Shown here: in pieces, positions 1 through 64,000 of the stretch
Numbering within the stretch: the first letter of the stretch is position 1
Layout of the letters: every line of letters starts with the position of its first letter
Source of the DNA: Eledone cirrhosa
Lineage: Eukaryota
NCBI GenBank assembly: GCA_964016885.1
Contig: OZ024747.1
Location: forward strand, 74,710,001 to 74,774,000
Direction of reading: 5' to 3'
DNA length: 64,000 nt
The notes under the pieces: generated by a model
The model's database searches: none
What the model was told of the DNA's origin: nothing
What the model saw: only the letters and a program-made list of their open reading frames with translations
Translations under genes and position numbers: made by a program

Positions 1-251
1 ATGTCTCATATTACGATCAGCCTTTTGTGCTAATATATAATGATTTTATCATTATTAGAAATAGGAGATTACAAAAGTCCATCCCACCACTGTTACAATT
101 TAATCTCAGAACTTAAATCACCGAGGTAACAACAAATCTATGAACCAACCAGGAAGCTTCCATGCTGTCTTTTAACCTACTAGAAATAGCTGCCAAATCT
201 CCTTCAGTTTACATTGTCTTGAAAAAGAAAGAACACATTGAACAATGTAAT

Positions 252-452
252 ATGTATGGTTCCATAACTCTTGAGGGTCTCATTAGGACACCCCATTGAG
301 ATACAGCATTTCTAGGACAATTTTTTCAACCTGGCGGAGCCCATCTTCTCTCCAGGTCTGAATACAGCAGATTTCTTCCAGAGAAGGAGAGAGAGAGAGA
401 GAGAGAGAGTTATAGAAGAATTGACCCTAGTACTAGACGAGTACTTTTATTC
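252..452 (-). mobile_element. Long-tail SINE fragment
   Basis: Reverse complement of 37530-37700. Confidence 0.7.
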
Positions 453-974
453 TCATGGTGATGATATGGCCTAGTTAAGTGGTAGGCTTAATCTGTCATC
501 CAGTTTAACAAAGTCATCTACCCCTTTAGCAAAATCATGTCTTTTGCAACTGTTCAACCCAGACTCCTGCTTAAGGATAACTTCCACCCTCTTTTTCATC
601 AGTCTCAACAGGGATGGGGGCCAAAAACAGTTAGGAGCGTTTTTTATCCTTGTGGACTAAGCAGTAAAATACATCTTAGCAAAAGATCAAATTATTCAAA
701 CGTTTGGGAATGAAATCTTCTGATGATTCAAAAAAAGTAAGAGTTGTTTGTTTTTACATAATTTCAAATAAAAACATGTGAATCTCTCTAGACAAAGAAA
801 ACTCAGTGTGTGGTAAAACTGCACAAGTGATTAACAGAAATAAACACAAGGGGACAATGAAATGAAGCAAAACAGACATAAATATCAAAATTCCCATCAG
901 CTGCCATATATGTGTATGTTGGTGTCTGTATGTATGTGTGTATATTCATGTATGTGTGTGTGTCTGGGAGAGTA

Positions 975-1010
<36 letters not shown>

Positions 1011-1580
1011 TGTAGGGGGTATTTGTGTGTGTGTGTGAGTGTAGGGGGGTATTTGTGTGTGTGTGTATTCTGGAAAAGATCTACCCCCTCCATCTTTGTC
1101 TAACACAAAGGTAGTAGTGGGTCGATAGATCAGCTTGATCAAGTTTTGTGAGTTAATATTTCAATTGTTTCTAACTCCAGTTTAGCCATTATTATTTTCA
1201 CCTACTTTAATCATATGGTCTATCAGTTTTAATGACTCTACAATTAATGTTCTCTATTATATTATATATATATTTATATATATATCTTAAAACATTTCAT
1301 GGTGATAATAGTATCTCTCTATACACATACATATGTACACACACAAATACATGCACATGCATATATATATATATACATTTATATATGTGTGTGTATATAT
1401 TTATATATACATATATATGCTCTTGTCTGATGACCCTGTGAGCAAGCAGCTGAAACTCCAGGGTAATAACACTCACTATTTAACAATATATATATATATA
1501 TATATATCATCATCATTTTACGTCCACTTTTCCCTGTTTGCAAGGCAGGGACAGATCCTATTCAGTACATCATCTCTCCA

Positions 1581-1614
<34 letters not shown>

Positions 1615-1748
1615 AGCCTGAATGTGTGGTTGTAATCACTAAAGTCCGATCATGGACAAACAAACTAACTAAATGAACCTTACTTTCGGGAAACTTGGAG
1701 TACCTAGAAAGGTATATGACAGTTTGCCATGTATTTTATATAATATTT

Positions 1749-1779
<31 letters not shown>

Positions 1780-1981
1780 GATGGCATGTATATGTGAAGG
1801 TATGTATATTTTCTCTGATAATTTGTAATATTTTTACATAGATCTTAAACATGATATACATACCAACACACACATATACATCCCAGAAACGATCGTAAAA
1901 TGATGAATTTTTTATATAAGGAACTTGTTCTTTGTTTTTATTTCATTGTTTTTATTAATTTATATATATATATATATATAT

Positions 1982-2087
1982 GAGCGAGACACGGTCACCC
2001 GACCAGCCTTGCCTCAAGTGGGACAACTCCCGTCTAACCCATGCTAGCGTGGAAAATGGACGTTAAACGAAGATGATGACGATGATA
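1982..2087 (+). mobile_element. RTE 3' terminal fragment
   Basis: CTTGCCTCAAGTGGGA..CCCATGCTAGCGTGGAAAATGGACGTTAAACG then GAT repeats; follows (TA)n. Confidence 0.75.
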
Positions 2088-4126
2088 TGGTTAAGATATT
2101 TTATGATAAATTTAAACATTTATTCTTGGGGAAAAGTGAAAGAACCACTAACAGGAATGAAACCATGTATCTGTCACATACTGAATAACCATATAAACTA
2201 CTACACAAAGAGGATCTGACAGCTTTGCAATGTTGAATGTTACATAGCTAAATGTCTTCTCAAATGACAATTACCTCCAGTCATATCAACAAACAACCAT
2301 TGGATATGGATCTGTCATTTAACTATTATGGGATAAATAAACCAACACAATATACAGGGGGAGTCATAAGTAACAGGGCAGTCAACGCATTTTTATTTCA
2401 AGGTTCACAGATAACGTTTGAGCATCCACTTATTTTGTGTAATCAGCCATGGTCATAATTTTTTAGCAACTTTTGTTTAATGTATTTATATTTTTGTAAT
2501 ACATGACCAGAATTTTTGTAAATAATATCATTGGACTTCCCCATTACATATGACTCACTCTGTATATATTATTTTACAAAGGAAATGGTGGTAGTCACTT
2601 TAACATTCCCACTGTACTTCACTTTTCAGTCTAAAGAGGTGAATTACAATCAAAATATTGAAGTCATTACAACCTTTATCTTTGTAAAATATAATCTATA
2701 CTCTGCTATAAGTTTTGAATGGTCATTCAGTTAATGTCTAACTCTTTTTGGGTATAATTATATATAAAACACAAACATTAAATTAACCTACATATTTGAA
2801 TACACTCACACACACACATATATATATATAATCATAATTTTACATCTGATTCTCCGTGCTAGCATATCTATATATATATATATACATACATGTGTGTGGG
2901 AGTGTGTGTGTGTGTGTATTATCATTATTTATACAGCATTTTTTACATGCTGACATGGGTTGAACAGGACTTTTTCAGGCAATGTTTTACAAGATAGTAA
3001 AGTGAGGTTACTGACCTCCCAAACACAAACTAAAGGGTCCTCCAAATTCCTTTGTTTGGCAAGCTTTCTATGGCTGGATGCCCTTCCTGTCACCAACCAC
3101 TTTACAGCATGTACTGGACGTGTTCATCATGTAGATCACCAACACTATAAATAATATTCTATTATTACTAATCTCTGAGCTTTTACAGCCTCTGTTGTTT
3201 GCACTGAAAGAAAAACAATGTTCTCACTAATTTGTTTACCAAATTGCAGTTTGATTTATGTTGTCTTTCATGCAGCCATATCAGTATTTCCATACTCTTC
3301 CTTTTTTATCACTAAACGCTAGCAACCATGCATAATTATAAATGCATAATTCAAAATATCTGCAAGCTATTTTAAAATATATAACATTTGTTGTATTTGT
3401 ATTTTGTGTCAGAGGCAGTTTCATATAAAAATAAAAATAACAATGTTAAAAAATACAAAGTCTTGGATAAAGTATTTACAATTTTTTTTATCTTTACATC
3501 TAAAATTAATATACTCTGAAGTTAATGTTACTTTTCCCTCCTTCTCCTCTTCATCGTTATTCCAGTATGACTAATCACTTAAGCAAACAAAACATACATG
3601 CAATACTGGTCTCATATTACTGATTAATATATGATAGAACGCTTTGCTATCATGAAGGCTTGGCCCCCTTTGACTTCCACATGAATAACCTTTGAAAGAG
3701 GGCCTTAGAAAAACGCTATATTTCATATGATAAACTGTTGGATCTGATAATGCATGACTGGCTGTGATATGACGTCATTTTTCCATGAGATCTCTTCAGA
3801 GTCCATCCAGCACCTAGAAGTTTCCACACAACTAGGCACGTTGCTAGACAAAAGAAGACTGTATTGATTGTTGAATCATGTGATTTCCTACACAAAATCT
3901 ACAGATGGGAAAACTGAACTAGAAGTTTATTTCTATTCAATATATTTCTAATTTCTTTGTGATTTTAGCCACAAATATTTAACATTTGTAACTTTTTTTT
4001 TTCACAACGAATACGTTTATATGTATATATGCCATATATATATATATATATATGATTTATATGGCTGGGGGGTTATTAAAATAAATTTGTTGAATTCTGT
4101 AGTATATATATATATATATATATATA

Positions 4127-4190
4127 TTAGATGCAACATGGATGACTAATGTAGAGGATGTTGAAATCCCAATTAGATTATAACACACAC

Positions 4191-4249
<59 letters not shown>

Positions 4250-4346
4250 CACTTTCTAATATATGTTTAATTTTGATATATATACATGTGCGAGTTATAA
4301 TCTAATTGGGATTTCAACACCCTCTACATTAGTCATCCATGTTTCA

Positions 4347-4351
<5 letters not shown>
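4127..4351. repeat. Inverted repeat (~68-bp arms) among (TA)n tracts
   Basis: 4127-4194 is the reverse complement of 4284-4351 with a few mismatches. Confidence 0.9.
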
Positions 4352-4384
<33 letters not shown>

Positions 4385-4879
4385 TCGATTTCTTGCAACT
4401 TTTGAAATGCTATATGTATTGCTGTAATACATACATACAAATGGATTTTTGCTTATTCACTTTCAATAAATTATATGGAAAATTAAACAATTTACAGTTA
4501 CTTTTACTAGATTAGATGAAACAGATAATATATTCCTCCTTTGTCTCCTCTAGAGCACTTTAGATATTTGTTTATGTATGTATGTATATATGTGAATAAT
4601 TTTACCACGTCATAAATTACTTTCAAATTGTTTAGAAATTGAGGTAGTTAGCTTGTTTTAATTAACCATAAATATATAAATATTTAGTGGTGGGGGGGTG
4701 AATAGTGCACCTGCTTATTCCATTATCTTAGTAATTTTTGCTAATTAAATTTTTGGAACTAATATTAGAAAATGAATTAAAAATTAATTTGCTTATTATA
4801 AACATTGTGAAGATGTTATTATATACTATAATGAATATCTCTAATTCAGCTCTATTGTTGGTTTTAAAACATCTAAGTC

Positions 4880-5597
4880 GATTGGTAGAATTGTTAGCAT
4901 TGGACAAAATACTTTGAAGGATATATTTAGAGTCCTTTATGATCTGAGTTTAAATCCCACTAAGGCAAACTTTGTCTTTTATTCTTCTGAAGTTCATAAA
5001 ATAAAGAACAAATCAAGCACTATGGTCAATACAATCAAATTAACCCACCTGCCAACATGTTTGGCTTTGTGCTTAAATTAGAAACTATTATTATTGTCAA
5101 ATCCCACCGAGGTTAACTTTGCCTTTCATCCTTATGAGGTCGATAAAATAAAGTACCAGTAATACACTGGGATAATTGCTGGTCTTGTGCCAAAAGTAGA
5201 AACAATTATTATTATCAAGAGGAGGAATAGCAGAAGGACGGGAAGGGTGGAGGATTGGCAGTCATTAGCAAATCAGACAAATGCTTTGCAGTATTTGCTC
5301 TTGATCTTTCCATTCTGAGTTGAAATCCAACCAAGTTCAGCTTTGCCTTTCATTCTTCTGGGGTCAATAAATAAAATAACAGTAAAGTACTGGTGTCAAT
5401 ATAATCGATTTGTCCCTCCTAACAAATTGTGTGTCTTGTACCTAAATTAGAAATCATTTTAGGTTGGTGGATTGGCAGTGGTAGGGCATCAGATAAAATG
5501 TTTTGTGGTATATAGCTACATCTTTCTACTTTCTGCATTCAAATCCTGCCAAGGTCATCTTTCATTTCATCCTTCCAGGGCTGATAAAATAAAGAAC
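4880..5597 (+). mobile_element. Cluster of four tandem copies of an abundant tRNA-derived SINE (Meta/Nin-like core)
   Basis: Repeated GAGTTCAAATCCC..CTTTGCCTTTCATCCTT..GATAAAATAAAGTACCAG..GTGCC.AAA.TAGAAAC at ~4880, 5097, 5252, 5468. Confidence 0.8.
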
Positions 5598-5995
5598 TAA
5601 GAACTGTAATGGGGAGGGGGGGGGGGGGTAGTTTATATACACGAGTTGATTAGCTGCCTTGGCTTATAAACAGGGTTTGGATTTATGCCTAATTTCTCAG
5701 ACATAAAAGGGTGAGGGTGACTTATATTTGAGTATATATGGTAAATATTACATTTTCAAATCTGAAATATGATGGAAAAAAGTAGACAGAAATCGAATTG
5801 CATATATGTGTGTGTGTAACTGAGTTTGAAATTTTCAAATAAATCTGTCACTTATGTTAAAGTTTACTCAATATATTTAGATTGTGTAAATATTTCTATA
5901 TATTCATAATTCTTAATATCCAATTAATCTATTTCAAAAATATTTCAGTATATTTCATTTGCAAGTTGATTCATGTAATTTTTATTCAACTTCAT

Positions 5996-6077
<82 letters not shown>

Positions 6078-6407
6078 AATGATATATAATATCATTTCTT
6101 AACATTTGATATGATTCAAAATAGACAATATGAGGTTGATGTTTTACTCTTTGATTTATTCATGGAAAAATGGAGACATTTTATAAAATGAAAGATTCTC
6201 AAGAATTTACAATGACAAAAACAAACTGAAAATAACTGATCTTGTTATTAAGTACTTCAAACACACACACCTGTACACATACTCCTACACACTAACCAAA
6301 GAAATCGATAGAATGTGTGCATATATCCATATATACAACAAACACAGAATTGCATTTCAATGTACTTTATGTGTAAGTATATATGTATATATGTGTGTGT
6401 GTTTATG

Positions 6408-6445
<38 letters not shown>

Positions 6446-7883
6446 TGCTAGTTACACATTTTGTAGTTTTAAATGTGTATTAAATTCCTTAGTTTATAGC
6501 AAGACAAATATTTTACAATAATTGTAGTTATTTATTTTAAAAAAGAAAAATATGCCAATATTTTCTTAAATACAATTTTATTACAATTCAGATCTTCAAT
6601 ACGTTTTTTTGTGCTTTGTTGGGAAAAAATATTTCACATTTTTATTTTATTTATTATTATTCAAAGTATTACTTTGAAAAAAAAAAAAAAAATATTGCTA
6701 TCCAAAACCTGTTTTTACCCTGTTTAATGATGACACAAAAATATTCCTTTCAAAGAACAAGAGTAAATAATATATTTGAGTCATTCGATTGTTTATTTTA
6801 TATGTCCTACATTATGTAATATGTGTGAAATCTGTATCATCATCAGTGCTTTAAATCTATTTCCCACAGTAGTATGATTTTCATGGATCATCAGGGTCTG
6901 AGCCTAGATGGATCAGAGAACCACATCTTGCTCATTCGTTCAAATTTTGCCAATGCTGTATTTTATCATGAGTGTGTTTTATCATGGCACCAGCACTAGA
7001 GGGGTTCATGTATCCTCATCATAACTGAAGAGTTTTTTCAACCATACATTGCTTCTCTTCACTGACTAATCAGTTTATAATATGTCAATTTCAATCAATA
7101 TTTCTTTGTAATTCTTCAATAGATTGCTTCTTATTAAAATTGTCACATAGTAATATAGAACAACATATTTTCTGTAAATACCCATCATATTTCTATCACT
7201 GTCCTAAAATAGTGACACATTATTAAATGTGTCTTCAACTAAAGTGCTAGCTTATTTTAAAACAGAATTTGTTACCAGAAATAAACAGGAAAATCTTTAA
7301 AATTTCCTGTCTAAAAATAAGAATACCCTTCATTTGATGACACATTACTGAAATTGTTATTCTAATGCTTTGCAGAGGAATGTGTAAATTTATGAGTTCA
7401 AATATTACCAATTTTTAATATAACATACATGGGTGCAAGTATGGCTACATTGATAAGGAGTTGGCTGTGAAATCACAGGATTTAAGGTTTATTCCAACTG
7501 CACAGTATTTTGAATGAGTATCTTGTAGCCTCAGATTTTGAACAAGTATCTTGTAACCTCAGACTGAAAAAATACATAGAGAGTAAAATCTGGTAGACGC
7601 AAATTGTATGTATGTATACACATATATTACACACACTTACATATATGTATATATACAATATATGTATTTGTCTGTGACGTTTCAGTTTGGAAGTGCCTTC
7701 TCCAATATACAGTTGTGGCCATAACTAGACCCCAAAACCAATGTACACATATACATGTTAAGTGTTTGAAACATTATTTAAACTAAATAAGCTCTCTTGC
7801 AACAGATTGAGTATTGTTTTCCTTGATCTTTCATCTACGGATATCCTGCACACACACATACACATTATATATTATATATATTG

Positions 7884-8295
7884 TGGATTGGCAGTATCAC
7901 CATGCTTTGACGCATAGAGTTACGGCCCTTGCCATTCTGAGTTCAAATCCCGCCGAGGCTAACCTTGCCTTTCATGGTCGGGATCGATAAAATAAAGTAC
8001 CAGTAATGCACTGGGTAATTGCTGGCCTTGTGCCTAAAGTAGAAGCAATTATTAATCATAAGCAGAGTTGTTAGACTGTCAGATAGTGCTTTGTGGTATT
8101 TGTTCCAGATCTCTGCTCCCTGAGTTCAAATCCCACCAAGGTCCACTTTATCTTTCATCCTTTTGAGATCAATAAAACACGTACCAGTCTAGTAGCAGGG
8201 TCAATTCTTCCTCTATATCTTTTTTCTCATCTCCTGTCTCTCACTTTCTATCTTTCTCTGGAAGAAATCTCAACCTGGAGAGGGATGGGCTCTGA
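7884..8295 (+). mobile_element. Two copies of the same SINE; the second carries the long-tail module
   Basis: Core motif at 7940-8010 and 8122-8190; tail TCTCTGGAAGAAATCT..CCTGGAGAGG. Confidence 0.8.
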
Positions 8296-8749
8296 TTTCT
8301 ACCCTTAGAAATCAGATTTACCTGAAATTGATCACTATTGAATTTATCCATTATCTACTTAATTAATAGTGGTATTGGTGATAGAAAAAAATGTATGAAT
8401 AATATGAAATATTGATCTGTAAATTAAATAAATAGAATCACTAACTGAATTAACTGACATCTCTATATATTTAGTTACAAATAATTTCAGAATTTATAAT
8501 TTGATTATTGAGTGAATCAAATACAATCTACAAATTACATATAAAATCTATATATGCCATAGAGTTGTTCATATGAACCCACAAAGTTAAGGCAAACTTT
8601 TATTTAATCAACACTTTTGTTTAAAACCAGGTTTCCATTTAACTGCAAATTTTAATGAAATAACCGTTTTCACTTTTTTATATTCTTTTTCCAATATTCA
8701 AATTATGCTTCTAAAAACAATTGAAATATAATTCTATCTTATTATTATT

Positions 8750-8936
8750 GGTCGATTGGCAGTACCGGTAGAGGGTCAGACACCATGCTTTGACGCATAG
8801 TTACGGCCCTTACCATTTTGAGTTCAAATCCCACCTTTGCCTTTCATCCTTACCGGGTCGATAAAATAAAGTACCAGTAATGTACTGGGATAATTACTGG
8901 CCTTCTGCCAAAAGTAGAAACAATTATTATTATTAT
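8750..8936 (+). mobile_element. SINE copy (same family)
   Basis: Close match to 7884-8054. Confidence 0.8.
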
Positions 8937-9691
8937 CCTTATTCTGAGTATGTGTCTGTAAATTAAAGGTGGAACACTGGGAGAGGGCACTTGCCCTGGT
9001 GGTCAGGGTCACTGTGGCCTTTTAATGGGCTTTCTCCACAAATGTCCCTCAGAGGTCTCCCCCCTATTGGGGAATTTTTCATTGTTATTTTTTTGTTACA
9101 TCCTCTGTTTTTGTTTTTTACACGCAGAAAGGCCCATTTGTACCATCCTGTATTGTCCTATACTGTCCTTAATGTCTACTTTATGTAAACCCTTGTGGTT
9201 AATAAAGAAAGCATTATTATTATCCTTATTATTATTATCATTATTATTATTTTTATTTTCTTTCATTATTGTTTGAGATATATGTTGAGTGTCTTCCTGA
9301 CACCTAGGGCAAATGGTTATTATTATTATTATTATCCTTATTTTTATTACCATTATTATTATTATCCTTATTTTTATTACCATTATTATTATTACCATTA
9401 TTTTTATTACCATTATCATTATAGTTGTTGTTGTTGTTGTTAAAAAAAACTTATTATTGAAGCAGAATCTTGAGAAATATTTCAATAAATTATATTTTCT
9501 GTATAAATAACACTCTCAATAGATTTCAAAAATAATATTTGCAAAATTCAAACAAAACTCTTGACATTTGAATATCTTTGCATATATTTGTAACATTTAT
9601 TAGTATTGCTGCCAAACATCATGTGTTGGTGCTTTCAGAAATGTATTTGACTTATTCATTAGATTTTAAATTATCATCTACAGAAAGAAGA

Positions 9692-9693
<2 letters not shown>

Positions 9694-9790
<97 letters not shown>

Positions 9791-9807
9791 GTATATATAT
9801 ATGTATA

Positions 9808-9894
<87 letters not shown>

Positions 9895-9895
9895 G

Positions 9896-9926
<31 letters not shown>

Positions 9927-9927
9927 G

Positions 9928-9962
<35 letters not shown>

Positions 9963-9967
9963 GTATA

Positions 9968-10005
<38 letters not shown>

Positions 10006-10364
10006 AATATATATATATATGTATATATATATATACATATATGTATATATATATATATGTATATATATATATACATATATGTATATATATATATATGTAT
10101 ATAAATATATATATATATGTATATATATATATACATATATGTATATATATATATATGTATATAAATATATATATATATGTATATATATATATATGTATAT
10201 AAATATATATATATATGTATATATATATATACATATATGTATATATATATATATGTATATAAATATATATATATATGTATATATATATACATATATGTAT
10301 ATATATATATATGTATATAAATATATATATATATGTATATAAATATATATATATATGTATATAT
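9694..10364. repeat. Giant interrupted (TA)n microsatellite
   Basis: ~670 bp of TA with periodic G/C/AA interruptions. Confidence 0.98.
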
Positions 10365-11268
10365 ATCATCATCATCATCATCATCAACGTTTAACGTCCG
10401 TGTTCCACGCTTGCATGGGTTTGGACGGGGGTTTTCCCACTTGAGGCAAGAGTGATTGTCTTGCTCGCATAGGACTGTCTGGCAGGTTTTCTACAGTTGG
10501 ATGCCCTTCCTAACACCAACCACATTTACAGTGTGGGTCTGGGAGGTTTTTACCGTGTTGCCTACACGGCCACATTACAGTGTGGACTGTGTGTTTTTTT
10601 GTCGTGACACCTACACGATCTCATTTGTTTCGGCCTGGATGGTGTGGCACCAACATAACTTTACATAGAAGGGGGCGGTGTGGATGGGGTGGGGGTGGTG
10701 GGACGGGGGTGTATTTTGTTAGAGATGCCTACTGACTGTAGTAGGTTTTACTTTGTATTTAGGTAAAGCGGGTCTTCTCTATTACTGAGTACCGCCAAAG
10801 GTCTCGGTTCAGTGACATTGTCTTGGTGAAGTGTAAGTGTGTGAGGTCGGAGTTTATCAGCTCGTCCCAGGTTTTTCTGGGTCTGCCTATTCCGTGGCTA
10901 CCGTCTATCTTTATTGCCCTGCACTTTGTTATACAGCTATCGTCCTTCATGCGCATCACGTAACCATACCAACGTAGCCTTCTCTCTAGTAAACAACATC
11001 TGATCCCTCTTATTTCTAATTTTTTCCTTAGTTCGTTTATGCTTTGTCGTTCACGTATATTACTATTACACATCCAGCAGAGCATGCAAGCTTCGTTTCT
11101 CTCTAGTCTGCGTATATCCTCTGCACACAATGCCCAGGTCTCACTGCCATGCAACATTGCTGTTCGTATGCAGGCATCGTACAGCCTGCCTTTCATTTTT
11201 AGGGAGAACCCTTTAGCGGCTAATAGGGGTATAAGCTCTCTGAACTTTTTCCACCCAGTTCTGACTCT
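10365..11268 (-). mobile_element. 5'-truncated copy of the same RTE LINE
   Basis: Near-identical to 30183-31086; ORF end RVRTGWKKFREL...EKTRFT*, 3' UTR, (GAT)n tail, flanked by (TA)n. Confidence 0.95.
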
Positions 11269-11310
11269 ATATATATGTATATATATATGTATATATATAT
11301 ATGTATATAA

Positions 11311-11362
<52 letters not shown>

Positions 11363-11364
<2 letters not shown>

Positions 11365-12289
11365 CATCATCATCATCATCATCCGGTTTAGCGTCCGTGT
11401 TCCACGCTTGCATGGGTTTGGACGGGGGTTTTCCCACTTGAGGCAAGAGTGGTTGTCTTGCTCGCATAGGACTGTCTGGCGGGTTTTCTACAGTTGGATG
11501 CCCTTCCTAACACCAACCACATTTACAGTGTGGGGCTGGGAGGTTTTTACCGTGTTGCCTACACGGCCACATTACAGCGTGGACTGTCTGGCGGGTTTTC
11601 TACAGCTGGATGCCCTTCCTAACACCAACCACATTTACAGTGTGGGGCTGGGAGGTTTTTACCGTGTTGCCTACACGGCCACATTTACAGCGTGGACTGT
11701 GTGTTTTTTGTCGTGACACCTACACGATCTCATTTGTTTCGGCCTGGATGTTGTGGGACCAACATAACTTTACATTGAAAGGGGCGGTGTGGGTGGGGTG
11801 GAGGTGGTGGGACGGGGGTGTGTTTTGATAGAGATGCCTACTGACTGTAGTAGGTTTTTACTTTGTATTTAGGTAAGGCGGGTCTTCTCTATTACTGAGT
11901 ACCGCCAAAGGTCTCGGTCCAGTGACATTGTCTTGGAGAGGTGTAAGCGTGTGAGGTCGGAATTTATCAGCTCGTCCCATGTTTTTCTGGGTCTGCCTAC
12001 TCCGTGGCTACCGTCTATCTTTATTGCCCTGCACTTTGTTATACAGCTGTCGTCTTTCATGCGCATCACGTGACCGTACCAACGTAGCCTTCTCTCGAGT
12101 AAACAACATCTGATCCCTCTTATTTCTAATTTTTTCCTTAGTTCGTTTATGCTTTGCCGTTCACGTATATTACTATTGCACATCCAGCGGAGCATGCAAG
12201 CTTCGTTCCTCTCTAGTCTGCGTATATCCTCTGCACACAATGCCCAGGTCTCACTGCCATGCAGCATTGCTGTTCGTATGCAGGCATCG
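11363..12289 (-). mobile_element. 5'-truncated copy of the same RTE LINE with an internal ~112-bp 3' UTR duplication
   Basis: [15 protein letters not shown]...EKTRLT*; 11470-11581 repeated at 11582-11694. Confidence 0.95.
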
Positions 12290-13051
<762 letters not shown>

Positions 13052-13343
13052 ACAATATTAAATAATAATAATAGCGTAAACCTCTTCAAATGAAGTCGAT
13101 GTTTATTATGGTATGTCGAATCTATTTATCTATAAAACTGTTTATATTGTATTTTGTCTGATGAAGGCATAGCATATTGTTAATATGATATCCCCGAAAT
13201 ATATATAATGAAATAAATATGGTTTTATAAATATAGTTTTCCATTTATTTAATATTGTAAATATACTCCAAATATTTGTCGAGTGCTTTTATATCAGTTA
13301 TAAATATTTACTAGTTGTAACCCAACAATTTTAAATATAACTT

Positions 13344-13349
<6 letters not shown>
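13052..13349 (+). mobile_element. Solo 3' pLTR fragment of the same PLE family
   Basis: Matches 28857-29032 and the reverse complement of 26398-26660; flanked by (TA)n; first 14 bp are an inverted copy of 13245-13258. Confidence 0.85.
13150..13215 (+). ncRNA. Type I hammerhead ribozyme (CUGAUGA variant) in solo pLTR fragment
   Basis: CTGATGA 13158-13164, GAAA 13196-13199, predicted cleavage after 13207; same stems as 28926-28991. Confidence 0.8.
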
Positions 13350-13377
<28 letters not shown>

Positions 13378-13380
<3 letters not shown>

Positions 13381-13514
13381 ATAATAATAAATTTGAAGAC
13401 TAAAATCCAAAGAGGGCTCGATAAGGATAAATATATATCAAATATATAAGAACCGTAGAGCAAATATTTAATAAAATAACAGATTAAACTTTAATCTGTT
13501 ATTTTAATAAATAT
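13378..13514 (-). mobile_element. Probable 3' end of another PLE-type family with a terminal foldback
   Basis: Unique segment between (TA)n tracts; 25-bp-arm palindrome at 13464-13514; minus-strand ATCGAGCCC resembles the GTCGAGTGC/ATTGAGTAC motif near the other PLE ends. Confidence 0.4.
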
Positions 13515-13520
13515 ATATAT

Positions 13521-13714
13521 AACGAAGGAAATGTGGTAAGGAACCAGGTGGACCATAACGCACCAAAGTACTCAATACTTAGGGTAGTAGAGTGGGTAAT
13601 AGGAACGAGTAGGACCCCGACGGCTGAGCTCAAGCCGTTTCAACGGCTAATTCTGGACTGAATTAGCCGTCGAAACGGCTTGAGTTCAGCCGTCGGGGTC
13701 CTACTCATTCCTAT
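13521..13714 (-). mobile_element. Short hairpin element (putative PLE 3' end with half hammerhead), copy A
   Basis: Homologous to 23313-23521; ~55-bp-arm hairpin 13599-13714; (TA)n flanks. Confidence 0.7.
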
Positions 13715-13815
13715 ATATGTATATATGTATATATATATGTATATATGTATATATGTATATATATATGTGTATATATATGTGTGTGTATATGTGTGTGTGT
13801 GTGCGAGTGTATATA

Positions 13816-13854
<39 letters not shown>

Positions 13855-14409
13855 TTGCGGACACACACACACACACACACACATAGACACAGACAGTCAC
13901 ACACACAGACAGACACACAGACACATACACATAAAGACACTGTTATGCACACACGTACACATAGACACTAGACACAGATACTTTACAGTCACACATACAC
14001 AGACTGACACAGTCGCACACACAGACACAGTCATAAACAGAGATACATACACATCTATGACATCATCATCATCTTCATTATAATTTTACATCTATTTTTT
14101 CCCATGAACTAGACAGATTGCCTTGTTTATTGCTTCCTCTCATAGTTCTTATCATAAAAACAATCACAATCCGAATGGTGTGTGTGTGGGTGTGTAGGTC
14201 AAGTAGTTAAAGTGTTGGTCTTAAAATTTTAATGTCATGTGGTGAGCTGCGTTCTTGACACTCACACACACACACACGGCACCAGGAAGGGCATCCGACT
14301 ATAAAACATTGCCTCAAAATGTCTTGTCCCACTTATGTCAGTATGAAAACGTGCACATAAAAATGTTGATAATGATGAAAAGAGGCTAATAGCCCTGAAA
14401 TATCATACT

Positions 14410-14563
14410 AAAATGCACCTGTTAAAATACACCTGTTAAAATACACCTGTTCAAATACACCTGCTAAAGTACACCTGCTAAAATACACCTCTTAAAATAC
14501 ACCTGCTAAAATACACCTGTTAAAATACACCTGTTAAAGTACACCTGCTAAAGTACACCTGTT
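14410..14563. repeat. 14-bp tandem repeat, 11 copies
   Basis: Unit AAAATACACCTGTT with minor variants. Confidence 0.95.
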
Positions 14564-14932
14564 AAAACATTACTTGTTTCATTTGTCATCATTTCCTCTT
14601 CATATATTTCTACCACATTCTACCGGCTTTTTTTTTTATTATCGGTCTTTACTATTCATATATAGAATTAAAAACCAACCTTGTTATTCAAATTCCATCT
14701 TTAATTTCTACATGTTTTTGTTTATATCATGGTTGTACAACATAAAAGTGATCAAAACAGCCTTGTGTTTAAATTAATTACAGTAAAATATGTCATAAAC
14801 AGTATTCCATATCTAAACCAAGTTTAGATATTAGGCCTGAATATAATAGGTTTGATTTGAACAAAGTTTAGTTCCCATATGTACTCATGTTTACCTTACA
14901 CAATACAAACTTCATACATTCAAAACATATAC

Positions 14933-15024
<92 letters not shown>

Positions 15025-15602
15025 CATATCTTCATATGTATGTGTGTTTCTGTGTGTGTACATATGCACACATACATATATATAAAAGATGGGAATCTAT
15101 TACTTGCAGGAAGAATTTACAGTTTCTTTTATAGAATTCTGTTGTAGAGACTCAGACTAGACTTTTCGAGGCAATTCCTGTTTATTGATAGACATCTTGA
15201 ATGAATACATTTGACAGAATCTTCCCAACACTGCCACTAGACATTTTTCTTGTTTCACCATTTTTTTTTATTCTTCTTCTAATCTAATGTCTTAGAATCA
15301 ATATTTTGTTTAATCTTCTCTTCCCCGTTGTAGCTTTCAGGCTCTGTAAATTTCTAATCATTTCTTATAGACTGAATCCAGTCAATTTCAAGAACTTATT
15401 GGGAATATTTTTGCAATATTCAACAGTTGTGATGTTTTGAAATTCTGGACTTAATAGGAAGAGGGTTTCATGTGTGTGTGGCTCTTTTTTCTGAACTTCA
15501 AAGAAGAAGAGGGGGAAAGTTTGTGTGATTGCTTGACCTGAGTCAAGAGGCTCTTACACATGTGACACATCTTTGTGTAATGTATTATTATTTATCTTTG
15601 AG

Positions 15603-15803
15603 ATGGCAGTATGGATAGAGCATCGGATAACATGCTTCACTGCATAGTTTCATTCTGAGTTCAAATCCCACCAAGGTTAGCTTTGCCTTTCATCCTTACT
15701 GGGTCAATAATGTAAATACCATTAATTCACTGGGGTTGATTTAATCGACTTTCCTCACTTCCAAAAACTTTGTTGGCCTTGTTCCTCAATCAGAAACCGT
15801 TAT
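15603..15803 (+). mobile_element. SINE copy (same family)
   Basis: B box plus CTTTGCCTTTCATCCTT core; a more degenerate copy lies at ~16820-17025. Confidence 0.75.
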
Positions 15804-17489
15804 TTTTTTCTTTGAGATTTACTGCCAGGTGCTAGTATCTGCCACAGTTACAAACCAATCACGAAGTGATCTAACTAACCAGAAAGATGACAGGAATGTT
15901 TCTCAGGTGGGATGTCTCCTTCTAGAATGTCAGGAGCTAGGTACACACATTTATATACTTGGATATATATGTATCTGTACCTCTTCAAGTATTTCAAATC
16001 TGATGGAGCGCATCCTCTCTCCAGGCTGTAAGACAGCCAAATTTGTGATAGAGAGGAAGAGAGAAAGATATATAGGGGGAGAATCGACATCTGTTCTGAA
16101 CTGGTACTTTTCTTATTGACTGCAAAAGGATGAAATGCAAATTTAACCTCAGTGTTAGTATAGAGAGCCATAACGAATACTGTAAAGCATTCGATCCAAG
16201 GTTCTAACCCTAACTACTCTAACAATTTGGCACCATACATTTACATACACAGATTTGATAATATTTATAAAAAATATCAGTTCAATATTTAGACTCTGAT
16301 ATTGAACAGCATGAAACTACCCGTGGTTCTTTAACAGAAAGTTATTTTAAGTTGTTTATATTTACCTAAAAACCCTGCACTGTAATTTTATGTAAAAACT
16401 TATATTAAGCTATGCTCCAAACACCAGCTTAATAATTGTTTATACTTTTGGCACAAGGCCAGCATAAAACACTAGCTTAATAATAAAAATGATTATTTTA
16501 CTAAATCCTTCCAAAATCTTGAAAATGTTCATAAATATTTATAAATCACAGGCACTCTGAATTCAAATACCACTAGGGACAACTTTACATTTCATCTTTA
16601 CGTGAGTCAATAAAGTAGTAGTCCGAGGGTAGAAGATTAGCAGAATTGTCAAAAATTTCAACAGATAGTTTTGCCATATCTCTTCCAGCTCTATGCATTC
16701 TGATGAATTCAAATCCTGCCTCTTATCATTAGAAAAGCTGTGACTGGCAGATAGTATTGGCAATGGAGAGCCCAATGGAATCTGATGATCAGTTCTGTTT
16801 TTCTTTTGTTAATGTGGTTTGGTAGAGCATCAAATGAAATGACTAAAAGTTACATTTAGTTATGTCCCATTACATTCTGAATTTGAATTCTGCTGCAGTT
16901 GACTTTGGATTTCATTTTTCCAGAGTTGATAAAATAAAGAATCAGTCAAGTACTGAGGTTGATTTAATCAACTTTTCACTCCCTGCAACTTGTTGGCTTG
17001 ATGCCTGAACTAGGAACCATTATTATTTTTATTATTATTATTTTGTCCTCCCTCAGGATCTTAATTCCTAGTTTAGTCAAGATAGCAGACCACATCCAGT
17101 GGTCTTACATATCATGACGTTGTTTCCTTCTTTTCAGTTATTATTATTTTTATTATCATTATTATTATTACTATTATTATTTGTGTTTTAAAGCATACGG
17201 ACGTCTCTAGAGACAGCTCCAAGAAAATTGGATTATTACTGGAGTTTTACTGGATGAAAATACATTTTTCTTTTTGGGATTATTTTGCAAACAGGGGACA
17301 TCAGAACTATTGGACACCTATCCCAATACCTGGGGTAGATAAAAGGTCTGTCTTTTAGACATTATTTTATTTTGTTATCCAAAAAAGTTTTATTTTTGTT
17401 TGCAATTTATCCAATATGGCTTCCTCTGCTAATTTGTAGTAAGAGCTATTAACATGAAGGTGGTACCACTACTCTCTAAAGGGATAATA

Positions 17490-17820
17490 GTGATGTCATG
17501 ATAAAATACACTCAATACACTCTGTAAAGTGGTAGTGCAGTGCTCCAATAAATGCACTCAGTATACACTGTAAAATGGCCGTAGTGACTCCATGATAAAC
17601 TACACTCAATATACTCTGTAACGTTAGTGCCAGTGCCACAATAAAAGGCATTCAGTATACTCTGTATAGAGGTTGGTATTAGGAAGAGCATCTTGCTATG
17701 GAAACCATGCCAAATATGGAATAAGATGGCCTCTCCCTTAATCTGTCTATTTTTGGACCATGACAACCAGTACCAGTCCAACCCATACCAGTATGAAGAG
17801 TGAACATAAAATGATTGCAA
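17490..17820 (+). mobile_element. Old RTE 3' UTR with ~4 degenerate ~48-bp subunits
   Basis: Repeated CACTCAATACACTCTGTAAA units, then GGTTGGTATTAGGAAGAGCATC and a terminal motif. Confidence 0.6.
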
Positions 17821-19265
17821 TGAATTAGTACTGGATGTATTGTTTTGGAAGTAATTCATGTAACAATTTTTGAATACACAAAAAGGAAATTTAAGAACAG
17901 ATGAATATAATTCAGTAAAAAGATGGGATGGTCAGGGTTAGAATGTCTGTGATATCAGGTCTCCTTGATGAATCTTTTCTAACATAATGTCAAACAATCA
18001 ACAAACTTCATATCAATAGAGCTGTTGGCATCTGGGAATTAGTTTTCTCTTCAGCATCATAAAAGCCCATGACTTGGAGATATATTTTTTTTAAAAGAAG
18101 CTGGAAATACTTGTGAGTAAAGACATATATATATCAGGGTTTTACCAGTTTTAAACTAGTAAGACCATTATTTAGCAGATTACTCAATACCTGGGATAGT
18201 AGAATGTAAATATCTGGAATTTGCTGTCAAAATGTCTAGAGCTCAGCTATTGGACCCAAACTCTCTAATATATATATATTCCTTATTTTGAGGTTACTAT
18301 ACCCATATATTCAGAACCCAATATATATATATATATGTATAATGGAAGGAATGATACTTTAAAGATAAAAATATGTTGCTGACGCATGAAACTAAATATA
18401 AAAACAAAATTCGATATGATTCTACATTATAGATTCCTGCCTATGTTATATCTAAATATTACATTTTAGTATGGTAAGTTCTTATTTATGATAAAGATAA
18501 GCAGACAGATCCATTTTATTACTACTGAAAGATTCGAGATAGTGAATCAATAGAAATATTTTATCTTCACTCTGATCAACACAAACACACTAATGTCAAC
18601 TTTAATAGATATTCTTGTATAGATGAATCACTTAAAGTTGTAGACAGAACTTTTTATAAATGTTTCTGTTGCAGTGCTGATAAAAACACCCTTTGAGTCA
18701 ATGAAGGATCGAGCTTCTATGTGGTCACTTAACTTGCTAGATATAGCAGTCAAATATCCTTCGAACCCTTCCCTATCATCCTAAATAAAATGAAGGAAAG
18801 ACACATTGACTAATGTAATAATAGCCAAATTTCCTTCAAATCACACCTTTTAAAAAAGAGAGGTTTATAACATAATACCAGACATATATAAAGAGGCAAA
18901 GGTTATGGCTGGTGCAGTTTTAATCATAAATCTTCTTAACAAGAAAACAATAATATTACATATATGCAGTGACTCTACTTGCTGGAAATAGCAGACAAAT
19001 TTCCCTCAAATCATATCTTACTTTTTTAAAAGAGAAAGGCATATTGGACAATGTAAACATATATATATATATATATATAAAGAGGAGACGGTCATGGGTA
19101 GAAGACTTTAGATCATATGTCTGTTCAGTCAGGAATGAATTGGAGTTTAACAACAATAATTCCATCTCCTTATCTAATTCAGATCGTAACATTTATATAA
19201 ATAGAGCACATTTCTTTAGACACTCCTCCTCACTCTGCCCCCCCCCCCCTCTCTCTCTCTTTCTC

Positions 19266-19330
<65 letters not shown>

Positions 19331-20139
19331 CACACACACAATTTACTGTGTAAAATAAATATATTTGTTCTCCATAGCATACCAAACAGAACTGTGTCCA
19401 ATGAATTCTATAATTCCAAATAAAAGAAACTAAATTATTGCAATTCGCAAAGGATTCCAATTCATCTAAATCTAAAAATATATTTCTCAATATTAAGAAA
19501 ATAAATTATTCCAGAAGATTCAATTCAAAACTTAAATGTTTCTCTAATAGTTTTTTTTTACACCCATTGAATCAAATTCAATTTTTAAATAATTTCAAAA
19601 TAATAAAATTCAAAATGGAAGCCACCAGAAAAATCTTCAAATTAAGGTGGATAAAGATAGAAACAAAAATATTATCAACAGAATCTTTGTATGTTCTATA
19701 TCTCTTAGATTATATTTAGAATAGGAATCCATTTGTTCAAAAACCTCTGTCCTGTAAAGACTCTCCACAAGGATCAAATTGAACATGCTACATTAATATT
19801 GATTTCTATATTTTTCCGAGAAAGTTATAGTCAATTAGATTTTTTGTTACTATATTTCTAACGAAAGACACTAACCATGGTTTTTTTTTAAATTTGAAAA
19901 TAATCATGAATTTGGTGGGATTTAGTAATATAACTAATTTTCAAGCTATTATGTTGGTGTTTAGAACATAACTTAATAAAGGATTTAACATAAAATTATG
20001 ATGGAAGGTTTTTAGATAAATAGAAAAAAAAACATTTTAAAACAAGCAGCTTTGTATTACTGGAATAATCTATTAAATCATTTGATGGGATGCCATGTTG
20101 TATCTGTTCCAGCTATGTTCCAAGTTCAAATCCAGCCTC

Positions 20140-20485
20140 CTGGTTTTAAGTTCAATCTCGTTGCATGTCTTGGGCAAGTGTCATCTACTATAGCCTTGAG
20201 TTGTCAATGAAATTTTGTAGATGGGAACTATATGGAAGCCTGACATGTATATGTATATATTAGATGTTAAATAGTGATGATTATGCTGATGTGTTTGTTT
20301 CCCCATTTCAATGTCTGTGATTATGCTGGTGTTTGTTTGTGTTGTAACTTAATGTTTCAACAAATAAAGATTGATGAAATAAATACAAGACTTGTAAAAA
20401 CAAGTACTGGGGTTAATATGATAAACTAAATTCCTTCAAGGTCGTGCTCCAGAATAGCTGCAATCTGACTGAAACCAATAAAATA
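20140..20485 (+). mobile_element. Old SINE of a third family
   Basis: GTTCAATC..GGGCAAGTGTCATCTACTATAGCC..GTAACTTA..GGTCGTGCTCCAG..GACTGAAAC; related pieces at ~7435-7605, 33075-33160(-), 46020-46110, 51730-51855. Confidence 0.6.
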
Positions 20486-21073
20486 ATCATAGAATTCAAT
20501 TCTATAAGCAGAGACAGAAAGGATTATATGCAGATTAATATATTATTGTTGTTTTGTTTGTTTGTTTAGATAAATCAGTGAGAGAAGAAAGCAGTACTGT
20601 TAACTTATTCAGGCCTCACAAATTGTTGATATAGTTCCATGACAGCAGAAAGAATATGATCAGACAGAGGGCTGGGGTTCTAGTCTGCTAGAACAGCACT
20701 TTATGATTGATTGAAGCATTTAATTCAAATTTAATAGAACTAACAACAGCTAACAGGAAGGAAATCTCTGATTTCTCTGACCCAACCTTCATTTGCACCC
20801 CACCCCTATTGATAATGGATGGTAAATCTGAAAAATTTTGGGAATAATAAATTACTGTGGTAACTTACAGTAATTCCTTTTCTTTTCTTTTTATCTTTCT
20901 CCCTCTTTTTGCTTTCTACAGCATCTCTCTTCATTCCCTTCTGACTTGTTACCGTAGTAATTCTAATCTACTTGCATTGTACAGCTTTCTACACACACAC
21001 ATACCCACTTCTCAGTTTCATATTCCATAATGCTTCAAGCAAACTATTGCATCTTATAATCTTTTATACCTTT

Positions 21074-21278
21074 TATCATCATTATCATCATCATCATCAT
21101 CATCATCATTATCATTATCATCATCATCATCATTATCATCATCATCATTATCATCATCATCATCATCATCATCATTATCATTATCATCATCATCATCATC
21201 ATTATCATCATCATCATTATCATCATCATCATTATCATCATCATCATTATCATCATCCTCATTGTCATCATCATCATT
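21074..21278. repeat. (CAT)n/(TAT) microsatellite
   Basis: Directly visible; source of the poly-His/poly-Met ORFs. Confidence 0.97.
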
Positions 21279-21774
21279 TTTATGCCCACATATCCATGCT
21301 GGGCTTGATTGGTTGAAACCTTTGAAATATAATTATTCCATGGCTGAATAATCTCCCCTGTTAATCACCTCTTGCAATACACAAGTATATGTGGTACCTA
21401 TTCTAAAATCTTGACTACACACTGAACATATGCTGAAACCACTTGACATTGCGGTCAGGTTTTTACTTCTACACACAGAATATAGAGATGTCAGTGTACC
21501 AAATATGGTATGAAGCTTGGATATACACCACAAGTTCTTGGCAAAGCAACATGGTTTTGTTGAAGTTAGTGCAGTTTCTGCATCATTGTTTAACTTTACA
21601 TAAATTTTGTCATTTTTCCAAGAGATCATTGTTTAAAGGTAGACAGAAACGTTCTTCTCAGCTTACAAAATGGCTAAGGCTAATTTATATATCAGTTTCA
21701 CTGTTACAATAGCTTAAAATGATTGTTAAACAAGTATAGCATGAGCACTAAAAAAAACGTCTACCAAGTATATT

Positions 21775-22340
21775 ATCATCATCTTCATCATCACACCATC
21801 ATCATCTTCATCATCATCATCATCTTCATCATCATCATCATCATCATCTTCATCTTGTTCATCATCATCATCAACACCATCGTTTAATGTTCATTTTTTT
21901 CTGCTAACATAAGTTAAACAAGTTGTCCTAACATTATGAGACAAGTCAGATCAGATAACCATGTCTTGCTTGCTCATATAGAACTAGTGCTGGCTTGGTT
22001 TCTATGGCTGGATGCCCTTCCTAACGATAACTATATTTACAACATGGACTGTGTGCTTTTTATTGTGGCACCAAAATGAGCAACTGACAAGCTGAACTGG
22101 GTACTATGTGTCGTGTCACCATCACAACCACTTTACATTGTGGACTGGGGGCTTTTTATCATGGCACCAAAGCGACTGCTTTACAAGGTGGACTGGGTGC
22201 TTTTTATTGTGGCACCAACATAACCACTTTACTATGTGGACTGGGCACTTTATTATGGCACCAAAATGACAGCTTTACAGAGGGGACTGAGTATGTTTTA
22301 TCGTGTCATCAATTGCAAGATGAACTGGGCACTTTTTGTC
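21775..22340 (-). mobile_element. Old RTE 3' UTR with long (GAT)n tail and ~6 degenerate ~48-bp subunits
   Basis: GGCTGGATGCCCTTCCTAAC at ~22006, repeated TTTACA..GTGGACTGGG..CTTTT..GTGGCACC units 22030-22340. Confidence 0.7.
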
Positions 22341-23140
22341 TATACATTTAATGAATTTACACTATTCATTAACTCTATTAATGGTTTCAACTAGTGGGCT
22401 GTGGCCATGCTGGGGTACTGCCTTTGAATTTCAAAGCCTTAATACTCTGAATGATGTAGTTTTGTATTTTTGTAAATGTTTTAAAACTTTGATATAATGA
22501 ACCGATCAATGTTTTGAAAATATTTATTTGAATAGCCAGACTTATCAATTAATGGAACACCATTTCCATAACATAAAATTGTTTTTAGCAATCCATCCTA
22601 AATTTCTCTTTGTGTGCGTAATGTAAATACTATGATAGCCATCTGTGATCAATAAAATCTCCTCCACTCAAAACACACATAGTCTGCCTGATTGGATTAC
22701 ATGATCAAATCTATAGTGATCATAACACCAACAAATATTCAATATCACCAATGACTCATACACTACTTCTGTTAGTTTCTTCCACTGATTCTCCTCCTCA
22801 ACATTTCTTTCTTTATAGCTTTAGTTTGATGATATTGGATCCATTATTTCCTTATTCATGTGTGTTAGCTGGTAAACATTATATCAATCCACACATTAAT
22901 CTTCTCAGCTGTCAAACAGTGTACATGTTAATTAGATGCTCAACCTGGCAGAGTAAATCCTGCCAAAATAGGAAAGGTTAATAACAAAAACAATCATCAT
23001 CATCATATTTATGACCATTTGTTTTTGTTTATATATATATATATCTAATAATATATTTTTCATTGAACTGTGTCATTTGCTTAGTTACTTCTGTTTACCT
23101 TTTGCATATGTTTATATATATGCATTTTGCATATATATAT

Positions 23141-23293
23141 ATCATCATCATCATCATTTTACGTCCGCTTTTCCCTGCTTGCAAGGGTGGGATGGGTCTT
23201 ATTCAGCACAGCATCTCGCCACTCGTCACGGTCCTTCGTCATCTCCACCGTGAGCTTCAATGATCTGAGGTCTGTTCTCACCACCTCCACCCA
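23141..23293 (-). mobile_element. 3' end of a second RTE family (short 3' UTR)
   Basis: WVEVVRTDLRSLKLTVEMTKDRDEWRDAV then GGACGTAAAAT(GAT)n; (TA)n flanks. Confidence 0.8.
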
Positions 23294-23312
23294 TATATAA
23301 ATATATATATAT

Positions 23313-23521
23313 AACGAAGGAATTGTGGTAAGGAACCAGATGGACCATAACGCACCAGAGTGCTCAATACTTAGGGTAGTAGAGTGGGTAATAGGAAAAT
23401 GTATGACCCCGACGGCAGAGCTCAAGCCGTTTCGACGACTATTTCTGGACGAGAAATAGCCGTCCAGAAATAGCAGTCGAAACGGCTTGAGCTCTGCTGT
23501 TGGGATCATACATTTTCCTAT
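23313..23521 (-). mobile_element. Short hairpin element, copy B
   Basis: Homologous to 13521-13714; ~60-bp-arm hairpin 23391-23521; (TA)n flanks. Confidence 0.7.
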
Positions 23522-23536
23522 ATATATATTTATATA

Positions 23537-23916
23537 TACAATATATTAATAGATGGAAACTATATTTATAAAACCATAGGTAAAGGTATGTCTTTTAGAG
23601 AAGAAGAGATGCTAAAGAACTCCATTTTTAATCAGTTATAATTTAAAGCGCTCAACAATAAAGGAGCTAAATATATGCAGAGGTTATATTTAATTTGTTG
23701 GGATTCAACAAGCTTAAACATTTTTATAACTGATATAAAGCACTCAACAAATTAGTGGAGTAAATACACAATATATTAATAAATGGAAACTATATTTATA
23801 AAACCATAGGTAAAGGTATGTCTTTTAGAGAAGAGATCCTAAAGAATTCCATTTTCCATCAGTTATAAACATTTTTAAGCTTGTTGAATCCCAACAAATT
23901 AAATATAACCTCTGCG
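23537..23916. mobile_element. Rearranged PLE 3'-end derivative with direct and inverted repeats
   Basis: 23677-23800 resembles 26398-26526; 23538-23640 repeated at 23769-23868; 23677-23735 inverted at 23858-23915. Confidence 0.65.
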
Positions 23917-23969
23917 TATATATATATATATATTTGTATCATATATCGAGTTGTATGTATGTATGTATG

Positions 23970-24597
23970 TCAGGTCACCAGTTGGTGCTACTGGTAACAT
24001 GTATCCCAGTACAACCTATCCCATGGTCGGGTCATTGGCGACTAAACTGGCAACCCCACCAAGGTTTCTTGGAGGGGAGGGTGACTTTGGACATCCTGCA
24101 GGACTAAAAACAAAACCTGTCAAAGGGCAAAGGAGCTCTCAAGAGTCAATGGCCATCCAAAATCACCGGGAGAGATGACCCCTTAGCCTTTGTCAAGGCA
24201 GAATTCTAGGAGAAGGAAAACTCTGATATAACCCCTGCAACCCTGATGGTATCCAATGATGTTGACTTGTTCTTCTTTTTGGTAAATATCATCTTGGTTA
24301 AGAGAGTGGGACTGGCTTTGTGCAGGGCCTTTGCTCACTATAAAAGCTTCACGGCACAGGCATTGCTTTATATCTGGAGATCTCTCTGCACCTGGAGATC
24401 TCTCTGCACTTGTCATCACATGGTACCATGGGCCCAGCACTATGTGTCAATAATTGTCACATGTGTAGTGTTTGTACCAGAGTTTTCAAGTCGCTGGCTG
24501 GACTAAAAAGTCACACTTGTTCAGCGCATTGGTAGGGGTTCTCTTACATGGATATAAAGTAGTGGCTTTCCTCGAAAAACGAGTTGGCAGCCACCAT
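23970..24597 (+). mobile_element. Non-autonomous RTE derivative (5' UTR fused to 3' end with C2H2 finger remnant), copy 1
   Basis: Inverted homolog at 29341-29948; 24464-24529 translates [22 protein letters not shown], like RTE/BovB-type C-terminal fingers; 18-bp tandem duplication 24374-24409. Confidence 0.7.
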
Positions 24598-24670
24598 GTA
24601 TGTATATATGTATGTATATATGTATGTATGTATATATGTATGTATATATATATGCATATATATGTATATA

Positions 24671-25061
24671 TATCATCATCATCATCATCATCACAGTTTT
24701 ACATCCGTTCTTCCACGCTAACATGGGTTAGACGGGTTGTCCTGTTGTGGGCAGTGTCTGGTCGGCTGACCATGCCTTGCTCATACAGGAACTGATTTGG
24801 CTTGATTTCTACAGCTGGATGCCCTTCCTAACACCAACCTCATTTACAGTGAGTGCTGGGTGCTTCTTCGTGGCGCCTACACATCCACTTTACAGTGTGG
24901 GCTGGGTGCTTTTTTGCCGTGGCACCTCCACAACCACCTTGCGGTGAGTGTGGGGGCATATTGTCTATATGCTTTAGCTTGTACCCATGGGAGGTCGGAT
25001 ACTCTGTATTACTGCGTGACGCCAGAGGTCACGGTCGTGTGTCATTGCCTTTGAGAGGCAC

Positions 25062-25062
<1 letters not shown>
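24671..25062 (-). mobile_element. 3' end of a further RTE subfamily
   Basis: [17 protein letters not shown], 3' UTR with AGGAAGGGCATCCAGCTGTAGAAA, (GAT)n tail. Confidence 0.85.
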
Positions 25063-25103
<41 letters not shown>

Positions 25104-25190
25104 ATATATGTATATATATATGTATGTATATATATGTATATATATATATATGTATATATATGTATATATATATATATATATGTATGTATA

Positions 25191-25263
<73 letters not shown>

Positions 25264-25291
25264 GTATGTATATATATGTATATATATGTAT

Positions 25292-25325
<34 letters not shown>

Positions 25326-25383
25326 GTATATGTATGTATGTATATATATATATATATGTAGGTATATATATGTATGTATATAT
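25062..25383. repeat. (TA)n/(TATG)n microsatellite
   Basis: Directly visible. Confidence 0.97.
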
Positions 25384-25711
25384 GGAGGCACATGGCTTAG
25401 TGGTTAGAGCATTGGCCTTGCAATCGAAAGGTTGTGAGTTCAATTCTCAGACTGGGTGATGTGTTGTTTCCTTCAGCAAGACACTTTATTTCACATTGCT
25501 CCAGTTTACTCAGCTGTAGAAATGAGATGATAGGGACTGGGGTCCATATCATTCCACTGCAAAGTGGTCGTGGAGGTGCCACAGTAAAAAAGCACCCAGC
25601 ACTCACTGTAAATGAGGTTGGTGTTAGGAAGGGCATCCAGCTGTAGAAATCAAGCCAGAATCAGTTCCCGTCCCACCCTTGCAAGCAGGGAAAAAGTGGA
25701 CGTAAAATGAA
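25384..25711 (+). mobile_element. Full-length tRNA-derived SINE with RTE-derived tail
   Basis: A box TGGCTTAGTGG, B box GAGTTCAATTC, central domain, tail nearly identical to the RTE 3' UTR at 24798-24866. Confidence 0.85.
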
Positions 25712-25732
25712 ATGAAAAATGAATGAAAATGA

Positions 25733-26397
<665 letters not shown>

Positions 26398-26530
26398 CAT
26401 GGAAAGTTATATTTAAAATTGTTGGGTTACAACTAGTAAATATTTATAACTGATATAAAAGCACTCGACAAATATTTGGAGTATATTTACAATATTAAAT
26501 AAATGGAAACTATATTTATAAAACCATATT

Positions 26531-26596
26531 TATTTCATTATATATATTTCGGGGATATCATATTAACAATATGCTATGCCTTCCTCAGACAAAATA
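26531..26596 (-). ncRNA. Type I hammerhead ribozyme in inverted pLTR
   Basis: Reverse complement of 28926-28991. Confidence 0.8.
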
Positions 26597-26901
26597 CAAT
26601 ATAAACAGTTTTATAGATAAATAGATTCGACATACCGTAACAACACAGACTTGCATTTGGAGAGGTTGAGCTGGCAGTGAAAAAATTTTACACAGAGAGA
26701 AAGAAAGAGAGAAAAAAAAGACAGAAAAAAGAAAGAAAGACAGAAAACGAAGAAAAGGAAGAAAAAGAAGAAATGCATGGAACAAAGTAGAGAGATGGAG
26801 AGATAGACAAAGAGAAGAACTTCATGTAAAGAAACAGAAAGAGATATATATATATAGAGAGAGAGAGGAAATAGAGATAGATACATATATATATAGAAAA
26901 T

Positions 26902-27531
26902 TCACTAAACATTAAAACCCACATCGCTAAACTATTTTTCAAAGCTCTTGATAATCGCTTCCCTAGAACACATAGATATCACTCAATTTTCAATAGGCAT
27001 ACAATTAAATTAACCTACTCATCCACCAAAAATTTAGCACAAAATATTAATAGAATAAATAATAGGAACTTAAAACCTAGTGATAATAGCATAAATAATA
27101 TACAAGTTAACAAATGTAACTGTAGAGATAGATCTAAATGTCCGTTAAATAACAACTGCTTAGTTAAAAATATAGTATACAATTGTAATGTTAATACTGA
27201 CTCTAATTCTTTTAACTACGTCGGTTCCACATCGACGGAATTTAAACTTCGCTATAATAACCACAAGAATTCTTTCACAGATCCAAGCAAAAAATCTTCA
27301 ACGGCACTATCAGGCGTACTCTGGTAACTTAAGTTAGATAACGTTAGATATTCGACGGCTTGGAATATAGTCTCAAAAGGGATTCCTTTTAATTCATCCT
27401 CTGAGACATGTGACCTCTGCGTAGAGGAGATATTCTTTATACTAAAATCTAAAAATTCCCTTAATCTACGGACAAATTTATTCAGTTGTTGCAAACATAG
27501 ATTTAAATATAAATTTAAATTTAAAATGTAG
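26902..27531 (+). pseudogene. PLE ORF C-terminus: RT-thumb/linker + GIY-YIG endonuclease, one in-frame TAA
   Basis: Hand translation: SLNIKTHIAKLFFKALDNRFP..IFNRHTIKLTYS..CNCRDRSKCPLNNNCLVKNIVYNC..YVGSTSTEFKLRYNNHKNSF..TALSGVLW*LK..WNIVSK..CDLCVEE..LNLRTNLFSCCKHR; TAA at 27325-27327, stop TAG 27529-27531; absent from the ORF track. Confidence 0.9.
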
Positions 27532-28648
27532 TATATTTAGTTTGATTTATATTTATATGGGAAACTAGCCGATAAACCTTTGATTCCTTCTTTTTATTCT
27601 TTTTATTGTTTATTGTTTATTTTATTTTTATTTAAACATTCCTCATGAAAAATTAAGCTACCCTAAAAGCTGATGCTCCAAATATTTTGAATAAACCTTA
27701 CACTAGATAAACCTCTATATTAAATATAAGAACACATGTAGACCATTTTGGGCATCATAAACTTTTTGAAATGATCTTTGCTAGATGTGATTTGATGGAT
27801 AATTTTTTGGCTTTGTCTGTTTTTCGACTCTGATGCTTATAATGAACTTGGCAATATATTGTCAATTAATTTTGAAGGGTTGATCTTTGTGGTTTATTTT
27901 TATTTTTTTATTATTGTAATATTTTCTAATATTTGTAATATTTTTTTTATTTTTATTCTTAATATCTTTAATATGTAAATTTTTTAATATGTAATATTTT
28001 TAATATGTAATATTCTTTCGTAATATTTTTTTAGTTTTCTATTTTATTATTACTTATTATTATTATTGTTATTTTTTTTATTTTTTTAGTTTTGTTTCTG
28101 ATATATATTTTTATTAGTATATTGAAATCTGCTCTCTATCTCTGCTTGATAGATAATCTTGTAGAGTAAAGACAGGAATAATAATACACATATATGTATA
28201 CTCAAAGTTTTATACCACATTGAGAATGTTTTCCGTGAACTTAGAGTTTGCAGAGTTGATCATGTGGATTCACATAGATGTTTGTAGCTTTCACATAAAC
28301 ATATGAATTTTTTTTTAAAAACTAAACATAAGCTAATTAATTTTCACACACTATGGATACTTGTCTCATTCAGGAATACTGATATTTACAATATAGTGGA
28401 AGTTTTATAAATACTAATACATTAAAACATAGGATTTTTACGCCTCGAATATATCTGGCTATTTTTAAATTTTTTCTCTCGCTGTTTTTTTTCTCTCTCT
28501 ATATTCTTTCTCTCTCTATATATCTCCCTTACATTAATACTAGAGCTAAATAAATAAATAAATAAATAAATGTACCATTGATACATTTACTCAACTGACC
28601 TCCCACTACCTAATTTTCTATATATATATATGTATCTATCTCTATTTC

Positions 28649-28684
<36 letters not shown>

Positions 28685-28925
28685 TTCTGTTTCTTTACAT
28701 GAAGTTCTTCTCTTTGTCTATCTCTCCATCTCTCTACTTTGTTCCATGCATTTCTTCTTTTTCTTCCTTTTCTTCGTTTTCTGTCTTTCTTTCTTTTTTC
28801 TCTCTTTTTTCTCTCTTTCTTTCTCTCTGTGTAAAATTTTTTCACTGCCAGCTCAACCTCTCCAAATGCAAGTCTGTGTTGTTACGGTATGTCGAATCTA
28901 TTTATCTATAAAACTGTTTATATTG

Positions 28926-28991
28926 TATTTTGTCTGAGGAAGGCATAGCATATTGTTAATATGATATCCCCGAAATATATATAATGAAATA
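28926..28991 (+). ncRNA. Type I hammerhead ribozyme in PLE pLTR
   Basis: Stem I UAUUUUGU/AUGAAAUA, core CUGAGGA, long stem II (CAUAUU/AAUAUG), GAAA, 2-bp stem III with palindromic AUAU loop, AUA triplet. Confidence 0.8.
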
Positions 28992-29028
28992 AATATGGTT
29001 TTATAAATATAGTTTCCATTTATTTAAT

Positions 29029-29340
<312 letters not shown>

Positions 29341-29948
29341 TGATGGCTGCCAACTCGTTTCCGAGTACAGCCACTACCTTATGTCCATGTAGGAGAACCC
29401 CTACCGATGCGCTGAACGAGTGTGACTTTTTAGTCCAGCCTGCGACATGAAAACTCTGGTACAAACACTACACTTGTGACAATTATTGACACATAGTGCT
29501 GGGCCCATGGTACCATGTGACGACAAGTGCAGAGAGATCTCCAGATATAAAGCAATGCCTGTGCCGTGAAGCTTTTATAGTGAGTAAAGGCACTGCACAA
29601 AGCCAGTCCCACTCTCTTAACCAAGATGATATTTACCAAAAAGAAGAACAAGTCAACATCATTGGATACCATCAGGGTTGCAGGTGTTATATCAGAGTTT
29701 TCCTTCTCCTAGAATTCTGCCTTGACAAAGGCTAAGGGGTCATCTCTCTCGGTGATTTTGGATGGCCATTGACTCTTAAGAGCTCCTTTGCCCTTTGACA
29801 GGTTTTGTTTTTAGTCCCGCAGGATGTCCAAAGTCACCCTCCTCACCAAGAAACCTTGGTGGGGTTGCCAGTTTAGTCGCCAACGACCCGACCATGAGAC
29901 AGGTTGTACTGGGATACATGTTACTAGTAGCACCAACTGGTGACCTGA
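29341..29948 (-). mobile_element. Non-autonomous RTE derivative, copy 2
   Basis: Full-length reverse-complement match to 23970-24597; finger reads [22 protein letters not shown]; microsatellite flanks. Confidence 0.7.
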
Positions 29949-30182
29949 TGTATATATATATGTATATATATATATGTATATATATATATGTTTGTGTGTG
30001 TGTGTGTGTATGTGTGTGTGTGTGTGTGTGTATGTATGTAAAATGTAAACAGAAATAACAACTCAAATCTAAACGTTGAATCCCACATTGGTAGCCAGAC
30101 CCAAATATTAGCATTGTGTGCTCAAATGGGTGAACCATCAGTAACTAAACATTACCCACAAATACACTATATATATATATAT

Positions 30183-33048
30183 ATCATCATCATCATCATC
30201 ATCAACGTTTAACGTCCGTGTTCCACGCTTGCATGAGTTTGGACGGGGGTTTTCCCACTTGAGGCAAGACTAATTATCTTGCTCGCATAGGACTGTCTGG
30301 TGGGTTTTCTACAGCTGGATGCCCTTCCTAACACCAACCACATTTATAGTGTGGGGCTGGGAGGTTTTTACCGTGTTGCCTACACGGCCACATTACAGCG
30401 TGAACTGTGTGTTTTTTGACATGACACCTACACGATCTCATTTGTTTCGGCCTGGATGTTGTGGCACCAACATAACTTTACATTGAAAGGGGCAGTGTGG
30501 ATGGGGTGGGGGTGGTGGGACGGGGGTGTATTTTGTTAGAGGTACCTACTGACTGTAGTAGGTTTCACTTTGCACTTAGGTAAGGCGGATCTTCTCTATT
30601 ACTGTGTAGCGTCAAAGATCTCGGTCCAGTGGCATTGTCTTGGAGAGGTGTAAGTGTGTGAGGTCGGAATTTATCAAGTCGTCCCAGATTTTTCTGGGTC
30701 TGCCTATTCCGTGGCTACCGTCTATCTTTATTGCCCTGCACTTTGTTATACAGCTATCGTCCTTCATGCGCATCACGTGACCATACCAACGTAGCCTTCT
30801 CTCGAGTAAACAACATCTGATCCCTCTTATTTCTAATTTTTTCCTTAGTTCGTTTATGCTTTGCCGTTCACGTATATTACTATTACACATCCAGCGGAGC
30901 ATGCAAGCTTCGTTTCTCTCTAGTCTGCGTATATCCTCTGCACACAATGCCCAGGTCTCACTGCCATGCAACATTGCTGTTTGTATGCAGGCATCGTACA
31001 ACCTGCCTTTCATTTTTAGGGAGAACCCTTTAGTGGCTAATAGTGGTATAAGCTCTCTGAACTTTTTCCATCCAGTTCTGACTCTAGCTACTGTACTTTC
31101 AGAGCACCCTCCCCCACTGCTGATTTTGTCACCCAGGTAACGGAAGCTGTCCACTATTTCTATAGAACCCTCTGCGCAGTTGAAAGAGCTAGTATTTTGT
31201 GGGCACTTGCTGCTACTTATTGCACCAGAGCACCGGCCACATGTAAAATCTATGTTCTTAGTTAGCTTACCTGTGATCCCACTACATCTTTTATGCACCC
31301 ATACTTTGCATTTGGGACACAAAATGGAGTTTCTACCTACGCCTTTCCTACACACTGAGCATGGCCACTTCCCGGAAGGGACCGCCGCCTTATTTTCTTT
31401 CTTACAAACTAGAACTTTAGTCTTTGCCAGGTTAATTTTAAGGCCTTTTGATTCTAGGCCGTGCTTCCATGTTTGGAATTTCTTCTCTAGCTCGGCCATT
31501 GATTCAGCTATGAGTGTTAGGTCATCTGCGTATAGGAGTTCCCATGGGCAACCGGTCTTGAACTCCTCTGTTATAGCCTGAAGGGCAATAATAAATAGTA
31601 GGGGGCTGAGAACAGAGCCCTGATGGACGCCAACTTTTACGCTAAACTCTTCACTATATTCGTTGTTAATTCTAACCTTGCTGACTGTTTCTTTATACAT
31701 GGCTTGTATAGCTCCCACAAGCCATTCATCAACACCTAGTTTTCTAAGAGCCCACCAGATAATGGAACGGGGGACTTTGTCGAAGGCTTTCTCCAAGTCG
31801 ACAAAAGCTAAGTATAGGGGTTTACTTTTAGCTAGGTACTTCTCCTGTAGTTGTCGTACAATGAAAAGAGCGTCTGTGGTACTTTTGCCTGACACAAACC
31901 CAAACTGCATTTCATCTAGATCAATTCTCTCTCTGATTAGTTGCGCTATTACTCTTTCCGTGACCTTCATGACCTGGTCGATTAATTTAATGCCTCTATA
32001 GTTACTCCTATCTAGGGCATCTCCTTTACCCTTATAACAGTTAACGATGATGCTGCTACGCCAGTCCTTCAGAACAACCCCATTCTGTACGACTTGGTTA
32101 ACTATCCGGGTGACCATGGTGTGTCCCACCGTACCAGATGCCTTCAGCATCTCGGCAACTATTTCCGAAGGCCCAGCCGCCTTACCCGTCTTCATATCTT
32201 TGATTGCCTTACTTATTATACTACCCTCGACTAACACTGCTGGTCCCTCTATTGGGTCGATGTGGGGGAGACTGTCTTTCTCCCATTTATTCTCCTCATT
32301 TAGTAGCCTTTCATAGTGACACTTCCAAGCTACCTTCTTATCAGCGTCGGTGATGGCAAGTACGCCGTCATCATTAAGTACACACTTCTCCCCGACAATA
32401 TCACGGTTTTCCTTGACACATTGCCTAGCAATCCTGAACACCTCACGTTTTTGGTCCTCGCGTTGTAGAACATGCTTGAACTTTCTTTCCTCTGCTTCCC
32501 TTCTTGCGAAGTACACTTGTCTCCTAGCTTCCCTCCTGGCCACTTGATAGTCTTCTCTGCTTCCCCCATCCCGCCATACTTTCCAAGCCTGCTTTTTGGC
32601 CTTAATTGACCCCTCCACCTTACTGTTCCACCACCATGTTACTCTCCTCCTGCCTACAGGCCTGCTCCAGCCACAGACTTCGTCTGCCGCCATCAGCAGG
32701 TTTGCTTTTAGGAATTCCCACTGCTCCTCTATATTGTACGACTCTAATTGCTCTTCCTTACTGTCGAAAGCATCAAGTAGTATACTTTTGAATTTATTTC
32801 TGGCTGTGGGGTCCTTTAGCTTCCATATTTTTCTCCTGAAGATAGTCCTCTTCTGTTGTCTAGTACGTCTCATCCTGACTATTAGGTCGCTAATTATCAG
32901 TCTATGTTGGGAGGTGCATTCTTCATGGGGGAGGGATTTAGTGTTTACAACAGACACTCTGTCACGTCTTCTGGTAAGGATATAATCTACCTGGCTTGTG
33001 TGTTCCCCCGATCTATAGGTGATCAGGTGATTGTCACGTTTTTTGAAG

Positions 33049-33050
<2 letters not shown>
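30183..33050 (-). mobile_element. RTE-clade non-LTR retrotransposon (LINE), 5'-truncated inside the APE endonuclease, with 3' UTR and (GAT)n tail
   Basis: Long minus-strand ORF with LINE motifs, ~390-bp 3' UTR containing AGGAAGGGCATCCAGCTGTAGAAA, ending GGACGTTAAACGTT(GAT)n; both ends abut (TA)n. Confidence 0.95.
30576..33050 (-). pseudogene. RTE ORF: C-terminal APE remnant + reverse transcriptase + PHD-like finger; TGG>TGA nonsense 12 codons before the natural stop
   Basis: VDYIL..SQHRL (APE end), KAAGP, NYRGIKL, QFGF, AFVDLEKAFD, GVHQGSVLSPLLF, YADD (31521-31532), [22 protein letters not shown]. Sister copies read [14 protein letters not shown] where this copy has TGA at 30612-30614; the first ~34 aa of the listed 846-aa ORF come from flanking DNA/(TA)n. 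Confidence 0.93.
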
Positions 33051-33082
<32 letters not shown>

Positions 33083-34889
33083 CCATTTTTAATTTGCATC
33101 TACCAGATTCAGACACAAGGTGGTTGGCCCAAGGTTTTAGTAGCAGAGACACTTGTTTAATTTGCTGTACAAGGAAACCAAACCCACAAACCCAACATCT
33201 TAATTAGGCAGCCATGCTTGAACTTCTAATAAAATGAAAAGTGAAAAACAAACAAAGAATACACATTCCCTACCCCACTTACCCAACCAACCAGCCAAAC
33301 ACAGCAAAACTATGAAACTACCATCATAAATTGCAAGGAGGCGTGGGAGTTTTTCTTTAAATATATCGCTAATAATCCAAATAGAAGCTATTGATTAGGA
33401 ATTTTCTACAATAGAAATCATGCCTTCTAATAGGATTTTCTAGAAAGAACCATGTCCTGGAGAGAAATGTTTCATCATTATATATATACATATAATGTAA
33501 ACAATGTTTTCTAAAATAAGTAATGGTTTGTGGGAAGAAGGGGTGTTTTTTTGTAGGGTGAGGTTACATGAAATATTAGCCACAAACGAGAAACAGCAGA
33601 GACCAAAAATAGTTTATATAATAAATCTATAACTACAGCCAACTTATGCAAATGCAAGTTTTTTTATGTGCAAATATGTTGTAGGATTTTCAATAATTTC
33701 TTAGTAGTGATGACCGATGAAGCTTTATCTACAAGTAGATTTGTCTTTACTAACCCCCTACATGTCTATCTATCTGCCTTTCTATCTATCTATTTATTTA
33801 TTTATCTATTTCCTATCTATCTATTTATTTATCTATCTATTTATCTTTTGATTTTACTATGGCTCCCTTCTTAAACGAATTCAATCAAATTTTGTATTTC
33901 CAGCTTTACAACCTGTTATTCTCACTGCAATATATATCTAAATATAACATTGTATCTATTACTTTCTTTATGTGAATAATTTTCTAATAGGGATTGTCTA
34001 TAAAATATAAGCATGGGTTCCATGATATGGGGAAAATTGTATAAAGGTTCTACAGTAGACTAGGACAAAATACCTTCTGGTATTTGTTTCAGTCCTTTGT
34101 ACCCTCTGAAGTCAATTATATTTTTCGTTTTGTTGGAATGGATGTGGTAGTGATATTTACTAACATCTTAAATTTTTAATAGCAACAAATGTGGGAAATT
34201 TCTATCATTGCAATTAACTAATTTATTTTGGGGGTGGTGGGTGGTTGAGGATCAATACTACTATGACCATCACTATTAATACTCAAACTTACCATCTTTA
34301 TAAATGAAGGGTAGAAGCTCTATATTGTTATTTGACTTGATAGAAAAAACATCCAAATATCTCAAACTAAACAATCATTTTTTAAAAATTAAGAAAACAT
34401 TAAATAATTTCAATTAGCTAAAGTATTTAAGTTAATATTAACATATTAACTTTTAACCATAAACATTTGCTTTGTATGCAGTCACTAGCCCTGGGCATCC
34501 ACATGAATATCACTGAAACAATTATATTTGTCAAGTCTTTTATTTTCTATTTCGGGTCAGAATTTAAATGCAACACTTATATTAACTTTTTTTTTTTCAA
34601 GAATTGATCGTTTATTTCTAGGATAAAATTTCAATTTAATATTTAGTCAAACATAAAGAAAAATAAAGTAGGATTGTCAATTAAACCTGAAAAAAAAGAT
34701 AATAGATATATGAACTTGACAAACATAAATATTTTTATAAATAAAATGCATTGCTTATTTCTAGGTTCACTTTTTTTAACTTTTAAATGTGAACTTCTAG
34801 TAGCGTTTGTAATCAACTTCCATTAGCGTTTGTTATATCATAACATTTCTCCAGAACACTTATATATTTTAATATATTACTAGCTGTCA

Positions 34890-35235
34890 CTAGCTGACAT
34901 ACCCAGCTTTGCCTGGCGAAACAGATGGTAATAGAAGAGATGGAAGAGACAACGACTGTATTGGATGAGACAAGAACATGGTGTGTGTGTGTGAGTGTGT
35001 GTGTGACAAAAAAAAATAAATAAACAGTAAAAAATCCTCCAAATACACCAGATTCTTCGTTTTACCGTTTGTGCAGAGTATATGAAGATTTCTAGGTGTT
35101 CTCAACTCGGATAGTGACCTCTAGGAGATGGTTCATCTTCTGCCTGAATGTAAAGTGTGTATCATTGTATAGACGTGGTGGGTCCACGTTTCTCAAAAGG
35201 GTGGTGGAAGTCCAATCTTTTATATGATATTAAGA
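34890..35235 (-). mobile_element. Small non-autonomous Helitron
   Basis: Minus strand starts TC (35235), ends with imperfect hairpin CCAGGCAAAGCTGGG then CTAG (34893-34890), inserted between A and T; internal (GT)n. Confidence 0.7.
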
Positions 35236-36039
35236 TGAAGTCTTAAAATGTATCTAATTGAGAAGAAAGAATAGAATATAAAATAAGAAAATATATAAAA
35301 AAAACGAAATATATATATAGATAATTATATATAAATTATATATGTGAGTGTGTGTAAGCCAGCGTTCGAATCAGAGAATCCCTTATGGTTGATTCCCAAC
35401 ATGGCTAGCACATCCAGGATGTTTTTCTTCTCTAATGATGTTAGAAAATTTGTATCAATATACTTTCCTAGGTATACCCTTATTCCATTGCTGCACTTAT
35501 TTTCGATTGTCAGTTTATGTTTACATCCTTCTTTTATATTATGTATAGATTATATATAAACGTTTCTATTATATTATAAACTTTATATTTCCGTCTCTAA
35601 TCTCAATTTCTCCTATTTTAACATATCTATATACATATATAATTGCGTATACTACATATACTAGCAGATGGTTGTCTGCTAGTTTCTATAAAAACAATTC
35701 TAGGTTTCAAAGCAATTTCTGAAGCAGAATTATTATTTATCACAAATTAGAATTTTTAAATGTGTGTAAAGTTTTAATCAAATTACATTATTAGTGAATA
35801 TAAACAATATTAGTAAATTGAAGAATATTGAATTATCATCTTTGAAAATGATTAATTATTAAAATATTTCTATTTGATAAATATATTTCTGTTTCTGCTA
35901 TATAATATTTTACATTTTCTAATTTAATCATTTAAACAATTAACATTGTACAAGTTAATTTTCATGGTAAAACTGTAATAACTATTGTGTTATTTATATT
36001 TATATCCTTGGTTAGCTTTATTTATTTACGTTTTAACTT

Positions 36040-36258
36040 TTAACCCTTTTGATACCAAACCACACTAAACCAAAACTAGTTCTAAACCAAAACTAATTTC
36101 ATGTAAGAACCTTTGTTAAGTTATGTTCCAAACTCCAGCTCCCTATAATGAGAAAATTAGTTATATTACTAAATCCCAATAATTCTTGATTATCTTCAAA
36201 ATGGTTTTTAAATCATAGGTAATGTTCTTCATTTGAAATATGGTAACAAAATGGTAAA
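36040..36258. mobile_element. piggyBac-type MITE copy
   Basis: TTAACCCTTTTGATACC ... GGTAACAAAATGGTAAA; homologous to 36838-37094. Confidence 0.65.
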
Positions 36259-36837
36259 ATGATATAATTTGTTCCATTGCCATTTTGCAGCCAGACTCGA
36301 TACTTTCTTTATGGCATCTACCATTTATCTAGTATTGATGAAATAACTACCAATTATACTAATCTTACATTCAATTATACTTCTTTCTTCTAACTCAAGT
36401 GGATCTTGAATCTGGACAAAAGAAATCATTATTATTTTGTTACATACTTCATGGACATCTTCTGATCTAAACAGAATGTTCTTGGGTGGTAGACTTAATC
36501 AGTAGCCTGCTTTAATATGACTATTTAGCTCTTGGGTACATCTAGCAGAGTGTACACAGTTGCAAGTATTCCAGCTAGATCTCCAGTTTGCCAATACCTT
36601 CCTCCCTCCTTCCATCTCACTAGTGTTTGAAACCCAGAGCATGGTCCTTCCATCCATACTGAAACCAGGAAAAAAAACTAAATATTTCTTGCATCCTCTT
36701 TCCTCCTTTCATACTCACCACCAACAATGACAACATTAATACAACTGACAACCTTCATATAAATGATGGAATCACTATGTGGTTACCTGAACTGTTAGAA
36801 ATAGTATTGAAATTTTCCTCAAACTAAAACCTATTAT

Positions 36838-37094
36838 TTAACTCTTTTGATACCAAACTACCTGAAAGTGCCATTGGTTCTATGATATAAAATCCTTTCT
36901 TTAAAGTGTCTACATTTATTTTTTTTTTAAAAACCTTCCATCAAAATTTTATGTAATGACATTTAAATTATGTTTTAAACACCAGATAAAAAATGAAAAT
37001 GTTAGTTATCTCTCCAAATTTTAGATTATTTTTTAAATGATTTGAAAATCATAGGTAATGTCTTTCATAAGAAATATGGTAATGAAAAGGTTAA
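36838..37094. mobile_element. piggyBac-type (TTAA) MITE
   Basis: TTAA-CTCTTTTGATACC ... GGTAATGAAAAGG-TTAA; family repeated in the window. Confidence 0.7.
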
Positions 37095-37149
37095 TTATTC
37101 TTCAGACTAAAACCTAGTATTTAAAAAAGGGAATGGCACATTAGATATT

Positions 37150-37359
37150 TACCATATATACTCAAATATAAGCCAAGGAATATGTGACCAGAAAATCGAT
37201 GGTAAAATGGGGAGGCTGGCTTATATATGCCATCTTAACAATGAGTTGATTAGTTGCCTTGGGATATAAACAGGGTTTGAATTTTTGCCCATTTCTCAAA
37301 CATGAAATAGAGGGGAGTGACTTATATTCCGATCGGCTTATATTCAAGTATATGCAGTA
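37150..37359. mobile_element. Tc1/pogo-type MITE
   Basis: Imperfect TIRs TA-CCATATATACTCAAATATAAGCC / GGCTTATATTCAAGTATATGCAG-TA; partial second copy at ~5630-5743. Confidence 0.7.
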
Positions 37360-37404
37360 GTTCTAGCTACAGAATATTTACAATTATTTAATCTTCTTCT
37401 GCAA

Positions 37405-37700
37405 CGAATTGGCAGAGTCATTAGATAGAATGCTTTGTGGTACTCATTCTGGCTCCCTGCTCTCTGAATTTAAATCCCAATGAGGTCAATTTTGCCTTTC
37501 ATGATTGATTAAAAAGTACCAGGATCAAAAAAAGTACTGGGATCGATTCTTCCTCTCTCACTTTCTATCCTTCTCTGGAAGAAATCTGCTGTATTCAGAC
37601 CTGGAGGAGGATGGGCTCCCCCAGGTTTAAAAATGCCTTAGAAACACTGTATGTCAATACAGCACCCTTATGACTCCCTCAGGAATTATGGAACCATACC
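37405..37700 (+). mobile_element. SINE with long-tail module
   Basis: SINE head/core followed by a tail matching the reverse complement of 252-452 and 49940-50100. Confidence 0.75.
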
Positions 37701-38966
37701 ATTCCAACCTTCTTTCATCCGGTACAATTTGGTTAACTTTAACTTTACTTCCAGCATTAATCATTTTTTCATCTTTTCATTGTTTCAATAATTTTTTTTC
37801 ACCAAGTCTGGTATGTTTTTGAATTTTTTTTTTATTTTTTTTTTATTTCTTCTTACAGAACTCAGTATCTCTTAAAGTATCCCAATTCTTTGAAATCATA
37901 AATATCAAAATCCATTTGATGATTCCACAAATGTATGAAATGAAATCCTGATTAAAATAATTTCTTCTAGATAATCATGTTTGCAATATTTATGAAAATA
38001 GTTTTAAATATTTAATGACACATGATACGATTATAAGAAGATATAAAATATAAATCCTACATCAGGAGCAAGTATATTAATTTAAATATGTCAACTGGTT
38101 AACAAATGTTAAAGATGAACATTGCCATCAAATTATCGTTCACAAGCTAAAATTTTTCTCAGCTTTTGAATAATCTACGGATTACATAAATGACTGAAAA
38201 GTTTAAAATATATTTTTCAGCAATTTAAAAGCTACTTAAATGAGGTAAATTGAAAGAAGTTCAAATAGATCGTTATTAATGTACCAGTAATGCACTGGGG
38301 TAATTGCTGGCCTTGTGCCAAAAGTAGAAACAATTATTATGAATCCTTTATTGTTGCTTCAGTGGCACCCCAGTGACTGGCTGCACCACTTGCACATCTA
38401 GAGTGGCACCAGTGGCCCCACAACGACTGGCTGCACCAGTGGCACCCCCACGACTAGCTGCACCAGATGTTTTAAGTAGAGTTTTGTTAGTGGATTAATA
38501 GGTAGATAATTTAAAATGATAGAAGATATTTTTGTAGTGATAGAAAATGACAGGGAAAAGAAGCAGCCCCTCTATTACTTTGTATTTGCTGTGTGTTAGT
38601 AAAGGAATATTTGCTGGCAATTTGAATGGCTTTCTTGTGAGCTGCAATAGCATCACCATTCTAAATATGTGTACATTACAACATATTGTAAAAGCTAGAT
38701 TCTACTCCTTAAGAAATAAATGTTGAACTTTGAGGTAAATTATTCTCTAAAGATAATGTGAAGAACCTATGTGAAGAACTCATTTATTAAAGAGAGTCAT
38801 TGAGGAAGATACAGGGGTAGTTAATGCTTGATTGTATGAAATAGAAAAGTTTTATCATGTCACCACAAAGAAGTGAGTGAGTTTAGTAGTAGTAGCATAG
38901 TTGAAAGACAAATACATTCAGCAAATATGAAACTAATGTGATGTTATCATATAGATATATTACTAT

Positions 38967-39195
38967 ATCATCATCATCACTTTAATATCCATTTTTCATG
39001 CTTCCATGGGTTAGACCATCCTTCTCTAGCACAGCTTCCATCCACTTCTTACATTTCTTTGGTGAGGTTCAGCCTCCTGAGATCCACTTTCTCATCATTT
39101 CTTAGTTTTCCTCTTCCACCACATTCTTCCACTTAGAACTCTTAACACCTCTTCACCCAATAATCATCATCCATATGTATCACATGTCCATACAA
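38967..39195 (-). mobile_element. Degenerate RTE 3' fragment
   Basis: Minus strand GHVIHMDDDYWVK; homologous to 55180-55420; (GAT)n tail. Confidence 0.7.
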
Positions 39196-39439
39196 GTGGT
39201 TTGAGTTATATGATACAATTTTCTAGGAACACCCACAAATATTCTCAATGTAAAATAATAGATAATAATATTTGGAGTCTTCTATTTCACTTATTATGAA
39301 GAAGAATTAATTTTCTATGTTTTGAGTAAATCAACTGTCAACTGTGAATATATGAAATGTTATCACTCTGAAGGTTCTACAAAAACAAATATCTGAAATT
39401 GATATCTATATCCAATCCAATCCAGGGCCTTTTTCACTT

Positions 39440-39757
39440 CTGTTAGAGGAACCTCTCCCTGGTTGCCACTTTCTGTTTGGTTTTGGTCATGTCTTCAGGT
39501 GTGTAGCCATACTTACCACACTTGACCAGTTTTAGGTTGGTGAGGTTATTTAACCCATTATTGCTGTGGATGTTGACTCTGAGGAGTTCATCTGCCTTTT
39601 TAACAGCTCTTCTTTGTTGTGCTGTTAGGGTTCCACTTACCTTCCTGACCAAACCAGGGTCTGGTGGGGAAGCCAGTTTAGTCACTGACCACTTGACCAT
39701 GAAGAAAGTTGTACTTGGTTAAATGGTACCAGTAGCAGGCAGAGGCCTGACCTGACC
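39440..39757 (-). mobile_element. Diverged relative of the 5' part of the non-autonomous RTE derivative
   Basis: Minus strand CAGGTCA..TGCTACTGGTA..AGTACAAC..CATGGTC..GACTAAACTGGC..CCCCACCA..AGAGTCAA aligns with 23971-24150. Confidence 0.65.
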
Positions 39758-39794
39758 ATAGATATTTATCTAATCTAAATAAATAAAAAAATTG

Positions 39795-40145
39795 GGATCT
39801 TTCATCATCTTCATTGTCCACTTATTGCTGACAGGATTGTAGGGGAAGAGTCCTCAAACACTCCTATCAGTGGGTCCTGTCAGAAGCAACCATTTCTAAC
39901 TGATTCAGCTAGATCCCTAAACTAGACCAATCATCTTGCTCAGGATCTACCCCTGGGTTTCCTGCTGGTTGGCTTTGCCTGTAAAATCTGTCCAGCAAAT
40001 CTTTTTTGAGATATTCTTACTACATGCCCATAGTATCAGAGCTGTGATCTCTCAATTTGGAGAAGTAGCAGCTCTTCTTGGAGCAACTCTCTGATCTCTG
40101 AGCTATGTTCTCTATTGAGTAACATTACTCCAAAGATCCTGGTGT
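39795..40145 (-). mobile_element. Degenerate Rex3/Expander-like RTE 3' fragment
   Basis: Hand translation RIFGVMLLNREHSSEIRELLQEELLLLQIERSQL*YYGHVVRI..KPTSRKPRGRS*. Confidence 0.8.
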
Positions 40146-41614
40146 GGGGGTGATTCCTTTCAAGAAAACATAAAAATAATACAATAGAATTAACAATTCT
40201 TACAAAAGTGATATTGCAGTATCATGATGTTAATATTTATTACCAATATTGACTGATTACTTCAATGTTTCACTGAAACTGTTGGCTTCTCAAAACGGTT
40301 TATCACCAGTAGTTTTGGCAAAATTCCAAACTACATAGTCACTATAAATAATAAATATTATTTTGGATCTACAAACTCTATTTGAGTTCTTCATTCAATT
40401 AATGTTTAATGTATTTACTACACAACCTATACACAAAAAACAATATTATTATGTTAACAAACTTATATGTTGACAACTAAATTGCAACTCATACAGAAAT
40501 GGATTTTAGTTGGTTTTATATCTAAGAATACGAAAATTAATTTGTACAACTTTTGTAATAAAAGCAAAATAAAATTTAAAAAAATCTCTTTAAATATTAC
40601 AATTATTTGTGGAAGCAATTGTACTCGTTAACAATATTGAGAAAAATAATGACTTAGAAAAATACTTTATAAATCATAATCTTTGGAAAGAGGCAGCTGC
40701 AATTTCAGAATCTCCAAAATCTTCAAATAAAGAGAGAATGTATGTTTTCAAAACTATGTACTCTATCCACTTCAAAGCTTAATTTATAAAAGATATTAAA
40801 TACTTGACTGGAATCTTCATATTAGCTATAACTGAAAACCTACTTAATGTCTGACAGAGAATCATATAATATAATGGTACTAGACTAAAATGTAATAGTA
40901 ATATATCCTACCTGAAAAGCCAGCTTAGTTTCAGGAGAATCATATAATTTAATGGTACTAAACATAGTGTAATGGTACCATAACCATATATTGAAAGTAT
41001 TTCAATTACATTGTTTTGTGATGGATAAACAGCTCAAAAACTACTCAAACTCCAGGATCCACCCACACAAGACTGTTAAAGCATGGGGGGGGGGTCTTGC
41101 AGTATTGTATTTATTTTGGCTTTTTTGCATTCAGAGTTCAAATATTACCATAGTCAACTTTGCTTTTCCTTCTTCCGGGATCAATAAATAAAGTATATGA
41201 GGGACTCGTGGATTTGTTAGCATTAGACGTTTGTTCCAGCTCTTTGTATTCTGAATTTAAATCCTTGGGTGCCTTTAGCAGAGTTAACTCTCTTGCAAGC
41301 ATTTGAATCAGATCTCCGGTTTGAAGATACCTTCCTCCTCCCTTTTCCAACAGTTTTCGAGACCCTGCAAAGAGCCACATGCCATGCTCTTCCTCCTCAA
41401 TAACCAAAAACAAATATCCAGTATTTAAAAAATTGAAAACAGAATAACCTCTATAATTTTTAATGATGTATATTGAAAATACAAAATCAATTAATAAGAT
41501 AGTAATCAATAATTCTTTATTATATATTATATATATATTAATTTTATGACATCCTTTCGAATGTGTTATTGGACTATTCTGAATGTGGCTAGCTAACTTT
41601 ATATCTCACCCCTG

Positions 41615-41867
41615 TTTAACATTTTCATTACCATATTTTTAATGAAAGACACTGCCTTATCACTTTCAATTAATTATAATGAACAGTTTAGAGAAATTTA
41701 GTAGTATAACTTTGTTTTTATGTTATTGGCTGATGTTTGAAACAGGTTTTTATATAAATTATGATGGACGCTTTTTAGATGAATTTAAACACTTTAAAAT
41801 GAATAGCTTTGTATTATAGAGTAGAACCAGGGGGCAGTTTCAAGCTTTTTGGTATCAAAAGAGTTAA
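41615..41867. mobile_element. piggyBac-type MITE copy (opposite orientation)
   Basis: TTAACATTTTCATTACC ... GGTATCAAAAGAGTTAA. Confidence 0.65.
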
Positions 41868-43389
41868 AGATTAAAGCAAAGGTTGAAAATGTGATACAAC
41901 CAATTTCTACTTCAAAGGTTTATTCAGTTTGACCTTGTGGTTATATTTTCCAGGGGGGGGGGGGGGGGGGGTTTCATCAAATTGAGTGGAGTAAGTCATG
42001 TTAAACTAGCAGTAAATAATAGTTCTCTTTTATATTTTCTCCTTCATATATGTGGATGTGTGTTTGTGAGTGTGTGTGTGTGTGTGTGGTAGGATATGTG
42101 GTATGAGAGAAAGATAAAGAAACGGAAGGAAGGAAGAAAAGAAGAAAAGTGAATTATTGTCGATGATTATGTTAAACAGATAATCAATACCTTTTGGAAT
42201 AATAATTTACTCGAAAAGTCCCAACAGCAACAAACTGAGAGCCCACATATCAAGGAATTATAGATTCCTGATACTGTGGCTACTGCTGCCATTGGCAAAT
42301 AATGGTAAAGCAATTGTGAGGAGATTGTTGCGTTTGTATGAATTCGAGTTAATATTGGTAGTTTAGAGTTAAAGGGACATAACTATATTTCAACTTGGAT
42401 ATTACAAAATTAACCAGCCTCCTATTATCTGTTTTAACTCTTTGGAAATGAATCTTATTTACTTAATATGCAAAATGTATAAAATCTACATGAATAATCA
42501 TAACCACCAGAAAAAAAAACCTTGATAAATGTATATTCTTTCACTCTTTTACCTGTTCCAGTTCACAGGCTGGGATCATGCTGGGGCATTACCAGTATTT
42601 GTAAACAGAATAAATAATAATTTCTGATTTAGGCACAAGGCCAACAATTTCAGGGGAGGGGAAAGCCGATTAAATCAACCTCAGTGTATTATAGAATAAA
42701 TAGTGGTTCTTTGTTATAATTTAAATGTTTCCTTTTTATTTTATTTTTTATTTTTATTTTTTTTGCTGTTTAGTGATAGAGGGAGTTGACATAGTCTATG
42801 ACCATTTCTTATACATTTCAGACTGGTGGATGGAAGGAAGCAATCCTAATTTATCATTTATAATTTTTATTTAATTATGTATTTGTATGTGTGTAAATTA
42901 GCATTTAGATAAATCATATACAAATTAGTTTTTGAATATAAAAAATTATTAAATAATGAGTTTAGTATATTTGTCTGTAGAATTAAGTTGAGGTGGAAAG
43001 TATGACAATATGGATATTTATAGAATATATACTTATAATACACATTTCAATACCCACCCACAAACATCCAGTCACATTTATACTCACACACACATCTATA
43101 TGCACCGATATATATATATGAAAAACAGAAAAATTTATATATAATTTAAAAATGTATAATATAGTTTAATTACATATATTATAGATATTATCATTTGACA
43201 TCAGTTTTACCTGGTAGCAAAATATATATATATATGATGATGATGATATTTAATATATAATATTTAATATAGAAAAGCTATATATATATATATATGACAA
43301 GTAAGTATGTTTTGAAACAGTGAGCAGGTTTGAAATTAGAAAATAGAATAGCTTTCACCGTACTTTTTGACTAAAGAAATTTTTAGTAT

Positions 43390-43465
43390 TGACATACATG
43401 GGAGTCAAACCTACATCTTTGGTTATCCAGACCACTGTGCTACCATTACACCAACACATCACCCG
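43390..43465 (-). pseudogene. tRNA-like remnant (probable SINE head)
   Basis: Minus strand TGGTGTAATGGTAGCAC..GGTTTGACTCC (A and B boxes); no complete cloverleaf. Confidence 0.5.
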
Positions 43466-45145
43466 GGTGGACATATATATAATATATATACACCCCAAAT
43501 ATACAATGATTACCTCTCTTCCTAAACTTCTCTAATGTGTAAGATACCCCTTGACTAGATCTCAAAAATGGCTGACTGAAAATGCTTGTTTTTTTTTCTC
43601 TCATTTTTATTTGTCCCTTCCTCTTCTCACACTTTATCTTTCTATTTTATCTTTTATTTCTAATTCTTCTGGTGAAGGACTTGTGTTCAAAACTCTGACT
43701 TTTTTTCCTGTTATTTCAAGTGTTAAATTAATATATTTCTTTAATGTAATATGTCTTTTCCTTTCTTATTTCTGTTTACTTTTTACACACACACACATAC
43801 ACATATATATATAGCACAAGCATATATGTGTGTGTATTGTGTATGTACATATAAATATATCATTCATATACACATATTGATACATCATATAAATTTATAC
43901 ATATATATATAATCCATATTTTCTATATTTTCCATACTTTTCACATCACCATTATATAAGAGGCTGCAAGAAATTGAAATTATAGCATTAGATCATTATT
44001 ACAACACTTAGACATTCCCACATCTCTCTATAACACAGTATTACAAATATTACACATTCCCACATCTCCCCATAACATAGTATTACAACTGTTACACATT
44101 CCCACATCTTTCTATATAATCATTGTTATATATTTTTATCAAAACAAAAACAAACATCAAAACCAAAACACGATTCTGCTTACTTTATGTTGGTCTACTT
44201 TGCTTCAGATTTTCCTATTATTTCAGGGTTGAATAGTTTTAGTAAAAGAAAGGGTTATCCAACTGTAAAAAGGAAAATTCTTCAACACAATGCAAATGTC
44301 CAAAATGACATAAATCATGCCAACTTTTGTTAGCATGAAATAATGGATTGAAAACAGTATTACCTCTTTGTTGTTTGTGTTTGTGTTTTGTTCTCTTCTC
44401 TTTCACTTTGATGTTAACTTGTTAACATAGGTTATGGGGTTCTCACTATTTTAGGTCATTTGCATGAATTGTTTTTGTTCTTCCAGTCAATATTTTACAG
44501 TTAGACCCCCTTCTTAATAGCAACTGTTCAGCTAATTATTTAACAAACAACTCAAGCCAGCTACATGGCTGCTCAACATGATGAAATAGTAGACAAATCT
44601 CCCTGAAATATGTTATCTTAATGCCAATTATGAGGATAATATCCATTGACTGAAGTTTTCCACTCACCATATTTAAAATGTGAGACTTCATTTGTATATT
44701 TGACATCAACACAATTTTCACCACTACTACATTTTCTAAGAATGTTTAAAAGGGATCAACTGACAATATAGATGTTTTTTATCATACTTGCTTTTCTGGA
44801 TTCAGACAAACCCAAAGGGAGTTTTTGTCTTGAAATTACAAGGATAATATGAAGCAGTTGAGATTCTTCGTGTATATATGGATTTCATTCAGAACGTTCT
44901 CTTTAGGTATTTTCCCTTCTATCTGTTACATATAAAAACCATCACAATTCTATGATGACAAACCTCTTATTTTAAAGTATATATAATCAAATCTAAAATG
45001 TTATGGAAGAATATTTTTAAACTATTTCAACATAATAATGGTCAGCTATTTCACTAAAGTCTTACAAAATGTTGAGTATTTACAAAATTAATTGAAAAAC
45101 ATAAATAGCAACAACCAAGAATATTTTTCATTTTCTGTCTCATCA

Positions 45146-45215
<70 letters not shown>

Positions 45216-47157
45216 CATCCTATCTTTTCTTTTCCTCAAGTTTTTCTGCCTTCATTTTAAGATCAACTGTTGAAGTACATTTTATATTCTGGAAATATGA
45301 CAATGCATCATCATCATCATCATCATCATCATTTTTTCCTGTAATGGAAGAAACATATAGGAACCCACCGTTGTAAGATTAAAATGTTACAGAACCCCCA
45401 AAAGATATTGCTAAGCTCCACTTACTAATTAAACTTGCACATCTTCAACCACAAACAAACAAACTGAGAGAAAATCTGTGGTCAACTCTGATATACATAA
45501 CACGCACACACGAGTGAGTATATAAAGATAATGATAGCTTTGGCTTTATTATATAGAACTACATAATATGACAGTTGTAGCTTGATAACGTCTGTCTTCT
45601 CCATTAGGTGGCTATTATGGTCTGGTTTCATTAGCAGAGTTTAGGAGAATAGGTGGTCTGTTTATGATTTGACAGTAGAAACTAGCCTTAACAATTATAT
45701 TCAAACTCGTCCTGTAAGCTTGAGTTGTACTATACCTTAGTTTTTTTACTGATCCATTACTACTATATATATATATATATAATAATAATAAAAGGACGAT
45801 TTGTTAAGCATTCATTGCGCTTTATTCAGTAGCGATGAGTGCTTCACTATTGATCAGCTCAAAGTTCGATTTGTACCGATCTGGCCCGACTCTGAAATCA
45901 AAAGCTCATTGGACCTCTGCTGCTCTGCTGTGGTAATGACAGTAACTGCACGTTACACACACACACACTCACACACTCACACATATTATATATATTTATA
46001 TAAGAGAGAGCGAGAGAGTACTGAAGTTAAGAGGATTCACTAAACACTTGAAGGCAGTGCCTCAGTAGGACCACAGTGAAATAACTGAAACCAGTAAAAT
46101 GAGTAAAAGAGGCTCTATTCCATCCTATTACTTTAAGTGGTCAGCAGTAGGAGGGGCATCCAACCAGGTAAAGAACCCACACCAACCCTCTAATCATTCA
46201 GCAAATGTCAAATCTGATTAATTTCTTTGTCGAGAAAAATACATTATTATTTCTAAAGCTGAACTTCATTTCCTGTTATAAAAATACAAATCTCTTCAGC
46301 ATGTTCATAATAACTTCCAACTTCTTATGAAGATATAAGATTCTTGACACAATATAAGCAATTACTTGCCTTATCAAAGATTTCCCAACTAACCAAATAG
46401 TATTTCTTACTCTTTGTTGTATTACCACTTTCAGTGATAGAAATTTTTCTATTTGTCCTCTTTGTCAATGATATATAACTTATCAAGTAGATTTCCAATA
46501 ATCATTTTTGTTCCTTTAGGATTAACTTTTTCACTCTTTCTCTTTAATAGGAAATTTACCTTTTTTTAAGTAATTCTTTTTTTTTTTTCTCATTTTTACT
46601 TGTGTGGCTTCTTATCTCCTCAAGGTTTAGTTTGAGATGGATTCATTTTCAGCTGTTATTTGCTGTAAGTGAAAATAAATATAAAATATCCATAAAGAAA
46701 AATGAAACTATCTATTTGCATCTTTTCATTTGTGATTTTAATATCATATTTTGCTGTTTAATGCTCTATTTTCTACTATATGGTTTCATTTCCTATACTA
46801 CAAATAATAATTTTGATAAATATCATTTTTTTTTCATTTATATATTAGAAAGTGTTAGTTTATTCTCTGTGATGAGTTCAGATTTGGCCATCATAGCTTT
46901 TATCACTTAGTCTGCTATAGTTAATCTGGTAGAAAGCATATGCTACTTGTATCTCATGGTTAAATTGTTGGCATTAGTGAAGTTTTCTCCATTTTAAAAC
47001 TCATTGTATTCACATTCATATTAAATATAATGATAAATATTGAGGAATTTTCTCAATCTAGTAGGTTTTAGTTGTATTCAGCAATAAAAAAAATTTACTT
47101 CATCCGGAAACAATCACAATAAAAAGCTCTCCTTGTCATTCATTTACATATCTACAA

Positions 47158-47307
47158 ATGTAGTGAGGGCTGATCTCAAATTGTTGAGACTCACAGAGGA
47201 GATGAGAAAGGAATGCAATGAGTAGAGAGATGCTATGCTGAACAGGACCAATCCAACCCATGCGAGCATGGAAAAACAGATGCAAAAACAATGATGATGA
47301 TGATGAT
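47158..47307 (+). mobile_element. Degenerate RTE 3' fragment
   Basis: Homologous to 23141-23293; CCCATGCGAGCATGGAAAA..(GAT)n. Confidence 0.7.
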
Positions 47308-49003
47308 ACATTAGATATGTTCTTGTAGTTATTTTACATATAATCCCATGGCTGTTTTACATATAACTCAACAGTCTCTTCTTTTCCAATATGAAAATAT
47401 AAAATTCATGCTAGCATACATAGAAAGGAAATATGAGAGTATTTTAGACAGTATCATTACTAATCTTAAACCATTTCTACCACCCTGGGGAATAATGATG
47501 TATGTGTGTCTAAGAAAAAAAATATAAATCATGTTCTTCTAAAAGAAGTACTTGATACTTTCATTACATACTTTTCTTTGGCAGGTTTCATGTCAGTGTC
47601 AACTTGGCATTTCATCCTTCTGGAAACCATAAGGTAGCTACATTATGGTTTAAAAATCAGATAATCAACTAAAAGATTCCTGACATTCCTGCAGTCATTC
47701 TCCTTTCACTTGGTATTAACCCTTTTAATACCAGTCTGCCTAAAACTACCCTTGATTCTATGATCTAAACTGTTTTGGTGTTATTTGAACTCATAATGTA
47801 AAGGGTCATAGCTAAATAACAAAAAGCATTTTGTCTGACTCGCCAGTCATTTTACCTAGCCAACAGCATAAATAATAATAATTTCTGACAAAGGCATGAA
47901 GGTACAATTTTAGGGTATATTGTAATCAGTTGATATTACTGGTGTCTTTAGACAAGATGCCAGTCTGTTACAAAGTCAACCCAGTTGCTGCCAGTACTTC
48001 CTTTCAACTGAATAAACTGTATCAAGTTGAAATTAAATGCCTTGCTGAAGGATCAATGCACCACCTTATTTGGAGGTTGGGGGTGGGGTTAACTTATGAC
48101 TTTACAGTCATTGAGAAACAAACACTCTATGGTAAAATTAGATTAAAAAAATGAAATATATTCACTTTTGTTATGTATGTGTATAGATGTTATTTTTCTC
48201 AAAATTTTATACTTAAATAATCATACATAAAATTTAAATTAGCAGCGAAAACGGATGTTAAATGGTGATGATGATTATATATATATGTAAATAAATGTAG
48301 ACTTTAGTAAAGGCAAAAACTTTTCTTTGAGATTTTTTATGTTTCTATTTACCCACCTCCACTTCCCCACCCTCCAATGAAAAATACTAATTGAGACTTA
48401 ACTATTCATTACTTAGTAGATATAAATAGCTAATATGATAAATACTTAGAATAGTAAGTAAAAATAAATTAAATCACTTTTTCTTTTTTTTTTTGTATTA
48501 CATTATTCATTAGCTTTTTTTCCTACTTTTCTTTTTTTTTTCATTTTTATTATTAGTATTATTATTTTTTTGGTTTATTTCTCCATTCATGTGTATATAT
48601 TCTGCTGCATATATATATATATATATGTAACACAGTGTCGAAAAAGAGAGAGAGGGCGAGGAGAAAGAGTGAGAGAGAGATTAAGCTAATCAATAATTGA
48701 GCACTTACATTTGTTTCTAATTGGGCTGTATATAAGTTGATATTTTAATTGATGTTTGTCTACTGTTTCATAGAAACAACAACAACGACAATGAAAATGA
48801 TAGTGAAATCCTAGTGTCACCATAGTAGTAGTCATAAGTTTCTTGAATAAGTTATTTGTGAAAGAGTTCAGCAGATTAGAGAGGGAGAGGGTAAGAGAAA
48901 AAGAGAAAGAACGAAACAATGTGAAATTGTAACAAAAAATACTCCATTAATTTCATTGTCAGAGTATTGGAATATACTAGTGTTTACATCTATATCTATC
49001 TTT

Positions 49004-49049
<46 letters not shown>

Positions 49050-49119
49050 CACATCTGGATAAACTTAAAAAAGGAAATATCTTATAAAAAGAACTCTAAC
49101 CACACACACATATATGTAA

Positions 49120-49171
<52 letters not shown>

Positions 49172-49939
49172 CACATATTAAATATTAGTTTTAAAAATGA
49201 TGTGGTAAGTGTTTATTTGTCTTTAAATCCTTTTTTTATTATAAAGTAGTATTAGTGGATATTTGTACCATTAATTGATTTTTAAATATCTTGCTAATGA
49301 AAAATCTTAAATGAATATAACATATTTAAAAATACTTTTCTTTTTCATGTATTTTATATAAATTAGTCAAAATACATTACTGCTATTAATTTAGAAATTA
49401 GGAAAACAATGCAATTTAAATTCTTCAAGATAAAAAATATCGACTTTGCACCAACATTAATACACCAACACTAATGCACTACCATTAATGCTTATCCACT
49501 TCAAGGAAATTGCCAAGGAAAACAGTTAGTCTATTGCACCAGAGTATATACCAATGAAGCCTCTTGTATATTGTTTTAATGACCAACACTTTCAATAGAA
49601 GGAACAGGAACAGAAAAACCAATCTAGTTATACTCTATTTACAGCCAACTGGCTGCATTTCCCAATGCAAATAACCCAAATGATAGTCAATCACTATAAA
49701 TAACTGAAAATATTGAATAAAATACTACTAGAGACAGACACCCTATCCTTGTATCTCTCAGATGCCAGGTGAGTGTGTTAATCACTGTGCTAAAGAGCTG
49801 CTAGCCACTAATTCCTTTTTTTTTTAATGATTTTAATCCTGTAGCTACAAGTTCAAACATGCTATGTCCAGTTAATTATCTCATGAATTCTTTAGATACA
49901 TGACATAGTGGAACATATCTATTTTTGTATTTGCAACGC

Positions 49940-50213
49940 AGATTGTATGTATGGTCCTGTAACTCATGTTGGGGATGTAAGGGTATATGGCATTTCTTGG
50001 GCATTTTAAACCTGGTGGAACCCACCCCTCTCCAAGTCTGAACACAGCAGATTTCTTCTAAAGAAGGATAGAGAGTGATAAACATAGAGAAAGAATCAAC
50101 CCCAGAAGGATGAAAGGCAAAGTTGACCTTGGCAGGATTTGAACTCAGAGAGAAGAACGCTAGAATGAATACTGCAAAGCATTGTAACCAACCTTCTAAC
50201 AACTCTGCAATTT
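49940..50213 (-). mobile_element. SINE with long-tail module
   Basis: GGATGAAAGGCAAAGTTGACCTTGGCAGGATTTGAACTCAG plus CAGCAGATTTCTTC tail. Confidence 0.75.
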
Positions 50214-50227
50214 GCTGCCTAACACAC

Positions 50228-50392
50228 AGGTATACACACACTCACATATCACATACTTCAGGCATACACACACACTCACATATCACATACTCACAGGCAT
50301 ACACACACACTCACATATCACATACTTCAGACATACACACACTCACATATCACATACTTCAGGCATACACATACTCACATCACAAACTTCAG
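50228..50392. repeat. ~30-34-bp tandem repeat, ~5 copies
   Basis: CATACACACACTCACATATCACATACTTCAGG-like unit. Confidence 0.85.
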
Positions 50393-52060
50393 ATCTATTT
50401 TTAATCCATAAGTAAACTGATGGATCATAGAGTCTTTTCTTTTTTCAAAAAAGAAAGAGCTAACATAAATACTTGTCTCTTCTAAATATTCTTTCAAGTA
50501 TTTTGTGTTATTTTCATTTTGTGGGCATGACAGGAGACAGGGAAAAGGAAGTTATTGGATGCTATAACTAGTATTTACTTAGGAAAACCTTAATTTTGTA
50601 TGCATCATTGATTTCATTGTTGCTATTGACAACAAACAATGAATACCTGTTTGTTTGTTTGTTTCTCTGCTTCTGTTCAAGCCCTCAACCTTGACAGTCT
50701 GTTGAATAATTTTCTGGGGTAATATTCATTACTTTATTCTTCTCTCAAAGGACGATAATGATAGCTTGAGCGTGAATCAATAAACTGCCCTTTCTTTTTT
50801 CCACTCATAATTTTCTTTCATCTCACCACATGTGAGATCAAAGGATCGAATCATTTGAAATCAGCTGAAATTAAGAGAAGTTGGAATTTTTATTTAGTCA
50901 TGTTTATTTTTTTGTAAAATTCCTTCACTCTTGGCACATGCCACCCCATACATCCCACTCCATCCATATGCTTGGGTCAATGACCAGAAACCTCTTTTGT
51001 GCTAGTACCACAAAAACAATGTACCCAGTATGTCCTGTAAGGTAGTTGGTGATAGGAATGGCAACCTGCTGTAAAACTCATGCCAAACAAAGAGTTGGGA
51101 GGACTCATCAGTTGTGACATAGACATGACAACTTCCTTAGTGTTGGTGACATAACTGCTGTGAGATAATAAGTAATATGGCCACCCCACGAAATGTTGAC
51201 TGGCCGTGCCACTGAAGTTTAGGCTGTGTACCCATCAACCATTGAAAACAATGGCAATAGGTAAGCTCCTTCATGTTAGATTTAATCTCCTCTACATTAG
51301 ATTTCTACCTCATTGACAAAAGAAAGTAAAACTAAGTTTCTGATTGGTTAGAAAAGTTAATGACATGAAATATTTTCAGCACCAGCTTGTATGAGTAGAT
51401 AAATGAGCTAGTATACTAGCTGATTAGTGTGAAAAGAGAAGTAAGCCCAGCTGTTGATGTCAGTTGTGTCTGGGAATATGAAGAATATGAAGAATGACAC
51501 ACCAGTAGAATAGTCTAAAACCTGAAGATGTAGACTCAGCTGCTAGTGAAATGAAACTGTCAAATTATTGATTTAAGGTTCAGGTTATCGGTATACCCAA
51601 GTAACATGGGAGGTGTCAGTTTTATATTAAATATGGGAATGGAGGCCATGGCCTAGTAGTAAATGTGTTGGACTTATGTCGTGAGTTTGATACATTGACA
51701 TCCATTACAACTAGAGCTGTTTCTGTATGTCATGTAACCTAGCAGTTCAATAAATAGTAATCAATAAAATAGATACTAGGATTAACTAAACAAAACCTTC
51801 AAGGTATTGCCCCAGCATGACCTCTGTTAGATGAGTTAAACCAGTGAAAGTAAGAAAGAATATATCACTTGTAATCTCAGGTCTCGAATAAGAGACAGTT
51901 TTTAGATATTTTTTTCATATTTAACTGGTATTTTATTAACATTGGATAATAACAGGTAAGATTGGTCACAAAATGTAAAGATTCAGATCAAATATCACAA
52001 AGCATTTTGTCCAACTCTCTAATGGTTTTACCAGTCCACTACTTTACATTTATTAATCAA

Positions 52061-52221
52061 ATAATTGTTTCTACTTTAGGCACAAGGCCAGCAATTACCC
52101 AGTGCATTACTGGTACTTTATTTTATCCACCCCGTAAGGATGAAAGGCAAAGTCAACCTCGGCGGGATTTGAACTCAGATCATAAAGGGACGTAACTATG
52201 CTGGAAAGCATGGTGTCCAAC
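52061..52221 (-). mobile_element. SINE copy, young subfamily
   Basis: Close reverse-complement match to 53727-53887. Confidence 0.85.
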
Positions 52222-52342
52222 TTCATATCAATAATATTGATTTCAATTATACAATTTTGTATCATTTTATATGAGTATAACTGATTGGTTCTAGTACATA
52301 ATTAATATAATTAATATTGATTTGAAAAGTGGTCTTCAAATA

Positions 52343-53648
52343 CATACCCAGTCCACCCTGTAATGTAGTCATATCAGTGACACAACAAAAAGCACCCAGT
52401 CCACTCTGTAATGTAGTCATATCAGTGACACAACAAAAAGCACCCAGTCCACCCTGTAATGTAGTCATATCAGTGACACAACAAAAAGCACCCAGTCCAC
52501 CCTGTAATGTAGTCATATCTATGACACAACAAAAAGCACCCAGTCTACTCTGTAATGTAGTCATATCAGTGACACAACAAAAAGCACCCAGTTCACCCTG
52601 TAATGTAGTCATATCTGTGATGCAACAAAAAGCACCCAGTCTACCTTGTAATGTAGTCATATCAGTGACACAACAAAAAGCACCCAGTCCACCCTGTAAT
52701 GTAGTCATATCTGTGATGCAACAAAAAGCACCCAGTCTACCTTGTAATGTAGTCATATCAGTGACACAACAAAAAGCACCCAGTCCACCCTGTAATGTAG
52801 TCATATCAGTGACACAACAAAAAGCACCCAGTCCACCCTGTAATGTAGTCATATCTGTGATGCAACAAAAAGCACCCAGTCCACCCTGTAATGTAGTCAT
52901 ATCAGTGACACAACAAAAAGCACCCAGTCCACCCTGTAATGTAGTCATATCAGTAACACAACAAAAAGCACCCAGTCTATTCTGTAATGTAGTTATATCA
53001 GTGACACAACAAAAAGCACCCAGTCCACCCTGTAATGTAGTCATATCAGTAACACAACAAAAAGCACCCAGTCCACCCTGTAATGTAGTCATATCTGTCA
53101 CACAACAAAAAGCACCCAGTCTACTCTGTAATGTAGTCATATCAGTGACACAACAAAAAGCACCCAGTCTACTCTGTAATGTAGTCATATCTGTCACACA
53201 ACAAAAAGCACCCAGTCAACTCTGTAATGTAGTCATATCTGTCACACAACAAAAAGCACCCAGTCCACCCTGTAATGTAGTCATATCAGTGACACAACAA
53301 AAAGCACCCAGTCTACTCTGTAATGTAGTCATATCAGTGACACAACAAAAAGCACCCAGTCTACTCTGTAATGTAGTCATATCAGTAACACAACAAAAAG
53401 CACCCAGTCCACCCTGTGATGTAGTCATATCAGTGACACAACAAAAAGCACCCAGTCTACTCTGTAATGTAGTCATATCAGTGACACAACAAAAAGCACC
53501 CAGTCAACTCTGTAATGTAGTCATATCTGTCACACAACAAAAAGTACCCAGTCTACCCTGTAATATAGTCATATCTGTGACACAACAAAAAGCACCCAAT
53601 CCACTCTGTAATGTAGTCATATCTGTGACACAACAAAAAGCACCCAGT
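52343..53648. repeat. 48-bp minisatellite, ~27 copies
   Basis: Unit GCACCCAGTCCACCCTGTAATGTAGTCATATCAGTGACACAACAAAAA, head-to-tail with no spacers. Confidence 0.97.
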
Positions 53649-53701
53649 GCAACCTATCAGTTGGTTGTGCGTTATCAGGTATTATGTATCATGTCATGGG
53701 C

Positions 53702-53887
53702 GGTGGATTGGCAGTATCGGTAGAGGGTCGGACGCCATGCTTTCCAGCATAGTTACGTCCCTTTACGATCTGAGTTCAAATCCCGCCGAGGTCGACTTTG
53801 CCTTTCATCCTTACGGGGTAGATAAAATAAGTACCAGTAATGCACTGGATAATTGCTGGCCTTGTGCCTAAAGTAGAAACAATTATG
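53702..53887 (+). mobile_element. SINE copy, young subfamily (CpGs retained)
   Basis: GAGTTCAAATCCCGCCGAGGTCGACTTTGCCTTTCATCCTTACGGGG. Confidence 0.85.
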
Positions 53888-54245
53888 TATCATGTCATGC
53901 TGATTATAATCCACCATTCCGTTAAGGAATACTCAACCATTTAAACATTAATTCATGACTTGAAAGTTCAGTTATTAAACTATTAAAAGCTCATCAAAGG
54001 CAATGGAGGTTGGCTCCATCATCATCATCATCATCATTGCTATTTCATTGACTCGAGTAAAATAGAAATAAGATCAACTGTAGCTTCATTTGAAATTGTG
54101 ACCAAGTCAAATATTTTAGTTTATAGTTGTACTGTCATAATAAACCCTACTGGTCATTCTGTACTGACACCTACTGACACCTACTGTTCATTGTCTGACA
54201 CATACTGGAAATAGCAGAGAGTATAATCTTTCATGTATGTGTAGT

Positions 54246-54423
54246 AATTCTAATGTGTGTGTGTATTAATTCTGTGTGTGTGTGTGTGCGTGTGTTAATT
54301 CTAATGTGTGTGTGTGTATTAATTCTAATGTGTGTGTGTGTGTGTGTGTGTTAATTCTAATGTGTGTGTGTGTATTCTAATATGTGTGTTTTCTAATGTG
54401 TGTGTGTATTAATTCTAATGTGT
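54246..54423. repeat. Compound repeat ATTAATTCTAAT(GT)n
   Basis: ~7 units with variable GT length. Confidence 0.85.
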
Positions 54424-55179
54424 GGGAGCGAGTGATAAAGAAAAAAGAGAGATATGTTATCTTTGATAAGCTTTTAAAACTATTAAGAGGCTAAATAATC
54501 TAAAATCAATTTATTGTTATCTTAGCTAACCTTTAAAATTCAGTTCTTTAATTTAATTAAATAACTTCCTTGAAGGAATTTTGATGTAAAAAGTATTAAA
54601 TTTCAAAAGTTACAAAAAACAAATATACACACACACACATATGTATATACACATAATATATATATATATACACACACACACACATATACGTATATATATA
54701 TATATGATATATTTATATACACACGCACAAGCGCGCGCGCACACACACACACACACACACATATATATAATATAATATACAATATATGTGAATGTATAAA
54801 TCTGAGCTGTTAGAATAGACTAACAAAGCTTGATTGATGTTAACACTGTTTCTGTATTATTAATTCATTTATAAATTATCTTTAACACATATATTCACTA
54901 TTGTTGTAAATTAGATAAAATAGTTACCACTGTTCAATATAATTAATTAATGGTGCTTTTTAATAAGATTGGAAGAAAATTGATTGCTTTAGTCTCAAGT
55001 GGTTTACTGATATACTTAGTATATTGCTAGTAATTTACTAAAGTAAGGAATCTGGATAGAATTTGCTGACAACCAAGATTATTTAAACATCTTGTGTAAA
55101 TGTTGTTAAAAGTTCTTATATAACAGATTAATATATTATATATATATATATATAGGAGAAAGAAATATATATATATATA

Positions 55180-55495
55180 ATCATCATCGTCGTTTTTACG
55201 TCTGCTTTCCCATGCTTGTATGGGTTGGGCATGTCCTTCTCAGCATGGCATCTTTCCATTTGTTGCATTTCTTCATCATCTCCTCTACCAGTCTTAGCGA
55301 TTTGAGGTCCGATCTCACAACCTCTGCCTAGATCTTTCTTCGTCGTCCTCTATTGCGGCTTCCTTCTACTGGGATTTCCAGGCACGTCTTCACCCAGCAA
55401 TCATCATCCATGCACATCACATGCTCGAGTACAGTCTTCTGTCTTGCATAGCACTTCTTAAACCCCATTTCTCCCTCAGTTCATCCAAGCTTTGC
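55180..55495 (-). mobile_element. Degenerate RTE 3' fragment
   Basis: HVMCMDDDCWVKTCLEIPVEGSRNRGRRRKI*AEVVRSDLKSLRL, (GAT)n tail. Confidence 0.8.
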
Positions 55496-56029
55496 CTTTC
55501 AGGATCAGTAAAGAAAGAAGCAACCTAGTGATGATGCAGCTCTCCCTAGTTCTAGCTATCACATCCTGAATATTCTGTTGGATCATGAGAAAGAGATGTT
55601 TGAAAGGGTTCCGCTCATGGCTACATGGGCACCTAAAGACCTTAGCAAAAACATGATGCATACTACCAAGTCATACTCGATTGTGAGTGATGACTATAGT
55701 TGTTTTTGTTTTGTTTCTTCATCTTCTATACAGATTTAAATGAAGTCATATGAAATAGATTTCATGGATAAAAATGTTGCTTTTTATAAGGTTTCATAGA
55801 CATTCTACTTAATCGATTTTAACTTCACATACATTAGTAGACAATTTTAAAGTAGACAATTTTAAATATCTATTTTATAATTATTTATCTTTGTTTGATA
55901 ATATTTAGCTACACGGTAGCAGTTTCTTTAGAAATATGATTCTCCTTCATATCTTCATGTGAATCTTTTTATTTATTTTAAATTGTAATCAGTAAATATT
56001 AGTAGTATGACAAGAAAAGAGAAGGCCAC

Positions 56030-56235
56030 AGTTTGCAGGATGGAAGAGGCAGCAGAAAGGGTTTCTTGTTGGCTTTGGAGCAGAAGATAAAAAATAAGCT
56101 GGAAGATAAGAGGCAAAGATGAGCAGTAATTTGGTCAACACTGGTGACCCATCAGTGAGAGGGTGTTACAGTCGAGGGTCAAAACATCCAATGAACATTG
56201 GACACCATCTGATGACATCATCTCTTAGGCCATGT
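56030..56235 (+). mobile_element. Probable Hero/NeSL-type (REL endonuclease) LINE 3' fragment
   Basis: EKATVCRMEEAAERVSCWLWSRR resembles the AAERASxWLW C-terminus I recall for Hero elements; followed by a GGGTGTT..AACATCC..ATGA..CTGATGA structured tail. Confidence 0.5.
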
Positions 56236-56619
56236 GGCCATGTTCACTGAAAGTGATGGAATGTAATTATGCCCTTAGGTTATAAGTTTCCAATGTGCCA
56301 AACAAGGAGTCACTTCCTTTATAATGGTGAAAGGGACAAAGGAATATCTTTAACTTTATACAGAACAAATATCTCCAGTCTTCTCACTAATGTTTATATC
56401 CTTCACCAATATACATAGCTAAATATATACACATTTTTGCCGTACCTTCCCCTTCTCCCTCTTTATCTTTCTATTTCATCTTTTATTTCTCATTCTGTCT
56501 TCTGATGAAGGACTAGTGTCTGAAACATTGATTCTTTTCCTACTATATCAAGCATCAAACTAATATATTTCTTCATTATACTGTCTTTTGCTTTGTTATT
56601 TGAGTTTAATTTTTGCATG

Positions 56620-56655
<36 letters not shown>

Positions 56656-56763
56656 TACTTAAATTGTATATATTAAATATATCTGTGTGACTATATTATT
56701 TAGTATGCCTGTCTATTCACATATATATAATTCCATTTATTAATGAGTTGTCTTTTAAGAAAT

Positions 56764-56830
56764 TCTTTCTAATTTCCAGTAACTTTGAACTGTGTTCTCA
56801 CACTACTATGGTTTTGAAACCTTATATCCT

Positions 56831-56868
<38 letters not shown>

Positions 56869-56935
56869 AGGATATAAGGTTTCAAAACCATAGTATTGTG
56901 AGAACACAGTTCAAAGTTACTGGAAATTAGAAAGA
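56764..56935. repeat. Near-perfect palindrome centred on (TA)n
   Basis: ~70-bp unique arms with one mismatch. Confidence 0.95.
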
Positions 56936-56938
56936 CTT

Positions 56939-57000
<62 letters not shown>

Positions 57001-58129
57001 AAGTCATTTTTCCATTGATGTCACCAAACTATTGAACAATTTTTATATTATGGATTTCAGTAGTGGTGAAAGTAGAATTAGAGTTCACGTGATATATTCT
57101 TCTAGAGAGAAATGTATAAAAGAAACTGTTCTAAAAATGGATTAAATAGCGCCTAGAATATCTTCACTGCAGGAATTAACATTAAGGAATTATAATAATT
57201 TTATTTTAATATTTATTTTTGATTTTTATATTATTATTGTTGTTGTTGCTGCTAATATTGTCATGTTGCCAAAGATTGTGTCTTTGGGTTTGATTGCGCC
57301 ATATTTCAGGCAATAATAACCACCAAATTTTCCTTGTTAAGGGTTGTTGTGGTTGTTGTTTTATTTGTGGGGGATGGTGGGCGGAGTGATATTTAGTATT
57401 TTTAGGTGACTTTTGATAGCAGTGTTATTGTTATAGAAGGTCACTAGAAGACATATAGATGATTTCTTCAGGTGCAACTGACATAAAAGTGTTAGCTGGA
57501 TATCTAAAGTAAAATGACGATGGTGGTGGTGGTGGAGATGATTGTGGTGGTGGAGATGATGGTGATGGGGATCATGATAACGATGATGATGACTGTCTTA
57601 ACAGATGCCAACAAGATTCAGTTATCTTCAGTAACTCCTTTTGTACAACAGTATGTGGTTGATTTTGTTTAGTTAATGAATGCTGGGGAAAAAGATGTAT
57701 CTATTTGCAATGGAAACAATCCAGTTTTTCCATTTCACACTTTGTTATTCACCATGTGTCTGCTTTCTAAAGTAGCATAGGTTGTACAAATATATTGTAG
57801 ACATCCAGGTGAAGCATTTCTCTCATGTGAATTCAACCATTACCACAGTTAATTTATATAAACTATAGTGCACTATAAGGCAGTGAATTGGCAGAGTTGT
57901 TAAAACGTCAGATTAAATGTAAATGCCTTGTGGTGTTTGTTCTGTTTTTTTTTGTACTTTGAGTTCAATCCCACCAAGCTCAACTTTGCATTTCATCTTT
58001 TACAAAAGGTCTGTCTTGAGTCTAGAAACTCATCAGGCCAGGGCTTATCCCAGTTTCCATGGTGTGAAGCAACCAAGAGTACAGGACATCAGTTCATCAC
58101 AGGAATAAACCCCCTGCTATTGCTGGTAC

Positions 58130-58258
58130 TCAGTTTCAGCTGAACAACATGAAATGAAGTGTTTTGCTCAAGAACACAACACACAACCCAGTCCAGGAAT
58201 TGAACCCACAATATTATGATTGTAAGTCCAACACCCTTACTACTAGGGCACATGCCTC
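58130..58258 (-). mobile_element. Head of the same SINE family
   Basis: Reverse complement GGAGGCATGTGCCCTAGTAG..GGGTTCAATTCC..GCAAAACACTTCATTTCA; another degenerate copy at ~63395-63500. Confidence 0.7.
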
Positions 58259-59780
58259 CTCACCCTTTTGGGATAAATAAAGTACCAGTCCAAGGTAGTG
58301 AGTATATAGGATAGTTAAAACACAAGTTCTGATGTCTTGTGGTATCTCTTTTGGCACTTGATGTTCTAAATTTGCCTGATCATCATCATCATCATCTGGA
58401 TTGGAGGACTAAGTCTCACTCATAAAATCTATTTTCAACATGGTTTCCATAATTGGATGCCATCTCTAACATCACCCACTTTATGAGGTACACTGGGTGC
58501 ATTTCATTATTTCACCAGCACTAGAGAGGTTGTTATGTTCTCAACAAGACTAAAAATATTCTCTCAACCCTATGGTATCTCTGTTCGATTGCTAACCACT
58601 TTACAGAGTGTACTGGGTGCATTTTAATATGGTGCAAACTCGTGTTTTTGTCTTGGATCTTGCACTTGCAAGACTAAAGGGTACTTGCTGCACAACATTG
58701 TCTTCATTTATTCAAGGTAATGTGTAAACTCATTTCTCATTTGCTGTTCATTTTTCTTAGCAAAAGTGAGAAGCCTTTCTTGCTAGAAGGTTCTGTTTAG
58801 AAAATTTTAGTCAAACCACCCCACCCAACCACAAAAGAAAAACAACGTGAGATCACACAAATATAAATGATGGCAGTTATGAAAGTGAATTCTTTGAAGA
58901 TAGCAAATGCAAGAATTAAAGACAGGGAAACATGTTGGTAAAATACAGTGTCATATTGACACACACACACACCTGCATGCACACACACACATGCATACAC
59001 ACACCTGCAGACACTCACACACATGCATACGCACACATGCGCACACTCACACACATGCACGCATACATACAGTATTTTCTACACCATATTGTATGTATAT
59101 ACATAGTTCCTAAAAAATTAAATCCTCTATTTTCAAGATTTTGATCTATTTCAGAAATTTCAAAAGAGCTAACAATATATTTCCAAACATATTGTCACTT
59201 CTAAAGCTAAGAAGGAATTTGCACTAAGTAGCTAATTAATTTTTTGTTTTCCTATGGGAATTTTTTAAACCCTTATTGCATAGCTAGGCTGATATATCAA
59301 ACTTGATAACATAGCTAAAAACACTTTACAAGCAATATATCAGCCTAAAAATATAATGTTCTATTGTTTTTGATATTTAATTTATAGTGACTTTTGCTTA
59401 AAAGACAAAATTTCCATCGTGCTAAAAGTGTTAATACTTCAATCATCATCACACATCCATTTTTCCACACTAGCATGGGTTAGACGAAATGGCATCAATA
59501 TTTATGATAAATGCTCAAAAGTGTGTGAAATCTCTTTATTTTTAAGTAACTAATATTTATCTATGATTAATGTTCCACAGTATAATGGCTATTTTGCTAT
59601 CAGAGTTTATCATCCACTTCGTAAATGTTTCCATAAATATGTAGAAAGAACAAAAAAATAATTTAAGAAATAGTTGATAAAAATTTATTTGAGAAAAATT
59701 TATTTGAGAAAAAATTTATTTGAGAAAATATGTTTTAACCATGTTGATACCAAACTGTCTGAAACTACCCTTGATTCTAC

Positions 59781-60001
59781 AATTGTTTCTACATTAAGCA
59801 CAAGATCAAGTCAACAATTTGTTTGGAGGTGGGAGGAGTTGTTTAAATCGACCCCAGTGCATTAATGGTACTTTATTTCATCAACCCCAAAAAGATGAAA
59901 GGGAAAGCTGACATCGGTGGTATGTGAACACAGGATGTAAGAGCCAGAACAAATGCAGCAAAGCATGTTGTCCGACGCCCTACTGATTCTGCCAATCCAC
60001 C
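59781..60001 (-). mobile_element. SINE copy nested in a MITE
   Basis: Core GATGAAAGG, head CTGCCAATCC; interrupts the MITE at 59735-60211. Confidence 0.7.
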
Positions 60002-60969
60002 ACCCTACTTCTATAATAAAACTATTTGTTTTAAAAGGCTTATATTTATCTAAAAACCTTCCATCCATCTTCATTTTATCCTCCAGACCAACAATAATGA
60101 AAAAAAACGTATTTATATTGCTAAATTTCTTCAAATTCTTAATTATATTCAAAATTATCTGAAAATTACAAACAGTTTCTATCATGAGAAATAGGGTAAT
60201 GAAAGGTTTAAAGATATATAAATGTGTTTTTAAAACCATCTTTCTTTTGTAAAGATCATATTACTCTTGGGTTTTCAAGACTATTTTAATGTTTTATTAT
60301 TGCTAAATATTTTTTTAATTGGAATCTCATTATATATTTTAAAAGTTGAGTTTTATTTTACTATTCATTTTTTTTAAATATTTTTTCTGCTGAAGATTTA
60401 ATCTTAATTCTTCTGATGATATTGTTATTAATTAAAGACTCTAATTAATTTCTATCAAAATCTTTTATTAGTTAATTAATTATATTAAAATCTTTTATCG
60501 ACAATTAAAATTGATTTAATAACTGATTAACTTAGCATTAATATATTCTGACTATATACATATTAATATGAAGAATTTACAGCTGTAAGTTTCAATTGCA
60601 GTAATCAACAAGCCACTATCACTTTATCACTATACTTAGATGTTATACAAAGTGTTGGCATTTCTGACTTATGCTAGAAAGGGAAGAAAAATCTTATTAC
60701 ACAAAATTTAAATTATATCTGTTTTGATTTTTGTGAATACATTCCATAAGGATTTTTGTCAATACATTCCATAAGGAGTTAAGTTTTAGGAAGCACATTC
60801 AACCATAGAAGCCATACCAAAATGGAATGTACAAGCAAGCTGATTCCCTAAAATTACTATATACCAATATGGCATCCTATGACTCCCTCGGGAGTTACAG
60901 GTCCATACCATATCATCTGTATTCAATGCCTACATGAATATGGCAGGGCTAAACAACAACAACAGCTAC

Positions 60970-61186
60970 TTAACCCTTTTGCTACCAACCCAGCCAAAAC
61001 CAGCTCTGGTTCTATGAAATAAAAGGTTTCCAATTTGAATTAAAATCTTCCAGTATAATTTTATGTAAGAAGCTTACATTGAGTTACTCAGTGATGAAAA
61101 AATTAATAATTTTAGTAAATCCCTAAAAATTATTCATTAACTAATTGAAATAGTGTTTCATTAGAAATTCAGTCATGATAGGGTTA
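60970..61186. mobile_element. piggyBac-type MITE copy
   Basis: TTAACCCTTTTGCTACC ... GATAGGGTTAA. Confidence 0.65.
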
Positions 61187-62053
61187 AAAACCTGCTGCTT
61201 ACTGGCAGGGCTGCTGCTCTACTTTAAACATGATATTTTTACATCATGTCTGAGGTGAACACAACAGAGTAGCTCAGCTCAATTCATACTGGGAGGAAAG
61301 TGTTATTTCTACTGCCAATGGTAGCTGAAATAATAATATAATAATAGAAAAATATTGTGTTCAGATAGGACAGTAAAAATTATTCAATAATCTCTCTCAA
61401 ATAGCAATAGAAGGATCAATAATAGAGTTAGTTTGTATTGAGAGATTAAGAACATTTGTATTGGATGAAGAGTTGTTTAAGAAAACTGGGTGGATGTGTT
61501 TCTTTATCTCCTGTCATGTTGTTGAATACAGAAACAAGAGGTAAGAAGTTCCATGTAAACTGTGTCACATTCAAACCATTATGTGTTTTCTCAAAGAAAT
61601 CATCAATAATTTCCAATAAACAGCAGCAACAGCAGCAGCATGTTTATCAAATCAAATAAAGATTTATTTAAAATTTCTCACCCATCACAAACACATATAC
61701 ATTCATGATCTAAATATATTTTATGTCAGAGTGTGTGGGTGTATTTGTTTGTGTGTATGTGTGAGTGGGTGTATTTGTGTGTGTGTGCATTTGTGTGTGA
61801 GTGTGTGGGTGTATTTATTTGTGTGGGGGGGGGGGGGGGGGGTGTATTCATTTTATTATAGAAATGATTTCTAATGGACTGAAACTGTTTCATTCATAAG
61901 AAATAATCAGGAAATTAATATACCTATACTTTAACATATTGAGCACCTTTTTTTTTACACTGGTCGCCTCCTGATTTACATCAGGGTCCTATCATCATCA
62001 TCATCATCATCATCATTTAACGTCCATGTTCCACGCTTGCATGGGTTTGGATA

Positions 62054-62116
<63 letters not shown>

Positions 62117-62355
62117 TCATTATCTAATATACAAATGGCTTCTAGAATACTAGATATATTAAATAATGGTATTTACAGTCTACTAATGTATTGAGTACCT
62201 TTTAATTGTAGTTACTCCCGATTTCATTCAGGATCTACATATATATATGTATATATATATATGGATCTACATATATATATGTATATTATTATATTACATT
62301 CTTTGATACCCTATATTTCCAACTCTAACTTTCTATACTCATTCTGTAAACCATT

Positions 62356-62464
62356 ATCCCGCCGAGGTTAACTTTGCCTTTCATCCTTACGGGGTCGATA
62401 AAATAAAGTACCAGTATTGCACAGGAATAATTGCTGGCCTTGTGCCAAAAGTAGAAACAATTAA
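62356..62464 (+). mobile_element. 5'-truncated SINE copy
   Basis: Near-identical to 5101-5210. Confidence 0.8.
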
Positions 62465-62704
62465 TTTTATACATCTTATTTTTTATGTTTTTTAAGTCCT
62501 CCACTTTCTATATTCACTCTACATGACGACAGATATTTTAGAAACTGGTTGAGTCTATCTTCTGGAGATTGTTTGGTATCAGCTGAATAACGAACTTGAA
62601 CTTACAATGTATTATCACTAATTGACAATATTAGTTTATATATTGCTAATAAATGTATTGGTTTTATTAATGTAAACACCCCTGTAACTTAAATGTGTGT
62701 GTGC

Positions 62705-62758
<54 letters not shown>

Positions 62759-63628
62759 GCACACACACATAATCAAGCAACCTAAAATATTCAATGTCAA
62801 AGCAGAGATTCATTTACTGAGAATGTGTATCTGTATATATGTATGTGTGTATGTATGCCAGCATACATTCATACATAACAGGTTGTACTGGTAATATATG
62901 ATTCAGCACCATATGTTGCATAACTGACTCATTCAGGGTTAAACTGCACCAGCCAGTCTATCCTGGTGATGAGGATCATTAGAAACCCAACAGTTATGTG
63001 TTGAATAAAATAAAAAAAACCTTGCAAATTCTATCTGTATGCAGGACAGTAAAAGTATGTAAGATGAATCTCAACTGGTTACTTTCTTAGCTTGAAAAGC
63101 CCAGCTTTTCAATATTACCACTTTGACATTTCCTAGTATAACCAACTGTAGCAATACTTGTAGATATAAATATGAATATATAATCTGAATAGAAAAACTG
63201 AAGCTTTTCTAATAAGCTGTCTGTAAATATCCTCTTTCTCACTGATTTTGACAAGAAGGTTCACATCTGCTGGATGACCTTGTTAACTAAATTGAACTGA
63301 ACCTTTCTTTTCAATCCAAGACTCTGTGTGTGTGTGACTTTCCAATAGTCTTTCCATTACTGATACTATCTACCGGTTGTACCGCTGGCAGAAGGAGCAA
63401 CATGAAATAAAGCATCTTGCTAGAGGATATAAGACATTGCCTAGCCCAAGAATTGAACTCACAACCTCATAATTGTGAATCCAACTCATCAACTAGATAA
63501 TTATGTATTATGTCTCTATGTATTATGTCTTTATGTGTATGTGCAGGTATAGATGTCATTACATATGTGGATCTGTATGGTTTGAGTTATTTGTGCATGC
63601 TCTCCCATTCTGTCCGAGCCTGCATTAC

Positions 63629-63705
<77 letters not shown>

Positions 63706-64000
63706 TATATGCACTGCTATACACACAAACAATTTTACTTAGAAATATATGCCCACATCATAATATCTACACTCCAGCTTGTTTGCTCATATATATATTC
63801 TAATGAGTGTCTAAATATGTGCATGAATATTTCTGACTCATATATGTTTGGATATGAGATAGACAGACAGACACAAATTAGTTGAATAAATGGACAGTAC
63901 AACAAATATATACACAATAAATAAAATAGAGGCTTATGCACATATACATATGTTTCTATATCTATATGTATGCACATGCAGTTATTACTTGTAAATTTCT

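Follow-up and report, generated by a model that had tools for sequence, protein, structure and literature searches.

A Penelope-like retrotransposon (PLE) has left tens of thousands of short copies of its end, arranged head to head, and the hairpin described here is one of them. It lies in a 64,000-nucleotide stretch of Eledone cirrhosa DNA, which we call the window. As a single locus it is ordinary; it is the family-wide record that makes an open question testable. We consider it likely that the hairpin is a 5'-truncated, head-to-head pLTR insertion, in which one RNA was copied twice by the element's reverse transcriptase (RT), from two internal sites, and the cDNA ends were then joined. A broader reading, on which we are evenly divided, is that the genome holds a fossil record of PLE RNA processing: a hammerhead ribozyme with a U3:A8 core cleaves in vivo, its 3' product and RNAs capped in loop II are each copied twice, and such twin priming makes the inverted pLTRs and the one-sided tails. 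In vivo cleavage by PLE hammerheads and the origin of inverted pLTRs and tails are both called open in the sections of PMC8557442, PMC4209133 and PMC11167929 that take up these matters. Earlier papers already describe inverted truncated copies, tails, (TA)n targets and U3-A8 cores. The mechanistic record is what is new here, and searches of the open-access literature turned up no PLE copies described as stopping at a hammerhead cut site, or at a start site within the ribozyme.

The window hairpin and its copies

The palindrome is real. Its arms, 13599-13653 and 13660-13714, pair at 52 of 55 positions around the loop TGGACT and, as the preliminary description had it, each strand carries GAAA, a 6-bp stem III and a GUC triplet, while CUGANGA is absent (no CTGA.GA on either strand of 13400-13800). 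The plus strand reads GAAAC (13672), GGCT, TGAGTTC, AGCC, GTC (13694), GGGGTC; the minus strand is the same except for TGAGCTC, and TTGAAAC for TCGAAAC (13642). Folding 13500-13760 gives -141 kcal/mol (z -16.2, with 0 of 200 shuffles as good), values to which the TA flank contributes. Two particulars needed revision. The apex, first placed at the stem II hairpin, is located in loop II. The element, first drawn as 13521-13714, is genuine, with its extent corrected to 13521-13711 between TA repeats and an 81-nt tail on one arm only; the TAT at 13712-13714 is common to the hairpin arm and the target repeat.

We number the parent sequence from the A of TTT/AGTCCAG in loop II (+1), which puts GAAA at +19 to +22, C17 at +41 and the two 3' ends at +58 and +139. 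On this scale the window copy is minus-strand +1 to +139 joined blunt to plus-strand +7 to +58 (Table 1). The 5' half of the hammerhead core is missing from both arms, so the half that is present presumably cannot cleave alone. That half, GAAA..GUC, does belong to a genuine type I hammerhead, and its suggested origin in a PLE pLTR is upheld by the identity of the tailed arm to long copies (Table 1), which assigns the window copy to subfamily B. In the 3.0-Gb genome the repeat family has 2,434 candidates, the best 40 of them at 96-100%, and a 31-nt tail motif has 24,666 exact matches.

Table 1. Positions in the window of the hairpin, its parts, its targets and its relatives
Feature	Position	Strand	Description and basis
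Tailed arm	13521..13659	-	Parent pLTR +1 (13659) to +139 (13521); 137/139 identical to long copies L193 and L179, same subfamily
81-nt tail, +59 to +139	13521..13601	-	On a single arm only; in tandem copies continues into the open frame
Tail-less inverted arm	13660..13711	+	Parent +7 to +58
Arm junction CTGGACT/GAATTAG	13654..13665	.	Blunt +1/+7 joint within loop II of the hammerhead, where the likely start-site wall falls; sequence, parent alignment, wall statistics
Hammerhead 3' half, tail-less arm	13660..13699	+	Stem II 3' strand 13660-13671, GAAA 13672-13675, stem III 13675-13693, C17 13694, stem I 3' strand 13695-13699
Hammerhead 3' half, tailed arm	13614..13653	-	GAAA 13641-13638, C17 13619; C11.1 to T at 13642
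Left (TA)n target	13511..13520	.	Sequence
Right (TA)n/(TATATG)n target	13712..13790	.	Sequence
Second window copy, older subfamily	23313..23521	-	82% over 235 nt; 15-nt re-copied insertion at junction
Third relative, decayed	18163..18279	.	Weak blastn matches in two pieces (E 0.018 and 0.77)

The window holds other features of the same general kind. Another repeat, bearing a canonical CTGANGA..GAAA hammerhead-like motif with a TA-palindrome stem III, occurs in three copies, at 13150-13220 and 28926-28995 on the plus strand and at 26596-26525 on the minus strand, and is likely a different PLE family. Decayed hammerhead-like motifs lie at 56495-56550 and 1420-1480; the first is of a family with a minimal ACGT stem III, found in L003, L096, L124 and L237. 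The DNA at 56806-56893 is duplicated in perfect inverted form around a central TA run, encloses no element and may be a repaired PLE nick. Rfam over the window returned only microsatellite-driven miRNA matches and tRNA-like matches; a tRNA-like match at 43390-43460 (minus strand) is above the gathering score (39.3 bits) and is perhaps the head of a SINE.

A parent element with a variant hammerhead

The long parent copies were reached by walking outward from one of the CTGANGA matches described below, which carried extra sequence. Judged by its sequence, the parent is a young Hydra-clade PLE. A full copy, L211, has a 3,118-bp unit with a 786-codon open frame, a single ORF in which RT is followed by a C-terminal GIY-YIG (YRDD and YIG..DFKTR were identified by eye). 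The protein has the Hydra-clade motifs RWR (RWK-like), DKT, CNCPDRSIC (CxCX5C), CNLC (CxxC) and CKH (CxH); inspection by eye found no CCHH in it. Pfam gave 0 matches to the protein, and its Atlas neighbours, at 0.96-0.99, are of similar size, some with GIY-YIG or RVT_1. Insertion into (TA)n, pLTR tandems, an inverted copy and a one-sided tail are all present in the family, as in Hydra-clade PLEs, and the arms of L211 have the anatomy of the window copy, with the tailed arm inverted and the tail-less arm direct. In L211 the open frame reaches back 68 codons beyond the first ATG, and this extension (2879-3082) crosses stem III, the cut site and the tail. There are at least four subfamilies, each with its own long parent.

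Of the 16 pLTR-to-body junction copies that reach +7, 13 carry on upstream into a partial copy whose 5' end varies, so that +1 is mostly not where long templates end. These templates are for the most part tandem, circular or read-through, and a separate RNA pool gives rise to the short copies.

The parent was expected to have a CUGANGA core. It has UUGANAA or CUGANAA instead, and the long copies read stem I, UUGAAAA, stem II, a loop of ~31 nt, GAAA, stem III, GUC and stem I again. Across 62 intact instances, core position 8 is A in 59 and G in none; position 3 is U in 42, C in 16 and G in 4 (with three or four spurious parses among those counted); position 7 varies between A, G and U. Subfamily A has U3:A8 in 16 of 16 instances. 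In subfamily B the cores are mixed, with a C3·A8 mismatch in most. A search for parents with CTGANGA upstream gave 41 matches, and the 30 inspected were all apex or junction accidents or chimeras with other repeats. One chimera deserves a remark: at 1501-1547 of L058 the CTGATGA half of another hammerhead family is joined to the 3' half of this one at GTCGAAAC, making a complete, canonical-looking ribozyme. In another long insertion the two arms (L112 and L113) differ at core position 3, C in one and U in the other.

A known covariant core thus takes the place of canonical CUGANGA, and the rest of the type I hammerhead is there: stems I-III around a 7-nt box, GAAA, UH and a 3:8 pair (U3:A8 in subfamily A). 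Stems I-III appear in an unconstrained fold of L225, 91% of cells are paired, and a sister family alters three stem II pairs on both sides, a covariation that amounts to one evolutionary event between two families. The pairs-changed statistic did not beat shuffles (315/500), and the Rfam hammerhead models gave no match to the intact parent up to E 10. With 4,701 intact cores in this genome, the family is an abundant one that CUGANGA-based searches overlook.

Two walls for the arm ends

Arm ends are not random, as had been anticipated; they pile up at two walls, one at +7 to -8 and the other at +42. For the first wall we sampled contig C1, taking the first 90 exact matches to the tail; this sample is biased to young copies and includes two same-insertion pairs. 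Its tailed arms end at +7 to -8 in 52 cases and earlier in 30, and 8 pass; the second arms end within the same 15 nt in 48 of 68. Three regularities stand out: the 3' ends are fixed at +58 and +139, the junctions vary from copy to copy, and both arms of one insertion share a 5' limit. Since the 68 two-armed copies have 63 different types of junction, the hairpin is rebuilt at each insertion.

This bears directly on the idea that the hairpin is a self-propagating palindromic mini-element or MITE, copied whole. High copy number, a narrow length range and TA flanks are what such an element would have, and we still regard it as very improbable, given the diversity of junctions, the subfamilies with long parents of their own and the tail on one arm only. 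A MITE identity can be set aside: there is no fixed interior between terminal inverted repeats, the junction being remade in each copy, and the parent is an RT element rather than a DNA transposase. What may survive of the mini-element proposal is that short copies serve as a source of one-armed template RNA; the palindrome itself is not copied as a unit.

The preliminary description preferred another route, in which nascent cDNA snapped back on stem II and primed its own inverted arm. The predicted product (loop II, then AATAGCCG-TCGAAAC) has 0 matches against 4,701 read-through arms, which refutes the proposal for stem II. Self-priming there or elsewhere on the cDNA would account for arms that match by subfamily and share a 5' limit, and for the short re-copied pieces held in some junctions. 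It is nevertheless quite unlikely, because joints with 0-1 nt between the arms would be too tight for a priming loop, and because 12 copies have a tailed arm that lacks sequence present in the other arm. In these the tailed arm is the shorter by more than 15 nt (the count excludes eight copies flagged for alignment over-extensions, indels or ambiguity), and four clean cases show the reverse. In such copies neither arm contains the other.

We prefer two cDNAs copied from one RNA. Both target strands are very probably nicked, each priming a cDNA. RT would start at +58 and +139 on the same RNA and run to or near its 5' end, after which a few bases would be added to the cDNAs and their ends joined. 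The template's 5' end would be a cap near +1 for the window copy, a ribozyme cut at +42 for the mini-hairpins described below, or a point further upstream for long copies, with long and tandem copies drawn from RNAs that extend past +1.

What, then, is the wall at +1? It falls on TTAGT or TCAGT in loop II, and the word stands at the same place in the sister family, where the surrounding loop has diverged and where hairpins also stop near it. TTAGT/TCAGT is an initiator-like word. No DPE match was seen here. The promoter of Penelope is internal, with Inr and DPE, as given in the relevant part of PMC2377424. We incline, with rather more than half our weight, to a capped transcription start inside loop II, which would yield RNAs that carry only the 3' half of the ribozyme. 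The bases at the wall point the same way. Before +1, where the parent has T in 58 of 62, 66 distinct half copies (from the first 100 of 1,311 rows listed) have G in 19, C in 7, A in 7 and T in 33 (hand count, p 0.03). One-base spacers are G or C in 6 of 7 +1/+1 joints and A or T in 8 of 9 joints at +42 (p 0.009), the +1/+1 spacers being a hand count of 50 loci, where one pair, 760 bp apart, may represent a single event. A full-length-type copy, L221, ends at +1 with G. Extra G's at full-length LINE-1 5' ends are read as copied caps in the pertinent section of PMC4859970.

The wall might instead reflect RT slippage on the U-run, a site of processing, or the point at which short master copies have their 5' border, and a minority of our weight goes there. 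The wall is broad, its ends covering 15 nt, tandem copies are not stopped at +1, and several joints have runs of 7-13 A's beyond that point. Of the arms that get as far as +1, most extend with A's, which may be templated (-1 to -3) or added, and the commonest joint fits ends at -4, like a second end. Against these readings stand the extra G where the parent has T, the G-ended L221, the conservation of TYAGT in a loop that has otherwise diverged, and the Penelope promoter. A capped start in loop II is the reading we keep.

Other explanations and oddities came up among the joints. A splice acceptor at the wall was rejected, there being no common upstream exon among the copies seen. An end-to-end jump from +1 to the cleaved 3' end at +41 fits 1 of 14 matches within a base and 1 more within a few, and was rejected as well. 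Independent strand transfer in each arm is not favoured, long arms being usually paired (uncounted). The arms of L160 carry different subfamily marks, which suggests an occasional template switch between RNAs. In L032, L039, L044, L055 and L221 one element arm adjoins neighbouring DNA that has been duplicated in inverted form, as though the second primer had copied DNA rather than RNA. Short direct tandems of a +1 to +47 or +1 to +54 piece are found at L243-L244 and L247-L249.

The second wall, at +42, is the base after C17 and hence the predicted hammerhead cut site. Subfamily A has 191 loci with very short hairpins. Among the 100 arms of the first 50, 40 end exactly at +42, 28 are compatible with it through shared bases, 13 are short and 19 pass; 26 of the 50 loci have both arms at +42. 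Bases added at these joints are A in 23, T in 10 and C in 7. Arms that end at +42 make up ~2% of the subfamily, in which 13,072 pass. By a rough extrapolation, independent arms would give ~3 double and ~160 mixed joints, whereas our estimate is ~99 double and 17-35 mixed. Mixed +42/+1 joints are the rarer kind and lack a sharp peak: a hand count of the first 100 of 139 has 12 clear cases and ~13 ambiguous ones. This excess of double joints implies that both arms share one template end.

That end was probably left by cleavage after C17 in longer RNAs, a U3:A8 ribozyme having cut in vivo and its 3' product having been retrotransposed; from sequence evidence, the +42 class is a likely record of such cleavage. 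A competing account, which we think unlikely, has RT stall, or DNA trimmed, at the base of stem III. Stem III is indeed a 6-bp, G+C-rich hairpin with its base at +40. RT stalled there would be expected to stop at +41, whereas the clear ends are at +42. Where the partner arm reached +7 or beyond, stops spread from +42 to +27 with only a slight excess at +42, and the lack of a sharp peak on RNAs known to have run that far argues against a stall. A third family, with a minimal stem III, has mini-hairpins that end 0-2 nt from its own cut site in 3 of 3 cases, all A/T-ambiguous, which also tells against stalling. On the other side, subfamily B, which is mostly C3·A8, keeps the peak: 19 of 50 loci there have both arms at +42 (hand count). 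Joints of this kind number 98 per 11,712 passing arms in subfamily B and 191 per 13,072 in subfamily A, the direction expected from a mismatched core, in a comparison confounded by age, mixed cores and CpG decay. A mini-hairpin search in another family, with a canonical hammerhead, gave 0 matches.

Mapping the 5' ends of two-armed copies is a cheap test for any genome with young PLEs. For bench work, the family supplies an intact frame together with natural U3:A8 and C3·A8 cores.

Comparison with known systems

The nearest relatives are the Hydra-clade EN+ PLEs of Craig et al. (2021, PMC8557442). [quoted passage not shown] The core differs, being U3:A8 or C3·A8 here and CUGANGA in every Hydra row seen in supplementary file S2 of that paper. 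The tail is also longer here (81 nt against 30-40), stem III and loop II are long, and the unit is 3.1 kb.

U3-A8 is a known core variant among PLEs, recorded for Cercyon of Schistosoma in the portion of Cervera and de la Pena (2014, PMC4209133) that treats it. Cercyon elements share the core covariation and have paired hammerheads on opposite strands, 100-700 bp apart. Their hammerheads are minimal, as presented in that portion; ours folds in silico as a monomer, with a complete stem III of 6 bp.

Animal non-LTR retrozymes, as outlined in the core text of bioRxiv 10.64898/2026.07.22.740005, are likewise non-coding PLE derivatives tied to type I hammerheads. They are direct tandems with complete hammerheads, whereas the copies here are dispersed, inverted half-hammerheads. 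A retrozyme identity was rejected: direct tandem units with a complete hammerhead were not found in our family, and direct repeats of the 3' half occur in only 14 matches.

LINE-1 twin priming offers a likeness of mechanism. In the relevant section of PMC4859970, inversions come from two primers and full-length 5' ends have an extra G. The differences are that here the cDNAs overlap, they start at fixed internal sites and there is no poly(A).

The closest experimental parallel is PAc, the Poseidon element of Anolis (Frangieh et al. 2024, PMC11167929). The experiments set out in the principal sections of that paper have PAc nicking and extending both target strands at an AT-rich target, with RT starting at two internal sites that bound the tail, and in each of these respects it matches our reading of the present family. 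The same sections find cleavage dispensable for insertion, with no reads beginning at the cut site. There the two part company: PAc gave no RNA ends at its hammerhead cut site, and genomic copies of this family end exactly there.
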